Shown: piece after piece, positions 1-64,000 of the stretch | How the letters are laid out: each line of letters opens with the position of its first letter | Numbering within the stretch: position 1 is the stretch's first letter | IMG/VR virus record: IMGVR_UViG_3300045988_111421 | DNA: 64,000 nt | Direction: 5' to 3' (one strand) | Origin: a virus | Translations under genes and position numbers: made by a program | The notes under the pieces: model-generated | Told to the model about the DNA's origin: nothing | Database searches by the model: none | Seen by the model: the letters and a program-made list of their open reading frames with translations, nothing else

Positions 1-206
1 GATTTTCCAACAAAATTAAGACTTACAGCGTTTTAAAACAGCATAATGTAGGATTTTCCCACAAAATTAAGACTTACAGCGTTTTAAAACAGCATTTTGT
101 AGTTTCTACCAACAAAATTCAATAGATCAGCGTTTTAAAACAGCATAATGTAGGATTTTCCCACAAAATTAAGACTTACAGCGTTTTTAAAACAGTATTC
201 TGTAGG
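1..206. repeat. Four tandem direct repeats of ~51 bp (1-51, 52-103, 104-153, 154-206). Each carries the 10-bp perfect palindrome GTTTTAAAAC within ACAGCGTTTTAAAACAGCA. The array is probably truncated by the window edge.
   Basis: Direct reading. Units 1, 2 and 4 are near-identical (GATTTTCC[C/A]ACAAAATTAAGACTTACAGCGTTTTAAAACAGCAT..TGTAG). Unit 3 diverges in its 5' half but keeps the palindrome core. Confidence 0.85.
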
Positions 207-278
207 TAAGAGTTAAGGACTGCATTATGTGAGTATTTTTTTTCAATCGGAATGTATAACAATTAAAACATAAACAAC

Positions 279-539
279 ATGAACGTATATGACTTTGCGC
301 CTGACTTAGATTTGAGTAAGGAGGTAGAAGGTTCTATTTTCGGGGTAAAAGGAATAGAAGGCAGTGATGGAATAGTATATGCTAAGGTAGTTAGCTGTGT
401 AGACGTTAAGGATTACAGTTGTGATAGGTGTATTTTTTATGATTGTTATAAGGATAAATGTTTATTATCGCGTAGTGATAGTTGTATAGATGGAGATTGG
501 ATTTGTAGGTACGAACAGGCTGCCATAGAGGGGGAGTAG
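279..539 (+). CDS. Small Cys-rich protein (SCDRCIFYDCYKDKC motif). Paralog of 22580..22777.
   Basis: 86-aa ORF, first gene after the repeat array. Shares a CDRCIFxDxxxC block with ORF 22580..22777. Confidence 0.5.
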   Translation: MNVYDFAPDLDLSKEVEGSIFGVKGIEGSDGIVYAKVVSCVDVKDYSCDRCIFYDCYKDKCLLSRSDSCIDGDWICRYEQAAIEGE

Positions 540-645
540 GCGGCGCCTTGGGCTAAGGCCTGCGGTTGTAGGTGGAACGTAGGTCGGAGCAGAGCCGGAA
601 CAGTTTATTGTGGAACTAAAAAAATAAAAAGGAGGAGATAGCGAT

Positions 646-726
646 ATGAAAAAGGCATTTAAGATATTTTCTATTATGTTTGTCATAGAAATAGTGCTGA
701 TAGCTATTTTAGATGCTATGGCGTAA
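646..726 (+). CDS. Candidate 26-aa hydrophobic peptide (MKKAFKIFSIMFVIEIVLIAILDAMA).
   Basis: Strong SD AAAAGGAGGAG 8 nt upstream of the ATG. Single predicted TM helix. Below the ORF-track size cut-off. Sits between a GC-rich segment and the tRNA-like/hairpin block. Confidence 0.25.
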   Translation: MKKAFKIFSIMFVIEIVLIAILDAMA

Positions 727-851
727 GTGAGAAAAATTTCTTCATTAATTTTCTTATGCTTTAGACAGAATGCTCCCATCTGCGAAGATCGGAGCATTTG
801 CTTTATGGGATTCATGGTGCAGCAAGTCGGTTCGATTCCGGCGATCTCACA
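727..851 (+). ncRNA. tRNA-like/structured RNA candidate. It has a 5' GTGAGAA that can pair with the 3' ATCTCAC. It has an internal conserved-loop hairpin (769-798). It has a canonical T-arm-like GTCGG-TTCGATT-CCGGC followed by an acceptor-like 3' strand.
   Basis: GGTTCGATTCC T-loop consensus with a 5-bp stem seen directly. No D-arm or anticodon arm could be built by hand. The 3' block is shared with 2074-2108. Confidence 0.2.
769..798 (+). terminator. Conserved-loop hairpin H1: 8-bp stem AATGCTCC/GGAGCATT, loop CATCTGCGAAGATC.
   Basis: Inverted repeat read directly. The loop resembles those of H2-H5 (CTGYGARGAT). Confidence 0.4.
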
Positions 852-874
852 CAACATTAAAATAGGGAAGAACA

Positions 875-1278
875 TGTTAAAAGAAGAATTTGAAGAACTG
901 ATTAAAAGGGAGGTAAACGAAAATCAGTATAAAAACATAGAAACGGCATACGAGGCTTTGCCGGAGTATATGGATAAGATGTATTTAGCAAGTGCTATTT
1001 CAAATGATATTGGGAAAGCTATTAATGTCTTATCGTTTTTAGGATCGCATATAAGCGAGTTAATGGGTTCGATAATAATCGAAAGGCAAAAGGTGGAATC
1101 ATGTGCCTATGATTTAATAAACAAATCGCATGAGGAGGATGACTTGAAAGCAAGAGAGATTGCCGTGCGATTAATAGGAGAGAGGGAAACAGTGGCATAC
1201 ACAGTAAAAGAAGGGCTGCCATTGTGGGAACAAGATAAAAAGTTTATAATAGAATTAATAAAGGAGGATAGAAAATGA
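875..1278 (+). CDS. Hypothetical protein (134 aa from the internal ATG at 875).
   Basis: The ORF track gives 727..1278, but its 5' part overlaps the hairpin/tRNA-like block. MLKEEFEEL begins at 875. Confidence 0.5.
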
Positions 1279-1442
1279 AAGACGGTATTGTATTGCATCC
1301 AGAGCATGGGTTGAATCCATCCATAGAACTATGCATAGTATGCGGTGAAGAGATGGGGATTGCTTTATTAGGGAATAACATCAAAGGGCAGGCGCCGCAT
1401 CATATATGCACGGGAGAAATATGTGACAATTGCAAAAGATAA
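1275..1442 (+). CDS. Small Zn-ribbon protein (55 aa; CIVCGEE...HHICTGEICDNC).
   Basis: ATGA overlap with the upstream stop. GGAGGATAGAAA precedes the ATG. Two CxxC pairs. Below the track cut-off. Confidence 0.35.
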   Translation: MKDGIVLHPEHGLNPSIELCIVCGEEMGIALLGNNIKGQAPHHICTGEICDNCKR

Positions 1443-1621
1443 TAGATGACGGAGGTTGTTTTATTATCGAAGTTGAGGATGGATCAGATCAAAAGAATCC
1501 GTATCGTACAGGGAGATATTGCGCGATAAAGAAAGAAGCAGCAAAGAAAATACTTGGACAGGAGCATAGTATTGTGTACATGGAAAAGTCTGCGTACAGT
1601 CAAATAATACCACAAAAATAA
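1430..1621 (+). CDS. Hypothetical protein (63 aa).
   Basis: ORF in the compact + block. Confidence 0.35.
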   Translation: MQKIIDDGGCFIIEVEDGSDQKNPYRTGRYCAIKKEAAKKILGQEHSIVYMEKSAYSQIIPQK

Positions 1622-1629
1622 AGAAAGAT

Positions 1630-1944
1630 ATGTTTACAAAAGAAGAGCGATTATTCATATGGAAAAAGGTATATGAGATGATTGATAGGTTAGAGGATGG
1701 GGAATACATATGTGTTGCGTTAAGAAATGTAGTGTTTATGTATTTCAAAACACATAAAAATATCTATGAGTTTCGTTCAGACGAAATGGTGAGAATATAT
1801 TTCCCGGAATTGGAGGAGAAGATAAGTATGGCCACAGAACCAGAGGAAACAAGAACGTTTTATGGGTGGTTTGGTTGTCTTAGTCCAGAAACGAAGGAGG
1901 TAAGGCTGAATATTGTGAAAGATATTATAAAAGAATTAGAATAG
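1630..1944 (+). CDS. Hypothetical protein (104 aa).
   Basis: ORF followed by hairpin H2. Confidence 0.5.
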   Translation: MFTKEERLFIWKKVYEMIDRLEDGEYICVALRNVVFMYFKTHKNIYEFRSDEMVRIYFPELEEKISMATEPEETRTFYGWFGCLSPETKEVRLNIVKDIIKELE

Positions 1945-1990
1945 TATTTTTGTTAATCTATTTTATTCATCAAATTAAGTTTTGGGTTTT

Positions 1991-2020
1991 GGCATGTCGG
2001 TTCGTGAGGATAGGCATGCC
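1991..2020 (+). terminator. Conserved-loop hairpin H2: stem GGCATG/CATGCC, loop TCGGTTCGTGAGGATAG.
   Basis: Read directly. Lies downstream of 1630..1944. Confidence 0.4.
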
Positions 2021-2099
2021 TATTTCTGCATCATAGAGGGGATGACGCGGCGTGCCGGTGCGTATGTGCCGGTCCTGGTTCGATTCTGGGCATCTCACA
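2004..2099 (+). ncRNA. tRNA-like/structured RNA candidate. GTGAGGA in the H2 loop can pair with the 3' ATCTCAC. T-arm-like CCTGG-TTCGATT-CTGGG at 2074-2090.
   Basis: Shares the block GGTTCGATTCYGG..ATCTCACA(C)AACAAT(A/T)AAA with 826-858. No complete cloverleaf resolved. Confidence 0.2.
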
Positions 2100-2119
2100 A
2101 ACAATAAAACAAAAAAGTT

Positions 2120-2353
2120 ATGAGAATATATAAGAATGATATTATAAAGGCGTCAGCAATAAGCACCGGAGCCGACAGAGGCGTGTTGCCGTGTTCAATA
2201 ACAGATTCAGGCTTTACGTCTATAGCGGGCGTAATATCGGCTGTTAAGGATAGGTTACCAAACGAAGATCACAAGAAGATGGTTTTTGAAATCTTGAATG
2301 ATACGAAAAAAGAGTACGGAAGATATAATAATTGCGGAACAAAAGTATTGTAA
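2120..2353 (+). CDS. Hypothetical protein (77 aa).
   Basis: ORF. Confidence 0.45.
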   Translation: MRIYKNDIIKASAISTGADRGVLPCSITDSGFTSIAGVISAVKDRLPNEDHKKMVFEILNDTKKEYGRYNNCGTKVL

Positions 2354-2409
2354 TAAAGAGTAGAAAACAATATGTTTATGTAATATTAGTTTTTTTATTT
2401 TTATTGAAA

Positions 2410-2439
2410 GGAGCGCCGGCCTGTGAAGGTATGCGCTCT
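2410..2439 (+). terminator. Conserved-loop hairpin H3: stem GAGCGC/GCGCTC, loop CGGCCTGTGAAGGTAT, then TTTG.
   Basis: Read directly. Confidence 0.4.
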
Positions 2440-2472
2440 TTGTATTTGTATAATGCATAAAACAATAATAAT

Positions 2473-2727
2473 ATGACAGAGAATAGTATAGACGTAAATA
2501 TCGTACCTGTAAAGAATGGTATGAAACGTGTTGTGGTATCATATTACCATTATTCATGCAAGGAGAAAGATCGCATGAGTTCCCAAACGGATTACGTTTG
2601 GGAAACAAAGAATGAAGAAATGTTTAAATACTTTGAGGCCAGGAGGACAAAAGTATTTTATAGTCAGATTCGTGCCATGTGTAGATTCTATGGCAAGAAA
2701 AATGTACGTAAATACAAAAAGTTATGA
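2473..2727 (+). CDS. Hypothetical protein (84 aa).
   Basis: ORF with ATGA overlap to the next gene. Confidence 0.5.
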   Translation: MTENSIDVNIVPVKNGMKRVVVSYYHYSCKEKDRMSSQTDYVWETKNEEMFKYFEARRTKVFYSQIRAMCRFYGKKNVRKYKKL

Positions 2728-3533
2728 TATTAAAAACGACAACCAACGAGTTTTGTTTCATTAACGTAAGTTTCTACGAAACAATAGCAGATCCTCGTCA
2801 TTTCTTTGAACAGGATTATGAAGAGATGCCAGAATATGAGGAGGAATCGGATTTTGATTTTGATTCTTATTGCAATAAGTTTATTCCTTTTGTACAGGAA
2901 TGGGCGAATGAGGTAAGTGAACGCCTTTACGGATATGGCGTGAATAGTATAAAGGTAACATCGGTCGGATATCCGAAAGAATATAATTATGGTACTGATT
3001 GGATGAACGTAGAGGTAGAGTTTTGTGATGAATGGAGGCAAAAGATGTTATCTAACATTAGTAAGATTGTCAATGATGATAAATGCAAGAAGTATGCGGA
3101 GACTAATTACCGGTCGGTATCAGGATACATCTTTTTAGGACCTGAAGATTTAAAGGAATTTGAAAAGGAAATAATAGAAAGAAAGTCGGATTCCGGATAT
3201 GATGTAACAATATTATTAAATATGTATCTAACTTTGGCTTTTGTAAAAGAATTTGGATTTAAAGCCAGAGAAGCATGGAGTGAAATAACAGAATATGCTT
3301 ACGGATGTTTATCGTATTCCGATTTTGCAACAACAGAGATGCTTATACCGGAAGGTTCGGAGCATTTATTCAAAGACATTTACACGGCAAAGGCCGACGA
3401 ATTATATCATCATGTCCTGGATAAATTCGGATGGGCGTGGCGTGATCCGAAATATAAGTCAGAAACAGAATTATGCGCGATGCTAAAGTGGGCAAAAGAA
3501 AAAGGCTTGACCATTGAAGAGTTAAGTATTTAA
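2724..3533 (+). CDS. Hypothetical protein (269 aa).
   Basis: Long ORF. Confidence 0.6.
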   Translation: MILKTTTNEFCFINVSFYETIADPRHFFEQDYEEMPEYEEESDFDFDSYCNKFIPFVQEWANEVSERLYGYGVNSIKVTSVGYPKEYNYGTDWMNVEVEFCDEWRQKMLSNISKIVNDDKCKKYAETNYRSVSGYIFLGPEDLKEFEKEIIERKSDSGYDVTILLNMYLTLAFVKEFGFKAREAWSEITEYAYGCLSYSDFATTEMLIPEGSEHLFKDIYTAKADELYHHVLDKFGWAWRDPKYKSETELCAMLKWAKEKGLTIEELSI

Positions 3534-3546
3534 TTGTTAAACATAA

Positions 3547-3578
3547 GGCAGTAGTGGTGCGTGAGTATAGGTGCTGCC
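3547..3578 (+). terminator. Conserved-loop hairpin H4: stem GGCAG(T)/CTGCC, loop with GCGTGAGTATAG.
   Basis: Read directly. Confidence 0.35.
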
Positions 3579-3596
3579 GTTAAAATATTTTATAAG

Positions 3597-3845
3597 ATGA
3601 AAAAAGAAGAGATTCAAACTATTTTATACACAATCAAAGAAGGAGACAGTATTAAAATCAAAGTACAAGACAAAAGTGGAGAGATAAGACTGCGGGATCA
3701 TGTAAGAAGAGTACAGAAATACGGATACAGGTTTTGTTTGTCTCATTTACATGATGGAATTTTCTATCTGGAGAAGTTGAAAGAAGGGGATAAGGATAAA
3801 TACTATAGAGTAATAAACAGAGGAAATGGAAAGACCGGAGTATAA
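3597..3845 (+). CDS. Hypothetical protein (82 aa from the ATG at 3597).
   Basis: Track ORF 3561..3845 begins inside hairpin H4. The internal start MKKEEIQ is more plausible. Confidence 0.45.
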   Translation: MKKEEIQTILYTIKEGDSIKIKVQDKSGEIRLRDHVRRVQKYGYRFCLSHLHDGIFYLEKLKEGDKDKYYRVINRGNGKTGV

Positions 3846-4119
3846 TAAGCTACGCAAAATGGCTAAGACTACTCCAGGTCTGATAGTGGACGAGGTGCAA
3901 AACATGATGCGTGTATCGCTATACGATAATGGGGAACTTAAGAAGGTGGTAGTAGTAATGAAATGCGATTCTTTTTTACAGTCAAAAAGTAACATAGAAA
4001 AGATAATGTTATTATCATCTTCTATAGAAGATAGAAAAAACAAAGAAAAAAATAAAACAAAATCAGAAAATGAACAGAATAACAAAAATAAGAGAAGAAA
4101 TAGGAGGAGAACAGGTTGA
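3826..4119 (+). CDS. Hypothetical protein with a Lys/Asn-rich C-terminal tail (97 aa).
   Basis: ORF. Overlaps both neighbours. Confidence 0.3.
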   Translation: MERPEYNKLRKMAKTTPGLIVDEVQNMMRVSLYDNGELKKVVVVMKCDSFLQSKSNIEKIMLLSSSIEDRKNKEKNKTKSENEQNNKNKRRNRRRTG

Positions 4120-4453
4120 TTTGACCTTTTACGGGCGCTTTTGCAGCCTTATCGAAGGTGATAGGAAGATAATACTAAGGGCAATAAAAAACGGTCGTAA
4201 AAAAGGCGTAATCGGGGCCATTCAGCCTGGGAGACATGACAGAATTTGGACCACATGGTCTATTGCTTTTGATGATCTGAGGGTAGGGGATACGGTAGAG
4301 TTCAGTACATCTGGAAAATACAATCCCGGATTTCATGCTACGGAAAAGTATGTAGGGTGTGTAGAATGGATAAAAGGGTCGGAATGTGCGATAAAAACCG
4401 GTAAGGGAATAGCAGTAGTATTAATTAAACACATAGAAAGGGTGGTAAAATGA
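4070..4453 (+). CDS. Hypothetical protein (127 aa).
   Basis: ORF. Confidence 0.45.
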   Translation: MNRITKIREEIGGEQVDLTFYGRFCSLIEGDRKIILRAIKNGRKKGVIGAIQPGRHDRIWTTWSIAFDDLRVGDTVEFSTSGKYNPGFHATEKYVGCVEWIKGSECAIKTGKGIAVVLIKHIERVVK

Positions 4454-4734
4454 TGGGGTTGAGAGAATTTGTAGAACTTTTTGACAAGAATGAAGTAAAG
4501 AATTTGTTTAATGCATTGTCTTCATGTATAGAATACGTAAGGATAGATTTGCATGTATTTAATATAGGTGCTCATGTTGCGTGTCTGTACAGTAATGATC
4601 CTGAATTGCTTTCACAGGCAGAAGGTTGTAATGTAAATATGATAATAGAGGTACCCTACTTGTTTGAAGCATTTATGGAATACGCTTCACCGGAACTGAA
4701 AGCTTATTATGATGAACTAACAAAAGAAGTATGA
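4450..4734 (+). CDS. Hypothetical protein (94 aa).
   Basis: ATGA overlaps on both sides. Confidence 0.5.
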   Translation: MMGLREFVELFDKNEVKNLFNALSSCIEYVRIDLHVFNIGAHVACLYSNDPELLSQAEGCNVNMIIEVPYLFEAFMEYASPELKAYYDELTKEV

Positions 4735-5204
4735 AAGAGGAAGTAGAACGGATAAAGAAGTTGGTTGGCATAGATCATAATAGATGGGAGCAGCCTTGTT
4801 CATGTGATAAATGTAAGAACATGTGTAAGGTCCCTTGTATTGGTACGCCAAAAGACATAGAGGCTATCATAGATGCCGGATACGCTGACAGGTTAAAAGA
4901 AACAATGTGGATGGTCGGGTATCTTGCAGTGAAAGAAAAACCAATAGCGATGATCCGGCCAACAGAGAAAGACGGGTGGTGCGCATTCCGCCAGCCAGAC
5001 GGTCTCTGCGAGCTGCATGACCGTGGACTAAAGCCGACTGAAGGAGTTCTGGCTTCTTGTAAGGTGGTTGAAGAAGACGATATTCCAACATACGAGACAT
5101 CCGTACTTCGAGCAGTAGCTCATGAGTGGGTTAAGGTGGAGAACTTTGGAAATATAATGAAGGTCGTTTTTAAATTTTTGCATGAAAATGAACGTAGAAA
5201 ATAA
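4731..5204 (+). CDS. Hypothetical Cys-rich protein (157 aa; CSCDKCKNMCKVPC).
   Basis: ORF. Confidence 0.5.
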   Translation: MKEEVERIKKLVGIDHNRWEQPCSCDKCKNMCKVPCIGTPKDIEAIIDAGYADRLKETMWMVGYLAVKEKPIAMIRPTEKDGWCAFRQPDGLCELHDRGLKPTEGVLASCKVVEEDDIPTYETSVLRAVAHEWVKVENFGNIMKVVFKFLHENERRK

Positions 5205-5592
5205 ATTAGATAAAGTGGTTAATATCCTAAAAGAAAAAGGATTTGTAGTATATAGAAAGGGCGGGAAGGAGCCAGGTGTGTTTTACGCTAAAGAAGGTGA
5301 CAGCCGGATAGGATTCGTTTATCCCAACAACGGATATATATACGACAGGATAAAAATGTGGTCTTTTTCAAGGATATATAAACCACATAAGAAAACCGGG
5401 TCTTCGTGTTTAATGAGCGTCAGCGACGAATTTACGATAGAGAATGCGATTAAGAACATAGAGGATAGACTGTGGGTGAATTATATAAAAGATGGTAACA
5501 GAAAACGACCAGAAGAATATAAAAATATAAGAGAATTTGTTGGTAGCTTCACTAAATTCTACAACTCTGTAGAATTAGTTGAGGTTAAGTAG
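5182..5592 (+). CDS. Hypothetical protein (136 aa).
   Basis: ORF. Confidence 0.5.
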   Translation: MKMNVENKLDKVVNILKEKGFVVYRKGGKEPGVFYAKEGDSRIGFVYPNNGYIYDRIKMWSFSRIYKPHKKTGSSCLMSVSDEFTIENAIKNIEDRLWVNYIKDGNRKRPEEYKNIREFVGSFTKFYNSVELVEVK

Positions 5593-5613
5593 TTTTCCAT
5601 GCGAGTTAGTTGC

Positions 5614-5650
5614 CGGCACTGGTCTGTGAAGATAGGTGCCGTTTTTTTTT
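5614..5650 (+). terminator. Rho-independent-type terminator H5: stem CGGCAC/GTGCCG, loop TGGTCTGTGAAGATAG, followed by T9.
   Basis: GC stem plus T-run, read directly. Confidence 0.6.
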
Positions 5651-5671
5651 ATTCAAGAAAGGAGGACAAAG

Positions 5672-5923
5672 ATGGGAAAAAGAGACAAGAAGATACCTTA
5701 TGAGGTAGTCATACAGGAAAGAAAAAGAGTGGATTTATACGGTAACGTAGTGTATTATATCTATTGGTTTGATAAATATGGGTACAATATCACAAACGAA
5801 TGGAAATTCTGGAGCAAGGGTCCGAAAAAGAAATACGATAGAGTCAATCGTTATCTAACAGATAGTTGGTTGAAGGAATACTGTAAGAATAACAATTTAA
5901 AGATAAGTAGAATAAAGGAATGA
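5672..5923 (+). CDS. Hypothetical protein (83 aa from the ATG at 5672).
   Basis: AGGAGGACAAAG SD before MGKRDKK. The track ORF started inside the terminator. Confidence 0.5.
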   Translation: MGKRDKKIPYEVVIQERKRVDLYGNVVYYIYWFDKYGYNITNEWKFWSKGPKKKYDRVNRYLTDSWLKEYCKNNNLKISRIKE

Positions 5924-6435
5924 AAAAGATAAAAGTAGACAAAGTGATATTATATTACATGGATCGGGTAGACCCTGACGGGAACCTATACCGGTTCTAT
6001 GTATATAAAGACATGGCATCTGAAATAGAATACTTTTGCACGGAAGAGACAGGTAATATGACTATACCAATCGGAGAAGGAAAGTATATTGAAATCGTGC
6101 CAAGGGAAATAGTGAAAATACCGGTAAGGGGATATAGGAAGCTTACTGGAATATGGAATCGTGAAACATGTAACGGGAAGGGATGGTATAGGCTTTTTAA
6201 TTATTTCAAATACAAGCCGACCCTATGTTATTTTAAAAAAGCTGGACATGATGAAAATGGGAACACAAGATACGAAATATCATTATTTAATAGCATTATA
6301 AATGTGACAAGATATTTTAATCTGTGGAGAATGAAGCCAGGAAAGTATGTTATGGTAACAAACGAGTGTGGAGCCTTGGATGTTATAAAAGAAAAATTTG
6401 ACAACATAAATATAGTGGAATATGGATCTGAATGA
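5920..6435 (+). CDS. Hypothetical protein (171 aa).
   Basis: ORF. Confidence 0.55.
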   Translation: MKKIKVDKVILYYMDRVDPDGNLYRFYVYKDMASEIEYFCTEETGNMTIPIGEGKYIEIVPREIVKIPVRGYRKLTGIWNRETCNGKGWYRLFNYFKYKPTLCYFKKAGHDENGNTRYEISLFNSIINVTRYFNLWRMKPGKYVMVTNECGALDVIKEKFDNINIVEYGSE

Positions 6436-7066
6436 ATTGTACAAAGAAATAGAAAAAGCAGAGATTGATCTGAATGCAAAAAGATTAAAGTACATCAAAG
6501 AGGCATTAGTGGAGATAGAGAAGTGTGAAGGGCAATGGTGGGATGCGGTGACAGACAGAGCAAGAGAAGAATTGGAAAAAGAGGGAAATCCACTTTCTAA
6601 AATGGTACTGATTGGTGTTTCTTCAGTAGATAGATTATTGGATTGCTATGTGTATTATGGATTATGGGCATCCGAAAGTAAGATTGAAGAAATGATAGCT
6701 GACTACAAAGGTCGTATATATGAGTATTACGAATTTAAGGAAGAGGTCATTAATAAGATAAATGAGACCCTTAGAAAATCATATATTCAATCTTGGAAAG
6801 AACGGATAATACGATCTGGGATGAGACAGAAAGGGAAAGACGTGTTTGAATCACCGGATGGATTGTATATTGAGATGGTATATGAGAACAAAGCGTTTGT
6901 ACCATATAGACCTATAAAAGAAATCCAGGATTTACCTATAGATGCAAAGCACATACCGCTTCTTACAAGGATATTTGGAAAGAACATACTTGCGGAGATA
7001 GGAGGAGGTAAGATATTTATAACTACTGGAAAATATGCTGTGAATTTTTGGTGCTGGGAAAAGTAA
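6422..7066 (+). CDS. Hypothetical protein (214 aa).
   Basis: ORF. Confidence 0.55.
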   Translation: MDLNELYKEIEKAEIDLNAKRLKYIKEALVEIEKCEGQWWDAVTDRAREELEKEGNPLSKMVLIGVSSVDRLLDCYVYYGLWASESKIEEMIADYKGRIYEYYEFKEEVINKINETLRKSYIQSWKERIIRSGMRQKGKDVFESPDGLYIEMVYENKAFVPYRPIKEIQDLPIDAKHIPLLTRIFGKNILAEIGGGKIFITTGKYAVNFWCWEK

Positions 7067-7100
7067 ACATAATGTAAAAAGAAGATTAAAATAATAGCTT

Positions 7101-7415
7101 ATGACATTTCGAGAATTTATGCAGGAGAACGGCTATGACCTGATAACTACCTTTTGGGAAGATTTCAGCATAGCCGACAAGTATGGTATAGCAGGTGTCA
7201 AAGATACCTACAAACGTGCATTCAGTGAATGGAAAGGTAATTATAAGTTTTTCACGGAATTAACGCTCGTATTGAATCATAAAATCTGGCAACATTATAA
7301 AAGCAATCGCAAACTGGCTGCATTGTATGACCAGTTATGGCGAGAAGCCGACGAGTATGCCATGAACAATTTTAAGGGAGAAGAACTTGATTATTATTAC
7401 AGAATAACCGATTAG
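7101..7415 (+). CDS. Hypothetical protein (104 aa).
   Basis: ORF. Confidence 0.5.
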   Translation: MTFREFMQENGYDLITTFWEDFSIADKYGIAGVKDTYKRAFSEWKGNYKFFTELTLVLNHKIWQHYKSNRKLAALYDQLWREADEYAMNNFKGEELDYYYRITD

Positions 7416-7605
7416 CTATGTTATACCCGTTTTCATTGACGCTTGACTTATATATACAAGCCGAATCGTTTGAAGAAGCCAAGAAATTAGCGGAGCATAC
7501 GTTCAAGATGCTTCGTTAGATACGACTGACTATCCGGAAATAGTGCAGGATGTGTTGGAAGTGGCAGAGTATGGAATAATTGATATAGAATAACAAATTA
7601 ATATT

Positions 7606-7890
7606 ATGACAGCAGCAGAAAAATTGCGTATGGAAATAGCGCAAGAAATACCATTTAGTAAGGACGAATTTATTAGTAAAATCTCTCGTCTAATTAAGGC
7701 GTATGGATATGCAAGTTTTATTTGCGACAAGCATATTAGAGAAACCGATGTATCGCCTAACGATAACACGATCCGTATGGCACATGAACAAGTGGCAATT
7801 GATTTTGCTCGTTCTGAGGGTTTCTCGGTATCATATAAACATAACAGTTATGGTGTTAGATATATAGTATTCACTTTGTGTAAAATATAA
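7606..7890 (+). CDS. Hypothetical protein (94 aa).
   Basis: ORF. Confidence 0.5.
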   Translation: MTAAEKLRMEIAQEIPFSKDEFISKISRLIKAYGYASFICDKHIRETDVSPNDNTIRMAHEQVAIDFARSEGFSVSYKHNSYGVRYIVFTLCKI

Positions 7891-7894
7891 AGAC

Positions 7895-8695
7895 ATGGAA
7901 GACAGACTTATTACAACAAAAGAAGTAGGGAATTATCGTATAAAAATATACTATAATACTGACATGGAATGTCCTTGTAAAAGTTGGGATATGGCAGCAT
8001 GTTTCTTATGGGAATATAGCGATTCATACCAACTGCAAGATGTGTGCGATTGGAGAGAAGTATTTGGTAAATACGGAGATAGTCGACACTCGCTTATAGA
8101 TGCACTACATAAACTTATTAGTAAATATGTTGAATGGAAAGACTTGCTGAATTATTTTAAGAAAGGCAAGATTGACGGTTATCAACTGAGATATGATAAC
8201 CATGATAAAATGTGGTATTATAAAGAAATTTTTAGCATTTCTCCATCAGATCTTTACACGTATGATTATACGTATGAATTTATAGAAGACTTAGGATGTG
8301 AAGAATTGATTCAGATTCTTTCAGACTTAGGCAAAGATATATTTGTCAAAGAATGGTCCACAACAGGATACAGTCAAGGGGATTATGTTAAAGGTATAGC
8401 TTTCTGTACAAAGGAGAGGTACACAAAAATGGTTAGTAATAATACTTCCGATTGGAAAACCCAAATTGACAAATTGATTGATGATGAAGTGAAATCCATA
8501 GGTATGTGGATGTGGGGAGATGTAAAAGGGTACGTTCTTGAAAAGAAGGTAGCATTTACCAAGAAATACAAAGACGAATCAAGAGAGGATGAAGATTGCG
8601 AAGAATGGGAAGAGGTTGATTCTTGCTGGGGATGTTACGAGGAGACAGATGAATTGATAAAGGAAGTCATGATAGAGAATGGCTTAGAAGAATAG
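7895..8695 (+). CDS. Hypothetical protein (266 aa).
   Basis: ORF. Confidence 0.6.
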   Translation: MEDRLITTKEVGNYRIKIYYNTDMECPCKSWDMAACFLWEYSDSYQLQDVCDWREVFGKYGDSRHSLIDALHKLISKYVEWKDLLNYFKKGKIDGYQLRYDNHDKMWYYKEIFSISPSDLYTYDYTYEFIEDLGCEELIQILSDLGKDIFVKEWSTTGYSQGDYVKGIAFCTKERYTKMVSNNTSDWKTQIDKLIDDEVKSIGMWMWGDVKGYVLEKKVAFTKKYKDESREDEDCEEWEEVDSCWGCYEETDELIKEVMIENGLEE

Positions 8696-8805
8696 GTTGT
8701 AATGGCTGATAGTGACGGACGCCGCAGGAGACAGGTGGGTAAAGCGCGAAGAGTTCCGGTTCAGAGGAGACGCGGCCTGCTCTGCGTGGCGTAATGCTAC
8801 AGTAG
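8696..8805 (+). other. GC-rich (~60-65%) intergenic island. It contains a 30-aa Arg-rich ORF (8702..8794, MADSDGRRRRQVGKARRVPVQRRRGLLCVA). It is also a possible structured RNA.
   Basis: Composition contrasts sharply with the flanking AT-rich DNA. ORF read directly. Confidence 0.3.
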
Positions 8806-9351
8806 ATGAAATTGTTGAACATTTTAAAAACAGATAATTATGGGATATATATATGTACAAGATGTGGTGGAACAAATGTTGTCTGTGAAGCCATAGTAAA
8901 TCCGAATACTGGAAAAATAATAGATTATCTTGATGAATCTTTCATGCATGCTATTTGCTCGAATTGTGAAAACGAGGTGATAATATCCAACATTGAAGGA
9001 GTCAAACATGAAATTGATTTAAGGTTTCATGAATTTGTAGAAAAAACAGGTAAGGAGCCCAAATACGAAGAAAAAGAAGATGATTATTTTCCATTCTCAT
9101 CTGCAAGTATAGTAGCATACGAGTACAAACTACTCTATCATGAGAAATTCTTCGAACATCTTCATATGAAGAGGCTGGTTATTGACGAAAATATCCCTTT
9201 TCCAGTAAGTACATGGGAGCGCTCATATCGGTATAAAGGATATGGTTACAATATGTGCCGGGAGACAAAGAAAAAACTTCTACAGGCTATTAAAGGTGTA
9301 AACGTAGAGGAGGAAGATGTATCTTTGTACACTACTGGAGGATGGGATTAA
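8806..9351 (+). CDS. Zn-ribbon protein (181 aa; CTRCGG...CSNCENE).
   Basis: Two CxxC pairs near the N-terminus. Confidence 0.55.
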   Translation: MKLLNILKTDNYGIYICTRCGGTNVVCEAIVNPNTGKIIDYLDESFMHAICSNCENEVIISNIEGVKHEIDLRFHEFVEKTGKEPKYEEKEDDYFPFSSASIVAYEYKLLYHEKFFEHLHMKRLVIDENIPFPVSTWERSYRYKGYGYNMCRETKKKLLQAIKGVNVEEEDVSLYTTGGWD

Positions 9352-9809
9352 CCTATAAAACAAAATTGCTTATGAAAACATTAGAACAACTTAAAGAATT
9401 AGCATCAAAATGTTTAGACGGTAGAGATTTTAACAGACTGGCTAAATTTATCCCATATAACATGATAAAGGATTTCGGTATGGAGCCGAACGAAGAATAC
9501 AATAACGAAGAAAGGTGGAACAGTACTGTAGTTGAATTTACCAGGGAGAATGTTTTGAAACAGCTTGAAGAAGATGTAAGATTCGGTTTTGAAAAGGCAT
9601 TAAATCAGAGAGGGATATCAGCCAGTTTAATGTTTGAATGTGTGATGATGTGGAACTACATCCTGGAAGAAGGTCTTGAAGACTGGGATGAGGATGATTA
9701 TGGATTTTACGGGCTACCTCTATTTAAAGCTACGGCTGTAAAATACGGATGGGATAATCCTATAGGGGAAGACAGCGGGAGAGAAAGAAAATATGATTCA
9801 CAGTATTAA
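9342..9809 (+). CDS. Hypothetical protein (155 aa).
   Basis: ORF. Confidence 0.5.
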   Translation: MGLTYKTKLLMKTLEQLKELASKCLDGRDFNRLAKFIPYNMIKDFGMEPNEEYNNEERWNSTVVEFTRENVLKQLEEDVRFGFEKALNQRGISASLMFECVMMWNYILEEGLEDWDEDDYGFYGLPLFKATAVKYGWDNPIGEDSGRERKYDSQY

Positions 9810-9820
9810 ATAGGCATATC

Positions 9821-10675
9821 ATGAGCACAAGTAAAGAATACAAGGCAGTAAGGAACTACATACTAAATGAACTTCATCTTACCAAAGAAGATATAATCAA
9901 AAACATAGAACCGTTATTGGAGAAACACGTAAAACGGTACATGGTTAATACATATGGAGGTGACAATCAGATAGAAAACTGGATCAGATGCATGGTGAAT
10001 GATGAACTCAAACAAAGAGATCATGATTTTGTAAGAAGAGCGTGCGAGAATGTCATCAGGAATCATGTATTAAATGAATTGAATATAATCGTAAGATCCA
10101 AAAGTGAGAAATGTACATGTGAAAACAGAGTACCATCCGAAGAGGATAAGAAAGAGTCAACTGACGGACTGTATATAATCTACGAAGACGGACATGCAGA
10201 GCCGTTTACCGGCGATAACTCCAAAGATTGTGTACGATACATCGGGTTGAGGCACAGATACATGTCATTTGCAATCTCACTGACGGAGCATGATATCGTA
10301 CAATTGCTTGACGATGATAGCCGTGAAGAATCCGGAAGTGGGACATATTACGAACGTGAATGTGATGCGCTGTTTGACATTGACGGACGCGGCAATACGG
10401 AACGCCTTGTAGCCAGAAATCCAAAATTGAGAAATCTGCTGGAAGATGGCGAGTATATACCATCTCTTGGTCAATTAAATTTAATGGCCCATTATATGAA
10501 CGAACTAAACAAAGCATTCGCTTATGTTTCGGCATCTCCCCTCTCCTCGACGTGGTATTGGTCCAGTACTGAGAGCAGCCAGGCCGTCGCGTGGTACGTG
10601 GTCTTCTCCAGTGGCCTCACGGGCACCGGCAACAAGCACATCGGAGACATGGTTCGGGCGGTAATTGATTTTTAA
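9821..10675 (+). CDS. Hypothetical protein (284 aa) with a GC-rich 3' segment.
   Basis: ORF. Confidence 0.55.
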   Translation: MSTSKEYKAVRNYILNELHLTKEDIIKNIEPLLEKHVKRYMVNTYGGDNQIENWIRCMVNDELKQRDHDFVRRACENVIRNHVLNELNIIVRSKSEKCTCENRVPSEEDKKESTDGLYIIYEDGHAEPFTGDNSKDCVRYIGLRHRYMSFAISLTEHDIVQLLDDDSREESGSGTYYERECDALFDIDGRGNTERLVARNPKLRNLLEDGEYIPSLGQLNLMAHYMNELNKAFAYVSASPLSSTWYWSSTESSQAVAWYVVFSSGLTGTGNKHIGDMVRAVIDF

Positions 10676-10686
10676 AAAGGATTACA

Positions 10687-11484
10687 ATGATAACATCGGT
10701 AAAAATAAAAGACAATACAAAAACTCCATTTGAATATGCTTCGGACATAGAAGCGTTTGAAAATAGTAGAGAATTTATTTTCAAGCCAGGAGTGAATGTA
10801 ATTATAGGTAAAAACGGTAGTGGAAAATCAACTTTGCTTAACATCATATCAATGTATGCGTTATGCGAGAAGTCCATGTGCTCTGAAATGCCGGCTGAGG
10901 CGCTGGATTTTCCACCTATATTTGATGATGATGACAAGGTTCTTGATGGGATTGACATATCATCCGATTATGCAGGGAAAGTATTCCGTTTATTGCCATC
11001 GGCGGAGATGAATCGAGATAGTGTATTGAAAAACATCAGCAACTTAGATTTGTATGTGAATAATATTAGAAGATCTTATGGAGAGAAAGTGGTGTTATCA
11101 TTGGAATCACTTTTCAATTTAATGTTCGGTCAAAAGGATTATACGTTTCCAATACAAGATCTTGTAGAATACAAGAAAAAATCAAATGCGTTTTGGATTA
11201 AAAGGATTGATAATCTGTTGAAGTATTATAAAAGAAACCGCATAACATTAGCAGAAAGCAGTTTTGAATACACGGTTCTCATGGATGAGCCAGACAGGAA
11301 TCTTGACATTGACAATATAATGCAAATTTATAATGTATTATCATTCCATAAACCACAAACACAAATTATAGCCATAATACACAATCCGGCATTGATTTAC
11401 AAATTAAGCAAATTAGATTGTGTGAATTTCATAGAGATGACAGAAGGATATCTTAGTAAAACTTGTATATTTATGTCCAATTAA
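10687..11484 (+). CDS. P-loop ATPase, ABC/AAA_15-AAA_21-like (265 aa).
   Basis: The N-terminus (IKDNTKTPFEY..VNVIIGKNGSGKSTLLNIIS) is typical of RecF/OLD/SMC-like ABC ATPases. Walker B VLMDEPDRNLD present. Confidence 0.55.
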   Translation: MITSVKIKDNTKTPFEYASDIEAFENSREFIFKPGVNVIIGKNGSGKSTLLNIISMYALCEKSMCSEMPAEALDFPPIFDDDDKVLDGIDISSDYAGKVFRLLPSAEMNRDSVLKNISNLDLYVNNIRRSYGEKVVLSLESLFNLMFGQKDYTFPIQDLVEYKKKSNAFWIKRIDNLLKYYKRNRITLAESSFEYTVLMDEPDRNLDIDNIMQIYNVLSFHKPQTQIIAIIHNPALIYKLSKLDCVNFIEMTEGYLSKTCIFMSN

Positions 11485-11496
11485 ATATTTTCAACA

Positions 11497-11880
11497 ATGA
11501 GCTATTTTGTATTAATGGGGAGAAGAATCCCAAAGCAGGCTATAACAGGCTTTAAGTTCCAAAATGAAACAGATAATATTTGTCCTTTCCTGTCAATCAG
11601 GATAAGAGGGAAGGAGGAAATTATACCTTTCAAAGATAAAAAGGAGATACAGCCTGTAAAAGCGCATCTGTGTTCTGTCTTCTCCGGATTTGTGAAAATA
11701 GGCGACTGGTATCTCAAGATGTCGGAAGTTAAGGAATATAAGCCGGTGACCGCCGAAGACATGAACCCCTACATCTTGTTTAAGACATCTAAGTTCGGAA
11801 ACATAAAAGTTCGTTTCCCGAAAGATGAAGATATGGATGCCGAATTATTGGTGTTAGATCAGCTTTTTGATGTAGAATAA
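11497..11880 (+). CDS. Hypothetical protein (127 aa), immediately downstream of the ATPase.
   Basis: ORF 12 nt after the ATPase stop. Confidence 0.5.
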   Translation: MSYFVLMGRRIPKQAITGFKFQNETDNICPFLSIRIRGKEEIIPFKDKKEIQPVKAHLCSVFSGFVKIGDWYLKMSEVKEYKPVTAEDMNPYILFKTSKFGNIKVRFPKDEDMDAELLVLDQLFDVE

Positions 11881-11919
11881 ACTATTAATCATCTTTTGAA
11901 AATCATGACTTGGAAATAA

Positions 11920-12189
11920 TTGAAAGACAAAATATCTCTTATGACAGAAGAAGAGCAACGACAAGAAGTTGCAGTATGGGGAGAAAATATGAATCTAATG
12001 AAAGATTGTTCCTTGGAGAAAACAGACGAGGATATGTACTACAACTCTGAATGGGATTATACTTGTGAAGAGAGTGAACTTGTGAAGAGAGTGAATTGGA
12101 ACCGGAAGACAAGAATGACCCTGATGTACATAAGGTATATGAAGCAGGAATGTATTATATTTATTCGAATTGATTTTAAAAAGATCTGA
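11920..12189 (+). CDS. Hypothetical protein (89 aa).
   Basis: ORF. Confidence 0.35.
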   Translation: MKDKISLMTEEEQRQEVAVWGENMNLMKDCSLEKTDEDMYYNSEWDYTCEESELVKRVNWNRKTRMTLMYIRYMKQECIIFIRIDFKKI

Positions 12190-12191
12190 TT

Positions 12192-12761
12192 ATGGCAGCA
12201 TTAACAACACTAAATATAACGGAAAAGAACGCTAATAACAGTTTGTCTGTAACTGTTAAAGTGAATGTCACCAAAGAAGGAGTGTTTACCACTACCTTGT
12301 CAAAAGAAGATGTGGACAAGATTCATTCTTATGGGATCAAATTACCTACAAACAGATTAGGCAACGAAGGATATTTCAATAGTATAGCACTTTCTGATTT
12401 GGAAAGTCAAATCAGGGAAGTTCTGAAGAGATGTTTGAGTTATAAAATAGTAGAAGAAGTGCCTGTTATTAAGTATCAACTGGAAACGAATTGCACGTTT
12501 TCATATGACAAAAACGGAAATATTGTCCCTAACCCCTCTAAGGAATGGACAGGAGGCGATGAAAATGGAGAATGGAGGGATGGAACTTCCCGTTTAGATG
12601 CCTTAAACGCCCAACCTTTCGGTTTTAGTGTTTATGCAAAACCATTTCTAAAAAGAGTAATTGAATATGGAAATGGAGAGACAAAAGTAGAATACAGCAG
12701 GTTAAATACAGAAAAAGGAACCTATGCGCACTGGCTGAATTGTGTAACAATTAAAAATTAA
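12192..12761 (+). CDS. Hypothetical protein (189 aa).
   Basis: ORF. Confidence 0.55.
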   Translation: MAALTTLNITEKNANNSLSVTVKVNVTKEGVFTTTLSKEDVDKIHSYGIKLPTNRLGNEGYFNSIALSDLESQIREVLKRCLSYKIVEEVPVIKYQLETNCTFSYDKNGNIVPNPSKEWTGGDENGEWRDGTSRLDALNAQPFGFSVYAKPFLKRVIEYGNGETKVEYSRLNTEKGTYAHWLNCVTIKN

Positions 12762-12947
12762 AAATAATTGAGTGAACAGTTTGCAAAAATCAGTACGAAT
12801 GCGTTGTTAGGATTATCAACATCCGCCACATAAGAACCATCTAATCCCGTAAATATCGTGATGCGTTGGTAGTATGTGTACAGATAGCAAGCAGGCGTTG
12901 GGATAAAGCATTTGGCAAACATTCACTCTAAATAAGAAATAGTAGAT

Positions 12948-13403
12948 ATGAATACAGAATTTGAAAACATGGCTTTGCTGAATATAGAAGACTACAATGA
13001 GCTTAAAGCTAAAGCCGAAGCAACAGATGAACAGATAAAGAAACAAGCCGAAGAAATGGCTAAGCCTGAAGTTGTCACATTGAAAGTACGTTTTTATACA
13101 TACGGAGTATCATACAATCCATATACTTGTGTTGATGTTGAGATACCATTCTATGATGATAAAAAAATCAGAGATATGCTTAACAAAGCAAGTGCTGATA
13201 TAATGAAATGGTGTGACAAAAATATGGAAAAATACAACAAAGAACTCAAAGAATCCAGATCTACAAAAAAACATTGCGAAGGGCTAAGAAAGCATATCGC
13301 AAATCTCGAAAGGCGCCTCTTAAAGCATATATTGGCAAACGTTATTTTATCTATTATATCAGTTGCGACTATAATTGCCCTTTTCACATTAATTCAAAAC
13401 TAA
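12948..13403 (+). CDS. Coiled-coil protein with a C-terminal TM anchor (151 aa).
   Basis: C-terminus ILANVILSIISVATIIALFTLIQN is hydrophobic. Confidence 0.5.
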   Translation: MNTEFENMALLNIEDYNELKAKAEATDEQIKKQAEEMAKPEVVTLKVRFYTYGVSYNPYTCVDVEIPFYDDKKIRDMLNKASADIMKWCDKNMEKYNKELKESRSTKKHCEGLRKHIANLERRLLKHILANVILSIISVATIIALFTLIQN

Positions 13404-13409
13404 ATAGAC

Positions 13410-13670
13410 ATGGAACAAGAATATGCTATTCCTCTTTTTAAAGCTGGTGCAGAGTGGCGCATTAACAGCGTGTGGCATTCTATAACAGTAATTCCAGATT
13501 GCCACCGTTTTATTGTGTTTCTCCCTAAGAAATCAACAATAGGATCAAAGAATCCAATTATGGGTATATTGGAAGAGAACAAAACTTTTATATCCAGCCG
13601 TCCAGGATGTATTTTATGCAGATTAGATGAAATGGAATCATGGGCTTATTTGGATGATCTATTACCTTAG
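13410..13670 (+). CDS. Hypothetical protein (86 aa).
   Basis: ORF. Confidence 0.45.
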   Translation: MEQEYAIPLFKAGAEWRINSVWHSITVIPDCHRFIVFLPKKSTIGSKNPIMGILEENKTFISSRPGCILCRLDEMESWAYLDDLLP

Positions 13671-13743
13671 GTAATTATATACTCAATTTTAAAAGTTAGA
13701 ATTATGAAAAAAATATTTAACAGACAAAGAAAAAGAGGAAAGA

Positions 13744-13953
13744 ATGAATTACCTTACCATTCATAAATGTAAAAACGAGGATGAACGTAAAGAGTTAAAA
13801 GAATTATGTGATTGGTATTTTAAGGATACTCCTGTGTTAACTATGTCTTTTTCTTTAACAGAAGAAGATCTTCGGGTAACAATGGAAAGGGACGTGGAGT
13901 TGTCGGCGGTAGCCGGAGCGGTAAAGAATCAACACCATAAGAAGAAAATTTGA
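13744..13953 (+). CDS. Hypothetical protein (69 aa).
   Basis: ORF. It is separated from the next same-frame ORF by a single TGA plus 2 codons. Confidence 0.4.
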   Translation: MNYLTIHKCKNEDERKELKELCDWYFKDTPVLTMSFSLTEEDLRVTMERDVELSAVAGAVKNQHHKKKI

Positions 13954-13959
13954 AAGGTT

Positions 13960-14175
13960 ATGACCGACAGAGAACTTCTTGAAGAAAACAATAAGATGTT
14001 AAAGGAAATTCTAAGTTTTGTGAGAAAAGTTGATTCTGCTGAATACAGGGATCATCAAGACTTTATGGAATTTCTTAGAAATGTAGCAGCCGATATATGG
14101 GTGGAATATACGGAGCCCGAACAAAGAGGTAGATTGTTTAATTTAATGAATAAAAGAAATGAAAACAGTTTTTGA
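13960..14175 (+). CDS. Hypothetical protein (71 aa).
   Basis: ORF. Confidence 0.4.
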   Translation: MTDRELLEENNKMLKEILSFVRKVDSAEYRDHQDFMEFLRNVAADIWVEYTEPEQRGRLFNLMNKRNENSF

Positions 14176-14821
14176 TTTAAGCAGAGATGAGATTGTGGCA
14201 TTGACAGACGAAGAGATAAGTCTGTATATAGACAAAGAGCTTGCTGGTAAGGGTATTCCAATTGAAGCTAAAAATTGGAATATAAAGAACGAAAAGGAAG
14301 TTGTGTACCCGGATTGCGGGGTTCCGATATTTGTTATTAAAGACATAGGTGTAGGATTTAGAAAGATAGAGGACGCTACAGAGGTGGTGAATTTACTGGT
14401 CAGGTCCAGGGCTTTTAAGGTGGGTTCAAAGTATTTAAACCGATCTTATGAGAGGTTAAACGTCATAAACGAGGGCGTCGTGCCGGCAGTAGAGGGTTGC
14501 GTAGGATACACCAATGAAGAATTTGAAAGAGTTAACAAAGAAAACAATGATCCTGAATCAGCAAAAATAGGATCATTTAATAAGACAGTAGAGGAAGCCA
14601 ACAACATAAGAAGCCGAGTGTTGAAATACGTGGACAAGATAAAACAGGAGCGTGCGTACAACATCGACCTTTGCATGACTTTCGAGAGATATATTGAGAT
14701 AGCAGATAAAGATGCGGAGCGGGCTATGGCTTTCTTGAAAGAAGCCTACCCGTTTAATGAAGAAACAGAAGTCTTTATCAGGAAAAGATACAATATGTCT
14801 ATCGATGTTAACCCAGAATAA
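14159..14821 (+). CDS. Hypothetical protein (220 aa).
   Basis: ORF. Confidence 0.55.
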   Translation: MKTVFDLSRDEIVALTDEEISLYIDKELAGKGIPIEAKNWNIKNEKEVVYPDCGVPIFVIKDIGVGFRKIEDATEVVNLLVRSRAFKVGSKYLNRSYERLNVINEGVVPAVEGCVGYTNEEFERVNKENNDPESAKIGSFNKTVEEANNIRSRVLKYVDKIKQERAYNIDLCMTFERYIEIADKDAERAMAFLKEAYPFNEETEVFIRKRYNMSIDVNPE

Positions 14822-14895
14822 AATTAATTTATATTAAATCATTTTGTTTCTTATTAAGCAACAAAAGACATATCTTTGTCCGAAAAATAAGAAAC

Positions 14896-15156
14896 ATGAA
14901 AGAGGAAGAAGAAAAGATTAAAGAGGCTATGACTGAAGCCCTGATACATTTAGAAGGTTGCAAATATTTTGTGGCCACGATAGTAAACGAAGAAGAATGT
15001 AGGTTTGATATGAGTCAGCGTATGTCTCCTCGTCAACTGGCTTTGGTTATAAAAGGTGTATTATCAAATAATAATATGATGATGATGGATGTACTACAAT
15101 GGTGCTCAGCCAGGCTTCAAACAGAAATAGAAAAAGGAAAGAAATCAACTAATTAA
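14896..15156 (+). CDS. Hypothetical protein (86 aa).
   Basis: ORF. Confidence 0.45.
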   Translation: MKEEEEKIKEAMTEALIHLEGCKYFVATIVNEEECRFDMSQRMSPRQLALVIKGVLSNNNMMMMDVLQWCSARLQTEIEKGKKSTN

Positions 15157-15167
15157 ATATTAATACA

Positions 15168-15638
15168 ATGAATCGCTGGTTTGAAATTACGGTAAAAGCC
15201 GAGATTGATAATATCGAGAACGGCAAAAAAAAGAAAGTAACTGAAAAGTATTTAGTGGATGCCTTGTCTTACACAGAGGCAGAATCAAGATCGTTGGAGA
15301 TCTTCAAGGATTTGTACAATTCTTTCGAGGTTGTAAAAATTAATCCTATTAAAGTGTCGGAAATCTTCTTCAACGGAGAAGCTGAGTACTGGTATAAGTG
15401 TAAGGTGAATTACATTACACTGGATGAAAAGAAAGGTAAAGAAAAGAAAACTCCATGCTATATGTATATCCAGGCCGGAAATCCTAAGGATGCCGAAGCT
15501 GTGTTGACTAAAGGTATGCAGGGTACGTTAGGAGACTGGAATTGCGAGTCTATTGTGGAAACGAAAATCATTGAAGTGTTTAAATACGATCTTCAGAAGG
15601 GAGCTGAAAAATTAGGCGAGAAGAAGAGTGAAGAGTAA
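15168..15638 (+). CDS. Hypothetical protein (156 aa).
   Basis: ORF. Confidence 0.55.
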   Translation: MNRWFEITVKAEIDNIENGKKKKVTEKYLVDALSYTEAESRSLEIFKDLYNSFEVVKINPIKVSEIFFNGEAEYWYKCKVNYITLDEKKGKEKKTPCYMYIQAGNPKDAEAVLTKGMQGTLGDWNCESIVETKIIEVFKYDLQKGAEKLGEKKSEE

Positions 15639-15867
15639 GGCTGATGTAGTTTCCAACATAGCGCTTGTTGTGGCGATAATATCATTGCTTTCAGCAGGCG
15701 CTTTCCTTCTGATAGTGATTAAGACAGACGAGGTATCTAAATTATTAATGAACGTACCTTATCTACTGGCTTCAGCGGGATTGTTCTTTTCAATAATATC
15801 ATTATTATTCGAATGGAAAGCAAGGAAAAGAAGCTATACGTCTGCGAACGATGTGGACGAAAAGTGA
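15628..15867 (+). CDS. Small membrane protein with two predicted TM helices (79 aa).
   Basis: Hydrophobic stretches IALVVAIISLLSAGAFLLIVI and LLASAGLFFSIISLLF. Confidence 0.45.
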   Translation: MKSKADVVSNIALVVAIISLLSAGAFLLIVIKTDEVSKLLMNVPYLLASAGLFFSIISLLFEWKARKRSYTSANDVDEK

Positions 15868-16337
15868 TGATAAGAAGTCATGGCTTATGCCAGGCTTGCA
15901 GGAGCAAAGAGTTGACTCCGAAGAAAAAAAACAGAATTACATCCATTAAAAACAGCAGCAAGAAGAAAAAGTTAGAGAACCCGGATTTATCCGGGTTTTT
16001 TCGTCTTATGTTGGAGGAGTTGAGTACTATTCGAATGTCTATGACTGGTAAAGCTATTCATTTTCCTACAGTATGTAACGTCTGTCACATACTTCCGAAA
16101 AGGTTATATAAGTCGGTTGCCACTTGCAGGGATAATATAGTTTTCCTTCATGAATCAGAGCATACGGTATTCGACATGTATCTTGACCGGATGGAATTTG
16201 ATAAACTTGAAACAGAATTTCCTTTTGTGTGGAAGTATGCGGTAAAGAAGGTGCTGGATATGGAAAGCAGGGGAATGATTAAAGAAAGAGGTAGATTAAT
16301 TATTGAAATAATTGACAGATATGAGAAAACTTTATAA
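15813..16337 (+). CDS. Zn-ribbon protein with a possible HNH-like motif (174 aa).
   Basis: CERCG..CQAC at the N-terminus. CNVCH...DN...HESEH is reminiscent of the HNH ordering. Confidence 0.3.
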   Translation: MESKEKKLYVCERCGRKVMIRSHGLCQACRSKELTPKKKNRITSIKNSSKKKKLENPDLSGFFRLMLEELSTIRMSMTGKAIHFPTVCNVCHILPKRLYKSVATCRDNIVFLHESEHTVFDMYLDRMEFDKLETEFPFVWKYAVKKVLDMESRGMIKERGRLIIEIIDRYEKTL

Positions 16338-16497
16338 AATAAGAATAGAAGCTGACGATGAAACTATCTTTTATGCTCACATACAGAGAGAAAGTTATGG
16401 TAAGGATATAGCTATCGCAGTGAAAGATAGAGATAAAGATGAAGTGGAAACAGTGTTACATTGTATTAAAGAAGAATTGATTAGAGGAAGATCATGA
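16312..16497 (+). CDS. Hypothetical protein (61 aa).
   Basis: ORF with ATGA overlap downstream. Confidence 0.4.
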   Translation: MTDMRKLYKIRIEADDETIFYAHIQRESYGKDIAIAVKDRDKDEVETVLHCIKEELIRGRS

Positions 16498-17810
16498 AAG
16501 AGAAAATAAAAATATTGACAGATTTAGGATTTGTCCCTATGGTGGAAGGAGAAGGAAATACGTTGTTTAGAATGAACGATGTTGTGATGTCGGTGTCAGA
16601 TCCTAACCAAACACCAGAGCAGTTGAAGAAGGAGGTTATGTCTTTAATAAAGAACAGAGACATAGCAGAAAGAGGCGGACAGGTTCCAGTAGTTGAAGAG
16701 CCGGCGCCTGAGACAGAGCAGGCCCAGAAGGAGGAACCGGAAGCTCCGGCGGAGGAAGCCGCTCCTAACCCTGGAGAAGAGGATTCGAATCCGTTTACAG
16801 AAAATCAGGAAACGTTAGAACCGTTTTATATCTGTGATGAGTTAAAGAAGATTGAGACTCCCAAATTCGTAAGATTGACATTAGACGACAATCGTTTTTA
16901 TGTAAGGAAGATGGATGATGGGACAGCCAAGATATATGCTTCGGTAACAACCTTAATCAAAGACGGATATGTAGATGATAAGACAGCACTTCAGGAATGG
17001 AAGCAAGAGATAAAGATGCTTGGTCGCAATCCAGAAGAGATAGCGCAGTATGAAGCCGATAAGGGAACGATCATGCACTACCTATACGGATTGTACTTGA
17101 CAGGTAGAGATATGGTCTTAAATCGAAATTTTATAGTTAAGACAGTGCAAGAAGGTAAGCTGAAGATATCGAAGAAAAATCTTGACCGATTTTTTAACAG
17201 CATAGATGATCTTGACGATATGATTGTCAGGGTCATGAAGTTTGCCAAATTCTGTTCTGATTACAAGGTGAAACCGATGATGATAGAAAGAATCCTTTCT
17301 TTAGAGGATTACCTTGTAGCAACACCTATTGATGCGATGGTTAAAATGACATTCAAATACAAAGAAGAAGGTTATTTTGGAGCCGTATATCAAAGGGCTA
17401 CAGGGCAGTTCAAAAAAGGCGATCCGAAGAAGGAAGTAAGAGAAGTGGAGAAGGAAGAAGTGGTCATTCTTGACTTTAAATCGGGAGGTATATGGGAATC
17501 ATACGCATTCCAATTAGAAGCTGAAAGAAGAATGGTTAAAGCATGGTACGGAATTGACGCGCGTATTATGAACTTTTCTCCAAAAAGCACGAGCAGTAAA
17601 GGATATACGCTGAAAGAATGGACAGAAGATAGTGTAGCACTTGAAAAGGCGGACTGTGTGTTCCAACAAGGGATGTTGAATCACCTTAGAAAAGACAAGA
17701 GGTTCAAAGTGAGAAAAGGAGTGCTGAATATCAATAAGCCTTACAATGAAGAGGATCATATTGTTGTATATGATATTGCTGAGGAAATGTCTAAAAGATT
17801 CGTAATATGA
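16494..17810 (+). CDS. Hypothetical protein (438 aa) with an acidic Pro/Ala/Glu-rich linker. Possible PD-(D/E)XK-type nuclease.
   Basis: VVILDFKSG resembles the (D/E)xK block of RecB/Cas4-type nucleases. Confidence 0.3.
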   Translation: MKEKIKILTDLGFVPMVEGEGNTLFRMNDVVMSVSDPNQTPEQLKKEVMSLIKNRDIAERGGQVPVVEEPAPETEQAQKEEPEAPAEEAAPNPGEEDSNPFTENQETLEPFYICDELKKIETPKFVRLTLDDNRFYVRKMDDGTAKIYASVTTLIKDGYVDDKTALQEWKQEIKMLGRNPEEIAQYEADKGTIMHYLYGLYLTGRDMVLNRNFIVKTVQEGKLKISKKNLDRFFNSIDDLDDMIVRVMKFAKFCSDYKVKPMMIERILSLEDYLVATPIDAMVKMTFKYKEEGYFGAVYQRATGQFKKGDPKKEVREVEKEEVVILDFKSGGIWESYAFQLEAERRMVKAWYGIDARIMNFSPKSTSSKGYTLKEWTEDSVALEKADCVFQQGMLNHLRKDKRFKVRKGVLNINKPYNEEDHIVVYDIAEEMSKRFVI

Positions 17811-18040
17811 GTGATATTGTTATTCCTAAAGGAGATTATGTGGAAATCGTAAAACCGATATGTATCAATCCTTTTGGTGATTATTTTATTAACATCAAAA
17901 GGGGTTCAAGATTAAGATTATCGAAAGATTTGAAAATAGGGGATAAGTATGCAATATGCATACTTACATCTTACGAGAAATATGGCAAGACTGTTAATGT
18001 GATAATGCCTATACTGGTTAGAAACACAAGAAGAGTATGA
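17807..18040 (+). CDS. Hypothetical protein (77 aa).
   Basis: ATGA overlaps. Confidence 0.45.
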   Translation: MSDIVIPKGDYVEIVKPICINPFGDYFINIKRGSRLRLSKDLKIGDKYAICILTSYEKYGKTVNVIMPILVRNTRRV

Positions 18041-18387
18041 AAAGAAAAATTAGAAGAACCGGGGAGATAATAGACATAATCACCTTCAGCGGCTCAACTA
18101 CAAGAAGCGACTGTGACAAAATACAATTCTATGACAGCAAAGGAAGTGTGATAAATGAGAGTTTAAATTATTATCTCGATACCCTTCCTGTGGATGATGA
18201 AAACAAAGACGTGGATTGGGAACAACGTAGATTCGATCTTGTTAAGGCTTATTCTATTGAGTTTATCAAAACACTGCATAGAAAAGGAGAGATAGATTGC
18301 GGAGTATATGTACCAGATGTGGTGTCATGGTCTATAACTATAGCAGATAGAATCATAGAAGCAATGAGAGGAGTTCAAAATGCTTGA
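18037..18387 (+). CDS. Hypothetical protein (116 aa).
   Basis: ORF. Confidence 0.5.
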   Translation: MKRKIRRTGEIIDIITFSGSTTRSDCDKIQFYDSKGSVINESLNYYLDTLPVDDENKDVDWEQRRFDLVKAYSIEFIKTLHRKGEIDCGVYVPDVVSWSITIADRIIEAMRGVQNA

Positions 18388-19393
18388 TTTCAGAAGATAC
18401 GAAAACGTACCTCGGTTTCAACTTGACCGCAGGCCCGGAAGGAGCCGACTGAAGCTAACCTGCCCGGCTTGCGGAAAAAGCCGGTGCCTCACTCCTTATA
18501 TTGATGTGGCAACAGGTCAGGTTGTTGGCAACGAGTTCGGAAGATGCGATCATGAACGGACTTGCGGTTACGATAAACGACCTACTGGTAAGGATGTAGG
18601 TGACAAAGATCTTTGGATTTCAGGAAACAAGTGTATAAGAGCTTATCGCCCTCCTGTAAATCCTGACGTTGTAAATTACATACCTTTTAGCGAGTTTGAG
18701 AGGACTGTGGTTCCAGACGATAGAAACACTGTATTTAGATTTTTATCGTCTCTATGGGGAAAAGAAAGGGTGTCTGATGTATTCAGGAGGTATCATGTAG
18801 GAACAATGGACTTATGGGGATGGAAAGGATGTTGTATATTCTGGCAGATAGACAAAGATTTTGTATGTAGAACCGGCAAGATCATGGACTTTTATATAAA
18901 AACCGACGGCCAGGGGAATGAGATTGATGTAAAAAGAGTGAAGGAAAAAGACGGTGACAATGAGCGGCCTCATGTTATGTTTTATCACTCGTTGCATGCA
19001 AGAGACTTCTTGTTTAGACAATGCCTGTTCGGAGAGCATCTTCTAAGCCAGTATCCGGATAAGGTGGTTAATTTGGTGGAATCAGAAAAGACGGCTATTA
19101 TATGCGCTGTGAATAAACCGGATGAGTTATTTGTAGCTACCGGTGGGTTGCAGAATCTAAGACCGGAAGTGATAGATGTTTTAAAAGATAGAAAGACCGT
19201 AGCTTTTCCGGACAAAGGACAAGCATTTGAGACATGGAGTAAAAAGATAGATGGGATGATGATGAAGTCAAGGATAAAAGTATCGGACTATCTTCAAAAT
19301 GTTGAAAATGTAGGAGACGGAGATGATGTGGCAGATTTGATAATCAATAACAAGGTAAAAGAAAAATATCATGAGCCTGGATGTTTATATTAA
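18380..19393 (+). CDS. Putative primase-like protein: Zn-binding CPACG..C..H..C element plus a TOPRIM-like segment (337 aa).
   Basis: CPACGKSRC...GRCDHERTCGY. VESEKTAIICAV...ATGG resembles a TOPRIM Glu region. The DxD motif is not clear. Confidence 0.3.
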   Translation: MLDFRRYENVPRFQLDRRPGRSRLKLTCPACGKSRCLTPYIDVATGQVVGNEFGRCDHERTCGYDKRPTGKDVGDKDLWISGNKCIRAYRPPVNPDVVNYIPFSEFERTVVPDDRNTVFRFLSSLWGKERVSDVFRRYHVGTMDLWGWKGCCIFWQIDKDFVCRTGKIMDFYIKTDGQGNEIDVKRVKEKDGDNERPHVMFYHSLHARDFLFRQCLFGEHLLSQYPDKVVNLVESEKTAIICAVNKPDELFVATGGLQNLRPEVIDVLKDRKTVAFPDKGQAFETWSKKIDGMMMKSRIKVSDYLQNVENVGDGDDVADLIINNKVKEKYHEPGCLY

Positions 19394-19721
19394 GAACAAG
19401 AAGAAAGAAGATCGTGAATGGGTTGCGGACATCACCCACAACATGAACAAGATGGCACAAAGAATATTCGTATCAGAAAATAAAGAAACGCTGTACGATT
19501 ATGTTTGGAGACCAGAAGAATTGGGTAGGGAAATAGATACCGATGAGATGAAGAATGTACTCACAAAAGGCATATGTATTATGATCTCTAAGAGAAAAAG
19601 TCTTTTGAGATACGAGCCGGAAAACGGATGGGGGTCTTATGATTCATTTCTTAAGTTTCTTATCGAATATAAAGAGGCGTGTGAAGATCATCCGGGTTAT
19701 ATAATTGAAGCAAGTAGATAA
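19371..19721 (+). CDS. Hypothetical protein (116 aa).
   Basis: ORF. Confidence 0.5.
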   Translation: MSLDVYIKNKKKEDREWVADITHNMNKMAQRIFVSENKETLYDYVWRPEELGREIDTDEMKNVLTKGICIMISKRKSLLRYEPENGWGSYDSFLKFLIEYKEACEDHPGYIIEASR

Positions 19722-19980
19722 TATGGAAAATTACAAAAACACTTTAAACGAGGTAGTGGTGATTGAATCGTCGCCAGAAACGTATTTTGTTTACGCTATT
19801 CGTAATGCTATTCGTATCTCTAAATGTGCGTATCCGACAGCCAAGAAAGTAATTTTCAAAAGAGAGGACGTAGAGGTAGAGATCTCAGAAATGGAAACTG
19901 AAAGCAGTTTGTATGAAAAGTTTAAAGAAAAACAAAAGAATAGGGTATGGAACTTAATGAGCGCCAACAACGGGTTTTAA
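19705..19980 (+). CDS. Hypothetical protein (91 aa).
   Basis: ORF. Confidence 0.45.
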   Translation: MKQVDNMENYKNTLNEVVVIESSPETYFVYAIRNAIRISKCAYPTAKKVIFKREDVEVEISEMETESSLYEKFKEKQKNRVWNLMSANNGF

Positions 19981-20513
19981 GAGGCGAAATTTGTCCTTAT
20001 TGCGGAAGGGAAACCGAGCTGGTCAATGCCGATAAAATATATAGCAGAAAAGGCTTAGGTATGGTTATGATGTGCAAACCATGCAATGCTTATGTCGGTG
20101 TTCATGAATCAGGGCCGAATAAGGGAAAAGCTAAAGGCCGGCTTGCGGGGCCATCACTGAGGTCTCTTAAGATAAGAGTCCATGCCGAACTTGATAGACT
20201 ATGGTCTACGCCGGAGGAACGGGAAGGGATGTATAAAGATTTATCTGAATTTCTCTCTATACCGGAAGAATACACACATATAGGTATGTTCGGCGAGAAG
20301 ACGATGGGAAAAATATTTCAGTTCTGTCATGTAAACAAAGAACGATCAGGTTCGAGAATAGAATGGCATAAACCTGGAGATAAGTGCCCTAATAAAAACA
20401 ATCAAATAGTGTCAGGCAGTAGCGCATGTAGAGGATGTCCTGAGTATCTTCATGATGAGAAAGACGGATATGTCTGGTGTGATCCTGATATGAGCTACGG
20501 CAGGTTGAAATAG
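19947..20513 (+). CDS. Zn-ribbon protein (188 aa; CPYCG...CKPCN).
   Basis: Cys pairs. Confidence 0.5.
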   Translation: MELNERQQRVLRGEICPYCGRETELVNADKIYSRKGLGMVMMCKPCNAYVGVHESGPNKGKAKGRLAGPSLRSLKIRVHAELDRLWSTPEEREGMYKDLSEFLSIPEEYTHIGMFGEKTMGKIFQFCHVNKERSGSRIEWHKPGDKCPNKNNQIVSGSSACRGCPEYLHDEKDGYVWCDPDMSYGRLK

Positions 20514-20565
20514 GGCGCGAATTGCCTATCTTTGTGCTATTATTAATCAAAAAAAATATAAGCAC

Positions 20566-20844
20566 ATGGGCAGATCAACAGAGTACTACAGGACTCATCC
20601 AGAAGCCAGGAAGAAAAAGGCTAAAAAGGACAAGGAGATAAATGCCAGACCGGAACAGAAAGCCAAACGCCGGGAGCTTGGTCGTAAAAACTACGAAACG
20701 GACAAGAAGAAGGGCAAGGGCTGGAGGAAAGGCAAGGATTGTTCTCATACCAAGAACGGTCTTAGGTATAAATCAGTAAAAGCTAATAGGGGATCCAAGT
20801 CGGATACGAAAGGTGACAAAAATGCAAGAGGAGATAGCAAATAG
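20566..20844 (+). CDS. Highly basic Lys/Arg-rich small protein (92 aa). Possible nucleic-acid binder.
   Basis: About 35% K+R. Confidence 0.45.
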   Translation: MGRSTEYYRTHPEARKKKAKKDKEINARPEQKAKRRELGRKNYETDKKKGKGWRKGKDCSHTKNGLRYKSVKANRGSKSDTKGDKNARGDSK

Positions 20845-21946
20845 GATAGATATAAGAAGGATATTCAAGACCTCTAAACAAGTTATGGAAGAGGCGTATG
20901 AGAATATCTTGAAATACAGGCGGGGAGAGCTTATCCCCGCTAAAACCGGATACGATTATATTGATGAGGCTTTGCTTGGAGGTATTTTTCCTCAGCACGC
21001 TATTGCCATAGGAGCCCGGCCATCTGTAGGTAAATCGTATGTGGCCCAAAAGATATTGGAAAATGTGATGAATCCGATGATCAACCCGCAAGCAGAAGAT
21101 TATTTTCTTGTTAATTGCGAGTTCGAAATGAATCCTCAAGATCTTCTTCTTCGTAGAATGAGCCAGGATATGAAAAAGCGAGCTCCTGAAATATTAAGAA
21201 GGCAAGATTCTAATACAGTAGAAGAGATGAGGATGTTTGAAGTCCTTCAAGGTGAAATCAGAAATAATATAATATACATCGATGCTCCGTGTACGGTAAA
21301 AGAGTTTGAGGCGGCTGTGTATCATATAGCTACCAAACATAAAGACAAACGTCTTATAATATTTAAAGTCGATCATATTGCTTTGATAAAAAGAATGGGA
21401 TTAGATCCTAAGTCGGCTATAGATGATTTGGTGGCGGTTATGAACGAAGCTAAATTAGTATATAAAAACATATTTTTCCTCATCATATCCCAATTCAACA
21501 GAGAAATAGAAGGAAGGATAAAAAGCCCACAAGAGCAGCCTCCGCGTCTTTCTGATTTTTACCAATCCGATACGCTGGGTCAGTTATGTACGTTAATGAT
21601 AGGTTTGCACAATCCTCGTAGGTACGGGCTGGATAAGTATATGATATTTGGGAAAGACTGGTATCAGACCCTTGATAGGTTTAAAACTGAAAACAAAACA
21701 TCATTCAGGACAGCCGGACTGGTATTTCATCATATACTGAAGGTAAGGCAAGTTAGTATGGAAGAGCTTACTAATACAATCCACCCAGAGATACTGCCGG
21801 GACATGGATGGATGTACGGGGAGGGCGGGACGAAGTTCGTGAACCCCAACCAGCCGCCGACGCCTCCCAAGCTCTATACTGTGGAAGACGTTACGGACAA
21901 TCAGGAACAAGAACAAGAGACAAAAGAAGAACAGTCATTGTATTAA
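20813..21946 (+). CDS. DnaB-family replicative helicase, RecA-like C-terminal domain protein (377 aa).
   Basis: Walker A IAIGARPSVGKSYVAQ (compare DnaB ARPSMGKT). IISQFNREIEGR resembles the DnaB H4 QLNR motif. Confidence 0.55.
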   Translation: MTKMQEEIANRIDIRRIFKTSKQVMEEAYENILKYRRGELIPAKTGYDYIDEALLGGIFPQHAIAIGARPSVGKSYVAQKILENVMNPMINPQAEDYFLVNCEFEMNPQDLLLRRMSQDMKKRAPEILRRQDSNTVEEMRMFEVLQGEIRNNIIYIDAPCTVKEFEAAVYHIATKHKDKRLIIFKVDHIALIKRMGLDPKSAIDDLVAVMNEAKLVYKNIFFLIISQFNREIEGRIKSPQEQPPRLSDFYQSDTLGQLCTLMIGLHNPRRYGLDKYMIFGKDWYQTLDRFKTENKTSFRTAGLVFHHILKVRQVSMEELTNTIHPEILPGHGWMYGEGGTKFVNPNQPPTPPKLYTVEDVTDNQEQEQETKEEQSLY

Positions 21947-21961
21947 AAAAAAATAAGAACC

Positions 21962-22564
21962 ATGAGACTGACAGTAGAAGAAAACGAATACCTGATAAGT
22001 AAGTTCCTTTTGGTTCTTACTGAGTTTGCAGGAGATGAAAGAGAGATGTTTTTAATCAACTCCATACATGATAAGGCGGTGGCGGATATGAATTATCGTC
22101 TTCCGTCTTTAATAAGCAGAGAACGTAAAAGACGAGTTATTGAGCTCCTTAAAGAAGGAACCAGAATAATCAAGGACTTTTCCGGATATGCAGGTGATAT
22201 GGGTATGATTAACGAATACGATCGTTTAAAGAAAGAAATAGGTACCGTCCAAGACCAGCTTGGTGACGTAGAAGGTCAACTTCGGGCAGCAGGAGAAGTT
22301 ATTAAAAAAGAACTTGATATGATTGCTGACCGAATCAAAGAAGATCTTCTTGATCGAGAACTGGCTAAAAGTAATGCCGAGGCTGAAAGAAAAGCCAAAG
22401 TAGATCCGAGATACGAAGTAGCTTTAGGTGATTACAAGGAGATGCTGGAAGTGATTTTTACAACCAGAAACAAGTATTCTACGGTAGATTCTGTACATGA
22501 CGATCTTCGCCAGTCGGTATCTACCGGTAGAAATTCGATTATTAAAGAAGGGTACAACAGTTAA
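21962..22564 (+). CDS. Coiled-coil hypothetical protein (200 aa).
   Basis: ORF. Confidence 0.5.
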   Translation: MRLTVEENEYLISKFLLVLTEFAGDEREMFLINSIHDKAVADMNYRLPSLISRERKRRVIELLKEGTRIIKDFSGYAGDMGMINEYDRLKKEIGTVQDQLGDVEGQLRAAGEVIKKELDMIADRIKEDLLDRELAKSNAEAERKAKVDPRYEVALGDYKEMLEVIFTTRNKYSTVDSVHDDLRQSVSTGRNSIIKEGYNS

Positions 22565-22579
22565 AAACAAGGAGGGAAT

Positions 22580-22777
22580 ATGGAAAAGAAGGAATTTAAA
22601 GTAGGAGAAGTATTTGATGCCGGACTTGTAAGATTAAAATGTGTGGAAGGTGATACATGCGATAGGTGTATATTCGAAGATTACGATTCTTGTTCATGTA
22701 TAGACATAATTGTTGGTCCATGTGGACATGTTGATAGACAAGATAACAAGAATGTTATTTTTATTAAAGCTGATTAA
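22580..22777 (+). CDS. Small Cys-rich protein (TCDRCIFEDYDSCSC). Paralog of 279..539.
   Basis: AAGGAGGGAAT SD. Shares the CDRCIF block with 279..539. Confidence 0.5.
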   Translation: MEKKEFKVGEVFDAGLVRLKCVEGDTCDRCIFEDYDSCSCIDIIVGPCGHVDRQDNKNVIFIKAD

Positions 22778-22779
22778 GA

Positions 22780-23493
22780 ATGTACATCAATTTCAGACAA
22801 CTTGCAGCATCAGACATGACCCCTAATGATCTTGCCAATCTTCTTGCCATAAGACAGAAGGATTCGGTTATGATCGAAGCTATGCCAGAAGAAGACGCTG
22901 GTAGATATATAGAGCTTGGCCTGGTTGAGAAATTAAAATCAGGCGTGATGAGATTAACCAACAAAGGAACGTCTTTTGTAAATTATATAGAGACACCGGA
23001 AATGACAGACGAGGTTCTGGAAACGTTGAAGATTATGATAGGAATGTACGAATCATATTCAAAAGACATAGGTGTCAGTAGAAAAGAAGCGGAATCCAGA
23101 TTGTGTTGGTTTATGGGTAACACCTCATTCAAGAAAGAGGTCATACTTCAGGTAACGGAATCTTATATAGCAGAGTCAGGAGATTATACAATGAGCTTAT
23201 GTAACTTCATATGGAAACCGCCTTCTCAAGCTTTTTCAGTTCATATGAACCTTAAAAATTCAAAGCTCTTTGACTTAATAGCTGAAAAATTTAAGATCGC
23301 TACCGAGTCTTATTTGGAGTCTAAGAAGAATAAGGAAATGGATTGGTTGTTTGCCGTATCTAAATTGCCTACGCCTCCGGCTAAAGGCAATCCGGATTAT
23401 TTGTTTACCGGAAGTTCTGAAACAGACAAAGAGCGATTGAAAAACATAAAAACGTATTTATTTAACAAAATTAGAAAGCAATGGAAAAAGTAA
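22780..23493 (+). CDS. Hypothetical protein (237 aa).
   Basis: ORF. Confidence 0.55.
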   Translation: MYINFRQLAASDMTPNDLANLLAIRQKDSVMIEAMPEEDAGRYIELGLVEKLKSGVMRLTNKGTSFVNYIETPEMTDEVLETLKIMIGMYESYSKDIGVSRKEAESRLCWFMGNTSFKKEVILQVTESYIAESGDYTMSLCNFIWKPPSQAFSVHMNLKNSKLFDLIAEKFKIATESYLESKKNKEMDWLFAVSKLPTPPAKGNPDYLFTGSSETDKERLKNIKTYLFNKIRKQWKK

Positions 23494-23732
23494 GAATCAG
23501 AAAGATAATAGAGGATATAATTATTACTCAGTTTCTTAATTCGGAAATAGATATAATTCATGAAGAAGATGTGACGTTTAAAGAACTTGGATTAGATTCT
23601 GTTGATCAAATTGAACTGGAAGTGATGGTGGAACAAAAATTCAATATTGTTATTATTGATTATGATATGGAGACCATCAAAGATATGACTGATCTTGTTT
23701 ACAAAATAATAACAGAAGGGTATGGGAAGTGA
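23481..23732 (+). CDS. Acyl carrier protein-like (83 aa).
   Basis: ELGLDSVDQIELEVMVEQKFNIVI...DLVYKI matches the ACP phosphopantetheine-attachment DSL/DSV-helix II pattern. Confidence 0.6.
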   Translation: MEKVRIRKIIEDIIITQFLNSEIDIIHEEDVTFKELGLDSVDQIELEVMVEQKFNIVIIDYDMETIKDMTDLVYKIITEGYGK

Positions 23733-24216
23733 CATAATTTTATGCATGGCTTTAATAGCGTCATTTGCTTTTGTTATACAGTTTTTGTTGTCGATATTAG
23801 GATCTGATCTGGATACGGATATTGACATTGACAGTGCTTCTGATTTAAGCATGTCTTTGTCGGATATCATATCATTCAAGGGCATAACACATTTTATTCT
23901 TGGATATAGCTGGACTACCTACTTTTCGGGTTCCCATTTAGTAGGGGTTGTGATAGGGTCGTTTTTCTTTATCGTTTTGTTTTACGTATATAAGTTACTT
24001 CTTAAGTTAAAGCAAGAAATGGTGTACGAATGTCCGGAAGATTTAAATGGAAGAGAAGTGGAGATAGTGTTTAGATCAGGGAAGAATCATTATATGGTAA
24101 ATATTTCAAAAAATGGAAGACAGGAGCAAATGAGAGTAAGATGCTTGTCTGGAAAAACCTACAAAAACGGTGACAAGGTGAATATAAAATATGAAGAAGG
24201 AGAATTAAGTATCTAA
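23722..24216 (+). CDS. NfeD-like membrane protein (164 aa). N-terminal TM helices plus a C-terminal OB/beta-barrel-like domain.
   Basis: TM segments, then GREVEIVFRSGKNHYMVNI..GDKVNIKYEEGELSI, similar to short NfeD/YqiJ-type partners of SPFH proteins. Confidence 0.5.
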   Translation: MGSDIILCMALIASFAFVIQFLLSILGSDLDTDIDIDSASDLSMSLSDIISFKGITHFILGYSWTTYFSGSHLVGVVIGSFFFIVLFYVYKLLLKLKQEMVYECPEDLNGREVEIVFRSGKNHYMVNISKNGRQEQMRVRCLSGKTYKNGDKVNIKYEEGELSI

Positions 24217-24247
24217 TTTTTTTATCAACAATTAAATTTTAAAAGTT

Positions 24248-25948
24248 ATGACAACAATCATGTACGTGTCAGCTATCTTAGCTATAGTGATTATTTTGAC
24301 AATCATCGGAGTCTTATCAAGGTATCGTAGATGTAAGCCTAATCAGGTCTTGGTCGTTTATGGTAAGACAGGTAGGGAAAAGAAATCGGCGAAATTATAT
24401 CATGGTGGAGCGGCATTTGTCTTGCCTATTATTCAAAGCTATGATGTTTTGTCAATGGAGCCTATGCAAATAGATTGCAAGCTTACCGGTGCTTTATCAT
24501 CTCAGAATATTAGAGTAGATGTACCTACGACCATTACAGTAGCTATCAGTACAAATCCCGAAATCATGCAAAATGCGGCAGAAAGACTTTTGGGGATGGA
24601 TACCGAATCTACTGAAAATCTTATTACGGACATTGTTTACGGTCAGATGCGTTTGATTATTGCTGAAATGACAATCGAAAAACTTAATTCTGACAGGGAT
24701 GAGTTTTTGGATAAGGCAAGAAAGAACATTGACAACGAGCTTAACAAGTTAGGTCTTTACCTCCTGAACATCAACATCAGTGACATCAGAGACGAAGCTG
24801 GTTATATTATGAACCTTGGTAAGGAGGCTGAAAGTAGGGCTCTGAACGAGGCACAGGCTAATATCGAAGAACAGGAGAAGCTGGGTGCTATTAAGATTGC
24901 TGTACAGCAGAAGGAGAAAGAAACGGCTGTGGCTAATACCAAAAAAGAGCAAGAGATTCAAATTGCTTGTACTGAAAAAGAAAAGGAAACGATAGTAGCT
25001 GAAACGAAGAAAGAAAAAGAAATAGCCTTGGCTTTAACCGATAAAGAAAAACAGATCGGCGTAGCTCAAGCAGATAGAGACAGGGCTGCGGTTATCGCAA
25101 AAACTTTAACCGACAAGGAATCGGCGATTGTAAGATCTAAGGCAGAACTTGAAGTAAATAAAGCCGAGGCTGAAAGGATGGAAGAAGTCGGAAAGAATAA
25201 GGCTGAAGCTGACAAGGAAGCAGCTATAGCAATACAAGACTCTGAAGCTCAGATTAAGAAGGCTGAGGCTGAGAAAAATGCGTCTATAGGATACAACAAT
25301 GCCCAGAAGGAGGTTGCTGTGTCAGTATCAGAACTACAGATCATCAAAGCTCAATCAGAGAAGAAGGCCGGAGAAGAAAAAGTTAAATCGGAAGCGGCTG
25401 TAAAAACAGCAAAAGAGCTTGCCGACAAAGAAGTGGAAGAAGCTAAGGCTAAGAAAGTTCAGGCTGCGCTTAAGGCTGAAAAGATTGTGCCGGCTGAAAC
25501 CCAGAAGGAAGAGGCTATCTTGCAAGCTGATGCTGAGGCAGAGAAGATCAAACGCCGGGCTGAGGCAGAAGCAGCAGCACATTTGGCAAAAGCTGAGGCG
25601 GAGGCAAAAGCTATTCAGATGAAGCTGGAGGCAGAAGCCGAAGGTAAGAAAAAATCGTTGATGGCAGAAGCCGACGGATTTAAGGCTATGGTGGAAGCAG
25701 CAGAATCCAATCCTCAGATCGCCATCCAGTACAAGATGGTTAATCAGTGGAAAGAAATTGCCGGAGAACAGGTTAAGGCATTTGAGCACATTAACCTCGG
25801 AAATATCACGGTATTTGACGGCGGTCAGAACAGTACCGGTAATTTCCTTAACAATGTTGTCAAGACCGTCGCTCCGGCATTGGGAGTCATTGATCAGCTT
25901 CCGATTGCAGATACTTTAAAGAAGTTAAAAGGAGATGACAAAAAATAA
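24248..25948 (+). CDS. Flotillin/YqiK-like SPFH (band-7) protein with a long Ala/Glu/Lys coiled-coil repeat region (566 aa).
   Basis: N-terminal TM, NQVLVVYGKTGRE..GGAAFVLPIIQSY..SMEPMQID SPFH core, then EA-repeat coiled coil. Confidence 0.7.
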   Translation: MTTIMYVSAILAIVIILTIIGVLSRYRRCKPNQVLVVYGKTGREKKSAKLYHGGAAFVLPIIQSYDVLSMEPMQIDCKLTGALSSQNIRVDVPTTITVAISTNPEIMQNAAERLLGMDTESTENLITDIVYGQMRLIIAEMTIEKLNSDRDEFLDKARKNIDNELNKLGLYLLNINISDIRDEAGYIMNLGKEAESRALNEAQANIEEQEKLGAIKIAVQQKEKETAVANTKKEQEIQIACTEKEKETIVAETKKEKEIALALTDKEKQIGVAQADRDRAAVIAKTLTDKESAIVRSKAELEVNKAEAERMEEVGKNKAEADKEAAIAIQDSEAQIKKAEAEKNASIGYNNAQKEVAVSVSELQIIKAQSEKKAGEEKVKSEAAVKTAKELADKEVEEAKAKKVQAALKAEKIVPAETQKEEAILQADAEAEKIKRRAEAEAAAHLAKAEAEAKAIQMKLEAEAEGKKKSLMAEADGFKAMVEAAESNPQIAIQYKMVNQWKEIAGEQVKAFEHINLGNITVFDGGQNSTGNFLNNVVKTVAPALGVIDQLPIADTLKKLKGDDKK

Positions 25949-25955
25949 ATACAAT

Positions 25956-25977
25956 GGCCCAAGGTTACACTTGGGCC
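25956..25977 (+). terminator. Hairpin GGCCCAAG-GTTACA-CTTGGGCC, 8 nt after the flotillin stop.
   Basis: Perfect 8-bp stem. Weak U-tract. Confidence 0.4.
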
Positions 25978-26111
25978 TAATTGAAGAAGCAAAAGCAGCA
26001 TTCATAGATTTCCTGCCGGCAGGGACAGTGATTTTAAGTGCTTTACTAATTACGATATTTTTAACATGGATTTTGGACAAGATTTAGAACCAGAAGAACT
26101 GACCAAGCATT

Positions 26112-26471
26112 ATGATCAGTATTATGGAATTGATTTTGAAACAGAAGAAGAGGAGGATGAAGAGTATGACTGACGAGGAATTTGTATTGGATAATAAGAA
26201 AAGGGTTGTTGTAAGAAAAAGAATATCTTATTTAAGCAAAGGGGATAAAGTGTGGATTGTGTCTTCCGACGGGTATCTGCTACACACGGACGTGGTTAGA
26301 GCCGACCGCGGCCAATCTTATGTGGATATAGACGGTATCCTGTATTGGAAACGAGGATTGGATGGCAAGCATCGTAATCGTAATAACTACATGCAGTTTG
26401 CCATGACACCAGAAGACGGTAAGAAGTATGTCGTATATTACCCAGAAGGATTTAAAGACAATGACTTATGA
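26112..26471 (+). CDS. Hypothetical protein (119 aa).
   Basis: ORF. Confidence 0.5.
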   Translation: MISIMELILKQKKRRMKSMTDEEFVLDNKKRVVVRKRISYLSKGDKVWIVSSDGYLLHTDVVRADRGQSYVDIDGILYWKRGLDGKHRNRNNYMQFAMTPEDGKKYVVYYPEGFKDNDL

Positions 26472-27487
26472 TGGTCCCGGAAACGCATTTGCTATATAAG
26501 GAGTTTAATGGTGTGAAACGTCTTGCCATATCTTATTCCCAGATAGATACGTTTCTTACCTGTCCAATGAAATGGTATAAAACTTACGTAGAGGGCAAAA
26601 GGTCTACAGAAAAACAAGAAGCTACATCTTATGGTACGGTTATCCATAAGACACTGGAATACTTCTTTAAGAACGGAAGACAGCCTTCTGGTAAAGACCT
26701 TGGAGAAGCAATAAGTTACTATGCTTACCAAGAAGACATACCTTGGCTATCACCGGAAAATATGATGATAGCCATGAAACAATCTGGGGAGCTTCTTGCT
26801 TGGATTGTGGATCTGTTTAAAAAAGACGGGAATAGGTTTATGATAGCTGATAGTGATCTTAATCCCTGTGAGAAACTTATCAGACACGGCGCTATAGTTG
26901 GAGTCGAAGAAGATTTTGTGCTGCCGTACCGTCTTCCTAAGCCTGTTGATATAAATGGAGTAATTCATACTCATGTGTACATGGTAGGATCGGTAGACCT
27001 TCATCTGGCTATAAAGAGCAAGAACGTAGTTCACCATTATGTCATAGATTGGAAATCAGGGAATAAGATTTTTGATTCTAAGAAGTTGGAAACGAATTTA
27101 CAGCATCCTATATATTCATTTTACATCTATAGAAAATATGGTGGAGTTCTGCCAGATATGAACATCTATTTCTTTACCAGAACCAGGCAGTACCAAAAGG
27201 TTAAGATAGATGAAGAGCGTAAAACAAAATCTATAGAAATGCTAAATGACACTTTGTCTAAAATGTATGATTTTGAAGATAATAGTGTAAAAACATTTCA
27301 AGCGTACATCCAGGGAGCAGAAGAAGCCAGGTATAGCAAGCGGCGCGCCACCCTAAGCCAGCCTGTTTCGCAAAACAAGCTACCCTGCCCGTCGGCGCTG
27401 TGTTATTATTGTGACTTTGGATTACATAACAAAAACGAATGCCCTTTCTCTTCAGATTGGGATCCGTCTAAAAAGATAAAACGATGA
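26468..27487 (+). CDS. Cas4/RecB-family PD-(D/E)XK exonuclease with a C-terminal 4-Cys cluster (339 aa).
   Basis: N-terminus SYSQIDTFLTCPMKWYKTYV. VIDWKSGNK corresponds to the DYKTG block. C-terminus CPSALCYYCDFG..NECP. Confidence 0.5.
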   Translation: MMVPETHLLYKEFNGVKRLAISYSQIDTFLTCPMKWYKTYVEGKRSTEKQEATSYGTVIHKTLEYFFKNGRQPSGKDLGEAISYYAYQEDIPWLSPENMMIAMKQSGELLAWIVDLFKKDGNRFMIADSDLNPCEKLIRHGAIVGVEEDFVLPYRLPKPVDINGVIHTHVYMVGSVDLHLAIKSKNVVHHYVIDWKSGNKIFDSKKLETNLQHPIYSFYIYRKYGGVLPDMNIYFFTRTRQYQKVKIDEERKTKSIEMLNDTLSKMYDFEDNSVKTFQAYIQGAEEARYSKRRATLSQPVSQNKLPCPSALCYYCDFGLHNKNECPFSSDWDPSKKIKR

Positions 27488-27654
27488 AATACGAGGATGT
27501 TCAAAAGTTAAGAACGAAATACCGGCAAGATCCGGAAGTTATAAACGTAGAATACATGAGAGACGTTGCTGTAAGATGCGGGAATTTCAAGAAAGCGTTT
27601 GAGCTTCAGGAGAAGCTGGAGGATATATGGTTCAACTATTTAAAAGGAGTGTAA
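27484..27654 (+). CDS. Small hypothetical protein (56 aa).
   Basis: ATGA overlap with the upstream gene. Below the track cut-off. Confidence 0.3.
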   Translation: MKYEDVQKLRTKYRQDPEVINVEYMRDVAVRCGNFKKAFELQEKLEDIWFNYLKGV

Positions 27655-27762
27655 TGAAAGAAGATCTAATATGTGGAGTAGCGATCCTTTTGTATTTAGT
27701 TTTATTATACTTACTCACGACAGCTTTCATAAAAAACAGGTAGAGCAGTAGAGCGTTATAAG

Positions 27763-27978
27763 ATGAAGAAGAAAACTGACAAAATCAAAGTAGGTCAAAG
27801 ATACGAACATAAGAGCTACTTTGAGGATCCATTTGAAAGAGGCAAGCATGTGATTAAGATATTAGACATAAAAGAAGGGTACGCTCTATATGAGTACGAA
27901 GAAAAACTATATATACGTTCTTCTGTGAGTCTTGAAGATATTGCTAAAATATATGTTTTAATTACTGATATAAAATAA
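27763..27978 (+). CDS. Hypothetical protein (71 aa).
   Basis: ORF. Confidence 0.45.
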   Translation: MKKKTDKIKVGQRYEHKSYFEDPFERGKHVIKILDIKEGYALYEYEEKLYIRSSVSLEDIAKIYVLITDIK

Positions 27979-27984
27979 GGGATT

Positions 27985-28371
27985 ATGGAAAAGAAAGTCA
28001 CAATCAAAGAAGGAATGGATATTTTTTACAAAAATGCAGGGAAAGATATATGGGTCTATATTGGACTTTTTGGAAATAAAGTGCTATCCATTTTAAAAAA
28101 CAAAGGTGTTATTGCATGCGAAAACGATGCTGAATATTGCGTGTTGATGGATGGAGAAGATCATTTTATAAGTATAGCAAAAGACATGAGTCACGACTAT
28201 TGTTGTGAGTACGTTGTAGAAAGAGCAGAAGCCTACAGAGACTACCCCTCCAAAGGTGCTACATGCAGTGTATGCCTGTTTGAAGATAATGAGAATAAAG
28301 CAAGGGAGATGTTGAAAGAGGCGATAATAGAACTTTCAAAAAATAATATAATAGATTGCAATGGGCTTTGA
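27985..28371 (+). CDS. Hypothetical protein (128 aa).
   Basis: ORF. Confidence 0.5.
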   Translation: MEKKVTIKEGMDIFYKNAGKDIWVYIGLFGNKVLSILKNKGVIACENDAEYCVLMDGEDHFISIAKDMSHDYCCEYVVERAEAYRDYPSKGATCSVCLFEDNENKAREMLKEAIIELSKNNIIDCNGL

Positions 28372-29782
28372 ACTTAGACCTTACCAAAAAGAAGCAGTAG
28401 ATGCCGGGCTTAAGTTTCTTACAGGAAGATCTAAGAAGCCTGGCATAATCGTAGCCCCATGCGGATGTGGAAAGAGCCTTCTGATATCCAAGATAGCACA
28501 TGAAATAAATAGACCGACATTAGTATTACAGCCCTCAAAAGAGATTCTGGAGCAGAATTATGCAAAGGCCGTATCATTCGGTTCTAAACCTACTATATAT
28601 TCTGCTTCATGTGGTATAAAGGAGCTGTCGGCTATGACTTATGCTACACTTAAAAGCATAAAGAAAGACGTAGCAAGGTTGAAAGATATAGGGATAGATA
28701 CCTTATTGATAGACGAATGTCATTCAGGATATTCTCCTGAAGAAGGTTCTGAATTTATGGAGTTTATGAACGGGTTCCCAGAGGCGAAGGTGCTGGGCTT
28801 CACCGCCACTCCCTGCCGCCTCCAAACCTACAGTTCCATGCTGGAAGGAAACTATAGCAAGCTCAATATGCTGACGAAAGACGAGCATAACTTCTTCAAG
28901 AAAATAGTTCATGTGACTCAAATACAAGAACTAACTTCTCAAGGGTTTTGGTGTCCACTTAAGTACGAACGATGGTCGTTTGATGAATCGGCTCTGATGC
29001 TAAACAGTACCGGGGCTGAATACACCAACGAATCTATTAAAGAAAGTATTGTAAGAAATGGCTTAAACAACTCTATCTACAAGCGCCTTCTTCAACTTAT
29101 GAACGAACGTAAAGCCATTTTGGTCTGTATGGATTCTATCGAATCATGTAATAGAATATCAGAGTTCATGAATGCCAGGATGGGAGCCATAACCGGTGTC
29201 GTAACATCGCTAACAACCAAAAAGAAAAGAGAACAAATCATATCCGATTTCAAAGAAGGTAGGTTGAAGGTGGTTTTTAATTATTCAACGCTTGCTACCG
29301 GATTTGATTTTCCTGAACTTGATTGTGTGATGTTTGGTCGACCAACGTTCTCATATTCAACATATTACCAAATATTAGGCCGCGCCGTCCGCATCCATCC
29401 TGACAAGAAAGAGGCGTTGATAGTTGATTGCTGTGACAACATGAGGCGTTTCGGTCGGATAGAAGACCTGACAATTGAGCAATTCCCTTCTAAGGGCTGG
29501 TGTATGTTTGCCGGCGATCAACTTCTGTCTAATATAAGGATGGGTGATATTATTACCAAAGACGAGATCCTTCGTCGGGCAGCCTCGCTTAAATCTGTGA
29601 ATGGAGATGGTAGGAGAGAAGACGATCTTGACAGTATAATAATGTGGTTTGGAAAATATGAAGGAATTAGATTCAAGGACATACCGGTGTCGTATTTTAG
29701 GTTCTTGGCTGAGAATATGGCAGTAAAACCAGGAGATAGAAAAGAAAAGATTATCGAATATTATAATAGGATAAAGGCATGA
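28361..29782 (+). CDS. Superfamily 2 DNA/RNA helicase (473 aa).
   Basis: Motif I APCGCGKS, II DECH, III TATP, VI QILGRAVR. Confidence 0.7.
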   Translation: MGFELRPYQKEAVDAGLKFLTGRSKKPGIIVAPCGCGKSLLISKIAHEINRPTLVLQPSKEILEQNYAKAVSFGSKPTIYSASCGIKELSAMTYATLKSIKKDVARLKDIGIDTLLIDECHSGYSPEEGSEFMEFMNGFPEAKVLGFTATPCRLQTYSSMLEGNYSKLNMLTKDEHNFFKKIVHVTQIQELTSQGFWCPLKYERWSFDESALMLNSTGAEYTNESIKESIVRNGLNNSIYKRLLQLMNERKAILVCMDSIESCNRISEFMNARMGAITGVVTSLTTKKKREQIISDFKEGRLKVVFNYSTLATGFDFPELDCVMFGRPTFSYSTYYQILGRAVRIHPDKKEALIVDCCDNMRRFGRIEDLTIEQFPSKGWCMFAGDQLLSNIRMGDIITKDEILRRAASLKSVNGDGRREDDLDSIIMWFGKYEGIRFKDIPVSYFRFLAENMAVKPGDRKEKIIEYYNRIKA

Positions 29783-30135
29783 ACAACAAGAGAAGAAAAA
29801 AAATATCGGATGTTATTAACAACGTAAATAAGTACGAAACAGATTTTGAATACATCAAATCAAAGTTATCGGAGTTGAAGCACAACATAAATTCAGCCAA
29901 AGATGATGTTGATATGATTTTAGACGAAGAGACTGAGGCGAGAGATAATATACCGGAATCGTTACAAGACTCAGAAAGATATTGGGAATCAGATCAGGCT
30001 GTAACTGATATGGAGGAGGTGGTTGATGGCATGGAAAGTATTATAAATGATATAGATGATGTGATTTCGACCATAGATGGGAGCATTAAAACCATAAATG
30101 GTTCTATTAAAGTAAATTTGGAAGGAATAATATAA
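29779..30135 (+). CDS. Acidic hypothetical protein (118 aa).
   Basis: ORF. Confidence 0.5.
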   Translation: MNNKRRKKISDVINNVNKYETDFEYIKSKLSELKHNINSAKDDVDMILDEETEARDNIPESLQDSERYWESDQAVTDMEEVVDGMESIINDIDDVISTIDGSIKTINGSIKVNLEGII

Positions 30136-30423
30136 ATGGAAACAAATGAATTAAGGGAAATACTTAAATTGTATGGTCTTCAACATGATGTTGTTATCAA
30201 CAAAAGTTCAAGAAGGTATTCCATTGTATTGGATAACAATATAATAGGAACCAACCACGCCGAAGAGAGGGTGGTTGTATTCCGTCCTGTACCAGAAGGG
30301 AAAAACACATTCTGCATGGAACGAGATAGATTTTATACGGAGTTTGAAGAAGCTTTTGATGATGATAAAGCCATAGAAGCCGTAAGACAATATTTTGAAA
30401 ACAACAAAAACAGAAAGTCATGA
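30136..30423 (+). CDS. Hypothetical protein (95 aa).
   Basis: ORF. Confidence 0.5.
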   Translation: METNELREILKLYGLQHDVVINKSSRRYSIVLDNNIIGTNHAEERVVVFRPVPEGKNTFCMERDRFYTEFEEAFDDDKAIEAVRQYFENNKNRKS

Positions 30424-30758
30424 ACGAAAATGAAGTATTTAGATTAAAGGGCAGAATAGCCATATCCAACCTATCACGTGAGGACAAGGATATGATAAAT
30501 AGCATCCTTGATGGTATTAACAAAAAGGATGAAGATGAAAAAGGGTATGTCTATACCGTGAGAGTAAAACTAAACAACGGAAAGGTTGTACATGCTACTT
30601 TATTTTTCAAAGACAAGAAAGGTCCCACATTTGAAGACTTAAAGAAGGAGCTTGATGATATGGGAGTTAAAAGTGATAATTATAGCAATAACGGCATAAT
30701 TATCATTAACCGCATTGTCATGAGCGGAGAAGAATTTGACCGCTTTACAGGAGAATGA
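30420..30758 (+). CDS. Hypothetical protein (112 aa).
   Basis: ORF. Confidence 0.5.
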   Translation: MNENEVFRLKGRIAISNLSREDKDMINSILDGINKKDEDEKGYVYTVRVKLNNGKVVHATLFFKDKKGPTFEDLKKELDDMGVKSDNYSNNGIIIINRIVMSGEEFDRFTGE

Positions 30759-30802
30759 TGGATTATATTATTATATCAAGCGATTAAAACAACGATAAAA
30801 CA

Positions 30803-31360
30803 ATGGAAAAGATGGACAATAATACTAAAAACATCCTTTATCCAAAAGGATCTATTTTTCGCATGTTGGAAAGTGATGTAATCAGTTCCGAATTAGAAAT
30901 AGCCAGAGGAGCTATAGTGGAGGCAGTATCAGACATAGAGGTAGATGATGAATATGCTGAGGTTTGTTGCAATGGAGAGACGTTTATCGTAGGAACGGAC
31001 ATTATGGGTATTATTCCTGTCAAAGTATCCAGAGAAAACAAATCGGTGAAAAATGACATCATTGACGATAAACTACGATGGGATTTACTTCCAATGGAAG
31101 AGATTGAGGACATTGTAAAAGTCTATCATGCCGGAGCCAAAAAGTACGATCCTAATACTTGGCAGAATCTTGACAACGGATTTGAACGGTATCGAGCTGC
31201 AATGTTTCGACACCTGATGGAATACATGAAAGGAGAAAGAATGGATTCCGATACAGGATGTTTTCATCTTGCACAATGTGCATGGAACTGCATAGCTATG
31301 CTGTGGTATGACAAGCACGGGAAAGGATTAATACCAATAAATAAGGAGGAAAAGAAATGA
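30803..31360 (+). CDS. Hypothetical protein (185 aa).
   Basis: ORF. Confidence 0.5.
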   Translation: MEKMDNNTKNILYPKGSIFRMLESDVISSELEIARGAIVEAVSDIEVDDEYAEVCCNGETFIVGTDIMGIIPVKVSRENKSVKNDIIDDKLRWDLLPMEEIEDIVKVYHAGAKKYDPNTWQNLDNGFERYRAAMFRHLMEYMKGERMDSDTGCFHLAQCAWNCIAMLWYDKHGKGLIPINKEEKK

Positions 31361-31665
31361 CAATAGAACAACTAAATTATTTATTAAGAAAAGAGCTTTA
31401 TGCTATAAAAAACCATAAAGACAATATTGATAGAATCAAAAAAGAATATTTTGATTCCAATTATGGATTAAAAGAAGGAGATAAGATCCGTATTTTACAC
31501 GAAACAGGAGATGAAATGATAGGCTTCTTGAAAAAAGTTGAAGTATGTGAAGACGGAGATCTGTACTTGACAATCCAAAAACAAAACGAAAAAGGTGACA
31601 GAGGCAGAAGAACATGGAATATGTATCTATCATCAAAATCAATTAAAATTGAAAAATGTGTATAA
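31357..31665 (+). CDS. Hypothetical protein (102 aa).
   Basis: ORF. Confidence 0.5.
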   Translation: MTIEQLNYLLRKELYAIKNHKDNIDRIKKEYFDSNYGLKEGDKIRILHETGDEMIGFLKKVEVCEDGDLYLTIQKQNEKGDRGRRTWNMYLSSKSIKIEKCV

Positions 31666-31666
31666 T

Positions 31667-32795
31667 GCCATGAGAGTGTTAAGTTTATTTGACGGAATGT
31701 CATGTGGTCAAATAGCGTTAAAAGAAATAGGGATTACACCTGAAGTATATTATGCATCAGAAATAGATAAGTTTGCTATTAAACAAACGCAATTAAATTT
31801 CCCTAATACTATACAAGTAGGAGATGTAAGGGATTTGAATGTAGAAGATCTTGGACACATAGATCTTATTTTAGCCGGCAGCCCATGTACAGATATGTCC
31901 TTTTCTGGAAAAAGAAAAGGGTTGTCTACCGTAGAAGGAATAGAAATCAAATCACTTAATGAGTATCTTGAATTAAAAAAACAAGGATTTGAGTTTTCCG
32001 GTCAGTCTTACTTATTCTGGGAGTTTATCCGTATTTTGAATGATGTAAGAAAAACTAATCCCGATGTGTTGTTTCTTCTTGAGAACGTTAAGATGGGAAA
32101 GAAATGGGAGCCGGTATTTGATAATGCTATAGGGTGTAAAGGCAATCATATTAATTCAGCGCTTGTTTCCGCTCAAACCAGGAAACGTATTTATTGGACT
32201 AATATTCAAGGCGGCATTATCCCTCAGCCTAAAGACGAGGGTTTGACCATAAGTGATATATCTGAATATGAAGTAGATGAAAAATATTACTTATCTGAAA
32301 AAGTTTTAAACAATTTAGCTTTTCACTTGAAAAGAAATCACGACAAGGGGAATTATTATGGAGCTAATATTAAAACAAAAGATGAAAAATCCAATACTGT
32401 TACCGTAAAGGGTAAATACACGTACGATCTTATTTGTGTAGCAATGAGAGGTAGGAATCCAGAAAAACCTACATGTAGAGAATCTGGTCTCACAACAGTT
32501 CAGAAAGATAATCTTATTTTCCAAATACCAAGAGGATTTAACAAAGGTGGATTTCATGAAGATAAGGCTCCAACATTATCTTGTAATTCATATGATAGAA
32601 ACAATTTTATCATACAGAGAACATTACATGGCGATTTTCAGAATAAGAAGATTAACCCCTACAGCGTGCTCCAGGTTACAGACTGTACCAGATTGGTATA
32701 AATGGGAATGCAGCGAAACCCAACAGTACAAGATGTTGGGAAACGGGTGGACTATTAAAGTTATTGAACATATACTTAAAAGAATAAAAGAATAA
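31667..32795 (+). pseudogene. C5-cytosine DNA methyltransferase split by a +1 frame change near 32630-32650. Motifs I-VIII lie in ORF 31595..32701 and motifs IX-X in ORF 32547..32795.
   Basis: LFDGMSCG (motif I), GSPCTDMS (motif IV PC), ENVKM (motif VI) in frame 2. RRLTPTACSRLQTVPDWY and YKMLGNGWTIKV (motifs IX/X) in frame 3. Confidence 0.55.
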
Positions 32796-33337
32796 TGATT
32801 AGAGCAAGATTTTACATTAAAAAATCCGACTGCGATAACGACTACCGTCCAGTCAAATGGCCTATAAAATATCCATATTGGTGTAGTGGTGAATCCGATG
32901 ATTCATTCATACTTGTAGCGTATGCCGAAGACGAAGACAGCATAAAAGAGCTGTGGCCGGAAGCATACGATATTAATGTCTTAGAAAAAGATACTGAGGT
33001 TAAATTCACATTAAGATTTCCTAAGCCTAAATGGTATGAATTGCAAGAAGAGAGATTAGAAGAGTATGATAAATTATATGGTAAATTCGTATGGGTTACG
33101 GACATGTGTCTAAAAGATGGGAAAATAAGAAAGGTAAAAGCCAGAATAGAAGATTGTGGTGGTCTTTTATTAGCCGACACTCCTGGTCGTTACACCCCTT
33201 ATCAGATAGGGGATTGTGCTTTTGAAAGCAAGGAAGAGGCTTTAAAACATGCAGAGGAACAGAGAACGGATTTAATTAAGTCTCTTAAGTTACAAATACA
33301 CGAACTTGAAAATCTAAAATTTAAATGCGATGATTGA
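32795..33337 (+). CDS. Hypothetical protein (180 aa).
   Basis: ORF. Confidence 0.55.
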   Translation: MIRARFYIKKSDCDNDYRPVKWPIKYPYWCSGESDDSFILVAYAEDEDSIKELWPEAYDINVLEKDTEVKFTLRFPKPKWYELQEERLEEYDKLYGKFVWVTDMCLKDGKIRKVKARIEDCGGLLLADTPGRYTPYQIGDCAFESKEEALKHAEEQRTDLIKSLKLQIHELENLKFKCDD

Positions 33338-33390
33338 ATAATTTGATTATTTTACAAATAACGATTACATTTACGATATAAATCATTCAA

Positions 33391-34581
33391 ATGAGATTAG
33401 TTGAAAGGCATATAGTTAAAGACAACCGGTTTGAGGATATTTGCTTCAAATCCGGCTTGTTATATAATTATGTTCTTTACAACATTCGTCAAGGAATCTT
33501 TTCAGGTAACTATTTAAAGGAATTTGATTTATCAAACAAACTTTGCAAAGAAAACCAATTCGATTTCAGGAATTTACCTAATCATGTATCCCAACAGGTG
33601 ATTAAACAGGTATTTAAAAACATAAAATCCTGGATAAAACTCAAGAAGGATTTTGAAAAGAATCCTTCTAAATACGGAAATCATAGACCTCACCTTCCAT
33701 CATACAAACAAGGTAAGAAACAAAACATGGTTGTTTTCACCAACTGCAATTGTAGGGTAAAGGGTGATAATTGTATTTATTTTGTTAAAGATATAATCAA
33801 ACCTATCAAAACAAATGTAAAGAAAGACGAACTAAAACAAGTTAGAATAATCCCTCAAGCTACATGTTATGTAGTAGAGGTAGTTTATGAAAGAAAGGAA
33901 ACTGATCTTGGTTTAAACAAAGACAATTTTCTTTCGATTGATTTAGGATTGAATAATTTATGTTCATGTATTAGTAATGTAGAAACTAATTCTTTCATTA
34001 TAAACGGACGGGTTATGAAATCAGTAAATCAGTGATACAATAAGAAGAAAGCTAAGTTGATGTCTTTTATTGGTAATAAGGGAACTTCAAATAGAATAAG
34101 AAAAATTACTTTGTTTAGAAATTGTTGGATAGAAGACAAATTGCATAAAATCAGTAGATACATTGTAGACTTTTGTAAATCTAACAATATAGGAACAATC
34201 ATCATTGGATTAAACAAAGAATGGAAAAACGAGATAAATATCGGTAAAAGGAATAACCAACATTTTGTTTCTATTCCTCATTCTAAATTGATTGATAAGA
34301 TTGTTTACAAAGCAAATCTTTTAGGGATAGAGGTAATTACTCATGAGGAATCTTACACATCAAAGATTGACCATCTTGCTTTTGAACCTCTAAAGAAACA
34401 AGAATCCTATTTAGGGAAAAGAAAGAAACGTGGATTATTCCAAAGTTCCGTTGGAAAGCTAATTAATGCTGATATTAATGGAGCTATAGGAATAGCAAGA
34501 AAAGTAGTCGGTGATTCTTTCATTGGAAAGATAATCGATAGTGGATTTGTGTTTAATCCGGTTAGAATAAATATTTTGTGA
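33391..34581 (+). mobile_element. tnpB: IS200/IS605-family TnpB (OrfB) RuvC-like nuclease gene, with no tnpA. It is interrupted by a single in-frame TGA at 34033-34035. The Zn-finger cysteines are replaced (RGLFQSSVGKLINAD).
   Basis: RuvC-I SIDLGLNNL, RuvC-II HEESYTSKID, RuvC-III NADINGAIGIARK. Both ORF-track pieces (33391..34035, 34057..34581) are in the same frame. Confidence 0.75.
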
Positions 34582-34588
34582 TATAAGG

Positions 34589-35335
34589 TTGAATCTAATG
34601 AATAAAATGAATAATTTTAATAACATTAACTACGCAGCAAAAGCCAGAAGAGCTTATTTGATAAATAATTTCGATAAGATTCTTAACAGTCTTAACACGC
34701 TTCATTCAACGGTTGAGACCATGACATTGTTCGTAAACGACCAGGCTTATAATTACATTCTTAAGCTAAAGGAAGTAATTAAAACCAGTCCTATGTATAA
34801 GCACAATATCAAGCGTCTTTTAAATGACATGGACAAAGAGATAAAGAGGTACAATGCTTCTATCTACTACATAAATAAAGAGCGTAGTGAGGTTATAGCT
34901 GATATAACACAAGCGATGGAAGATTGCCTCATGCCATACATAGACGACCTGGCCGGCGCTATAAGGGCAGCCGTGTGGTCGAGGGGTGTGTCCGAGGAGC
35001 GGACGGAAGCGGCGGTACTGTCCCTAATCGTATCCTCCTTGGCCACGACATCAGGCAGACTTATTTCAGGTGGATATCAGATCATGAAAGAAATGGGTGG
35101 TGGATGGGGTGGTAATCCATTTACGTTTATGAGCATTGATAAGATAAGACACTTATCTACATCATTATCTGATGCTATTACCGGTGGAGAAATAGCTCTT
35201 GAAGAAAAAGAAGCCAATGACATAACTAAGGCAATGGATGTTTTTATTGAGAAAATGTCTGATTCGGATATTGTTGATAAGGTAATTAGCATACTCGAAG
35301 AGGCAGAATCTAAAAACAAGGAGGAGCGATCGTGA
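34589..35335 (+). CDS. Hypothetical protein (248 aa or fewer; the start is uncertain) with a GC-rich internal segment.
   Basis: ORF begins 8 nt after the TnpB stop. Confidence 0.45.
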   Translation: MNLMNKMNNFNNINYAAKARRAYLINNFDKILNSLNTLHSTVETMTLFVNDQAYNYILKLKEVIKTSPMYKHNIKRLLNDMDKEIKRYNASIYYINKERSEVIADITQAMEDCLMPYIDDLAGAIRAAVWSRGVSEERTEAAVLSLIVSSLATTSGRLISGGYQIMKEMGGGWGGNPFTFMSIDKIRHLSTSLSDAITGGEIALEEKEANDITKAMDVFIEKMSDSDIVDKVISILEEAESKNKEERS

Positions 35336-35523
35336 ATTATTTGGATGGGTATGTAGAAGAAGTTCTTTCCGAGCCGTACTATGATGATTACGGCTCTGGG
35401 ATTTTTAGGTGGTGGGTAAAAGTATCTTACGTTTGTGAAGGCATAGGAGCTGTCACTACCTTAATGTTTGATACAAGAGAAGAAGCGGAAGCAGTAAAAA
35501 CAGGTTATAAATTTTTATGTTGA
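35332..35523 (+). CDS. Hypothetical protein (63 aa).
   Basis: ORF. Confidence 0.4.
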   Translation: MNYLDGYVEEVLSEPYYDDYGSGIFRWWVKVSYVCEGIGAVTTLMFDTREEAEAVKTGYKFLC

Positions 35524-35529
35524 AAAAAT

Positions 35530-35766
35530 ATGAGGTATTTTATTTTATTGATGGCACTTGTGTTATCATCATGTTCGCATGATGATAGTCAGGTTAATAA
35601 CGGATGGGTTATATATGATCTACGTCCTTTAGAAGATGGATGTATAATGTATTATGGTGAAGACGAAAGAATTTCAATATTTTATAATAATAGGCTTATA
35701 AAATTCGTTGGACGCCAAGGGGAATACAATATCGGAGATTCTATTAAGATCGTAAAAGTGAAATAA
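35530..35766 (+). CDS. Small lipoprotein candidate (78 aa).
   Basis: MRYFILLMALVLSSCSHDD has a signal peptide plus a lipobox-like LSSC. Confidence 0.45.
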   Translation: MRYFILLMALVLSSCSHDDSQVNNGWVIYDLRPLEDGCIMYYGEDERISIFYNNRLIKFVGRQGEYNIGDSIKIVKVK

Positions 35767-35767
35767 T

Positions 35768-36256
35768 ATGGAAAATAATTTAAAACTCGTATGCCCAAAA
35801 TGTGGCACCCCTCACCAGCCTCATTCTCCGCACACGATGGATGCAGATGGATTTGAAAGGAGTGAGATAAGAACTGTCATGGAAGACAGGGGATGGTGCT
35901 ACGAATGCTCTTTTTGGCAAAACTTGTACGACAAGCACAAAGACGATCCTGGATGGGTTAGGATAGACGGTGTAAGCTGGGTGCTTAAGCCTATGGTGGA
36001 AAACGTACCGAGCGGATGGAACAGCCTTGGATGTGGTGGAAGAAAAATGTATATCAATATCGAAGGGAAAGGCATTGTTACATCAAATAACTGCTGGTGT
36101 CAAGGTGATGTTTCGGACGCATTCAAGGATCTTATGCCTGATAATGCTACTTGGGCTACGAAGGAGGAATTTGACAAAGCTCCTGTAGTAGGACATATCA
36201 TAGAAGGTATTGGTTTAGTTTTCACAGATAGGGGAGGTCATGAAGTTAATGCTTAG
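35768..36256 (+). CDS. Zn-ribbon protein (162 aa; CPKCG...H..H). Last gene of the + block.
   Basis: ORF. Confidence 0.5.
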   Translation: MENNLKLVCPKCGTPHQPHSPHTMDADGFERSEIRTVMEDRGWCYECSFWQNLYDKHKDDPGWVRIDGVSWVLKPMVENVPSGWNSLGCGGRKMYINIEGKGIVTSNNCWCQGDVSDAFKDLMPDNATWATKEEFDKAPVVGHIIEGIGLVFTDRGGHEVNA

Positions 36257-36299
36257 AAACTTATTTCATGTTCTGCTTATACAAGAAAAGATGGTAACT

Positions 36300-36346
36300 A
36301 CAACAGTCCCCAACCATACAATAGGCGTACGGTTGGGGACTGTTGT
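36300..36346. terminator. Bidirectional terminator candidate: perfect 16-bp inverted repeat ACAACAGTCCCCAACC / GGTTGGGGACTGTTGT with a 15-nt loop, at the convergence point of the two blocks.
   Basis: Read directly. Lies between the last + gene and the first - gene. Confidence 0.65.
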
Positions 36347-37083
36347 CATATCGTAAAATTAAGTGTTTTTTCTAATATCAGGTATTCAGTATGAACTTTA
36401 CTTCCGTCATCATCTATCAAGTCCAAATTAATATAAGCTGTATATGATACATGATGATCACCAGGAGCAAGACGTTCCATTTCTGATAAGAACATAGAAT
36501 TTAAACCTTGGCCAGACCATGATTCTGGATATGGCAAAGGTGTAAAGTCGGCGTCTGTACATCTTACAACCCAAGTAAGATTAGGATCTGCCCTAACTAT
36601 TCTATCATGAGGTCCATCAATTACAAGATCTGGCATCTCATATTGGTAACTATCATAATTAAGGACAATAGGATCACCAAAGTTTACACCGTATATAGCA
36701 GCAGGTGGAGTAAAGCTTGTTATTAAAAAGGTTCTATTAATCCTATTGGTTGTTCTTAGCGTAAACTCATCAGGTACTATCACACTTACTCTAAATCCAT
36801 AATAAGGAGAGGTTGTTAAAGCAATAGCAAGAACCACCGAATCCTGTTCAAGCAATTCCTCTGTCGTATCAACCTGACTATCGATCTCTTGCCTATCTTC
36901 CATTGGAACACCGCCTTGGACACTTATGGAATCCAGCCGTTCTTTTTTAGACAGAAAGATAAATTGCCCACCCTGTGGAATGGTGCCTACTTTCTTTCCT
37001 TCTACGATTACCCCCCCCCCTATACAATCGCTAACTATCTTATACTCATATAGTTTAGCATTATTTTCAAATCTTCTTCTCAT
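36346..37083 (-). CDS. Hypothetical protein (245 aa), possible fibre/receptor-binding-type protein. Contains a G10 homopolymer in codons ~22-25.
   Basis: ORF. Fibre assignment rests only on its position at the end of the virion block. Confidence 0.55.
   Translation of the reverse strand: MRRRFENNAKLYEYKIVSDCIGGGVIVEGKKVGTIPQGGQFIFLSKKERLDSISVQGGVPMEDRQEIDSQVDTTEELLEQDSVVLAIALTTSPYYGFRVSVIVPDEFTLRTTNRINRTFLITSFTPPAAIYGVNFGDPIVLNYDSYQYEMPDLVIDGPHDRIVRADPNLTWVVRCTDADFTPLPYPESWSGQGLNSMFLSEMERLAPGDHHVSYTAYINLDLIDDDGSKVHTEYLILEKTLNFTI
37011..37020 (-). repeat. Homopolymeric G10 (C10 on the + strand) tract inside the 5' end of CDS 36346..37083. It encodes Gly-Gly-Gly.
   Basis: Ten consecutive C on the + strand, read directly. 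Flanks are AT-rich. Confidence 0.9.
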
Positions 37084-37087
37084 AATT

Positions 37088-37705
37088 TCATAAAATTAAT
37101 TCAGTAAAAGGACGGACATAATGTGAACTACCCCTTGAACCTGTATCCAAATGATCTCCTTGGATGTTTATATCATAATACCACGAATAGCTAAATTTTG
37201 TATTTCGAGTGGATGTCCACATTCTATTACTCATTATCGTACCTCCTACCATTAAAAGGCATTCGTTTATTTCATTCGCATACAATGATATCAAAAAAAA
37301 CTCTCCGGCTCCACCTACATATCCATTTTGACCATTTTTAAATAAATAGCTATTAGCTTTATTAAAAGCGTAATCTGTATTACTGGTATCATATTCAAGA
37401 TACGCATTCTGATTTTCACGCCCCCAATAATCCTTTTTAATAGTTCCCATATGAGAACTATCTTGTGCAAATATATTGTCTATTTCTCCATCCTTACCCC
37501 AACGAAATGTGCCAATATATTCGGTGGCTATAACAAAACACACTTTATCTACAAGAGCTATTCCATTGCATAGATCATTGGAATATCCTTTATTAGACCA
37601 ATTTTCTTTTGTATATAATCCTCCATCTACATGTTGGATGTATATGCCTTTATTGATTATAAGCGAGGGATTTACCCCCATCCCTATTTGAAATCTTCGT
37701 CTCAT
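37088..37705 (-). CDS. Hypothetical protein (about 205 aa from the ATG at 37705). Aromatic-rich C-terminus ending in SSHYVRPFTELIL.
   Basis: The track ORF extends to 37792, but the upstream part overlaps a hairpin. MRRRFQIG start chosen. Confidence 0.5.
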   Translation of the reverse strand: MRRRFQIGMGVNPSLIINKGIYIQHVDGGLYTKENWSNKGYSNDLCNGIALVDKVCFVIATEYIGTFRWGKDGEIDNIFAQDSSHMGTIKKDYWGRENQNAYLEYDTSNTDYAFNKANSYLFKNGQNGYVGGAGEFFLISLYANEINECLLMVGGTIMSNRMWTSTRNTKFSYSWYYDINIQGDHLDTGSRGSSHYVRPFTELIL

Positions 37706-37748
37706 GATTTTTGTTTGCAAGATAGCAATAATTGACAACATAAAAGAA

Positions 37749-37783
37749 ACCGGTTCTCTATCATCTCTGACTGAGAACCGGTA
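37749..37783 (-). terminator. Hairpin with a perfect 10-bp stem ACCGGTTCTC/GAGAACCGGT. On the - strand it is followed by a T-rich run, downstream of the 2137-aa gene.
   Basis: Read directly. Confidence 0.45.
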
Positions 37784-37918
37784 AGAAAACAATTTCAGAA
37801 AAAATTAAACCTACATAATCTTTCAAGTAAGAACAAAAAACGTACAATCTACTCTTTGACGATGCTAATATAACATATTGGAATCATACAAAAACAATGC
37901 AAGTCCGATATTCTTCGT

Positions 37919-40900
37919 CTATTTGTAACTAACGTCATCGTCTCCTTCCGAATCAGGAGTAGCGCCGATGAAGAACATCATTGACTTGTTGTTCGTCTGC
38001 TGCCACCAATTATAGGCGCGCGCTACGTCTTCCGGCGTCTTGATATTATACCATTGTTTGATAAACGTCTGTTTGGCGAGTTGCCTAAATAACTTAGACT
38101 CTCCCTTGTATGTACCGGATGTTACTTTATCAAGTGAATAATTCCTAAGATCGGTAAGATCCTTCAGTTTTCGCCCCATAACAAACGGATCGTTAATGAT
38201 ATCTACCACGTTAAGCTCCATAATAAACGGCATCTGTGAAGCTATTTCGTTTATGGTTCTGAATCCGACATAGGATCCAAATTGAGTAAGCCAACTTTCT
38301 TCGTTTTCATCATCATCACGCCATCCGGCAAGAAGCATAGATACGGCCTGCATGATAAGGAACGTGCCGGCATAGACACTGAGGTGTTTGAGATTAGTTT
38401 TTTCTACCTCATTCATATTGTCTTTATTTTCGTTCCAGGCATCTATGATGTTTTTCATACCAGACTCGGAAGCCAGGCTAAATGTTTTGGCTATCATATT
38501 CTTTAACGTAATTGACAACCCTTCCTCTTCTTGCATTGTCTGGAAATTGAAGCCACGTCTTTTCCACAGACGTTGAGCTGCCAGCACCAGCCAGCCTCGG
38601 TGGGCGGTCATGAACCTGGCTATCCAGTTGCGCGATGCGGCAGTTCGGTTTTCTTCATTCAAAGATCCGTTACATATCTGCGACAAGCTACGGACTTGAT
38701 TCCTGGTTATAGCCATCTGGGTTTCAACTTCCTCAACAGTAACACCCGATCCCGGCTTTACAACCACCTTTCCATCCACGACGTCTACCATACTCCATAA
38801 AGTACGATCTTTTAATGCGTTCCATTCTCTTTTTATGGTACTCTGTTCTTTATTGCGTTCTTTTTCCATCTTGAAATCTTGGAACGTGTAGAACCGGCCT
38901 TTGTAATAACGAACATTGTCCATAGTAGCAATCATAACCTGCGGATCAAGAGGGTAGTTCAGGATTTCCATAAAAGCATACATAGGCGAACGCATTAAGG
39001 TCCTGGCCGCTCTATTGTATCCGGCACCATACATACGATTTCGGATATTGAATATCCCCATTCTCTCACCTATGACATATAATTTGCTTTTCCTATCTAT
39101 GTCTCCGGTTTCTGCTATACAAGATGGCGCAAGACGCGAAAACTCAGCCGATGCGTATTTAAGGGAGTCTTTGCTTATATACTGTCCTACGGCAGATTCC
39201 ATGATGAGGTTGATATGACCTGTCAGGGCGCCGGTAGCTGCCACAAACGGAGACAGTGCCAAGTTCATAACCGACATAAATCTTTCAACAGCCATCATAA
39301 TTCTTGTAAGGTCTACCGTATATCCTCCGATGTTCACCGTAAGTTTTTTGGTGTTCATCCTAATGCCATAATAATGATCGTTGAAGAAGTCCCTGAACAT
39401 CTGATATGCTTGGGTTGCTTCAGCCTTCTTACCGCCCTCAAATTGTTTGTTCAGCAACATCTGCTCCAGTCCTTGGGCAAGCTCTATAGACTTCTGCTTT
39501 TCGTTGTATAACGATGACTGCATCATAAGCATCGAATAAGAGTAGCCAAAATCGTGAGATACATCATCTTGGTTCTCCAATTCATATATGTAGTATTTAG
39601 GTATAGACCTAAGTCTGTCTTCCGGGTCATATACTTCCCCTTGCCTGGTCTTACCATATAGAGAATCGTCTACTCTGTCCAGGCACAGATCTGATACAAA
39701 ATTACGAACCGTATTTTTGAAGTTAATACCCAATCCTTCCATACGTTCTATGTCTTGTTTTGATATCTGTGGAATAGCATACAAATTGGGACTCTGCTCT
39801 TTGTATAGATCAAGGGATTGTCTTTTTATTTCCTTGAGTTTTTGAATCATATTCCACTGCTCTACGTTTTTAGTAGCAACTTCATTACCGTCAGCATCAT
39901 ACTTGATACCAAAGTCATTGAAATACGATTCATCACGATACAGGCTTTTCTTAGGCATGCGATGACCATACCCATGATCTTTTACATAATCAGGATTACG
40001 GCCGCTATTTTCGGCTTCAGATTCAGCCACCCATGCCCTTGCAGGATCGAAAGACAGGTACGATATGTCCATGCCATAATCTTGGGTGGATGTACCGTTT
40101 TGTACGTCCTTAACCATCTGCGCCACATCTATCTCACCTCGACCTATTTTGTCGATCATGGCCGCATATCCGGTAGGCGCCATGCGTTTATAGTACGAAA
40201 AGACCTGGCTCCTGGCAAATTCATTAACGATATCGTTCACTTCAGCTACTCCGTTATCGTGTCCAAATATGTCAGACATCTTAGCTCTAACCACATTCCT
40301 AAAATCTCTACGATCTAACTTTTTATCTATTCCCAATTTTTCTGACAAGTAGTTGGTTTCAGAGACGGTAAACATATACCTGTTATCTTGAGCCATGAAT
40401 AACTTATCTCTAAGAGCCTGAATCCTTTTGGCTTTTTTGGCAGTAGTATGACGCTGTGCAAACTGCCATTCAATTTCCTTAGAGTCAGCAAGAGCATTTA
40501 AATAAGACTGATTGACTTCGTTTTCAGCTTTACTGCTTTTAGTAAGGTATTTATCAATATCTTCAAGACCCACCATCTTAGCATAATCTATCAAAATAGC
40601 GTAATCGGCTTCAATAGCTTCAGATGCGGCCCTAAAAGCATCTCTTTCAGATAAGGTAAATGTCGCTTCATTAATTTCTCCGATATCAGCCACATCGCGA
40701 TTGTTTCCGATTATTTCCTTGATAATAGCCTTATTTTTTTCTATATCTTTCACAACAGAATCCACGTCAGTCGCATCTCTATCACTTGTCGTAGAGCTAA
40801 TGATATCATGCGCCATTTTAAGATACGAAGCCTTGTTATTTGATTCGGTACGTGCCGACTGTTCCGATTCTACATCATTCCAAAACCGATCATTAAATGA

Positions 40901-43900
40901 CAGGTGACCTCCCAACATAAGTGTCTTCAGCGCAGCTTCTCCTCCCGACTCGTTCTGAATCGTTCTCAATTTTTGCAAAAACGATTCTGATACGGCATTA
41001 GTAACATTATTTGATTCCTTTCTCCAAACTTCATTTATGGCTTGTATTTCTTTAGCCATCTTAAGCTGGTCTCCGGTTTTTTCAACACGTCTGGTACCAA
41101 CATATATGTATTCCGAAGCTGCTTCCTTACGTTGTTTACGAAGCAGTCCTTCTTCTTCGTAATTGCTGCTTTTAAAATAGGCAACCTCATCAAAATTACC
41201 ACCGCTATCAATAAAAGGCTGTCTCAATATCCGTTTTTGCCGGGATAGGGCATTAAGGTATTCTTTGGTTGTTTGAGAAACCGGATGCCCTAATTCTTCT
41301 TCAGCCTTTTTGTATATGGATTCCATTCTTGTGGCATAACTTTCGCTAAATTCCAGTTCCGAATTTTCAGCATCCCACTTTTCCATCTGTTCTGTATAAA
41401 TCTTTTCCTGCTCGATGGTAAAAATATCGGTATTAACTCTATCAGACGATGGTTTGAATTTAGCGTTTTCAGTAACCGTATTTCCATCCTTGTCAATTAC
41501 TTCTCTTTTAAATACGTAATTACGGTTATTGTCAACCACATCACCAATTTCTTCTTCTGATATCTCTATGTTCATGGCAGTCGCAAACGCTCGCATCTGC
41601 GCCAGCTTCTTATTACGATCGTATTTAGCCATATCAAGAGCACTACGAAGGTAATTAGAAGTTTTGCCGTCTACTTTCTGAAGCAGTTTTTCAAATTCAG
41701 ATTTGTTAAAACCATGCTTTTTAGTATATGCCAGGAAGTCGGATATGGCGGGCTGGGCATTCACCATCGCATTGTAATTGTCTTTGGCAATCATAGCTCC
41801 AAGAGCGTTATTGAACGGACTGGAAGAATGCTCTAATATACCGAACCACCTACTTATCCAAGAGACATCATGTTGAACTTTGTCAAAAAATTCTTTTACT
41901 CTCTTTACCTTATCTGCCGGCACATGAAGTTCGTTCATTAACTTATCAAGCAACGTACTTTCATCAAGGTCTTGTACTGATTTAATATCAGATTGAATAC
42001 CATTGATGTCGGCAATGACGGTATTGATCCTATTTGTATAATCCTGCTTTTCACGTTCATCAAATTCGGTACTTCTGTTACGGATATATCCTCGAAGATC
42101 GTTCATGATCGGAAGAACCTGATTGTTGATAATATCTACGTTCTTTCGATCATTGGTATTGAAGTGAAGCTTACCGTCTTTGGTATCACCATGAAGGATG
42201 GTGTTCACCACATTGCTTAAGTATCTGACCTGAGCTTCGGCTGTGGAGATCATGCTGTTCATGGCAGCCGCCATCTCATTCTTGTCTATTTCGGTCTCTA
42301 CTTTATTTATCTTATCTTCTATGGTCTTAAGCTGCGCAAGGGTCATAGACGTAGTTACAGCCCTATCAGAGCTTATCTGACGTAAGTCTCTTAATGTTTT
42401 TCTTAGTGATCTGATCTTAGACTCAAGAAACTTGTTCTTGTTCATAGAAGAAAGGGAGTATAATGTAAAATCATTATCCTTTAACAGAGAGGTGTCAAAT
42501 CCTTTATCTATGTCGGTAATAGCAAGATCGCGAATGTTTTTAATAACGTTATTCAAATCTTGTCTTTGGGTTGATAAAGCTGATTTAAGCCAGCTTACGA
42601 TTCCAGAGAGAAGCTGCCGGACGCGCCCCAGGAAGGAGGTGGGCTCTACCGGCGCCTGTGCTGTGCCGGTCTGCATCTCCCTGGCGAGGATCTTTCCAAG
42701 AATTTCCCTCCTAACAGCATTATCAAGCTCAGCTCCTTCATATACCTTACCGTATGTATTATAATACTGACCTGCATATTGGTTCCACTCTTCCGTACCT
42801 TCTACATCTTGCAGAACAGCCTCAACAGCATTCTGATCTCTGTATGCCTCTACAAGGAAGTGGGCTGTTTCTTCTACTAAATCAGATAAAGTAGCATCTT
42901 CACCAACTGCTATTACGTTATTGGCAATATCCGCCAATGCCTTAGCAGAAGGTTCATGCCCGTATTTGGTTTGGTACTTCTCTATATAATCGGTCATACC
43001 TATGACACTAACGCCAAGCGTTTTCAGTATCTCGACAATAGAATTTCGTTGATCACGTTCCTGCCTGCTATAATCTGATACGATCTTAGCTTTAGTATCA
43101 GCATAAAGATCGTTGTCTTCTAATATGAATGAAACTACAAGCGCATCAAAATGATCGTACTTGGCGTCCAATTCATTGTATCTTCCTGACTTGAGATCGT
43201 TCTTTATCTGCTCTTTGCTAACCCTTTCCGTTCCTCCGGTAGCGAGCCTCATAGTTACCTTACTATTATCCAACGAGCTTATGGTTATCATACCCTGGTC
43301 GTTCATGGAAACATCTGAACCAAAATGATTACGGAGCTCGGTGTAGGATAAGGCTGAATTGAAAAGTCTAATTTGTCCTGTATGACCTTCTCCTGTAAGA
43401 TAATAGCTTCTTGTTTCAGGATCGAATATCTTAGATCCGGACAAAAGACCTTTCTTTATAAGGTAGTTAATTATCCCGCCTTTTGTTGATAAAGAAGTAG
43501 AAGCAGAAGCGGTCATGACCGGTATAAAAGATTTGGGATTATTAAGAACATACTTTCCAGCTTTGTAAGTAATGTCTGCCACGCCATTCACGGTAGATTC
43601 TTGAACGGTTCCTGATAAGAATCCTATTCTAATATCATTCCCGCCAGAGCGAAGAGCTTCTCCGTAATCTTCAAATAATTGACTACGATCGTTCATGAAA
43701 AACAAACGAGGCTCTCCAGTCTGATACGTTACACCCACAGGATTAGAATCTGTTTCTGGTAGCTCTTCTGGGCTAAATATCTTAAGACCGTCTTTTATAA
43801 CCATATAATTAACACCCTTATCCTGTACCATAGATACGGGAGTAAAGTCCGAAGATATAGCATCTTGTAGATACTGCCCGGCGTCTATTCCAGGTCCTTC

Positions 43901-44332
43901 CGGTACGGAAATGCTTGACGTAACCATAGCATCCACCAACATAATATTATCACCCAGATTTTGGCTGTAGAATCCAAAGCCCGATTCTTGGATTTCATAA
44001 GGTGCATCTGATTTTGACACAAGAACAGGGTTACTCATCTTAGACGCCTTATCCAGCACCCTTTCTCTATAGGCTTCTGGGATAAGGTCGATGTTAGATT
44101 TTACCTTATTATAAGCCTGTTTATTAACAGGTACATTCCTTCTCCAGTCACCAAAAGCCTTTAAGAACTTATTAGAAAATACGGTTTTAAAAACAGTAGT
44201 AGCCCGTTCCCTATTCTCCATAAGAGGAATAGATGCTATTTTATCAAACAACATAGACCTGTCCCCTGATCTGGTAGAGACAGAAACAACTTTCTTTTTA
44301 TTATCTCTTTTAATAATACACGTTGATGTCAT
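37919..44332 (-). CDS. Giant hypothetical virion-associated protein (2137 aa).
   Basis: Uninterrupted 6.4-kb ORF. No polymerase DxDGD-type motif found by eye. Confidence 0.8.
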   Translation of the reverse strand: MTSTCIIKRDNKKKVVSVSTRSGDRSMLFDKIASIPLMENRERATTVFKTVFSNKFLKAFGDWRRNVPVNKQAYNKVKSNIDLIPEAYRERVLDKASKMSNPVLVSKSDAPYEIQESGFGFYSQNLGDNIMLVDAMVTSSISVPEGPGIDAGQYLQDAISSDFTPVSMVQDKGVNYMVIKDGLKIFSPEELPETDSNPVGVTYQTGEPRLFFMNDRSQLFEDYGEALRSGGNDIRIGFLSGTVQESTVNGVADITYKAGKYVLNNPKSFIPVMTASASTSLSTKGGIINYLIKKGLLSGSKIFDPETRSYYLTGEGHTGQIRLFNSALSYTELRNHFGSDVSMNDQGMITISSLDNSKVTMRLATGGTERVSKEQIKNDLKSGRYNELDAKYDHFDALVVSFILEDNDLYADTKAKIVSDYSRQERDQRNSIVEILKTLGVSVIGMTDYIEKYQTKYGHEPSAKALADIANNVIAVGEDATLSDLVEETAHFLVEAYRDQNAVEAVLQDVEGTEEWNQYAGQYYNTYGKVYEGAELDNAVRREILGKILAREMQTGTAQAPVEPTSFLGRVRQLLSGIVSWLKSALSTQRQDLNNVIKNIRDLAITDIDKGFDTSLLKDNDFTLYSLSSMNKNKFLESKIRSLRKTLRDLRQISSDRAVTTSMTLAQLKTIEDKINKVETEIDKNEMAAAMNSMISTAEAQVRYLSNVVNTILHGDTKDGKLHFNTNDRKNVDIINNQVLPIMNDLRGYIRNRSTEFDEREKQDYTNRINTVIADINGIQSDIKSVQDLDESTLLDKLMNELHVPADKVKRVKEFFDKVQHDVSWISRWFGILEHSSSPFNNALGAMIAKDNYNAMVNAQPAISDFLAYTKKHGFNKSEFEKLLQKVDGKTSNYLRSALDMAKYDRNKKLAQMRAFATAMNIEISEEEIGDVVDNNRNYVFKREVIDKDGNTVTENAKFKPSSDRVNTDIFTIEQEKIYTEQMEKWDAENSELEFSESYATRMESIYKKAEEELGHPVSQTTKEYLNALSRQKRILRQPFIDSGGNFDEVAYFKSSNYEEEGLLRKQRKEAASEYIYVGTRRVEKTGDQLKMAKEIQAINEVWRKESNNVTNAVSESFLQKLRTIQNESGGEAALKTLMLGGHLSFNDRFWNDVESEQSARTESNNKASYLKMAHDIISSTTSDRDATDVDSVVKDIEKNKAIIKEIIGNNRDVADIGEINEATFTLSERDAFRAASEAIEADYAILIDYAKMVGLEDIDKYLTKSSKAENEVNQSYLNALADSKEIEWQFAQRHTTAKKAKRIQALRDKLFMAQDNRYMFTVSETNYLSEKLGIDKKLDRRDFRNVVRAKMSDIFGHDNGVAEVNDIVNEFARSQVFSYYKRMAPTGYAAMIDKIGRGEIDVAQMVKDVQNGTSTQDYGMDISYLSFDPARAWVAESEAENSGRNPDYVKDHGYGHRMPKKSLYRDESYFNDFGIKYDADGNEVATKNVEQWNMIQKLKEIKRQSLDLYKEQSPNLYAIPQISKQDIERMEGLGINFKNTVRNFVSDLCLDRVDDSLYGKTRQGEVYDPEDRLRSIPKYYIYELENQDDVSHDFGYSYSMLMMQSSLYNEKQKSIELAQGLEQMLLNKQFEGGKKAEATQAYQMFRDFFNDHYYGIRMNTKKLTVNIGGYTVDLTRIMMAVERFMSVMNLALSPFVAATGALTGHINLIMESAVGQYISKDSLKYASAEFSRLAPSCIAETGDIDRKSKLYVIGERMGIFNIRNRMYGAGYNRAARTLMRSPMYAFMEILNYPLDPQVMIATMDNVRYYKGRFYTFQDFKMEKERNKEQSTIKREWNALKDRTLWSMVDVVDGKVVVKPGSGVTVEEVETQMAITRNQVRSLSQICNGSLNEENRTAASRNWIARFMTAHRGWLVLAAQRLWKRRGFNFQTMQEEEGLSITLKNMIAKTFSLASESGMKNIIDAWNENKDNMNEVEKTNLKHLSVYAGTFLIMQAVSMLLAGWRDDDENEESWLTQFGSYVGFRTINEIASQMPFIMELNVVDIINDPFVMGRKLKDLTDLRNYSLDKVTSGTYKGESKLFRQLAKQTFIKQWYNIKTPEDVARAYNWWQQTNNKSMMFFIGATPDSEGDDDVSYK

Positions 44333-44392
44333 AGTAAAACATTTTTGTTATGAGACAAAGGTAGTTAAAAATCAAGCATATCATAGAAAATA

Positions 44393-44422
44393 AAGCCATC
44401 TAACTTCTCAGTCTGATGGCTT
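44393..44422 (-). terminator. Hairpin AAGCCATC/GATGGCTT with a 14-nt loop. T-rich downstream on the - strand.
   Basis: Read directly. Confidence 0.4.
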
Positions 44423-44474
44423 AAAAATGATATGAAAAAAAATTATAATCTGATGAAAAATCGTCAAGTTCAGC

Positions 44475-44867
44475 TTATATGTAATGCATGTACCCATCTC
44501 GGTGTATAAACCTTCCCGATTCAAAGCGCTCAATATCTTCAGGGCAAATAGGGCCCGAATCCTCTCTCCTGGCTTCAAACCAAAGCCCCGGCTTACGAAG
44601 TCGGCAAGTTATGATATAATTGAAGCAATTGTGCGTAAAATGGAAAACAGATCCTACAGGGAAATACCTATCAGCTTGAAATACGATTCTTTTTCGTTTA
44701 GTATCAAACGTGATATCTCCTACTATCTTAGCCACGTAATAGCTTCTGCCATTTAACGTTTCATCTGTTTGTGGTATCCAATAATAACCTCTTGCCATGC
44801 CACAAATATATAAAAAAAGTCGGACAAGATACATGTCCGACTTTATATTACTTTGATTCGTTTTCAA
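44475..44867 (-). CDS. Hypothetical protein (130 aa; possibly starts at the internal MARGYYW).
   Basis: ORF. Confidence 0.45.
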   Translation of the reverse strand: MKTNQSNIKSDMYLVRLFLYICGMARGYYWIPQTDETLNGRSYYVAKIVGDITFDTKRKRIVFQADRYFPVGSVFHFTHNCFNYIITCRLRKPGLWFEARREDSGPICPEDIERFESGRFIHRDGYMHYI

Positions 44868-45322
44868 ACCGCTTTATAAGAGAAGCAATATCATCACCAC
44901 AAACAAACATCATTCGACGTTCTTCTTTTGGTTTATGAGACACTGGGATGGTTTTGTTTATCTTAATCTGATTCGCCAGACCTCTGCCTAAACGAATATC
45001 AACTTTTTTACCTTTCATGAATTATTTGTTTAAACAGACCAATTCCATCTATTATAATATGACCGCTTTGCATACGACCATTATTAGGATTATGTAGAAA
45101 ATTGAAACCACTTTCTTTTTCCTGTCTTTCAAAAGAACTGATATCCTTTCCTCTACGGGCTCTTTCAAAAAGCTTTCTTGAACAACTTGCCTCTAAAGGT
45201 CTTGACGAGGATCTTGGTAGCGTTATTGCCGGCTTTTACCATTGTTTTCCTTGTCTGGTCCTCCGAGACAAAACTGCTTCGGAAAACATACGATGCTGCT
45301 GCTTGTATATCCTGCTTGGTAA

Positions 45323-45676
45323 TCATATGCAAAACATTCCTTTCAGAATACTGGTCTTTATTCCGTATATCAATTTCATGTTATCTCTATCATATACGCC
45401 AAAAAAGGATTCACTGGGGTCCTTTGGATTTACGCTCAGTTGAATTATGCAATTGTAAAGATAGACCTTAAGTTCATAATTATCAGAGTATCTATCCTGT
45501 ATGTTTTCAAATGTCTTAATTAATTCTTCAACAAGTACTCTGCTAAATGAAAAAGGTTCTCTACAATCACCTTTAAATATGATATGATTTAAATCATTGG
45601 TATTATCAAATTCGTACTCTACCCGACTGTCGTCCATCATATCATAAGTGATTGACTTTTTGATTTTAAATCCCAT
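45323..45676 (-). CDS. Hypothetical protein (117 aa).
   Basis: ORF. Confidence 0.5.
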   Translation of the reverse strand: MGFKIKKSITYDMMDDSRVEYEFDNTNDLNHIIFKGDCREPFSFSRVLVEELIKTFENIQDRYSDNYELKVYLYNCIIQLSVNPKDPSESFFGVYDRDNMKLIYGIKTSILKGMFCI

Positions 45677-45693
45677 ATTATTTTGTTTTTTAG

Positions 45694-46059
45694 TTAATAT
45701 AGATCTTCTGAATACAATTGTTCTCTAATGGCACTCCTATCTACTACCATTTCCTGATTATTGCTCTTAACAAGTTCAGATGCTTCCTCTCTTGTTAAAA
45801 ACTGATTCTTGCTTGTCAAAAATCCTTGAACACTACAGTTTTTATGGGCTATACCGTATGCCGCAAGTTGAGATAGTATAGAGGGGTGTCTCAATCCACA
45901 GAACACGGTGCCGGATGGTATATTGGTGGGCTGATAGGGTCGTTTCTTGTCGTCCTGTACCCAGATGGCCGCGCATATCACGATTTCTTTATTACACATG
46001 ACTATAAATTTAATATTCCGTTTTTGCCAATATGTTTCTTTTCTTCTTCGGTAGGCCAT
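45694..46059 (-). CDS. Hypothetical protein (121 aa; probably starts at the internal Met near 45999).
   Basis: ORF. The upstream part overlaps the next gene. Confidence 0.45.
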   Translation of the reverse strand: MAYRRRKETYWQKRNIKFIVMCNKEIVICAAIWVQDDKKRPYQPTNIPSGTVFCGLRHPSILSQLAAYGIAHKNCSVQGFLTSKNQFLTREEASELVKSNNQEMVVDRSAIREQLYSEDLY

Positions 46060-46277
46060 TCTTTCTTGAACTTACCGTGCCACGTTCCAGGAACTACCAC
46101 CTCTTCGCCTCCCTTACTATATTCAATAGCGGCACATTCAGAACAAAGAGGCTTGCCTTCATATCCCTTTAGCGACTTATCGTAAATACGATTCTTACAA
46201 GGTCTTATAAGAGCCCAGTAATATGATGTGGCTGTATTATCTATACAGCCACATTTTGAACATACAAACAAGCTCAT
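46002..46277 (-). CDS. Zn-ribbon protein (91 aa; CSKCGC...CSEC).
   Basis: Cys pairs. ATGA overlap upstream. Confidence 0.5.
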   Translation of the reverse strand: MSLFVCSKCGCIDNTATSYYWALIRPCKNRIYDKSLKGYEGKPLCSECAAIEYSKGGEEVVVPGTWHGKFKKEWPTEEEKKHIGKNGILNL

Positions 46278-47140
46278 TCCGCAATCTCCCAGTCATTAGA
46301 CATAATATCATGTTCGGTTGGATTCCAATTTGATGCTACTTTTTGACCTGTATCTACCATCAATATATTTACGTCAGACATACAGATATACTTTTTACCC
46401 CAATCGATTCTTTTTATCTTACGACCTAATTTAAGCCGTTCTAAAGCCTGTTCGAATGTCATGCCACGACGAGGCAGTTTGAGATACTTTTTAAGTCTGT
46501 CGGCAGCTTCATTTGGTGTATGGCCATCGTATTCGAAAGCGGTTTCTCTTTCAGGAACATCAAACAAATCCCAGTATTTGCTTTCATAGTGATTAGATAC
46601 CTGACCGGTAGGTAGGATCGCCATCACAATAAACCAATCATCAGAACCGAAGCATTTTTCTCCGTCGCTGTGTCTCCTTGATTTGCAAACTTCAACCTGT
46701 CCGCTTCTGGCTAATAGATTAAAGAAGGCAGCGTTATACAACATGCGATACCTATACAATTCATTGAAAGTGTGGTATCCGTCAGAGACTTCTCCCACGT
46801 CTACAGGCTTCTTGTTTTGAATACTACCCAAAATGTTCTCTATATAGAGCTGTATTTTATACATACCCATTTCGGTGTGGCCGTATTTGTTCAAGATATT
46901 ATTGACATCGTATTGTATATTAAAATCTTTTTCAAATTCTACTTCAGGATGATTAGGATAGCAGTAGTCCACTGATGCTTCTAACACAGACTTTATGTGT
47001 TCTATTATCCTCGCAACATCATCATGTTTAAAAAAATGCTTAAATCTTTCAACGAATTTAATATCTTCGTTGATTGCTGATTCGAACTCTTCTTTTGTCA
47101 TCACTCTAATTACATCTTTTTTTAAATCGTCTAATCCCAT
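46274..47140 (-). CDS. 288-aa protein whose C-terminal ~85 aa resemble DUF2829 (Tad2-like) domains.
   Basis: MTFEQALERLKLGRKIKRIDWGKKYI ... NWNPTEHDIMSNDWEIAE, compared with my recollection of the DUF2829 pattern (F.EAL.ALK.GKK..R..W ... DWEIVE). Confidence 0.5.
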   Translation of the reverse strand: MGLDDLKKDVIRVMTKEEFESAINEDIKFVERFKHFFKHDDVARIIEHIKSVLEASVDYCYPNHPEVEFEKDFNIQYDVNNILNKYGHTEMGMYKIQLYIENILGSIQNKKPVDVGEVSDGYHTFNELYRYRMLYNAAFFNLLARSGQVEVCKSRRHSDGEKCFGSDDWFIVMAILPTGQVSNHYESKYWDLFDVPERETAFEYDGHTPNEAADRLKKYLKLPRRGMTFEQALERLKLGRKIKRIDWGKKYICMSDVNILMVDTGQKVASNWNPTEHDIMSNDWEIAE

Positions 47141-47163
47141 GATTTATTTTAAATTAGTTGTTA

Positions 47164-47796
47164 TTATACTTTTTTTATCCTACAATACAAATCCAATAAG
47201 AACTCAGCAGAAAAACCATCCCATGCATTATTCTGCCAAATATCTACTTTGTTAACAAACCAAGACCATATGGGACCCTCATATGAAGAATCAGATGATG
47301 ATCCCAATCCGATTTCCTCCATTTCATTCGCCACATCAGAATAAGGATCTAAATCGACTCCCCTAATCATGTTAATAATATCACCCTTGTCTAATGTAAA
47401 TTGAAACCGCTCCTTGTTAGTAAGCGAATCTTGATTCAATTTACCAGTCGCAAGCCATTCTCCATCATGATACAATTCGGCAAGTTTCTTTACCTTATTT
47501 TTAAGAAAAGAATACTCTTGTGTGACTTCTATAAAATCAGCTTCGTTAGCTTCACCCTCTATGAAGATAACGGTTTTGCTTCCAGGTCTATGATCGTCTA
47601 AGCTTGCCGGGATTCCCAATATCGTCCATCCTTTAAACTCAGCTATCTTAAAACGCATGACATCAAACACCTTATAGAAATCATCACAATCTACAGATTC
47701 TATTACCTTAATATCCTCTTCTGTGAATTTACCTCGTATTGGAATAACGTGATGACCGGGGCAGCCATCGGTTCCGAAATATGCGATTCTAACCAC
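47164..47796 (-). CDS. Hypothetical protein (210 aa).
   Basis: ORF. Confidence 0.55.
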   Translation of the reverse strand: MVRIAYFGTDGCPGHHVIPIRGKFTEEDIKVIESVDCDDFYKVFDVMRFKIAEFKGWTILGIPASLDDHRPGSKTVIFIEGEANEADFIEVTQEYSFLKNKVKKLAELYHDGEWLATGKLNQDSLTNKERFQFTLDKGDIINMIRGVDLDPYSDVANEMEEIGLGSSSDSSYEGPIWSWFVNKVDIWQNNAWDGFSAEFLLDLYCRIKKV

Positions 47797-47816
47797 GATA
47801 TTTACAATATTTTAAT

Positions 47817-48032
47817 TTATTTTGCTAAAACATTCATATAACATGGCACATCTACCACATCTCTTCTACGAAGTCCCTTATCAAAATAGGAAACCATATA
47901 AGTATTTTTACCTTCGTGATCAGGTCTGGGATCAAAACATTCAAAAACGAATCTTGTTATACCTTCCAAATGACCAAGCATGAAAACAAATTCGCCACTG
48001 TATCTTTTATTAGCCAATTCTTCTACAGTCAT
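47817..48032 (-). CDS. Hypothetical protein (71 aa).
   Basis: ORF. Confidence 0.4.
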   Translation of the reverse strand: MTVEELANKRYSGEFVFMLGHLEGITRFVFECFDPRPDHEGKNTYMVSYFDKGLRRRDVVDVPCYMNVLAK

Positions 48033-48256
48033 AATCTGTCCCCTCCTAATCCTGAATTGATGCTAACGTACTTAACACGGACATCATTTCCACGTCCAAG
48101 CTGACCCCAGCCGGGCGATGGCGTTCCCTTGGCCGGAGCAGGGACAGCCCTAAGCCGAGACCAGTCCTGCTTTTGCCTCATGGCTTCAGCCTCTTTGTAA
48201 TACCGGTTACACAGTTCTTGATCTTCGTAACCAGCGTAATCTTCCTTATTTTCCAT
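48029..48256 (-). CDS. Hypothetical protein (75 aa).
   Basis: ATGA overlap. Confidence 0.4.
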   Translation of the reverse strand: MENKEDYAGYEDQELCNRYYKEAEAMRQKQDWSRLRAVPAPAKGTPSPGWGQLGRGNDVRVKYVSINSGLGGDRL

Positions 48257-48326
48257 ATAGAATACTTTTTCAACAAAAGTACGACATTCATGTATTAATT
48301 AGATTTAAAATAAAACAATATGAATT

Positions 48327-48361
48327 AAAATAAAAACCCGATACGTTAAAATCGCATCGGG
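48327..48361 (-). terminator. Rho-independent-type terminator on the - strand: stem CCCGATGCG/CGTATCGGG (one mismatch), loop of 7, followed by TTTTTATTTT.
   Basis: Read directly from the reverse complement. Confidence 0.55.
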
Positions 48362-48384
48362 CCTGGTATTGAAAAAAAATAGGT

Positions 48385-48561
48385 TCAGATCTTGGGTAAA
48401 GATTCGAGCCAATTTTTAACATCTTTATATTTAGGGTCTTTGTCTATTCTATCTTTCAGTTCATGCAATGCTGAGTCCATAACCGTATTCGGTACGCCAA
48501 TCAACTCTCCTATTAAATACAATGGGGTTTTATTCGATTTAGATTCGTGTGCTATATTCAT
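48385..48561 (-). CDS. Small hypothetical protein (58 aa; MNIAHESKSNKTPLYLIGELIGVPNTVMDSALHELKDRIDKDPKYKDVKNWLESLPKI).
   Basis: Translated by hand. Directly upstream of the terminator at 48327-48361. Below the track cut-off. Confidence 0.35.
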   Translation of the reverse strand: MNIAHESKSNKTPLYLIGELIGVPNTVMDSALHELKDRIDKDPKYKDVKNWLESLPKI

Positions 48562-48649
48562 GTCAAAAAAAAAGTTATGTGAAACAAACCGGCCACGGGT
48601 ATTCTATTGCCCGCCGACCGGTATAATATTTTTATTCCTTTTTTTCCAA

Positions 48650-48675
48650 ACGGGAAAAACGGGAATGCGGGAATC
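48650..48675. repeat. Three CGGGAA units at 9-bp spacing (ACGGGAAAAACGGGAATGCGGGAATC) in a 470-bp non-coding gap. An imperfect palindrome GGATCT-CAGGTC-AGATCC lies just downstream.
   Basis: Read directly. Confidence 0.6.
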
Positions 48676-48725
48676 ATATTTTTTACTATGGCTCCCGCAC
48701 CACCGGAAGGACCTGGATCTGGATC

Positions 48726-49019
48726 TCAGGTCAGATCCTTCCAGTTTATTTTTTCGCCGAGGTAATCTTGCACGGCAAGCCATCTTATAAAGGCTACTCC
48801 TTCGGGAGCATCCGGATCATCCAAATACATTAACGTAGCTTTCACCAACTCGTTCTCACATTTGAAGACCTTCGGAAAACCATCCGAATAGTACATTGCA
48901 AAGACATATTGGACATCGCCCCATGTCGCTTTATCCGGCTTCTTCGCTCCGCACTTTTCAAAAATATCTTTTATTTCCGGCTGCTTCCAGATCCTCTTGG
49001 ATCCATCGACGTTGACCAT
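48726..49019 (-). CDS. Hypothetical protein (97 aa).
   Basis: ORF. Confidence 0.5.
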   Translation of the reverse strand: MVNVDGSKRIWKQPEIKDIFEKCGAKKPDKATWGDVQYVFAMYYSDGFPKVFKCENELVKATLMYLDDPDAPEGVAFIRWLAVQDYLGEKINWKDLT

Positions 49020-49112
49020 CTTCTTTACCGCCTCATCAGCGAGAGCATTAGAAAAATGGTAGCCGTAAGTATCTACATATTTCTGATAAGCTGGATCCTC
49101 TGCGTCTGCTCC

Positions 49113-49490
49113 TCAATAAGAACGACCTCTGCCACGTCCGCGACCTCTACGCATCTGAGGTCCGTCACCGTAGTATCTGTCGTCTCCATAGTAATCGGTC
49201 GGGTAGGATTCGTAACCCATCCTCCGGTATTCCCGGTCCTCCATTTCATGACGACGTTCGCGCTCTTCAAGCCTTCTTTCCCTTTCTTCCAGCTCGTTTT
49301 CGCGTTCTTCCATTTCCTTCATCTTCTCATGCATACCGTAATGATCATAAGGAGGAAGGAACCCATGTCCGTACTCCATGTACGTCCCATCAGAACGACG
49401 GCTTCTGCCTCTGCCTCCACCTCGCCTATCTTCTATCTCATCATATCCAGGATATTCTCTGTGTCCTGAATTTAAATCATATACTATCAT
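49113..49490 (-). CDS. Low-complexity Arg/Gly- and Glu/Arg-rich protein (125 aa). Has RGRGRGRGR termini and an EERERRLEERERR core.
   Basis: ORF in operon orientation. Overlapped by shorter ORFs in other frames, which I consider spurious. Confidence 0.45.
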   Translation of the reverse strand: MIVYDLNSGHREYPGYDEIEDRRGGGRGRSRRSDGTYMEYGHGFLPPYDHYGMHEKMKEMEERENELEERERRLEERERRHEMEDREYRRMGYESYPTDYYGDDRYYGDGPQMRRGRGRGRGRSY

Positions 49491-49497
49491 ATTATAC

Positions 49498-49851
49498 TTA
49501 TTTCAAACGTTCTACAATTAACTTCTTTAAATCTTCGAATGAATCAGTAAGGTCATTCACCTTATTTTCTATACCAGCTATTTTACGATCCTGCTCTCTC
49601 GTTTGTTTGAATGCCGGATTGATGTCTTCTAATATAGATTCACAAGCCTCTATCTTGGCACGATGGGCATCTACGCTATTTATTATGTCTTGACTGGTGT
49701 TTTTTATAGCATTCAGTTCGTTCATAATCGGATCTATGCTGGTAGATAATGTTATGCCCATAGCCTTAGCCACATTCTGGGATTCCGGGACCGTATAGGT
49801 CTTGGTTTCGCCAGTGAGCTCTACCGTCAGATCCACCACGCGGGTCTGCAT
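49498..49851 (-). CDS. Hypothetical protein (117 aa).
   Basis: ORF 8 nt upstream of the RG-rich gene. Confidence 0.5.
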   Translation of the reverse strand: MQTRVVDLTVELTGETKTYTVPESQNVAKAMGITLSTSIDPIMNELNAIKNTSQDIINSVDAHRAKIEACESILEDINPAFKQTREQDRKIAGIENKVNDLTDSFEDLKKLIVERLK

Positions 49852-50042
49852 CGCCTGATACTGACCTGGCTAAGGAGGAAGATACCTGGGTTCGGATACG
49901 GCTACTACCTTTCCCAATTCGTATTTAGGTACTGTATTAGTATCAAGGGTATGTACCTGAAACCCTTTCTTCAAATCTGAAAACATGATCAAAATATTAG
50001 TTAGGTGAAAATAGGGTGATGATCTTCATCACCCTACTGAAA

Positions 50043-50456
50043 TCATTTACCTGCTTTAACTTCAGACGCCTGGGCTGTTGTTGTCGGAACACAACAATCC
50101 ATTAATCTTAACACGCCACGAACTTTATTGAAGTACAGAAGGCGTTCTGTGCCATTTACCATAGCAGCACCCGTGACAGCTACGTTAATAGGGTTCACGA
50201 CATTCACTCCCGTAACCGGGCAACAGGTGTCGGCTCCTACTGTTGAAACTGTGCTGTTTGCCGGGACCGCAATCTGTACCGGTAGAGCACTTCCGGCTGT
50301 GGGGACTACTTGCCTTATCTTAAGAAGGATAAGACCCTCACACGGAAGGGCGATCCAAGCCCGTGGGTTAATACCGAAGACTGTATTTGTCGTACTGACA
50401 ATAACATTCTTCGTAACCATCTCATACAACGATCCTATTTTAGAAACACAAGCCAT
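50043..50456 (-). CDS. Hypothetical protein with Cys doublets (137 aa; CCPVTG, MDCCVP).
   Basis: ORF. Confidence 0.5.
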   Translation of the reverse strand: MACVSKIGSLYEMVTKNVIVSTTNTVFGINPRAWIALPCEGLILLKIRQVVPTAGSALPVQIAVPANSTVSTVGADTCCPVTGVNVVNPINVAVTGAAMVNGTERLLYFNKVRGVLRLMDCCVPTTTAQASEVKAGK

Positions 50457-50479
50457 ATTAGCCTCCTTTCTTAATAAAA

Positions 50480-51487
50480 TCAGACAGCAGCGTTGTTATT
50501 GCAACATCCGTTGTTACATCCGCATCCGTTATTACAGCAACCTCCTCCGAATACCTGTCCCCAAGTATAAGCCTGGTAAGGAGAACAAGAGGGGTAGGCC
50601 GGGACGGCCGTCGGGCGTAATTGACCAACGATATTCTGGGTTTGTTGCTGAGATAATGCCGAAGCTGTCAAAGCCGCTTTTTCTTCACGAAGTTGAGCAA
50701 TAGTGTTCTGCATCTCCCTCATTTCCAACTGACAGAATTTGTCGTTGATCATAACGGTTTGGGCGTCAAGTTTCGCAGACAAGATATTGAATTGGCTTGT
50801 AGCTTGCTCACGATTGTTAGCCAGACCTTGGTTGAGACCATTCTGCAAGATATTGGTTTGTTCCAACGTGCGAAGCTGGTTATCAAAACCTTGCTGAGTA
50901 ATCATTCCCTGAGTCTGGCAAGTGCTTTGATTGATCAACGAACTCAGATTGCAGCAGCAAGAGCTGATTTGATTTCCTATTTCACAACCTTGTTGTTGAA
51001 CTGCGTTGATAACAGCCTGAGAAGTCATACCTACCTGACCAGCTACTTTATCAATAGCACCCTGTACGTTGCAGATAGCGTTCTGAAGTTGAGTAGTAGA
51101 ACAGTTCAAAGCAGAAGCAATCTGATCTATGGCGCTACGATTACCTTGAATTGCCTGCATCAAAAGTTCACGACCGTAATCGTTATTCAACTGAGCCGGC
51201 AAACCATTGGCGCAACAATCACCGCCATTTCCAAAACCGTTACCGAAGCCGCGTCCACCCCACAGCCAGAACAAAACAATTATCCAGAGCCACCAACCGT
51301 TAGCCCCACCGAAACCGTCCTGGTTGTTACGACCGTTCATCAAAGCCGCCACCAGATTCAGATCCATTTTATTACCACCTATCAAATTAGCAAACATGCC
51401 GGGAATCATTGAAAGAAGACCGTTAGTGGCCGCACCACCACCGTTAGCCCCGGCTCCATCTAAAAGGACGATTTTATCACCACCCAT
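50480..51487 (-). CDS. Gly/Asn/Gln/Cys-rich low-complexity protein (about 336 aa from the ATG at 51487). One Trp-rich TM helix. C-terminal GGGCCNNGCGCNNGCCNNN tail.
   Basis: MGGDKIVLLDGAGANGGG start. WWLWIIVLFWLWGG. Multiple CxxxC/CCC motifs. The track ORF extended a further 25 codons upstream. Confidence 0.5.
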   Translation of the reverse strand: MGGDKIVLLDGAGANGGGAATNGLLSMIPGMFANLIGGNKMDLNLVAALMNGRNNQDGFGGANGWWLWIIVLFWLWGGRGFGNGFGNGGDCCANGLPAQLNNDYGRELLMQAIQGNRSAIDQIASALNCSTTQLQNAICNVQGAIDKVAGQVGMTSQAVINAVQQQGCEIGNQISSCCCNLSSLINQSTCQTQGMITQQGFDNQLRTLEQTNILQNGLNQGLANNREQATSQFNILSAKLDAQTVMINDKFCQLEMREMQNTIAQLREEKAALTASALSQQQTQNIVGQLRPTAVPAYPSCSPYQAYTWGQVFGGGCCNNGCGCNNGCCNNNAAV

Positions 51488-51562
51488 AATTTTATAGTAT
51501 TTAATTGTTAAACATACGTGCATGAAGCACGTAACAAAGACCATGATTGCAGGGTGGAACAA

Positions 51563-52240
51563 GGCTGAGTTTGTTTCCGATAAAATGGAAGGATTTTCAG
51601 TAAAAACGGAAATATAATATACAACGAGTAGTTTTCCCCATTTATGGGGAAAAATTGATAATCAGCAACTTTCGCTTTTCCTTTTTTGGGTAAAGCGCTG
51701 TAAATCAAAACAGGATCCGCATCACTGCGAATCCTGCCTCAACTAATCTAAACTAAAATACCATGAAAAACTTTTCCCTACTAAAACTAAAGAACGAACA
51801 AATGTATGAAAATACATGCTTTTCACAAAGAATCCGTATCCTGTTCTTTGGTATGGTTAAGTACATGGGATATAGTTCTGATACTTAATCCGGTTTGATT
51901 TTGTATCAGATTATAAATATAGGATTTTGAAACTACAGTTCTTAATTGACCTAAATCATTCATAATGTTTTTATACATAAGATGAATGCTGTTGTTACAT
52001 TTGATGGTACTGATTCTCATTTCCTACTGTTATTAGTTACGTTCGGTTCTTACTTTTCCCTATTTTCTATAATCCCTTCCTGAAACTAATATCGCAAACT
52101 TAACAAAAATAATTCATAAACAATGAAAATCTAACTTTTCTTGTATGTTATTGATATACGTACATATATGAGAAAAGTGAGACTTTCACAAGCCTCACTT
52201 TCCAAATCGTAATTATGAAAAAACTATATATATACAAAAA
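51563..52240. other. A 680-bp non-coding gap inside the - strand block. Contains hairpins TTTTCCCCA-TTTA-TGGGGAAAA, GGATCCGCA-TCAC-TGCGAATCC and AGTGAG-n12-CTCACT.
   Basis: No ORF over 66 codons in operon orientation. Inverted repeats read directly. Confidence 0.5.
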
Positions 52241-54517
52241 TTACCTGCATTCCAATTTATTAAGATCATCCAATTCAGACTTGCTTACGGTCATATCTTG
52301 CGTCAAGCCAGATCTGTTTTGGTATGGAGCGTAATCGGTTTCTACCGTCTTAGCCTTCTGAGTAGAATCGTATTTCACCTCCGATTCGGTTCCTGTTAGA
52401 TTTTGGTAGATAGAGCCGGAACTACTTTCGCCAACTTTAGTGAACACCATGTCTCCTATTCTGATAAAATTATCATACAAACCTTCTACGATAACATTAT
52501 CATCCTGCTTAGTTATGTTATGATCCCGAACCTCATTTAAGAGATTAGGATGTTTCGTAAAAAGATCGTGATAGAAATCAGAACCGGCATATAACATATC
52601 ATAATAATCCAAATAGAACAGATCTGTAAAAGAAGGATCGGTGCTGCTCATGCTATACTCAAATAACTGCTCACGATCATTACCTGCCAAAGATAGTTCA
52701 ATTTGTTTTAACGTATCCGGATCTGAAACGGTAAGACCCAGCAAATGATCTGGTTTAAAGTCAAGATACTTGTATGCCCCTTCGTACACTTCCGTATTAT
52801 GAAGCTTATTTTCAAGATAAGATTGGTATAAATCGAATAAGAGTAAAGGATTCTCTTTGTCCTGCTTTCTGTTTATGTATCGGCTAAACTCCCGTTCTTC
52901 ATTAACATACGGGCTTCCAGGAACAACAAGATGACCGAACGCCAATCTGGTAGCATTCATCTCTTCCGTATTCTGAGAATCGGTATAAGACAGGACGTAT
53001 TTTTTTATAGAATCAGCAAGGGCCTTACTATCTACGTTTTTCACGCGGAGCTTATCTAAAACACCATCTTTAAAACAATATCCAGGATAGATACCAGGTG
53101 GGAAATAAGTTAGACTCTGCTTGGCAAGCTCGGCAGCCATATCGTACAAATCACTTAAATTATCTCTTTCTACCTTATGATATAGGTTTCCACCAAGATA
53201 AAGCAGAGAATGATTTTCAAATGCCGATACCGGATCTATGTCAGATTCCATATAAACGATATTCATATTATCCATATACTCTGGCAGAAACATAACACGG
53301 CGATCCCTGCTATCTCCAAGAACATCATCAATAGCAGAAGCTAAGGTAGGAGCATAAGTGTCATCGTTGTGCCTTGCTACATAAATATCGAGATCCAACA
53401 TCAAGCTATCAATTTTATTCAGCGATTCTTCTGTTCCGTCATACGCCTTAGACACGCCTACGATATCTATACCAAGACCTACACAAGCCTCTTCTACGTC
53501 CCATATCATACTTCTAAGGTCTTCTTCTGTATCAGCATTAACCCTGTTTAGAAAGGCTGATATACGAGCTCGTAATGACTCAGATCCAATAGGGCTGTAA
53601 TAAGCATAATCTTGCAACTTTGATAATGACCGTCTCTTCCCTTCTACGATATTATTATCTTCTAAAGCCACAACCGGAACGATGTTCATATTCGAAAATT
53701 CGTTGAACAGCGACAAGGCAAAACTCTTATCCGACTGATATCTTTCAACTAACTCCGGATATGAATCAGATAAAGATTCGAAAGCAGCATCAAACTCTGA
53801 AGCAACACTAATACCTCCTACTGTATTTTTTATAACCTCGTAAACTTCAGCCGGATTATATGATGCTCTCTTTCCTAATTTATTGAAGACGCCATTTTTA
53901 TACACAACAGGACCGTATGGTTTTTCTACGGTTGTGAAGTAAGACTCTTTCCCGAGATCGTGTTCGTTATTGGAATAATCTAATAATAACCTCATAAAAG
54001 AGCTGACCTCATTAAGTACAGAAGGATTATCTAATATCCTACTTATTTCCGTCTCATTATACAAACCGGATCTCCTTAGATTTTCTTCATTTAGGATAAG
54101 ATTGCCATCCACATAAAAAGAGCTTCTAACTCTATTAATAAGAGATCGTATGCTATATATGGAATTGGATATCATAACATCTCTTACGTCCTTAACATCC
54201 TGAGCCGTTAAAGGATCGGAAAAATAAGCCTGACGCTTCATATACGACAGCACATCTTCTAAAAGAGGTTCGCCATTGGGATCGGTGTCAAACATCTCCC
54301 CTGGAGCCGGGTTATTCCAATGACCGTAATACGACAAAAAACCAGGAGTGTAAGCCTTAGCCCATACCTGAAGAGCCCGCTCGCTGTTTCCTAATACTTT
54401 TAAAGCACTTTCGTAAAGAACGGAAGGCTCCCCGTTAGGAGCCTTAACCCGTTTTATTTCATTTTCCTTTTTTTCTATCTGACATTTGACACCCATGGTG
54501 ATAAATATTTTAGACAA
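52241..54517 (-). CDS. Hypothetical virion-associated protein (758 aa).
   Basis: Long ORF. Confidence 0.7.
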   Translation of the reverse strand: MSKIFITMGVKCQIEKKENEIKRVKAPNGEPSVLYESALKVLGNSERALQVWAKAYTPGFLSYYGHWNNPAPGEMFDTDPNGEPLLEDVLSYMKRQAYFSDPLTAQDVKDVRDVMISNSIYSIRSLINRVRSSFYVDGNLILNEENLRRSGLYNETEISRILDNPSVLNEVSSFMRLLLDYSNNEHDLGKESYFTTVEKPYGPVVYKNGVFNKLGKRASYNPAEVYEVIKNTVGGISVASEFDAAFESLSDSYPELVERYQSDKSFALSLFNEFSNMNIVPVVALEDNNIVEGKRRSLSKLQDYAYYSPIGSESLRARISAFLNRVNADTEEDLRSMIWDVEEACVGLGIDIVGVSKAYDGTEESLNKIDSLMLDLDIYVARHNDDTYAPTLASAIDDVLGDSRDRRVMFLPEYMDNMNIVYMESDIDPVSAFENHSLLYLGGNLYHKVERDNLSDLYDMAAELAKQSLTYFPPGIYPGYCFKDGVLDKLRVKNVDSKALADSIKKYVLSYTDSQNTEEMNATRLAFGHLVVPGSPYVNEEREFSRYINRKQDKENPLLLFDLYQSYLENKLHNTEVYEGAYKYLDFKPDHLLGLTVSDPDTLKQIELSLAGNDREQLFEYSMSSTDPSFTDLFYLDYYDMLYAGSDFYHDLFTKHPNLLNEVRDHNITKQDDNVIVEGLYDNFIRIGDMVFTKVGESSSGSIYQNLTGTESEVKYDSTQKAKTVETDYAPYQNRSGLTQDMTVSKSELDDLNKLECR

Positions 54518-54537
54518 AGATAGTATAAAAATAGAAA

Positions 54538-54951
54538 TTATGAAACTTCTATTTCATAATGCGAAGCCTCTGTCTCAACTATCAATCTTCCCTCTCCTTC
54601 GAACTCAACGCTATCATTTCCTGGACCAGTAACAAAAGGGAAATCAGATACGGATGTTACATAATCTCCAGAACCACCGGAGAAAGACTGACTTTTACTT
54701 TGTTTGTAATTGATAGTCAATTGTGTTTTACCTATCTGAAGAGTTCCAGATAAATTTTTAGTATAAGTAGTGGTAGTTGTAATATCCCCATTTTTATAAC
54801 AATACATTATAAAGGTGGTAACCGGACTCTTTTTTATATTACTATCCGGACCTGCATGATAAGATTCATTTCCTCCAAATATGCTATAAATGTGACAATA
54901 AGGACCGACTCTTTTACTTGAAGTTTTAGCCTTATCCTCGACTCCTTTCAA
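54538..54951 (-). CDS. Hypothetical protein (137 aa).
   Basis: ORF. Confidence 0.5.
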   Translation of the reverse strand: MKGVEDKAKTSSKRVGPYCHIYSIFGGNESYHAGPDSNIKKSPVTTFIMYCYKNGDITTTTTYTKNLSGTLQIGKTQLTINYKQSKSQSFSGGSGDYVTSVSDFPFVTGPGNDSVEFEGEGRLIVETEASHYEIEVS

Positions 54952-55117
54952 AGATATAGTAACCTTACTCTTGTATTCAATATCCTTCCAATTACAGACT
55001 CCTTCACTTACGTTTCCAACAAACCTGTCATCAACATAAACCTCTATATTCCCTGCTGATTGGTCTTCAACTGATACTGAACAAGACTTGAAACATCTTC
55101 GTATCTCCTTCTCATAC

Positions 55118-58100
55118 TCAACACTCCTTATTTAACTCATTTATCGAATCCGAATTATCAGAACCTTCTACAAGATTCTTATTCCTATCTATCTCTTCCT
55201 GGCTCATATTACTAATCATATTTTGTATTTTCCTACCAGATTGAGATAAAGAACGGATGAATGCGCTGGAACTTATCTTAACTCCAAGATCCGGTTTTGC
55301 CCTAAACGCTTCACCGGTACTGATATTATACAAATCATACACACCTGAGTTCATATAGAATTTATATATCCAGTTTCCACCAGCTTTTTTGTACCCTAAT
55401 TTGGTTAACTCGACTACACTCATACCAAATTTAATGCCATTACGACCCATTATCTTCTCCGGTATAGGTTCTACCTTAGCCGGAACAGATGTATATGCTT
55501 CATCGCCGCCGTACAGGAAATAAGGGGTTGTCACCCTTGATATGTGAGTAAGCGACTCTTCGGATATACGAGGTTCGTCTTTCGCAGCCTTAGATCCTTT
55601 CCTTAGATTGGATATTCTAATAAAAGGATCGTATGTCAAAAAGGTTAAGCCGTATTCTACTTTATAACCTGATACGCCGTTAAGGTCCCTTATAGCCTTA
55701 GTCGTATGCGAGTGATTGATGGTGTCTATACCATACCTTGATTCCATATCGGTCATAATACTATTAACCTCATCTCCCTCTACATAAACCTCTTCTCCTT
55801 CCGGGATAGAGGTTATGCCGGCAGCCCTTCTAAGTAGCCATAAAGTAACTTCAGCAATGTCAGAGAACTTATCTCCGTTCTTCCTATAGTTATCTACTCT
55901 TCCTTCTTCAGATCCAGGTAATTCGACATTTCTTTCAACTTTGACATTTGTTCTGGATTGTCCTTTGCCTTCTCCATCTCCCTTTTTATCGCCATCTTCC
56001 TCAGTGCGTACTGCACCGCCTTCTGCACTTCCTTCTTTTCCATCATTTAAAATATTATCTGATTCTGACTCTATAGACTCCACGACAGCATCATACTCTG
56101 GTATGCCGCTAAGGAAATCTGCTACGTTATTCAAAAACTCTATTTTTTCCTCGTTTGTCATATCAAGGCTTTCCACGGGCTCCCATATGGCAGGCAAGTT
56201 GTTTGATTTTATTGCAGTAGAAACATCTTCTACAGTTTTATTATCCACCGTAGGCAAAACTTTAGAAACCAAACTATTGATATCAGATTCCATTTTTTCT
56301 ACTTCCTCTTTTGTGCCATATTTTTTTAGGGTATCCATGCCATTGACTCTAAGAGAATAATTCAAAGCCTTGCTTGGAACAAAATTAATATATTTCAAAA
56401 AGTTTTTCAACTCTGATATAATTTGTTCGTCAGATCTTGGCCCAACATAATCAACCACCACCTGATCTGTTTGAGAACGAAGCCAAGAAACGTATTCTTC
56501 TAAGGTCTTACCACCTTTACTGGAAGGAGTGGATATTTTATCACCTACTGTTCCTTTAGGTTCTAATCCCATTTCTTCCTTAAGGCTTTTAGGATTACCT
56601 CTCTCACGAAGAAACCTCAAATCACCTCCTACAATCTTCCTTGCTATAAAATCAAAAATATTAGCATAAGACGGCAATCCTTCTTTTTCTATATGAGATT
56701 CTATTTCGTTTAACATAAGAGAGAAGTTTTTCCTGGAGGTACGCTTCTTGCCAGGTAAAGACCGCGCAGCTTGTGCCGCAGGAGTCGGCTGAGCTAATGG
56801 CGCCGGCTGAGTCTCCCGGACAGCCCCTTCCTCTGGCATTTCCTCTTCATAAACATCCACGTCTTCTTTAGAAGTAACGGTCTTACCCTCATCAGAGAAA
56901 GGAAGATCATCCTCTATAAGCGATTTAGGTCTGGAAGATGATTTACCAAACTGAATCCTGATCTTAGGAGCAACAAACATCTCACCTTCGAAATCTATTC
57001 CAGATTCTACTTCAGACGTCACAATGTCTTTCACACTCCTACTTCCATCTTCTACCCACTTAACAACATCAGGAACTGTAGATAATTCTTCTATAGCCTC
57101 ACGAGCTTTTCTAAGACCTGAAATAGGATTCAAATACGATACTTGATACGAAGCCGGATCAAGACCTAACTTGGTTAGATACGCATTAAGATCTTGTATA
57201 TCATCTTGACCCATCTGTAGCAATTCAGAATCACCAGATTCAAGCAGCATATCTATAAAAGACATCCATTTCTGCCCTTCCTCTGATTCTACAGAACGTA
57301 GGCTAACTGGGAAAAGATAATTAAGACCGTTTTTACCTTTGATGACGACTACCGGAACTCTTACATTTTTGTAATTATTCCCCTTGTCATTTAATATAGA
57401 ATAAGCAAATGGGAAGCCTGTGTATTTAGATCCGTTCTTAAGCACGACTTTGCCATTTAATACATATCCAACATCAGATACTTTTTCAGCACCTTTTTCG
57501 GTAATAGGGAGATTTTCTATCTGGCCATATCCTTGACCGCTCACCTTCATGTTAAACACCGGTCTTCCGGGAAGGGTCTGGGCAACAACATGCGTGCCGA
57601 CGCCGATGGTAGCCGACCGGCCGGCGTCCTTCTTCCACTTGTTAAAAGCCGTTCTTCTTATTTTACTTATACCATCTATGCCTCCTGTATCAGCTTTTAC
57701 AACAGAAACGAATCTGTTCCCACTCATGACCTTGATAACCATATTGGACACCAGTTTATTTTCAGCAGATTCTATTCTTTTTTTATCGCCGGACTGAACA
57801 GCATCATTGTATTCGGCAAAAAGAGACTGATTATAAGTATCATTTACATCTATTTCGAGATTAACCTTATCTCCTTTTTTCAAAGAAGATAATGCTTCCT
57901 GATCTATTTTATCTACCTCATTCTCTCCGAATCCGACACCCGTTCTGTACGGAACCAATTCATCTGAATCAAGACGCTTATAAACCAAAGAATAGGAATT
58001 ACCCACGTCCTGAATAGACACGTCTGTGTAACGGTTAAGAACACGAGCCGATTCTTTGTCTATAGACCATCTCGCATGATAAGGCAGTTCAATTATAGTA

Positions 58101-61100
58101 GCCGTTTCTCCACCTATGTTAAGAGAATACCTTTTAGTACCATTAGCGTTCGTTTCAGAGCTTATTTGAATAGGAACCAATGATTTTATAGAAGATATAA
58201 ATTTATCGGCCCTAAGACCCGCAATTTCATACCTTTCGTTGCCATCGTTGGATATTCTTCTAACCATCAACGTCTCTGGATTTTGGGCACTATCTATGTT
58301 AGCTCCAGGCGTATTATCGGATTCATCTAACTCATTTACAAGAGAATCTATATTGGTATCATCCTCCCCAAAATTACTTAACGTAGATTCGGAAATACGA
58401 CCTTTATCAATAATCCTGTTTTGTTCGATATAAGGAAGGAGATCTGTGATGTTTCCAACCTGGCCAAGATCTTCTATGGTAAATACAGAATCGGCAAGCT
58501 TATCTTCGTCAACCTTCTCCCCTTTATCCCGTCTGTTCATTATATCAACATACGAAGAAATAGCATCATCAAGTTCCTTCCTTTGATCTGGTTCCAAATT
58601 GGATTTAGCCATATCAATAATAGCTTTATTATCCTCATACACAGATCGATGTTCAGTAAGTCTCCTAACTTTATCTGATAAATCTTTTATCATCTTAGCC
58701 GGACTATCACCAAGATTTGATATATAATCATCAATATCCTGTTTATACTTTTCATATATCTCCTTCTCCCTTGGAGATAAAAGATCTTGATTACCTGTAT
58801 ATATCTTATCTACGATACGTTTTTTAACCTCTATAGGTGCAGACAAAAGATCTTCCATTGCCGACTCATAATCAAAATCAGACAATATATCTTCTTTCGG
58901 CTTCTGAGTTATACCATCGTTTAGATGACCAAATACTTTCATGGTAAATGCTTCATCTGAATTTATTTCTCCATTATTCAGAAGCTCATCTATTTTTTCA
59001 TCCAAACTGATATTATTACCCTCTGTCTGGTAAAAACGATCACTTTCTATAGATTTAGTATTAGAAGATACCATATCATTTAAGAACTTAGAAAATAAAG
59101 AAAAATCATGTCTCATGAATTTCTTATCCTGTATGGAGTTCATAAATGACCGTAAAACCTTATATTGGGTAATGGCTTTCTGGTATTTCACCACCATATT
59201 TCTTAAATCCTCTGCTTCTTTCTTCCCTTTATTATTCTCAATATAAGTACTTAAAGAAGCTACAGAGTCATAAGCTTTCAATATATCTTCAGCAGTTATT
59301 GTTTCGGATTTAAACAACTCAAGAGCTAATACTCCAGGATCAAAAGAATAAAATACTTCTTTATAACTACTAAGAAGATCTTCTGACAACCTTCTATATT
59401 CCTTATTAAGATTATCGTATTTAATAGTTTTTTGTTTTATAGCCTCTGCTTCGGTATCATTGCCATCCTCTACTCTTCTCGGAGTTGTAGCCAACCTCTC
59501 TATTTCAGCATTCAGATCATTGATCTCATTACGCAATTCCCTTAACTGATTAACTGTATCAAAAGCTTGACTTGATAATGAATAAAACGTATTTATATCA
59601 TCAAACAAATTATTGTCATTTACATAATCAGCAATATCATTTGATGCTTCCATTGCTATATCTTCTGCATCCAACCCCTTAAACACAGCATTAGCAACAT
59701 TAGATCGATAAAGATCAGATGAAGTCTCAGCAGTAATAGCCTCAGCAAAAGAAGAAGCTTTTTTATAATTGGCTAACTTCTTATCAAAATCTTTTATAAT
59801 ATCTTCCTTGTATTTTTTAACAGTTTCTTCATCTACTTTCATTTCAGAAGCCAACTCATTTTCGTCAAGGCTTTTAACCATTGACCTGAAATTGTTAGCC
59901 GTATCCTCTAACATTCCCATTCTGTCAGATAATTCAAATTTAGAATAATAATCTGATTCAGGATCATTCATTTGAGCATTAAATTCGGCTAAATTTCGCA
60001 TAGAGTCTTTTACGGATTGAGAAGTAAAAGCATTATTACTATTAAATTTCTCAACATCAGTATTAATAGTACGCTCTTTATTTCTCCTTTCATATAAACC
60101 AAAAGCACCATTTCTGGCTCCAAATAAACCACCAATCAGGGCTCCTATGCCAATCTCTTTCAATCCTTCTTTGGTTGTAAATTGTTCAGCTATGGCCTTA
60201 GAAAAAGAATCAACTATAGAAGACGTAGCATCAAGATACGTCTTATCATATCTTGATCTAATAAAATCTTCTCCCATGCGCTGAGCAACACCTTGCATGC
60301 CTTCCTCCCATACACCTTCAGATATGGGTCTTTTAGATACATTCCAAATAGTAGCTAAGGATTTCTGGAATAAATTTGCTTTTACCGTCTGTAATCTTCC
60401 AGCATCACCCGCTACCTTCTTAGTCCCTAATCCAAACAAATAGCGATCTACAAAACTCTTTGATCCCCTATATGTGTTTGATACACCCTTTAATCCAGGT
60501 ATGTATTTAGAAGCAAAACCAGTGTCTACTCCAAGATATTTTCCCAGAAGAAGATAATTGGATAATCCAACTATACCCATATTAGCTAAAAATATGCTGT
60601 TTGCCGTATCGGAAATAGAACTCTTAAATTCAGCCATCTCAGACTGATTAGGATTCCGACCATACATATTTTTAAAATATTCCTTGTATTTACTTTCAGA
60701 GTCTTTCATAAAGGACTGAGCCTCCACGGCAGACTCCCAGCCGGCGCCCACAAACGTATTTACTCCTACCTTGGCCATATTGCCTATGGCCCTGCCGTAC
60801 ATCGCTCCTGCCCTATACGCTCCAAAAGCAGATTTTACAGCACTTGCCGCAATCTTAGACGCCGCCATCTTTCCGGCCACCCTCATCCCTACTTTAGCAC
60901 CAACAGCTCCAAGACTTGACACACCCATCCCACCTGTAAAGTAGACAGACAAAATAGCTCCTGCCGTAAACGATAGACCATTTCCAATAACATCATTAAA
61001 AATAAAATTTGCAGTTCCAAGACTCTGCAAAAATCCCATATCACGTTCTTCTCTTGTATAATAATGAGGAAGAGAGTGGTTTATTCTTTCATCTATATCA

Positions 61101-61834
61101 TTTATGGTTCGTGTAAAATCATTGTCAAATGCAGAAGATAACGTACCAGTCTTTATAAGATTATACGCAGCCGGGATAATACCTACTACTCCTGATACAC
61201 CATATAATGCTGTTTTTGTGACAAGCTTCCCTATGCCATTAACAGCCTTATTCCAAGTAGTTTGACTTCTTCCGTAATAATCTTCATTATCCCTTCCTGG
61301 CATATAACTTTTAAACTTTGCAAGACCGATGTTCCCATCGGATAAAAAGTCATATGCTTCATCTAACTTAATAGTTCTTCCTTTACCAAATACACCAAAA
61401 TCAGCAGCAGATGACTGTTGATTACCAGCTATAACCTCACCATAAGACGTTTGTTTACCAGAATAAGTATTCCTTGATTTATCTTGAATAGATTTTATCA
61501 TGGAATTTAACTTATTATAAGACTCCTCTTTCTTCTTTCTTGGATCATCTCCACCATTCAGAGCCGATTTTAGTCCAGAAAAAGATGTGTCTACATCAAA
61601 AGAAGTATCTATTCCGCTAATATCATATCCTTTTTCTGAATCATCATCAGGATTTATGGCTGATACCGGGGGAGTATATGAACCTACTTTCATCCTCTCC
61701 ATCTCTCTTTTTGCTCCCTCAATAAGAGAAGATTCTTCTTCATATCGCGTAGGAACTCCGGCATTATACCCTCTCAATCCAGTAGATGGTAAGAAACCTG
61801 ATTTCTCTACCAATGTCTGTTCCTTATTTTCCAT
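55118..61834 (-). CDS. Giant hypothetical virion-associated protein (2238 aa). Its N-terminal third has Gly/Ala-rich hydrophobic (glycine-zipper-like) segments.
   Basis: Uninterrupted 6.7-kb ORF. Segments such as TAGAILSVYFTGGMGVSSLGAVGAKVGMRVAGKMAASKIAASAV. Confidence 0.8.
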   Translation of the reverse strand: MENKEQTLVEKSGFLPSTGLRGYNAGVPTRYEEESSLIEGAKREMERMKVGSYTPPVSAINPDDDSEKGYDISGIDTSFDVDTSFSGLKSALNGGDDPRKKKEESYNKLNSMIKSIQDKSRNTYSGKQTSYGEVIAGNQQSSAADFGVFGKGRTIKLDEAYDFLSDGNIGLAKFKSYMPGRDNEDYYGRSQTTWNKAVNGIGKLVTKTALYGVSGVVGIIPAAYNLIKTGTLSSAFDNDFTRTINDIDERINHSLPHYYTREERDMGFLQSLGTANFIFNDVIGNGLSFTAGAILSVYFTGGMGVSSLGAVGAKVGMRVAGKMAASKIAASAVKSAFGAYRAGAMYGRAIGNMAKVGVNTFVGAGWESAVEAQSFMKDSESKYKEYFKNMYGRNPNQSEMAEFKSSISDTANSIFLANMGIVGLSNYLLLGKYLGVDTGFASKYIPGLKGVSNTYRGSKSFVDRYLFGLGTKKVAGDAGRLQTVKANLFQKSLATIWNVSKRPISEGVWEEGMQGVAQRMGEDFIRSRYDKTYLDATSSIVDSFSKAIAEQFTTKEGLKEIGIGALIGGLFGARNGAFGLYERRNKERTINTDVEKFNSNNAFTSQSVKDSMRNLAEFNAQMNDPESDYYSKFELSDRMGMLEDTANNFRSMVKSLDENELASEMKVDEETVKKYKEDIIKDFDKKLANYKKASSFAEAITAETSSDLYRSNVANAVFKGLDAEDIAMEASNDIADYVNDNNLFDDINTFYSLSSQAFDTVNQLRELRNEINDLNAEIERLATTPRRVEDGNDTEAEAIKQKTIKYDNLNKEYRRLSEDLLSSYKEVFYSFDPGVLALELFKSETITAEDILKAYDSVASLSTYIENNKGKKEAEDLRNMVVKYQKAITQYKVLRSFMNSIQDKKFMRHDFSLFSKFLNDMVSSNTKSIESDRFYQTEGNNISLDEKIDELLNNGEINSDEAFTMKVFGHLNDGITQKPKEDILSDFDYESAMEDLLSAPIEVKKRIVDKIYTGNQDLLSPREKEIYEKYKQDIDDYISNLGDSPAKMIKDLSDKVRRLTEHRSVYEDNKAIIDMAKSNLEPDQRKELDDAISSYVDIMNRRDKGEKVDEDKLADSVFTIEDLGQVGNITDLLPYIEQNRIIDKGRISESTLSNFGEDDTNIDSLVNELDESDNTPGANIDSAQNPETLMVRRISNDGNERYEIAGLRADKFISSIKSLVPIQISSETNANGTKRYSLNIGGETATIIELPYHARWSIDKESARVLNRYTDVSIQDVGNSYSLVYKRLDSDELVPYRTGVGFGENEVDKIDQEALSSLKKGDKVNLEIDVNDTYNQSLFAEYNDAVQSGDKKRIESAENKLVSNMVIKVMSGNRFVSVVKADTGGIDGISKIRRTAFNKWKKDAGRSATIGVGTHVVAQTLPGRPVFNMKVSGQGYGQIENLPITEKGAEKVSDVGYVLNGKVVLKNGSKYTGFPFAYSILNDKGNNYKNVRVPVVVIKGKNGLNYLFPVSLRSVESEEGQKWMSFIDMLLESGDSELLQMGQDDIQDLNAYLTKLGLDPASYQVSYLNPISGLRKAREAIEELSTVPDVVKWVEDGSRSVKDIVTSEVESGIDFEGEMFVAPKIRIQFGKSSSRPKSLIEDDLPFSDEGKTVTSKEDVDVYEEEMPEEGAVRETQPAPLAQPTPAAQAARSLPGKKRTSRKNFSLMLNEIESHIEKEGLPSYANIFDFIARKIVGGDLRFLRERGNPKSLKEEMGLEPKGTVGDKISTPSSKGGKTLEEYVSWLRSQTDQVVVDYVGPRSDEQIISELKNFLKYINFVPSKALNYSLRVNGMDTLKKYGTKEEVEKMESDINSLVSKVLPTVDNKTVEDVSTAIKSNNLPAIWEPVESLDMTNEEKIEFLNNVADFLSGIPEYDAVVESIESESDNILNDGKEGSAEGGAVRTEEDGDKKGDGEGKGQSRTNVKVERNVELPGSEEGRVDNYRKNGDKFSDIAEVTLWLLRRAAGITSIPEGEEVYVEGDEVNSIMTDMESRYGIDTINHSHTTKAIRDLNGVSGYKVEYGLTFLTYDPFIRISNLRKGSKAAKDEPRISEESLTHISRVTTPYFLYGGDEAYTSVPAKVEPIPEKIMGRNGIKFGMSVVELTKLGYKKAGGNWIYKFYMNSGVYDLYNISTGEAFRAKPDLGVKISSSAFIRSLSQSGRKIQNMISNMSQEEIDRNKNLVEGSDNSDSINELNKEC

Positions 61835-61837
61835 ATA

Positions 61838-63964
61838 TTATTCCCTATTTACACTATTCAACAACTTCATCAACTTGCCGTTTTTATTCAAAGACGTAGG
61901 CAAATTACCTCCTTCTTTTGCTGCCACCATATCCTTAATCTCTTCTGTTATGGCTGCCACAACAAAATCAACTATTTTTTTCTGAGGCGCAACAGCAAGT
62001 TCTTTAGACACATTATCCGCAAACCATACATTAGGAGTATCAAACGAATCTATTAACTCAGGTTTACCATTCTCCATAAGATAAAGCCTTGTCTCATATC
62101 CATAACCGTAACTTGTCTTAGGATCATAACCTTCAACCTTTACACCAAGCTTTCCACTGTTATCCAATATATCTTTAGCTGCATTAAGAAGCCAAACCTT
62201 TTGTTCTGGCATATCATCTAAATTATTACCAGATTCATTTATCATATCCGATAACACTTTCATCATTGAAGATACAGAAGCATAAGCGGGTGATATATCT
62301 GAATTTTCAAGCATCTTCGGATACCACATATTGGTATCACTTCCAAATGTAGGTCTTATAATACCACTTTCATATCCACCTATATCGACGGAAGGAGTAT
62401 TAATACCAGGATCTATGCCATTATTTATCAACTCTGTTTCAGATACCTCAACAATATCTATTTCCTCTCTTTCACCAGTATGATTAGCAACCAAACTGTA
62501 AGTCTTCTCTCCATTGTCGGCTATTCCCGATTCTGTCAAAGAAAATGATTCAATAGTTGCCGATGATGATTTCGATTTACCAACAGGATGCTCTGCCATT
62601 TTCTTAGTAAATAGATCCCTGAGAACCCCCATCTCTCTATAACCAGCCTCCTTGGAGGTTAATTTGGTTGAATACGTTACTGTGTTAGGTGAATACAGTT
62701 CGAGATATTCTTTACGTATCTCATTTATACCATCATCTTGAACCTTAGTTATTTGATCAGCTATATTAATATCACTTACTGCATAGTTTCCAACACCCTC
62801 CATTCCACTAATAGAATACAGTGCATTAAAAAACACCTTTTCTTCACCATCCGAGAAACTATTTTTTACATCATCGTATTTTTTTAAGAAATACCTGCCA
62901 CTTTTGCTATCCCTCTCAAATACTTTAGATAAATCAATGCCATCATTTTTCACCCTCTTTCTTATAGTAGCTATATCAGCAGGCGAGAATCCTTTTTCAT
63001 AATATCTTACTCCAGATTCTACATCGCCGACTGTACCTCTATTTTTTCTTAAAATATCATTAAGGGATAACGCTGTAGCACGGGCTATATATTCTTCGGG
63101 TTTACCTCCTTCCTTCTGCGCGATCGCATTTGCTATTTCAGATACAATATTATCATAAATCTTATTCTCCTTCTTAATTCTATCATTCTCTATATCCATC
63201 TTGTCTACAGCGCTATTAAGCTGCATATAAGCATCTGTGGCAGCTTTTCTCTCTGCCATAGGTAGCTTATCAAACATATCATTAGAAAGACCTCCATTGT
63301 CCTTTATATACTTAAGAAGTTTTTCTTCATCCATAAGATACTTGTATCCTGATGTTTCATCCGTCATATTTCTTGATATGGCAGCTTGAATATTTTTCAT
63401 GTTTTCAGCACCAAGGGCCGTAGATAGTCTACTTCCGAATGTTACAAGATCTGTATATGCCTTATTAAACTTCTTATGAGTTTCTTCTGATATGCTAATA
63501 TTTTTAGTTTCGATAGGATTAGCTGAAATAGTTCCACCAGAGTTTGTGCCAACGCCCACCTGCATGGCTCGGCTTCCAGCTCTGCCGCCTGCCGCTCCTG
63601 CACCAGAGGACATAAGTTTTGCTATTCTGGCTTCATTAAGCCTATTCTGCATCTTCAGACGTTCTTCGTCTAATCCAAATCTGGCTTCATCCTTATTCTT
63701 ACCATATTCAAACTCTGCAATATCCCTATTTCTTTCATATTCAAATTCTATCTTCCATTTTTCGAAATTCAAATTAGCTAATCTTTCCCTCTGATTATAT
63801 TCTTTGGTTTTCCAGTAAAGCTCGTCGGCTTTGATTATGAAAGACGAATTATCATAAGCATATGAAGCAGCAGCATTATTAATAAAATTATTTTCAACAA
63901 CCTTCATCGCTCCAAGATACGGATCGTAAGTCCTTTCATCCATTCTGCTAAATTCAGATTTCAT
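61838..63964 (-). CDS. Hypothetical virion-associated protein (708 aa) with a Gly/Ala-rich segment.
   Basis: Long ORF 3 nt upstream of the giant gene. Another - strand gene continues beyond the window end. Confidence 0.7.
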   Translation of the reverse strand: MKSEFSRMDERTYDPYLGAMKVVENNFINNAAASYAYDNSSFIIKADELYWKTKEYNQRERLANLNFEKWKIEFEYERNRDIAEFEYGKNKDEARFGLDEERLKMQNRLNEARIAKLMSSGAGAAGGRAGSRAMQVGVGTNSGGTISANPIETKNISISEETHKKFNKAYTDLVTFGSRLSTALGAENMKNIQAAISRNMTDETSGYKYLMDEEKLLKYIKDNGGLSNDMFDKLPMAERKAATDAYMQLNSAVDKMDIENDRIKKENKIYDNIVSEIANAIAQKEGGKPEEYIARATALSLNDILRKNRGTVGDVESGVRYYEKGFSPADIATIRKRVKNDGIDLSKVFERDSKSGRYFLKKYDDVKNSFSDGEEKVFFNALYSISGMEGVGNYAVSDINIADQITKVQDDGINEIRKEYLELYSPNTVTYSTKLTSKEAGYREMGVLRDLFTKKMAEHPVGKSKSSSATIESFSLTESGIADNGEKTYSLVANHTGEREEIDIVEVSETELINNGIDPGINTPSVDIGGYESGIIRPTFGSDTNMWYPKMLENSDISPAYASVSSMMKVLSDMINESGNNLDDMPEQKVWLLNAAKDILDNSGKLGVKVEGYDPKTSYGYGYETRLYLMENGKPELIDSFDTPNVWFADNVSKELAVAPQKKIVDFVVAAITEEIKDMVAAKEGGNLPTSLNKNGKLMKLLNSVNRE

Positions 63965-64000
63965 GGAAGCTATTTCAGATTTGGCTCTCTTTATTTCATT

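Follow-up and report, generated by a model that had tools for sequence, protein, structure and literature searches.

Described systems closest to the locus

In CboIStron, an IS607-family transposon of Clostridium botulinum, the transposon-adjacent motif (TAM) ends in a core dinucleotide that is repeated at the tip of the right end (PMC10690162). The locus described here, located in a stretch of viral DNA of 64,000 nucleotides (hereafter, the window), shares much of this organisation. Autonomous relatives encode a serine-recombinase TnpA with tnpB directly downstream, the omega-RNA overlaps both the right end and the tnpB 3' end, the target site is not duplicated, the TAM and the tip of the right end share their closing dinucleotide (AT in the window, GG in CboIStron), left- and right-end dinucleotides are mismatched at some sites (an experimental result in CboIStron), and homing into empty sites is proposed. 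It differs in lacking a group I intron, in its A/T-rich TAM-like motif (GATGAT, GATGGT or ATAGT, not TGGG), in a TnpB with no zinc finger and with Gly at the canonical RuvC-II position, and in its host, a lytic-type crAss-like phage; moreover, the window copy has no tnpA and its tnpB is nonsense-mutated.

With IS200/IS605 elements (ISDra2, IS608) the locus shares the TnpB fold family, a 3' omega-RNA with its guide in the flank, a TAM located 5' of the left end and the frequent occurrence of copies without TnpA. In contrast to them, the window lineage has a serine-recombinase partner and no Y1/HUH TnpA in the related loci fetched, its RuvC-III is of the NADIN ('derived') type and not DRDxN, and the zinc finger is absent. 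Zinc-finger loss is known for large TnpB branches and an alternative-glutamate arrangement for rearranged TnpB clades, and such rearranged or zinc-finger-less branches are reportedly common in viruses (PMC10691335). By motif comparison, the family studied here resembles those clades (e.g. RIIr-5; Altae-Tran et al. 2023; PMC10691335): Gly takes the place of the canonical RuvC-II glutamate, an alternative glutamate close to YTS is invariant, RuvC-III is of the NADxN type and the zinc finger is lost.

The host, a gut epsilon crAss-like phage, belongs to the same lineage as crAssE-Sib (OR575929; PMC11054128), with which it shares 92-98% identity along most of the window. TnpB 'transposases' have been found in only some Epsilonunovirus genomes (PMC11054128); crAssE-Sib is empty at the window's site and carries two TnpB genes elsewhere, both distant from the window gene (about 66% DNA identity over a fragment). 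The crAssE-Sib paper (PMC11054128) does not define element boundaries, an IS607 partner or an omega-RNA. For a compact, zinc-finger-less TnpB of 396 aa, the present analysis gives the exact limits of the element, candidates for the TAM and the guide, and an omega-RNA backed by covariation.

The distribution of the element also resembles the life cycle of homing endonucleases (invasion, fixation, degeneration, loss): a single site is occupied in some phages and empty in others, flanks that have diverged carry almost the same element, inactivation has come about independently many times, and empty alleles vary chiefly within the recognition sequence. Unlike in homing endonucleases, the target would be recognised by an RNA guide plus TAM and not by a protein, and homing itself is something that we infer here.

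The tnpB gene and its catalytic residues

A first-pass annotation, made from the nucleotide sequence alone, had read two adjacent ORFs (33391..34035 and 34057..34581) as one TnpB. Both share one frame, with the TGA at 34033-34035 as the sole stop between them, and 33391..34581 is a single tnpB gene of 396 aa, interrupted at codon 215 alone:

33391..34032, + strand: tnpB codons 1-214, N-terminal part with RuvC-I (D184 at 33940-33942)
34033..34035, + strand: premature stop TGA at codon 215, TGG (Trp) to TGA via G-to-A at 34035
34036..34581, + strand: tnpB codons 216-396 and TGA stop (E319/E320 at 34345-34350, D361 at 34471-34473)

The 3' part stays open, and a possible internal start, ATG 34060, lies 25 nt past the stop. 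In the profile searches that the annotation had proposed, the joined translation matched Pfam OrfB_IS605 (E=1.9e-17, 64 bits, cut-off 30.5) and Cas12f1-like_TNB (E=8.4e-8, 32.7 bits, cut-off 26.3), its 92% identical homologue P0001 matched NCBIfam guided_TnpB (155 bits, cut-off 100), which bears out the reading as one gene. In the alignment of homologues, the TGA falls on a Trp. A sequence search of solved structures found no more than weak similarity of RuvC-II to Cas12f/TnpB (E about 1e-4). An AlphaFold2 model of P0001, built from a 25-sequence alignment with all sequences at least 77% identical, was too poor for a fold search (mean pLDDT 51, pTM 0.32).

RuvC-I reads SIDLGLNNL with D184, and RuvC-III reads NADINGAIGIARK with D361, of the NADIN type. 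These residues, together with E319/E320 within HEESYTSKID, are unchanged throughout the 16- and 25-sequence alignments. The intact catalytic triad claimed at first is thus right as to the quoted motifs and the invariant D/E/D, but not as to the kind of glutamate: the canonical RuvC-II position is occupied by Gly273 (TIIIGLNK aligned to Cas12f TIQMEDL), so that the invariant E319/E320 represents the 'alternative glutamate' arrangement and not the classical triad. Likewise, no Cys/His pairs are found between RuvC-II and RuvC-III, as had been noticed, but the loss is not specific to the window copy, all aligned homologues having RGLFQSSxGK there. The missing zinc finger is therefore a conserved trait of the whole TnpB family and no lesion of this copy, and it is compatible with TnpB membership given its reported loss in large TnpB branches.

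The dN/dS of intact tnpB copies is 0.05-0.14. Purifying selection acts on these copies, and this value and the covarying helices described below indicate that the tnpB family is functional. The intact TnpB would presumably act as an RNA-guided, TAM-dependent nuclease, for which the dN/dS, the conserved motif at the left junction and the excess polymorphism in the first 10 nt of empty targets give indirect evidence; its RuvC-II and RuvC-III cannot be expressed by the window copy due to the stop at codon 215.

Boundaries and insertion sites of the element

Comparison of related phage loci delimited a discrete mobile element around tnpB:

33335..34626, + strand: whole mobile element, 1292 bp, tnpB only, from absent/present alleles (junction ambiguous by 3 nt, ATT)
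33335..33390, + strand: left end and 5' leader (TGAATAATTTGATTATTTTAC...), conserved in copies at other sites
51773..51783, - strand: unoccupied allele of a second insertion site, from Blast breakpoints of L001-L004 against the window

Of 80 related loci, 68 lack the element and have their flanks joined directly, and the other 12 contain it. Empty alleles read GATGAT/TAAC and filled ones GATGAT/TGAATAA...AACAT/TAAC (slashes mark junctions), with AT at both junctions and no target-site duplication at this site beyond the 3-nt ambiguity. Copies are 99.5-99.6% identical although their left flanks show an identity of only about 81%. The second site, unoccupied in the window, is filled in related phages (L001-L004) by a 90% identical copy, and TnpB-only copies occur at about 20 further sites. 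At the left end, the first bases of the element supply a TGA stop (33335-33337) to the upstream ORF 32795..33337, which ends in GAT GAT TGA in filled alleles and in GAT GAT TAA in empty ones.

A left boundary including GATGRT, with the right end at ...AATAAC, was rejected for the window since empty alleles already have GATGAT. For three other insertion sites, an exact-pattern scan yielded no empty alleles, exact matching being too brittle at such divergence. A protein-anchored search for the L153 site returned 76 empty alleles, whose 5' ends are too divergent to fix the junction and which are no more than compatible with the ATG of the TAM being the native start (ATG GCT AAT GAT versus a reconstructed ATG GTG AGT GAT).

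The possibility of a phage-domesticated nuclease, raised in the first-pass annotation, does not agree with a discrete element of 1292 bp that some phages have and their near-identical relatives lack, and that is found at many other sites. A domesticated TnpB of the TldR type was rejected as well: the locus is polymorphic for presence, the catalytic residues are conserved family-wide, and truncation is a minority allele.

Assignment to the IS607 family

No transposase adjoins tnpB or is encoded elsewhere in the 64-kb window, which extends the initial observation that no HUH TnpA is adjacent and makes the window copy non-autonomous. In relatives whose TnpB is 77% identical to that of the window (L151-L158), a serine transposase of 194 aa abuts tnpB in 7 loci, representing 6 different sites with element identity >99%. 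This protein matched NCBIfam transpos_IS607 with 167.7 bits (cut-off 110) and Pfam Resolvase (6.8e-20), plus HTH_17. Identity above 99% at 6 different right flanks points to recent transposition of the autonomous element; other insertion sites show the junction dinucleotides GT/GT or GT/AT. An HUH (Y1) TnpA was found neither in the window nor in the related loci inspected, the serine recombinase being the only transposase beside this TnpB lineage. The original assignment to IS605 consequently had to be changed: judging from the partner seen in relatives, the window element is a non-autonomous member of the IS607 family and not of IS605/HUH. The TnpB genes of epsilon crAss-like phages are thereby assigned to IS607.

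Omega-RNA-like structure, candidate TAM and presumed guide

The following features were delimited at the two ends of the element and in its flanks:

33329..33334, + strand: candidate TAM GATGAT in the left flank, ending in the AT core dinucleotide
34437..34626, + strand: omega-RNA-like scaffold overlapping the tnpB 3' end and the right end, tip ...TTTTAATAACAT
34627..34646, + strand: presumed guide, equal to the target sequence, TAACTACGCAGCAAAAGCCA, in the flank directly past the right end

An omega-RNA-like structure with covariation is present at the 3' end of tnpB. It comprises six helices (34437-41/34489-93, 34445-48/34481-84, 34507-12/34534-39, 34516-21/34526-31, 34543-47/34555-59 and 34561-66/34594-99), in which 97.8% of the cells of a 33-sequence alignment are paired, compared to 28-56% in slid controls. 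In the same alignment, 53 cells are changed on both sides in a compensatory manner, against 16.9+/-4.9 in shuffles, and the folding z-score of the region is -2.4. Conservation ends at ...TTTTAATAACRT at about 28 different sites. An omega RNA at the 3' end had been anticipated in the first-pass annotation, and the covarying helices between 34437 and 34599, with the scaffold end at 34626, agree with it; the covariance-model search suggested there matched no Rfam family in this region, even at E up to 1.

GATGAT is a candidate TAM whose exact extent we infer. It holds the original ATG start (33330-33332) of the downstream gene and is carried by 68 empty alleles, in which ...GCGATGAT is followed directly by TAAYTAYGC. 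At about 17 insertion sites that are independent of each other, the same KATRRT-type motif directly precedes the left end. The guide, of presumed length, would start at 34627, a position taken from the known TnpB/omega-RNA architecture. Its sequence is the start of the downstream gene body and stands directly after GATGAT in empty alleles; the candidate target of an intact allele would be GATGAT plus TAACTACGCAGCAAAAGC. In empty alleles, the first three wobble positions of the target are unusually polymorphic, with the excess polymorphism lying in the first 10 nt; AAT TAC GCG and AAC TAT GCA are common variants.

Origin of the premature stop and sister alleles

Codon 215 encodes Trp in 15 of 15 aligned homologues and is invariant in the 25-sequence alignment (A3). 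At the DNA level it is TGG in all 71 scorable family copies, that is, those in which the motif was located, as well as in L001-L004 and in 9 intact copies at the same site. Four copies at the window's insertion site (L082, L089, L091 and L144) differ from the window at just 2 of 1287 bases, 34035 and 34069. The remaining three Trp codons of the window tnpB are TGG, and its own terminal stop is TGA. By this comparison, the TGA at codon 215 evidently derives from TGG by a single G-to-A transition. The mutated G adjoins GTAC within GTGGTAC, and a C5-methyltransferase is among the genes of the phage; whether 34035 is a 5-methylcytosine deamination hotspot is a matter of speculation.

Records of the exact truncated product of 214 aa come from 11 contigs, which represent at least 5 independent samples, and it emerged from separate assemblies in Logan, ENA and JGI. 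TGA at codon 215 was seen at the DNA level in two further loci, L168 and L171, whose flanking haplotypes differ, and the window's own C-terminal piece (173 aa, a gene-caller record) is present on 3 JGI contigs. Other lesions, a frameshift among them, affect sister copies: TAG at codon 215 in L169; a 122-bp deletion in L170 that creates CAG-TAG, gives the same 214-aa product and removes part of the C-terminal piece; a 1-bp deletion in L025/L032; a 44-bp deletion in L041; and a 7-bp insertion in L149. Many more truncations (160, 231 and 336 aa, and C-terminal pieces of 139-167 aa) belong to the same 90% cluster, which has 1002 members, some of these lengths being recorded on more contigs than the 214-aa product. 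One identical intact protein sequence alone is found on 498 contigs, and truncated copies are far fewer. The part of tnpB behind the stop is 1-4 substitutions from the intact consensus, so that its openness is uninformative on selection.

These data support the view that the window tnpB is a recent nonsense pseudogene, an ordinary decaying loss-of-function allele of a selfish element. The first-pass annotation had listed this among four options, and it is the one backed by the data; the uninterrupted ortholog that it had proposed to look for in related phages exists in the intact TGG copies, including those at the same site.

A decayed allele of a proposed homing element

Taken as a whole, the locus is very probably a non-autonomous IS607 element in an epsilon crAss-like phage which lost its tnpB by the change of TGG to TGA. 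An intact TnpB without zinc finger would bind the omega-RNA, with the flank just beyond the right end serving as guide, and the complex would cut empty alleles (GATGAT followed by TAACTACGC...) in co-infecting or sister phages. Recombinational repair would then copy the element into the cut allele, while new sites would be reached via the serine transposase TnpA from autonomous relatives. In the window copy, the G-to-A change at 34035 turned Trp215 into TGA, creating a loss-of-function allele. Hitch-hiking in the phage probably lets this allele persist, and intact TnpB given in trans could still allow it to be copied. Filled, empty and decayed alleles at one site form a natural population for studying RNA-guided homing between phages, and the hundreds of natural intact variants are candidate nucleases for testing.

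Among the alternatives, selection for truncation at codon 215 survives best, although we consider it very unlikely. The 214-aa piece would be functional, either by itself or paired with a 173-aa C-terminal piece whose start would be ATG 34060, for example as a nuclease-dead omega-RNA binder repressing or blocking homing, or as part of a two-piece nuclease. That three lesions (TGA, TAG and the 122-bp deletion) yield the same product, that the TGA allele occurs on several flanking haplotypes and that an ATG follows 25 nt past the stop would be in keeping with this idea. However, the contigs were retrieved by looking up exactly the 214-aa product, which biases ascertainment, and there are two G-to-A transitions, mutations of the most frequent type, that each turn TGG into a stop. 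The wealth of other truncation lengths, the far larger number of intact copies and the loss of part of the C-terminal piece in the 122-bp deletion argue in the same direction.

Readthrough or suppression of the TGA, by a suppressor tRNA or by late-infection recoding of TGA to Trp, would give full-length TnpB. We regard it as slightly less credible still. The stop falls precisely on a Trp codon, as recoding of the code-4 type would give, the frame past it is intact, and stop-codon recoding occurs in some other crAss-like phage groups. Within the 64-kb window, the TGA at 34033 is the only one on the + strand with at least 120 open codons on either side; a single split of this kind on the - strand corresponds to two genes annotated separately in crAssE-Sib. 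Against readthrough, TGA terminates 22 of the 57 long ORFs of the window, tnpB among them, no other gene is split by TGA, and the largest ORFs are not lengthened when TGA is dropped as a stop, so that a genome-wide alternative code, which the first-pass annotation had already thought unlikely, is out. It had left room for site-specific suppression linked to tRNA-like elements near 0.8 and 2.0 kb. Rfam detected no such elements there, its only match being a Bacteroides sRNA at chance level (20 bits, cut-off 80), ARAGORN and Rfam found no tRNA in the window, and no suppressor is present in crAssE-Sib, the nearest complete genome, whose six tRNAs are Cys, Arg, Gln(ttg), Met, Tyr and Lys; the UCA-anticodon tRNA that was to be looked for is therefore missing from both. 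In addition, intact relatives all use TGG, and sister alleles with TAG or deletions at the same place are beyond rescue by TGA recoding. The TGA allele presumably makes no full-length TnpB, although natural readthrough of UGA may occur at a low level.

That the TGA is a sequencing or assembly error for a true TGG is very improbable. It differs by one base from a very common intact haplotype, and the window does contain a +1 T frameshift in a T-run of the methyltransferase gene, but the exact 214-aa product was obtained independently in the three data sources and at least 5 samples, and the DNA of L168 and L171 confirms the TGA on different flanking haplotypes. Recent acquisition from a donor that recodes TGA, be it a phage or an organism with code 4, another of the options first listed, can be practically discarded: nothing but the position of the TGA on a Trp codon speaks for it, whereas hundreds of relatives in the same phage lineage have TGG at codon 215, the nearest copies are 2 bases apart, the other Trp codons are TGG and the gene ends in TGA.

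The explanation as a loss-of-function allele means that the window tnpB should be annotated as a pseudogene, and that it is not to be taken as evidence for an alternative genetic code. A phage TnpB with an in-frame TGA can mimic recoding or programmed readthrough, and here the stop marks a plain loss-of-function allele.

The right end in frame with the downstream gene

The right end of the element overlaps the start of the next phage gene:

34598..35335, + strand: downstream phage gene, start ATG now inside the right end (gene callers start a 245-aa product there)

Empty alleles begin this gene with ATG ATT AAY TAY GCR, and the filled allele with ATG AAT AAA ATG AAT AAT TTT AAT AAC ATT AAC TAC GCA, so that the protein starts with MNKMNNFNN-I-NYAAK... 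instead of the native M-I-NYAAK... The ATGs of the right end are at 34598 and 34607. Among about 28 insertion sites, 15 have a right end that reads in frame into the gene behind it.

We tentatively propose, at a little short of an even chance for the proposal in its entirety, that this IS607 lineage is adapted to occupy start codons while leaving the phage genes concerned functional. The TAM-like motif contains ATG, and for this reason the element would land just past the start codon; the left end would give stops to the overlapping upstream gene, and in the right end an ATG or a GTG would open a short leader ORF, rich in A/T and in phase with the gene that follows. This gene would be re-initiated within the transposon, which would make the element an intron-free counterpart of the IStron, and the wobble polymorphism could be the trace of an omega-RNA-guided arms race between co-infecting crAss-like phages. 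The in-frame right-end leader suggests a simple means for transposons to persist in densely packed phage genomes.

The interrupted gene encodes a single TnpB

The same-frame ORFs 33391..34035 and 34057..34581 are separated solely by the TGA at 34033-34035. Their joined 396-codon translation matched Pfam OrfB_IS605 (E=1.9e-17) and Cas12f1-like_TNB (E=8.4e-8), both exceeding the curated cut-offs, in agreement with the first-pass annotation, which had read the two as one TnpB. The homologous protein P0001 (92% identical) was assigned to NCBIfam guided_TnpB with 155 bits (cut-off 100). Every RuvC motif quoted in that annotation was found in the translation, and the zinc finger is lost as described, with no Cys pairs between RuvC-II and RuvC-III. 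The RuvC-III motif is NADIN, which Altae-Tran et al. class as 'derived' (PMC10691335). Gly273 (TIIIGLNK, in ungapped register with Cas12f TIQMEDL) stands at the canonical RuvC-II glutamate position, and in homologue alignments E319 and E320 of HEESYTS are invariant while positions 277 and 281 are variable, a combination matching the published 'alternative glutamate' rearrangement (PMC10691335). The C4 zinc finger has been lost in some large TnpB branches (PMC10691335). Both changes were known before, and they are not defects of the window copy. The structure model (pLDDT 51) was too poor for use.

Taken together with the comparisons below, this is very probably a correctly read TnpB gene with an ordinary loss-of-function polymorphism, the in-frame TGA, and its host is a non-autonomous IS607-family element in an epsilon crAss-like phage. 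TnpB genes in such phages (PMC11054128), zinc-finger-less and RuvC-II-rearranged TnpBs (PMC10691335) and IS607/TnpB homing (PMC10690162) have already been described. Two 78-79% identical TnpB proteins, P0052 and P0091, carry the NCBI label Vibrio olivae; the same sequences occur on gut-phage-like contigs of about 155 kb, and the label probably reflects phage contamination of, or mis-assignment in, an assembly.

Origin of the in-frame TGA

Among the thousands of homologues recovered by protein search, the best 120 were nearly all full-length (about 392-396 aa). Position 215 is Trp in 15/15 aligned homologues and in 25/25 of a second set, and the codon is TGG in the related loci L001-L004, in nine intact copies at exactly the window's insertion site and in 71/71 IMG/VR family copies with a locatable motif. 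Over 1287 bases, the window element shows only two differences from four related loci (L082, L089, L091 and L144):

34035 (+): G/A, TGG to TGA
34069 (+): G/A, Val227Ile

The remaining three Trp codons of the gene are also TGG. Given TGG in the relatives, the two-base distance and TGG at the other Trp codons, the stop is, as read from these sequences, a single, recent G-to-A transition, as expected of the recent nonsense pseudogene that had been listed among the possibilities. Both differences are G-to-A on the + strand relative to the commonest intact haplotype and lie 34 nt apart; 34035 falls within GTGGTAC, adjoining a GTAC site, and a deamination or methylation hotspot is conceivable.

Eleven contigs, from five or more unrelated samples (Logan, ENA), carry the exact 214-aa N-terminal product, and three JGI contigs, of up to 150,603 bp, carry the C-terminal piece of the window, with Ile227; this independent recurrence makes an assembly error very unlikely. 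Among the contigs with the 214-aa product, two (L168 and L171) have the TGA, on differing flanking haplotypes, L169 has TAG at codon 215, and L170 (3601-3700; window 34026-34158) has lost 122 bp of tnpB between two AAATCAGT direct repeats, a deletion that creates CAG-TAG by chance and hence a product identical to the window's. That three routes lead to one product is an effect of ascertainment, since the contigs were retrieved via that product. Same-site copies bear other lesions (a 1-bp deletion in L025/L032, a 44-bp deletion in L041 and a 7-bp insertion in L149), and the 90% identity cluster holds C-terminal pieces of 139-167 aa alongside further fragments of 160 aa (26 contigs) and 231 aa (7). 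An intact protein identical to that of L082 is encoded on 498 contigs, and dN/dS across the family is 0.05-0.14, indicating strong purifying selection. The pattern is that of a functional selfish gene with individual copies decaying.

Recoding or suppression of the TGA is not supported. As had been noted, other genes use TGA as a stop: it closes 22 of the 57 long ORFs in the window, tnpB among them. On the window's + strand, no TGA other than that at 34033 is flanked by at least 120 open codons on each side, and the one such case on the - strand (about 49113) corresponds to two separately annotated genes in crAssE-Sib (OR575929), the closest complete genome. Large structural genes were not lengthened when TGA was removed from the stop set. 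Suppression had tentatively been linked to tRNA-like elements near 0.8 and 2.0 kb; ARAGORN found no tRNA in the window, and Rfam gave no match there at gathering thresholds, with just a Bacteroides sRNA match, at chance level, around 0.8-2.0 kb. crAssE-Sib has six tRNAs, none of them a suppressor (Cys, Arg, Gln(ttg), Met, Tyr and Lys). TGA recoding would anyway leave the TAG and deletion alleles broken. The TGA-recoding donor likewise lacks support, the nearest relatives having TGG and being two bases away, as does phage domestication, since tnpB sits in a discrete mobile element that is present or absent among related loci.

A mobile element of the IS607 family

We compared 80 IMG/VR loci anchored on the downstream gene. 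The flanks were joined directly in 68 (...GCGATGAT/TAAYTAYGC..., slash at the junction), and 12 carried the same 1.29-kb insert as the window. The features of the family are:

Window 33335..34626 (+): insert, filled versus empty loci, with a 3-nt (ATT) junction ambiguity
L151-L158, about 852-2731 (e.g. L153 917-1498): autonomous IS607-type element, tnpA overlapping tnpB
Window 34589-34630 and right ends of L088-L167: in-phase ATG/GTG codons in the right end
+4, +7 and +10 after GATGAT in L005-L084 (window 34630, 34633 and 34636): polymorphic synonymous sites

A 90% identical copy occupies a second site in L001-L004, L104 and L146, where the window is empty (51773-51783, - strand), and 80 further family copies lie on about 28 distinct right flanks. 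The second site is located between a 752-aa structural gene and the gene that follows, and window 51773-51783 is without a good GATAGT-type motif. In L018, L025 and L050 the element is 99.5-99.6% identical to the window's, and the left flanks match at only about 81%, which indicates spread, or recombination, between phage backgrounds.

Seven loci (L151-L158) carry a 77% identical tnpB with a 194-aa ORF overlapping its start. This ORF matched NCBIfam transpos_IS607 (167.7 bits, cut-off 110), Pfam Resolvase (6.8e-20) and HTH_17, and is an IS607-family serine transposase, which replaces the IS605 assignment made initially. This autonomous 1.9-kb element occupies six different sites, at >99% identity, in phage contigs of 90-155 kb and was thus recently active. 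As the window has no serine transposase gene, its copy is non-autonomous. In L156 the autonomous element lies directly upstream of another, unrelated TnpB-like ORF.

The junctions fit those published for CboIStron, of the IS607 family (PMC10690162). There is no target duplication, and the closing dinucleotide of the left-flank motif (GATGAT in the window, and variants such as GATGGT and ATAGT at about 17 other sites) is repeated at the right-end tip (...AACAT or ...AACGT). Some sites show mismatched GT/AT pairs; mismatches were also seen experimentally in the CboIStron study (PMC10690162).

A candidate omega RNA

An omega RNA had been suggested at the 3' end of tnpB (about 34450-34640), and a candidate structure with compensatory changes was indeed obtained at 34437-34626. 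These last ~190 nt of the element form six predicted helices kept across 33 non-identical copies, with 97.8% of cells paired (28-56% in slid controls) and both-sided changes in 53 cells versus 16.9+/-4.9 in shuffles; no Rfam family matched the region. In the hairpin at 34516-34531, CTTTC/GAAAG is replaced by CGTGC/GCACG-type, CATGT/ACATG, CCTAC/GTAGG and CTTAC/GTAAG pairs, and these replacements entail amino-acid changes in TnpB. Paired changes made despite such a cost constitute strong comparative evidence for RNA constraint here. Conservation ends at ...TTTTAATAACRT at every site, so the presumed guide starts from 34627 onward.

Neighbouring genes and target polymorphism

What we infer on neighbour sparing, the in-phase right end and seed polymorphism lies outside the original finding. 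Where the element is absent, the upstream ORF terminates in GAT GAT TAA and overlaps the start of the downstream gene (ATG ATT AAY...). With the element in place, the upstream ORF closes at a TGA completed by the left end, and the right end gives ATG AAT AAA ATG AAT AAT TTT AAT AAC AT/T, in phase with the downstream gene body; both neighbouring genes would be spared by the insertion. At 15 of about 28 sites, the codon phase set by the right-end tip continues into an ORF of 80 to >485 codons, with a long ORF in the other two phases at just 2 sites (binomial P=4.5e-6), and GT-type right ends put GTG directly at the junction. This suggests that translation of the gene with the displaced start codon is initiated anew by the element, and the gene-start-sparing right end is the single lead worth testing.

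Heterozygosity in empty alleles is 0.50, 0.43 and 0.49 at the first three wobble positions past the candidate transposon-adjacent motif (GATGAT), compared to a mean of 0.064 over the next 187, and this three-position window ranks 2/188. Five of the 68 empty alleles are identical to the major guide over the first 12 nt. Such seed polymorphism may represent escape from guide-RNA-directed cleavage, and linkage or population history could also lie behind it.

Upstream of the element, a C5-cytosine DNA methyltransferase gene (31595-32795, +) is interrupted by a +1 frameshift around 32634-32637, with a run of four T in the window versus three in crAssE-Sib, L170, L171 and L172; in relatives, the gene is absent (L168, L169), split elsewhere (L170) or intact (392 aa).

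Follow-up and report, generated by a model that had tools for sequence, protein, structure and literature searches.

A slippage-prone G10 tract probably switches an Ig-like accessory gene of a human gut phage lineage on and off

In the 64-kb stretch of phage DNA analysed here (the window), the minus-strand gene block has as its final gene a small open reading frame, P1, and convergent plus-strand replication genes begin beyond a strong hairpin (Table 1). This hairpin is likely to act as a bidirectional terminator between the two convergent gene blocks, and its region aligns with the related phage csAssE-Sib at 87.5% identity. Upstream of P1 is a paralogue, P2, and then a gene for a 2137-aa protein; a first-pass annotation of the window had put P1 next to this giant gene, but P2 lies between them. 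The 2137-aa protein is 22% identical over 87% of its length to a structural protein of the Cellulophaga phages phi17:2 and phi4:1, and its match to the crAss-like phage cr52_1 and others is confined to the C-terminal 10-31%. The flanks of the locus are 94-98% identical to csAssE-Sib, the closest complete genome (OR575929, 151 kb, human gut), whose record uses crassvirus annotation terms (portal, ring, muzzle) and is classified only as Caudoviricetes. Since the matches of the 2137-aa protein to crAss-like phages are partial, we call the lineage a gut phage of ~150 kb that is distantly crAss-related, not proven Crassvirales. It is a widespread, uncultured lineage of the human gut, probably with Bacteroidota hosts.

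Table 1. Features at and around the P1 locus (window coordinates, except where csAssE-Sib is named)
Feature	Position	Strand	Description
21-bp hairpin	36300..36346	-	-37.4 kcal/mol, z = -8.8; starts at last base of P1 stop codon
P1, switched gene	36346..37083	-	245 aa, ATG start, ON in the window (G10)
P1 C-terminal domain	36349..36873	-	Residues 71-245, variable, predicted Ig-like/FN3-type beta-sandwich
P1 N-terminal module	36904..37083	-	Residues 1-60, predicted small beta-sandwich starting MRRRF
G10 tract	37011..37020	-	Codons 22-24 (Gly22-Gly24, GGG x3) and first base of Val25; proposed hypermutable switch
TTG start picked by gene callers	37025..37027	-	Gives 226-227-aa proteins from G9/G12 alleles; use in vivo only putative
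P2, MRRRF-headed gene	37088..37705	-	205 aa, ON in the window, upstream of P1; stop 4 nt from P1 start
T8 run inside P2	37293..37300	-	T7 or T9 in 23% of relatives
G5 run in P2	37675..37679	-	ATA-GGG-xxx-GGG-GTA-A site equivalent to the P1 tract
2137-aa virion structural protein	37919..44332	-	phrog_37651 'virion structural protein'
P3, third paralogue	54538..55115	-	Directly after a 2238-aa gene; frameshifted (OFF) in the window
G3 at the P3 switch-equivalent site	55051..55053	-	G4 or G5 in relatives
DGR on putative tail fibre	csAssE-Sib 43.8-47.8 kb		Same phage lineage as P1

Near its 5' end, P1 reads AAG ATA GTT AGC GAT TGT ATA GGG GGG GGG GTA ATC GTA on the minus strand, and contains a run whose length, exactly ten G (C10 on the plus strand), can be read directly from the sequence, at the place in the last minus-strand gene where the first-pass annotation had located it (codons ~22-25). 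That annotation had also remarked that the run stands out in its genome. It does, as the sole G or C run of six or more within the window, although the GC content is 37.8% and not the ~35% claimed; dinucleotide shuffles yield 0.59 G8 runs each by chance. Of the Gly codons in the window genes, GGG is used least (10.7%), and all four remaining Gly-Gly-Gly tripeptides of the window are encoded by GGA/GGT mixtures, so that the probability of three successive GGG codons is ~0.001. The frame consequences of a change in tract length were worked out in silico. G7 and G13 keep the 245-aa frame, as G10 does, and G8 and G11 leave 44-45 aa. With G9 a TAA directly abuts the tract, and the protein therefore ends at codon 25 after 24 aa. 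The earlier statement that slippage by one nucleotide in either direction truncates the protein after ~25 residues is thus right for G9 and wrong for G11. Two other readings of the site were rejected: a G-quadruplex, for which there is only a single G run, and a target of a diversity-generating retroelement (DGR), for which a template repeat nearby and a C-terminal lectin fold of the variable region are both missing.

A protein search with P1 retrieved 225 homologues, all unannotated. Their N-termini show CIGGGV, CIGGEV and CIGGGEV forms, together with 226-227-aa proteins that start MYRGG(G)V or MYRGGEV and are without residues 1-19. The latter are gene-caller output from G9, G12 or G8AGG alleles by way of the TTG codon listed in Table 1. 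The ON and OFF states given below were obtained by direct translation of the alleles, and the tract evidence throughout is a comparison between consensus assemblies of different genomes. Among 80 IMG/VR contigs whose DNA was collected, 75 alleles carried the anchor sequence, and in these P1 is in frame in 31 and out of frame in 44. The pure tracts include G10 (n=22, of which 21 have intact ORFs), G9 with a TAATCG flank (n=23) and G8 (n=8); in some sub-families the in-frame length is G9. A flank-anchored pattern scan of independent metagenomes yielded 20 ENA/MGnify contigs with G8 (four), G9 (seven), G10 (five), G12 (one), G7AGG (two) and G9AGG (one). Here P1 is ON in 7 and OFF in 13, the coverage of the OFF contigs includes 10x, 12x, 14x, 39x and 150x, and for 15 of the 20 the IMG/VR set contains no contig with identical flanks. 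P1 is frameshifted OFF in about 60% of the related assembled genomes, which come from different samples. Across 112 alleles the tract ranges from G8 to G12, a wide spread among relatives that agrees with the slippage-prone ON/OFF tract proposed from the single sequence.

A neighbour-joining tree of 73 tips, computed from 8.2 kb surrounding P1, gives no phylogenetic signal for the frame state: it takes at least 30 frame changes, compared with 31.2 +/- 2.3 after shuffling of the tips. The 4-fold degenerate sites in P1 show 0.45 parsimony steps per site. Very close relatives can differ in the tract, such as L087 (G10) and L139 (G9), which are 0.29% diverged. Two sets of contigs have identical 1.2-kb flanks and unlike tracts, namely L087 (G10), L240 (G9) and L239 (G12), and L096 (G10) and L249 (G9). 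The in-frame rate also depends on the length of the uninterrupted run. Interrupted Gly codons in the homologues, which the first-pass annotation had named as a refuting sign, are not the rule: the longest run was seven or fewer in only 9 of the 112 alleles (G5TG4, G5AG4, G6AG3 and G7AGG), and all nine are in frame, compared with 36 of the 103 alleles that have a run of eight or more (Fisher p = 1.6e-4). The G8AGG and G9AGG alleles are out of frame, which indicates that an interrupted tract still slips.

Taken together, these comparisons make slipped-strand mispairing at G10, with reversible frameshifts that toggle P1, the best-supported mechanism, and we consider it probable. During replication, the nascent and template strands would mispair within the tract, and one or two G would be added or dropped far more often than bases are substituted. 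In 42 of the 44 OFF alleles the tract is the sole lesion (a downstream ORF of 221-223 codons is intact); because the rest of the ORF is intact, later slippage can restore P1 expression. We infer from the between-genome comparison that slippage is the cause of the length changes and that the switch is reversible within a lineage. Phage populations would then hold ON and OFF subpopulations for P1, a state that may have value as bet-hedging. P1 itself is a dispensable Ig-like protein of two domains, in which the N-terminal module is conserved and the C-terminal domain evolves fast and can be exchanged. The same design in P2 and in a divergent cassette allele (see below) suggests that several accessory proteins may be toggled independently.

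Three genes of the window start with MRRR[F/Y] (ATGAGAMGAAGATWT), against 0.27 expected. In relatives, the G run of P2 is G6 (n=10), G4 (n=2) or G9 (n=2) when out of frame and G8 (n=3) when in frame, and P2 of L161 has the exact ATA-G10-TAA motif. The joint states of P2 and P1 are ON/ON in 22 genomes, ON/OFF in 19, OFF/ON in 9 and OFF/OFF in 22; the OFF states of the two genes are weakly associated (p = 0.054), and assembly quality could be the source of this association. P2 is lost in 43% of genomes through internal deletions and through T8 or G-run frameshifts, and the frequent internal deletions suggest that the region is tolerant of loss. In the window, P3 reads MRRRYEDVSSLVQYQLKTNQQGI followed by a stop codon, and its body carries on in another frame. 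At the equivalent site ~58 of 68 relatives are in frame (G4/G5) and one has G9 and is OFF; the short runs of P3 are thus stable for the most part, in line with slippage. Behind the giant gene lies a cassette array, occupied by P2 and P1 in the window and by P2 and a 149-aa gene in csAssE-Sib. This 149-aa gene is unrelated to P1, which csAssE-Sib does not have, and the break falls at about codon 7. In L250-L266 a gene of another type (P0123-type) stands alone at the cassette locus. The head of P2 is fused to the body of P1 at the G run in two genomes, in frame in L114 (G5) and out of frame in L125 (G9).

These arrangements raise the possibility, which we put forward tentatively and would not favour at present, that G10 is one part of a multi-gene combinatorial variation system of MRRR[F/Y]-headed cassettes. 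Small genes with this head number three in the window and five in csAssE-Sib, and some of them directly follow genes for giant virion proteins. Each gene would be toggled by a homopolymer of its own, either a G run within the head or a G11 shortly before the start, and recombination at the conserved head and tract would reshuffle the cassettes, as the two fusions and the swapped cassettes may reflect. If this were true, a non-lysogenic gut phage could present its accessory Ig-like or adhesin-like proteins in 2^n combinations, with G9 perhaps a leaky intermediate, and such a system could serve to overcome the phase-variable capsules or the protein-sensing defences of Bacteroidota hosts.

In structure prediction, P1 is composed of two generic Ig-like beta-sandwich domains, and its Gly run makes up the turn that links strands 2 and 3 of the N-terminal one. 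No match was found in Pfam (including Ig, BACON and PKD families) or PHROG, no relative among PDB sequences and no match among GenBank phages. An exhaustive phmmer search returned 37 representatives among 1.84 billion proteins, several of which share only residues 1-60/90 of P1 and have other C-termini. Residues 179-231 and 11-74 have weak similarity to repeats in giant Bacteroidota surface proteins, which carry SprB, CarboxypepD_reg, BACON or T9SS-sorting domains. A lipoprotein or signal-peptide reading of the MRRRF...C N-terminus was rejected, as no hydrophobic stretch follows it. The description that suits P1 best is that of an accessory protein, Ig-like, modular and dispensable. It could plausibly act at a surface or as an adhesin, and Ig-like adhesins have been documented in gut phages (PMC13370021).

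The first-pass annotation had gone further and had seen in the tract a switch on a host-range determinant, P1 being a receptor-binding protein or tail fibre. Several properties of P1 would suit such a function: a conserved N-terminal module that is found on other C-termini and is joined here to a divergent, exchangeable C-terminal domain, the swapping of cassettes between relatives, hotspots of substitution, the adhesin-like fold with its similarity to repeats of Bacteroidota surface adhesins, and a position downstream of a virion structural gene. Nevertheless, we regard it as unlikely. P1 has no homology to any receptor-binding, fibre or spike family, and its predicted model (a monomer) is not fibrous. 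In csAssE-Sib the tail-fibre, BACON and carbohydrate-binding genes lie at 31-62 kb and the P1-equivalent position is near 110 kb, so that the fibre cluster, which has a DGR of its own, is >45 kb away. As P1 is absent in csAssE-Sib and OFF in ~60% of genomes, it cannot be an essential receptor-binding protein. Of the original reading as a whole, then, the slipped-strand switch is upheld by the comparison of tracts, and the receptor-binding and host-range function is not.

A further explanation is tolerated decay, in which a dispensable gene is often broken at a mutable tract, the OFF alleles are young pseudogenes and the mutability is not itself selected. Its proponents could point to the majority of natural genomes in which P1 is OFF, to the frequent loss of the neighbouring P2, to csAssE-Sib, which does entirely without P1, and to other A/T runs of accessory genes that vary too. 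The dN/dS of P1 is 0.6-0.96; purifying selection is not shown by this value, which relaxed constraint and diversifying selection could both produce. Because dN/dS gave no purifying signal, expected and observed nonsense counts were used instead. At the neutral rate taken from 4-fold sites ~12 nonsense events are expected in P1, and 0-2 are observed. Changes at first codon positions (166) exceed those at third positions (107), and substitutions are clustered in hotspots at residues 98, 149, 172-174 and 238. The nonsense deficit, the position bias and the hotspots fit diversifying selection better than decay, although recombination could have made the counts too high.

The conservation of the tract itself bears on the same question. 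The P0123-type cassette allele (244 aa), found in the same phage lineage, is 40% identical to P1 in amino-acid sequence and keeps an identical TGTATA-G10-TAATC tract. Its alleles include five G10 and the forms G5AG4 and G6AG3, which are ON, and nine G9 and one G11, which are OFF. Between the two cassette types, residues 1-60 show 67-73% amino-acid and 73-80% nucleotide identity, and residues 61-245 show 7-53% amino-acid identity per 15-residue block. The tract appears to be kept against codon usage and across diverged proteins, even though one synonymous change would stabilise it. Decay is also at odds with the absence of a second lesion in nearly all OFF alleles and with a frame state that is random over the tree and not confined to dead clades. 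We therefore judge it improbable.

The most frequent allele, G9, could also act as more than an OFF state. The tract would then be a rheostat with high expression from G10, low, leaky expression from G9 and none from G8, which is compatible with slipped-strand switching and which we consider very unlikely. G9 reads ATA GGG GGG GGG TAA, with the stop codon abutting the slippery run and the -1 frame being the native one. A -1 ribosomal slip with TAA in the A site would continue as GTA ATC..., which is exactly the ON protein, and RNA-polymerase slippage could give the same product. G9 is the commonest allele in all three samples (IMG/VR, ENA/MGnify and P0123-type). However, a contraction bias of slippage accounts for the G9 excess equally well, and the search for a downstream stimulatory structure found only a weak 5-bp hairpin at 36967-36979.

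The same tract differences would also be produced if the tract were truly invariant and the G8, G9 and G10 calls were short-read homopolymer errors. All sequences are consensus contigs, some with very low coverage (L239 with G12 at 1.1x; L231 with G8 at 1.4x), the OFF states of P1 and P2 are weakly associated, and error too would make longer runs more variable. At a 10-mer, the Illumina indel error is too low to overturn a consensus at 10x-150x depth. Two control runs, a T8 at 29796-29803 and an A7 at 40734-40740, had length variants at 0 of 37 and 0 of 77 loci, and several other A/T7-8 runs elsewhere, some of them in accessory genes, vary by 18-33%. With these two controls invariant and the T8 of P2 variable, the variation is locus-specific, unlike a general homopolymer assembly error. 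An artefact is hardly credible when OFF calls are made at 10x to 150x coverage (L235, L242, L243, L244 and L246), when changes of -2 (G8) are common, when the control T8 and A7 runs in other genes of these contigs do not vary, and when the same alleles are found repeatedly in IMG/VR, ENA and Logan-derived proteins.

Slipped-strand switching of P1 has well-known counterparts. Poly-G/C contingency loci in bacteria control surface-protein and glycosyltransferase genes of Neisseria, Haemophilus, Campylobacter and Helicobacter. The P1 tract shares with them a homopolymer of at least about eight toward the 5' end of an ORF, a frame-dependent ON/OFF state with an intact downstream ORF, tract lengths unrelated to phylogeny and several independently switching loci. 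It differs in being viral: it would be copied by the phage machinery, and switching would be sampled per burst and not per cell division.

Among phages, hypermutable poly-G tracts have been described in Campylobacter (Fletchervirus-type) phages (Sorensen et al. 2021, Cell Rep 35:109214, as relayed in PMC12823448 and PMC10877375), where, in the account of PMC12823448, they affect receptor-binding phenotypes by experiment. As far as these accounts go, the likeness lies in a poly-G tract within a gene that changes length in an otherwise AT-rich genome and gives ON and OFF subpopulations, which for P1 are inferred from comparison. The carriers differ, those being Campylobacter myoviruses and the P1 phage a gut phage that is crAss-related, podovirus-like and probably infects Bacteroidota; and in contrast to the experimental phenotypes reported there, the P1 switch is known from sequence comparison alone. 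Simple-sequence-repeat contingency loci have also been described in ORFs of T2, T4 and other phages (Gomez, Barrick & Waters 2025 preprint, PMC12633550). There, as proposed here, repeats in non-essential genes undergo reversible +/-1 frameshifts by polymerase slippage and are read as bet-hedging. Most of those repeats are poly-A runs of 6-9, and laboratory lysates contain mutants at frequencies near 1e-4 to 1e-1 (PMC12633550), whereas the G10 is the single extreme tract of its region and natural consensus genomes are divided ~40:60 between ON and OFF.

The lineage of P1 also includes a DGR, in csAssE-Sib (Table 1), which like the tract is a phage-encoded means of diversifying a protein with an accessory or host-interaction role, in genomes of the same type. 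In that element a reverse transcriptase rewrites adenine-templated codons of a C-terminal variable region; the G tract would toggle the reading frame and needs no dedicated enzyme. As for the protein, T4 Hoc is a familiar example of a dispensable Ig-like phage protein. Like Hoc and the BACON/Ig-like adhesins of gut phages (PMC13370021), P1 is a dispensable predicted beta-sandwich, of a kind proposed to bind glycans, mucus or cell surfaces. Unlike them, it has no Pfam Ig, BACON or PKD match, and its display on the virion is putative.

Our literature searches on poly-G or homopolymer switching in crAss-like phages, and on csAssE-Sib, found no report, nor did a search bring up proteomics data for this lineage. 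The P1 tract is thus a case of a known contingency-locus mechanism with phage precedents, for which we found no report in crAss-related gut phages. What makes it noteworthy is the strong signal in natural populations, the persistence of the tract in deeply diverged alleles and the several MRRR[F/Y]-headed genes that appear to switch independently. On the practical side, gene callers mis-annotate tract alleles as 221-227-aa proteins or pseudogenes, and the tract state can readily serve as a marker when phage subpopulations are followed in longitudinal metagenomes. In bacteria, phase variation is a textbook strategy, and to our knowledge the documentation of phage-encoded contingency loci is recent and limited to Campylobacter and T-even phages. 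The hosts of such gut phages persist by means of phase-variable capsules; if the phages have a stochastic switch to match, this would therefore matter for how gut phages and Bacteroidota coexist over the long term.

P2, the 205-aa gene upstream of the tract-bearing gene P1, carries a G run of its own that varies from G4 to G10 among relatives. The gene is disrupted in about 43% of these relatives, internal deletions being responsible in some of them. In P3, the third paralogue, the G run is G3 in the window (55051-55053), against G4 or G5 in nearly all relatives, and the reading frame of the window copy is broken, with a stop at codon 24 and the body resuming in another frame.

Two IMG/VR contigs (129625, or L114, and 114765, or L125) are recombinants near position 10000: each joins the P2 head (MRRRFQIGMG) to the P1 body, with the junction at the G run, and P2 is deleted. 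The fusion is in frame in L114, which has G5, and out of frame in L125, which has G9. An MRRR[F/Y] start (ATGAGAMGAAGATWT) is common to several small genes, the bodies of which are not homologous to one another; such a head may form an element of the fold, tag the protein for virion or cargo targeting, provide an initiation context or mark a boundary for recombination. A few residues past the Gly run of P1 lies a small hypervariable patch of the N-terminal module, reading G-K-K in the window and RKK, RTN, EKN, RMN, GNN, KSN and others among homologues.

Coordinates of the features described (window positions unless another record is named)
Feature	Position	Strand	Remark
Hypervariable patch	36985-36999		Three codons, 29-31 of P1
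MRRR[F/Y] starts	37083, 37705, 55115	-	
T8 run within P2	37293-37300	-	Variable in length
P2 G run	37675-37679	-	Equivalent to P1 tract; inside gene 37088..37705
A8 (plus)/T8 (minus) run	44435-44442		~100 nt upstream of 2137-aa gene start
288-aa protein	46274-47140	-	WDGH and Tad2-like Thoeris anti-defence domains
P3, MRRR[Y]-headed	54538-55115	-	Directly after 2238-aa gene
MRRR[F/Y] starts, csAssE-Sib	record 63285, 64017, 92029, 109702, 110324		
Intergenic G11, csAssE-Sib	L268 13256-13266 = record 63256-63266		19 nt upstream of MRRRF-headed gene
DGR, csAssE-Sib	L267 43837-47816		VR, TR, IMH and reverse transcriptase; on putative tail fibre

Other homopolymers vary as well. The run preceding the 2137-aa virion structural gene spans T7-T11 among relatives (33% non-modal), and 18-23% variation is seen in two T7 runs (44812-44818 and 47030-47036) that lie close to the 5' ends of further ORFs on the minus strand. 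Judged by its domain matches (WDGH, E = 1.7e-36; Tad2-like, E = 7.6e-11), the 288-aa protein is probably the product of an anti-defence gene.

csAssE-Sib, the complete genome closest to the window, has a single long G/C run, a G11 that is intergenic and may represent a promoter or 5'UTR-type switch; the gene downstream encodes a glycine-rich protein of 240 aa. The csAssE-Sib homologue of the 2137-aa gene (L001 10399-16801; record 103085-109487) is annotated as two overlapping CDS, which points to a frameshift or sequencing error in that record, since the gene in the window is a single intact ORF. The same genome has an annotated DGR; the lineage is therefore equipped with a second diversification device, of a different kind and at a separate locus.

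What the first reader, a model, noticed from the sequence alone, without database searches (positions are those of the whole stretch)
49113..51487. Cluster of unusual low-complexity late proteins
Three adjacent - strand genes have unusual composition:
- (i) 49113..49490: GGGRGRSRR...RGRGRGRGRSY termini with an EERERRLEERERR core.
- (ii) 50043..50456: Cys doublets (CCPVTG, MDCCVP).
- (iii) 50480..51487: Gly-rich N-terminus, a Trp-rich TM helix WWLWIIVLFWLWGG, a long Gln/Asn-rich region with paired Cys, and a GGGCCNNGCGCNNGCCNNNAAV tail.

They do not fit common structural-protein families. Candidates include capsid-internal DNA-condensing or ejected proteins, a metal- or disulfide-rich membrane-active protein, or a phase-separating scaffold.
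Basis: seen in the sequence. Interest (0 to 1): 0.55.

Follow-up and report, generated by a model that had tools for sequence, protein, structure and literature searches.

The report
Conserved accessory gene cassette in gut phages
The three odd-looking genes are real and belong to one conserved, uncharacterised and dispensable gene cassette found in many phages of gut Bacteroidales, often beside the lysis genes, and one of them is joined to the next gene by a conserved in-frame stop codon.

Summary
All three minus-strand ORFs exist as described. Genes (i) and (iii) are compositional extremes of the window; (ii) is only moderately Cys-rich.

They are not independent oddities. They are three parts of one cassette: small HTH, (iii), (ii), coiled-coil protein, charged low-complexity protein (i), DUF7841, often followed by an HExxH protein. 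This order recurs in several crassvirus families, in cultured Bacteroides and Parabacteroides phages, and in 46-47 of 53 loci found through DUF7841 alone.

- (iii), phrog_16490: a probable membrane-anchored coiled coil. Nearly all its Cys lie after the hydrophobic segment.
- (ii): a beta-sandwich with no close solved relative. Its Cys doublets are clade-specific.
- (i): coding in the RG frame. A conserved in-frame TGA links it to DUF7841, with no start codon before the domain's first helix. Leaky readthrough is the best reading.

The cassette abuts holin or endolysin genes in five phage groups, though not in this phage. About 20% of close relatives have deleted part of it. That argues against essential capsid-internal proteins. 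Function is unproven. I favour a late, envelope- or lysis-linked accessory role, with a dispensable virion fibre as the main rival.

The parts
51823..52020 (-). Small ORF (65 aa) directly upstream of (iii). Possible HTH regulator of the cassette.
   Evidence: Its csAssE-Sib orthologue is annotated as a LacI-type repressor fragment. In 19 other loci the gene directly upstream of (iii) is a small HTH protein. My own Pfam scan of this ORF found nothing at E<=0.01, so this part is tentative.
50480..51487 (-). Gene (iii), 335 aa. It has a Cys-free N-terminal part, a Gly-flanked aromatic hydrophobic segment (residues about 64-78), a long helical heptad region with an invariant CCC, a Pro-rich linker and a Gly/Cys/Asn tail. 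It is the probable membrane component of the cassette.
   Evidence: phrog_16490 at E 8.9e-43. 3271 homologues and 913 clusters at 50% identity. Family alignment and invariant columns. Cys 0.5 before versus 9.2 after the hydrophobic segment across 52 family members. AlphaFold gave secondary structure only, pLDDT 38.6.
50043..50456 (-). Gene (ii), 137 aa. An eight-strand beta-sandwich protein with no signal peptide. It is an optional cassette member.
50013..50035 (-). Perfect 10-bp hairpin (AGGGTGATGA aga TCATCACCCT) followed by ATTTT, just after the stop of (ii). Possible attenuator or RNA-stability element between (ii) and the coiled-coil gene.
   Evidence: Read directly from the sequence. The terminator scan did not report it because the T-run is short. 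Its conservation was not tested.
49498..49992 (-). Coiled-coil cassette gene (164 aa in relatives): an N-terminal beta domain plus a C-terminal coiled coil. In this window it is interrupted by a private TAG at 49870..49872.
   Evidence: phrog_28898 at E 3.9e-13. csAssE-Sib has CAG at this codon, as do all 69 of 69 close relatives that retain the site. Homologues occur in 30 phage records and co-occur with (iii) and DUF7841.
49113..49490 (-). Gene (i), 125 aa. An RG-rich, intrinsically disordered protein with an ER/K-type charged helical core. It ends RGRGRGRGRSY, followed by TGA at 49113..49115.
   Evidence: The frame is open in 143 of 143 relatives. pN/pS is 0.37. Equivalent charged low-complexity ORFs ending in an R/G-rich stretch plus Tyr occupy the same position in 33 other loci and in C3_41T2LP, cr273_1 and cr116_1.
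48726..49112 (-). Complete DUF7841 domain coding region. The 31 codons at 49020..49112, between the TGA and the annotated Met, encode the first helix of the domain and contain no start codon.
   Evidence: The Pfam PF25223 score rises from 37.2 to 63.1 bits, covering profile positions 7-112, when the 31 codons are included. Linker pN/pS is 0.25, against 0.27 for the rest of the domain. The TGA and its frame are conserved in 81 of 81 and 80 of 80 loci of two lineages. The annotated Met is a conserved internal residue of the domain.
48334..48364 (-). Terminator-like hairpin (12 pairs plus a T-run) downstream of the cassette. Likely end of the transcription unit.
   Evidence: Consensus scan. This is a pattern match only.

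Best explanation
**What it is.** The three ORFs are genuine genes and are components of one conserved accessory cassette of Bacteroidales phages. The usual order is small HTH, (iii), (ii), coiled-coil protein, charged low-complexity protein (i), DUF7841, often followed by an HExxH protein.

**How it is built (shown unless marked inferred).**
- (iii) is the only component with a hydrophobic segment. Inferred: it sits in the cytoplasmic membrane with a short Cys-free N-terminus inside. Outside, it would carry a long coiled coil held by disulfides, around an invariant CCC, ending in a Gly/aromatic/Cys tail that faces the periplasm or outer membrane.
- (ii), the coiled-coil protein, (i) and DUF7841 have no signal peptides. 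Inferred: they act on the cytoplasmic side.
- (i) is a disordered RG-rich protein with an ER/K-type helix.
- Inferred: (i) is also made, at low level, as an N-terminal extension of DUF7841. This would happen by leaky reading of a conserved in-frame UGA, giving two isoforms. Other phages encode the same combination as a single ORF.

**What it most likely does (inferred).** It is a late-expressed, non-essential, envelope-acting module functionally coupled to host lysis. It might tune the timing or completeness of envelope disruption, or otherwise modify the envelope of the infected cell. It is not a capsid-internal or DNA-condensing protein set.

**Why it is unstable.** Its Gly/Arg-rich repeats make it prone to microhomology-mediated deletion, and such deletions are tolerated.
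For: **Cassette conservation and order**
- Seen in cr7_1, cr273_1 and BF503P2, C3_41T2LP, cr116_1 and cr1_1 and PD691P6.
- In 53 loci retrieved through DUF7841 alone, (iii) lies upstream in 46 and the coiled-coil gene in 47, in the same order.
- 33 of those loci have a charged low-complexity ORF in the gap.

**Lysis proximity**
- The cassette is adjacent to or nested among holin and endolysin genes in cr116_1, cr1_1, cr273_1, BF503P2, PD691P6 and Segatella prophages.
- Pfam confirms Phage_holin_4_1 and Amidase_2 for these neighbours.

**Topology of (iii)**
- It has a single hydrophobic segment.
- Cys count is 0.5 before that segment and 9.2 after it, across 52 family members.
- The predicted secondary structure is helical.

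**Link between (i) and DUF7841**
- The in-frame TGA is conserved in 161 of 161 loci.
- No ATG, GTG, TTG, CTG or ATN codon lies in frame before the first helix of the domain.
- The linker is under purifying selection, pN/pS 0.25.
- The Pfam score doubles when the linker is included.
- Natural single-ORF fusions exist in both orders: cr118_1 and PD691P6 with the low-complexity region N-terminal, cr1_1 with it C-terminal.

**Dispensability**
- Many independent deletion chimeras exist.
- 16 of 79 close relatives lack one or more of the genes.
- Deletion junctions overlap by 1-15 nt and fall at GGRG repeats.
- This window carries a private nonsense codon in the coiled-coil gene.
Against: - In this phage the cassette is not next to lysis genes. 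csAssE-Sib has an M15 endopeptidase, a TM protein and a signal-peptide protein about 55 kb away.
- Several carriers also encode separate spanin-like proteins (lipobox plus C-terminal TMD, or DUF6549), so the cassette does not replace a spanin.
- Gene neighbourhood is circumstantial. In temperate phages the lysis module also borders the tail-fibre genes and the moron region.
- The membrane topology of (iii) is inferred. Flanking charges are uninformative, the hydrophobic stretch is short at 12-16 residues, and AlphaFold gave no confident model.
- (iii)-like genes occur alone in viruses assigned to wall-less archaeal hosts.
- (ii) weakly resembles tail-fibre knobs.
- Readthrough has no experimental support, no stimulatory RNA structure and no suppressor tRNA.
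Confidence: 0.4

Rival explanations
1. The cassette encodes a dispensable virion fibre or decoration. (iii) would form a disulfide-stapled trimeric coiled-coil shaft. (ii) would be a knob-like beta-sandwich and the coiled-coil protein an adaptor. They would decorate the capsid or tail, like the crAss001 head fibres gp21 and gp29 or the phi29 head fibre gp8.5, which phages can lose without dying.
For: - The genes lie on the same strand as giant virion genes and between them.
- (iii) has long heptad helices.
- Crassvirus virions do contain disulfides and small head fibres, and groups without gp21/gp29 homologues are expected to have analogues (PMC10172136).
- Dispensability and hypervariability are typical of decoration and adhesin genes.
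- In PD691P6 the cassette directly follows tail-fibre genes. In seven crAss-like contigs a ring-protein gene follows it.
Against: - A conserved Gly-flanked hydrophobic segment near the N-terminus of (iii) is unusual for a fibre. The near-absence of Cys before it and abundance after it points to a membrane boundary.
- This rival does not explain the charged disordered protein, DUF7841, the HExxH protein or the dedicated HTH.
- (ii) is missing from many cassettes.
- The structural matches are below usual significance.
- No component has a homologue in crAss001, the only crassvirus with a structural atlas.
Confidence: 0.25
2. The cassette is a conflict module, either superinfection exclusion or counter-defence. 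A membrane protein, (iii), with cytoplasmic partners would block entry or development of competing phages, or neutralise a host defence. Such a module is conditionally useful and therefore often lost.
For: - It lies in a hypervariable island that also holds a WDGH + Tad2-like (anti-Thoeris) gene, and in relatives carries Bro-N and AntA antirepressor and TnpB insertions.
- It has its own small HTH gene upstream in 19 loci.
- It sits next to the integrase, at the prophage end, in 8 loci. That is a typical moron position.
- Independent deletions recur in two unrelated crassvirus lineages.
- Membrane-anchored proteins with an external domain are typical of exclusion systems (established knowledge, not tested here).
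Against: - No significant match to PADLOC defence models; the only hits were weak coiled-coil-type matches.
- Apart from Tad2 in a different gene, nothing here matches a Pfam or NCBIfam anti-defence family.
- Five or six genes is elaborate for known exclusion systems.
- The cassette is conserved in fixed order across very different phages, including apparently strictly lytic crassviruses. That suggests a function in the phage's own cycle.
Confidence: 0.2
3. One reading: essential late structural proteins, meaning capsid-internal DNA-condensing or ejected proteins, or a phase-separating scaffold.
For: - RG/RGG-rich termini of (i) could bind nucleic acid (inference from composition).
- The genes sit between the giant genes that, in crassviruses, encode ejected cargo proteins.
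- The crAss001 cargo protein gp45 has a predicted TM helix (PMC10172136).
Against: - 16 of 79 near-identical genomes have lost one or more of the genes. A variant lacking all of (i), the coiled-coil gene and half of (ii) is seen on 25 contigs up to 152 kb.
- This window's own coiled-coil gene carries a nonsense codon.
- The cassette occupies different genomic positions in different phages, often within lysis modules.
- No homologue exists in crAss001.
Confidence: 0.08

Closest known systems
PHROG families phrog_16490 and phrog_28898, and Pfam DUF7841 (PF25223): catalogued families of unknown function
   Same: (iii) matches phrog_16490 at E 8.9e-43. The coiled-coil gene matches phrog_28898 at E 3.9e-13. 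The region downstream of (i) matches DUF7841 at 63 bits, against a cut-off of 25.2.
   Different: These entries carry no function. I found no paper mentioning them. The linkage of these families into one ordered cassette, together with (ii) and the charged protein (i), is not recorded in any annotation I saw.
Spanins of Gram-negative phages: i-spanin Rz with o-spanin Rz1, and the unimolecular spanin T1 gp11
   Same: Like an i-spanin, (iii) has a hydrophobic anchor near the N-terminus, a long coiled-coil region and Cys residues placed where intermolecular disulfides could form. The cassette often lies in or beside the lysis module.
   Different: - (iii) is about twice the size of an i-spanin.
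- There is no lipoprotein partner; (ii) has no signal peptide or lipobox.
- There is no sequence match to spanin families.
- Separate spanin-like genes coexist in the same phages.
- The cassette is dispensable, and in this phage it lies far from the lysis genes.
T4 holin T with antiholins RI and RIII (lysis-inhibition system)
   Same: It is a bitopic membrane protein with a large, disulfide-containing external domain and soluble partners. It is non-essential, so loss-of-function variants arise readily. This rests on established knowledge and is an analogy only.
   Different: There is no sequence or fold evidence. The carriers already encode Phage_holin_4_1 holins. No lysis phenotype is known.
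Coronavirus spike S2 heptad repeat 1 (class I fusion proteins)
   Same: The conserved LLMQAIQGN..AI.QLA..LN core of (iii) gives weak profile matches to HR1 peptides, E 0.007-0.3. This is evidently the source of the public labels 'spike protein/glycoprotein' and 'outer capsid protein/viral fiber'.
   Different: The matches are below significance, cover about 40 residues and reflect Q/N/A/I/L heptad composition. There is no evidence of homology or of a fusion function.
crAss001 head fibres gp21 and gp29, and phi29 head fibre gp8.5
   Same: These are small late proteins, with a beta-sandwich or coiled-coil build, that phages can lose. The crAss001 authors expect uncharacterised analogues in other crassvirus groups.
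   Different: No sequence similarity was found between the cassette proteins and crAss001. The fold match of (ii) to fibre knobs is weak. (iii) carries a hydrophobic segment that head fibres lack.
Leaky UGA readthrough giving a C-terminally extended minor protein, as in the phage Q-beta A1 protein
   Same: There is a conserved in-frame UGA between two coding regions. The downstream part is under purifying selection and has no start codon of its own. No suppressor tRNA is needed.
   Different: Readthrough is not demonstrated experimentally here. No stimulatory structure was found. The host is a Bacteroidales bacterium, for which I know of no described case. The extension is a whole folded domain that other phages express separately.

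Membership tests
phrog_16490 (unknown function) | Significant full-length match to the family HMM | tested here: met
   E 8.9e-43, 148 bits, residues 37-328 against profile positions 6-284 of 286. An archaeal-virus homologue carries the same PHROG label in its record.
Pfam DUF7841 (PF25223) | Score above the gathering threshold over the whole domain | tested here: met
   63.1 bits against a cut-off of 25.2, profile positions 7-112 of 114. This holds only when the 31 codons between the TGA of gene (i) and the annotated Met are included. From the Met alone the score is 37.2 bits and the match starts at profile position 28.
i-spanin (Rz-like) | N-terminal transmembrane anchor with the bulk of the protein in the periplasm | tested here: inconclusive
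   There is one hydrophobic segment (residues about 64-78; family median start about residue 49). Cys count is 0.5 before it and 9.2 after it, which fits an external C-terminal part.
i-spanin (Rz-like) | Cognate outer-membrane lipoprotein (o-spanin) gene embedded in, overlapping or adjacent to it | tested here: not met
   The adjacent gene (ii) has no signal peptide or lipobox. Its Cys3 is clade-specific. Lipobox-bearing genes in relatives are separate genes outside the cassette.
i-spanin (Rz-like) | Location within the lysis cassette | tested here: not met
   Not met in this phage: the M15 endopeptidase cassette of csAssE-Sib is about 55 kb away. Met or nearly met in cr1_1, cr116_1, cr273_1, PD691P6, BF503P2 and Segatella prophages.
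Holin | Small membrane protein matching a holin family, usually with a charged C-terminus | tested here: not met
   No holin family was hit in Pfam, NCBIfam or PHROGs. The protein is 335 aa with a Gly/Cys/Asn C-terminus. The carriers have separate Phage_holin_4_1 genes.
Programmed stop-codon readthrough | In-frame stop conserved across diverged relatives | tested here: met
   TGA in 81 of 81 loci of the window's lineage and in 80 of 80 loci of a lineage with about 61% amino-acid identity in gene (i).
Programmed stop-codon readthrough | Downstream codons under purifying selection, with no alternative start codon | tested here: met
   Linker pN/pS is 0.25 with pS 0.82. No ATG, GTG, TTG, CTG or ATN lies in frame between the TGA and the first helix. 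The first Met is a conserved internal residue of the domain.
Programmed stop-codon readthrough | Detection of the extended protein | not testable with these tools
   This needs proteomics or ribosome profiling of infected cells.
Genome-wide stop-codon reassignment (TAG to Gln or TGA to Trp, as in some crassviruses) | Many in-frame recoded stops in late genes, and a phage suppressor tRNA | tested here: not met
   Only one in-frame TAG and one in-frame TGA affect real genes in 64 kb. The TAG is private to this window; 69 of 69 relatives have CAG. No suppressor tRNA is present in the window or in csAssE-Sib positions 1-95 kb.
Class I fusion / 'spike' protein (the public annotation of homologues) | Significant similarity to a fusion-protein family | tested here: not met
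   The best PDB profile hit is coronavirus S2 HR1 at E 0.0073 over about 40 residues; the rest are at E>0.08. No Pfam hit.
   63 of 79 loci are intact, and 13 lack both (iii) and (ii). The deletion variant P0230 is on 25 contigs up to 152 kb.
   No proteomics exists for any carrier. No paper mentions the cultured carriers. crAss001 has no homologue.

The most novel reading that the evidence does not exclude
The cassette is a previously unrecognised multi-protein machine of Bacteroidales phages that acts on the host envelope at the end of infection. It would be a new class of lysis-control, outer-membrane-disruption or exclusion system. It would be built around a disulfide-stapled, membrane-anchored coiled coil, and regulated in part by programmed UGA readthrough that sets the ratio of a free disordered RG protein to its DUF7841-fused form.
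Probability: 0.3. Interest if true: 0.75.

Novelty: new variant of a known kind. Interest (0 to 1): 0.55.

Why it matters
- **Abundance.** Crassviruses and other Bacteroidales phages are the most abundant viruses of the human gut, yet most of their genes have no function, and lysis and envelope interactions in Bacteroidales are poorly understood.
- **A defined target.** The odd proteins belong to one ordered cassette that is conserved across several virus families. It is present in three groups of cultured phages (C3_41T2LP, PD691P6-like and BF503P2-like). Scattered "hypothetical proteins" thus become a concrete experimental target.
- **A possible recoding case.** The conserved in-frame UGA between gene (i) and DUF7841 is a candidate for programmed readthrough in a Bacteroidales phage. 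It also shows that current annotations truncate the DUF7841 gene.
- **Annotation errors.** Public labels such as "spike protein/glycoprotein" for the homologues come from coiled-coil composition and should not be propagated.
- **Natural variation.** The recurrent natural deletions offer ready-made mutants for population-level tests of what the cassette costs and provides.

Tried and rejected
- **Stop-codon reassignment.** I suspected it after seeing an in-frame TAG and an in-frame TGA within 1 kb. I rejected it because the TAG is a private nonsense mutation, there are no other in-frame stops in real genes and there are no suppressor tRNAs.
- **Selenocysteine or a structured recoding signal at the TGA.** There is no Rfam match and no stable downstream fold, z +1.06.
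- **(iii) as the phage's canonical spanin or holin.** Rejected because a separate lysis cassette exists in csAssE-Sib, separate spanin-like and holin genes exist in other carriers, and there is no family match.
- **Structure of (iii).** AlphaFold failed, pLDDT 38.6. Only close homologues could be supplied, so no fold search was run on that model.
- **Profile searches against PDB.** (ii), (iii) and DUF7841 gave nothing significant.
- **PADLOC and NCBIfam.** Only coiled-coil noise. Pfam on 35 diverse (iii) members gave nothing.
- **Literature.** Searches for csAssE-Sib, DUF7841/PF25223/phrog_16490 and the cultured carriers returned nothing.
- **First DUF7841 profile.** It was too divergent for the genome scan, so I replaced it with a four-sequence profile.
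- **Gene (i) in lineage 2.** tblastn could not assess its intactness there because the sequence is low-complexity and diverged. I used the regex-based ORF check instead.


Full report
**Identity of the window.** The region is 94% identical at the DNA level to phage csAssE-Sib (OR575929, 151 kb, human gut), a crAss-like phage. The three ORFs lie on the minus strand among small genes. These are flanked by giant genes of 2137, 758 and 2238 aa, annotated in the relative as structural proteins.

- All three ORFs and all quoted motifs are present.
- Among 59 same-strand ORFs, (i) is the extreme for Gly, Arg and Glu+Arg.
- (iii) is the extreme for Gln+Asn (about 22%; mean 8.1, sd 3.0) and second for Cys.
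- (ii) is only moderately Cys-rich at 4.4%.
- The ATG at 51487 is the conserved start of (iii).

**The coding frames are right.**
- For (i), only the RG-rich frame is open in all 143 full-length copies from two diverged lineages. The 186-codon antisense ORF is broken in all 72 copies of the second lineage.
- pN/pS between lineages is 0.37 in the RG frame. Every indel among relatives keeps the frame.
- (iii) has 3271 homologues and 913 clusters at 50% identity. It matches phrog_16490 at E 8.9e-43.
- (ii) has 139 close homologues and 337 by profile search.

**The three genes are parts of one cassette.** Reading the neighbours of homologues shows a recurring ordered set: (iii), (ii) or another small protein, a 165-190 aa protein with a beta N-terminus and a coiled-coil C-terminus (window 49498..49992, phrog_28898), a short highly charged low-complexity protein, and a DUF7841 protein. 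I saw it in these phages:
- cr7_1, cr273_1 and BF503P2
- the cultured Bacteroides phage C3_41T2LP, where all five occur in the window's order
- cr116_1 and cr1_1
- the cultured Parabacteroides phage PD691P6

As an independent test I retrieved 53 loci from bacterial genome assemblies using a DUF7841 profile only.
- Local HMMs then found (iii) upstream in 46 and the coiled-coil gene in 47, always in the same order. The misses are mostly at contig ends.
- The roughly 300-nt gap before DUF7841 holds a charged ORF in 33 loci. It is 54-127 aa, 34-60% D/E/K/R/H, and ends in an Arg/Gly-rich stretch plus Tyr (...RRRRY...RGRGRGRY...GRYSRY). This is the design of gene (i).
- A protein of about 134 aa with an HExxH motif follows DUF7841 in 18 loci.
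- A small HTH gene precedes (iii) in 19 loci.

**Gene (iii).** The family alignment shows these features in order:
- a short N-terminal region
- a Gly-flanked, aromatic-rich hydrophobic segment
- a conserved LLMQAIQGN...LNC...AIC core
- an invariant CCC
- a long coiled coil
- a Pro-rich linker
- a Gly/aromatic tail ending in GCGC or FWG/FWN

The long Cys/Asn tail of the window protein is a clade-specific elaboration of that end. Across 52 full-length family members, Cys is nearly absent before the hydrophobic segment (0.5 on average) and abundant after it (9.2). I read this as a membrane boundary, with the Cys-rich part outside the cytoplasm. This is an inference.

AlphaFold gave no confident model (pLDDT 38.6). 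It predicts almost only helices, including one of about 97 residues. The only similarity to solved structures is a sub-significant match of the heptad core to coronavirus HR1. That match explains the misleading "spike protein" labels in public records.

**Gene (ii).**
- AlphaFold predicts an eight-strand beta-sandwich: pLDDT 76.9, about 90 in the core.
- In BFVD the significant hits are uncharacterised small proteins of many gut phages. They are followed by weak hits to knobs of tail fibres and collagen-like fibres.
- (ii) is absent from several cassettes.

**Gene (i) and the TGA.**
- Gene (i) ends in TGA (49113..49115) and is in frame with the downstream ORF annotated from a Met at 49019.
- The 31 codons in between encode the first helix of DUF7841. 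Including them raises the Pfam score from 37 to 63 bits.
- They contain no possible start codon.
- They are under the same purifying selection as the rest of the domain: pN/pS 0.25 against 0.27, with pS about 0.82.
- The annotated Met is a conserved internal residue of the domain.
- The TGA, its frame and the following 11 nt are conserved in 81 of 81 loci of the window's lineage and 80 of 80 of a second lineage, even though gene (i) has diverged to 61% identity.
- Other phages encode the same pair either as two genes with separate starts or as one polypeptide. In cr118_1 and PD691P6 the low-complexity region is N-terminal; in cr1_1 it is C-terminal.
- I found no suppressor tRNA, no genome-wide recoding, no recoding RNA family and no stable structure after the stop.

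The simplest explanation is leaky UGA termination. It would yield mostly the 125-aa protein and a minor 254-aa fusion. This is inferred, not shown.

**The TAG.** The in-frame TAG in the coiled-coil gene (49870..49872) is CAG in csAssE-Sib and in all 69 close relatives that retain the site. It is a private nonsense mutation, not recoding.

**Dispensability and instability.**
- Protein searches returned many chimeras that are about 99-100% identical up to different breakpoints: (iii) to (ii), (iii) to coiled-coil, (iii) to DUF7841, (ii) to DUF7841, and (iii) to (i).
- The same pattern occurs in the unrelated cr1_1 lineage.
- Among 79 loci with an identical DUF7841, 63 keep all four upstream genes and 13 lack both (iii) and (ii).
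- The variant P0230 lacks half of (ii), the coiled-coil gene and all of (i). It is on 25 contigs up to 152 kb.
- Junctions overlap by 1-15 nt and include GGRG-to-GGRG joins between (iii) and (i). The Gly/Arg-rich repeats therefore promote microhomology-mediated deletion.
- The whole 44.8-52.1 kb stretch is mosaic among near-identical genomes.
- That stretch also holds a WDGH + Tad2-like gene and insertion sites for antirepressor and TnpB genes.
- One caveat applies. Loci were found through DUF7841, so loss of DUF7841 itself cannot be assessed.

**Function.** The most consistent contextual signal is proximity to lysis genes.
- cr1_1: the cassette lies between a Phage_holin_4_1 gene and the endolysin.
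- cr116_1: it follows holin, endolysin and TerS.
- cr273_1: it is one gene away from the endolysin.
- BF503P2, PD691P6 and Segatella prophages: DUF7841 abuts the holin.
- Lipobox plus C-terminal-TMD proteins and multi-TM proteins recur within three genes upstream.

Together with the inferred topology of (iii), I favour a late, non-essential, envelope-acting module coupled to lysis. My confidence in that complete statement is about 0.4. That the genes form one conserved cassette I consider about 0.9 likely.

Points against this reading:
- In this phage the likely lysis cassette is 55 kb away.
- Spanin-like genes coexist with the cassette in other carriers.
- (iii)-like genes occur alone in viruses assigned to Methanomassiliicoccales.
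- Neighbourhood alone cannot separate lysis genes from adjacent fibre or moron regions.

The main rival is a dispensable fibre or decoration. It is supported by the fibre-knob-like fold of (ii), the heptad helices, and the known disulfides and small head fibres of crAss001. A conflict module (exclusion or counter-defence) is also possible.

**Novelty.** The individual families are catalogued as unknowns (two PHROGs and one Pfam DUF). I found no literature on them or on the cultured carriers. To my knowledge the following are not described:
- the linkage into one cassette
- the lysis-proximal pattern
- the recurrent deletions
- the conserved in-frame UGA

Because the function is unproven and my preferred reading places it among phage envelope and lysis accessories, I rate it as a new variant of a known kind, with moderate interest.

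Noticed in passing
window 49870..49872 (minus strand): There is a private TAG nonsense codon in the coiled-coil cassette gene. csAssE-Sib and all 69 of 69 close relatives that retain the site have CAG (Gln). In this genome it splits the gene into 40-aa and 117-aa ORFs.
   Followed up: yes
window 46274..47140 (minus strand): A 288-aa protein carries a WDGH domain (E 1.7e-36) and a Tad2-like Thoeris anti-defence domain (E 7.6e-11). It lies in the same variable island as the cassette.
   Followed up: partly
window about 44800..52100: This is a hypervariable island. Among 80 genomes with an identical DUF7841 gene, almost every one has a different combination of insertions, deletions and replacements. 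Recurrent insertion points are 51613..51700 (0.9-1.1 kb, carrying a Bro-N antirepressor in csAssE-Sib), 48428 (about 1.35 kb in at least 8 loci) and 47121..47818.
   Followed up: partly
window 51701..51773 (minus strand): A sub-threshold Rfam match to the Bacteroidetes FopS sRNA family (31.8 bits against a gathering score of 56, E 0.049) lies immediately next to the 51613..51700 insertion hot spot, upstream of gene (iii).
   Followed up: no
window 50013..50035 and 48334..48364 (minus strand): A perfect 10-bp hairpin with a short T-run lies right after gene (ii). A 12-pair terminator-like hairpin lies downstream of the cassette. Together they suggest two transcriptional sub-units. Neither was tested for conservation.
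   Followed up: no
L169 1418..1762 (cr116_1); L192 4555..4959 and L177 9388..9909 (prophages): Proteins of about 114-173 aa have an N-terminal lipobox (LSAC, LLAGC or LILGC) and a C-terminal transmembrane segment, next to holin or endolysin genes. This is the architecture of unimolecular spanins, but they match no Pfam family. They are candidate spanins of Bacteroidales phages.
   Followed up: partly
L086 7509..7973 (C3_41T2LP), L169 6036..6431 (cr116_1) and 18 genome loci: A small protein (131-154 aa in the phage records, about 134 aa in the genome loci) with an HExxH motif, annotated 'PolyVal metallopeptidase' in one record, directly follows DUF7841 in many cassettes. The window has no counterpart. 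My Pfam scan of a representative found no family.
   Followed up: partly
L171 3674..4597 (Caudoviricetes sp. vir335) and vir215: Homologues of gene (iii), with the hydrophobic segment, the LNC motif and two CCC motifs, occur without the rest of the cassette in viruses assigned to Methanomassiliicoccales archaea.
   Followed up: partly
L184 7905..8342 and L187 413..793: In two other phage contigs the DUF7841 gene itself is interrupted by an in-frame TGA (L184) or TAG (L187). This fits genuine stop-codon reassignment in those phages, unlike in the window.
   Followed up: no
Public records OR575929, MT774389, NC_055895, OR296439 and others: Homologues of gene (iii) are annotated 'spike protein/glycoprotein' or 'outer capsid protein/viral fiber'. 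The only basis I could find is a sub-significant heptad-repeat match to coronavirus HR1.
   Followed up: yes
L087 45751..47816 (csAssE-Sib, outside the window): The closest relative carries an annotated diversity-generating retroelement (VR, TR and reverse transcriptase) that targets a putative tail-fibre gene.
   Followed up: no
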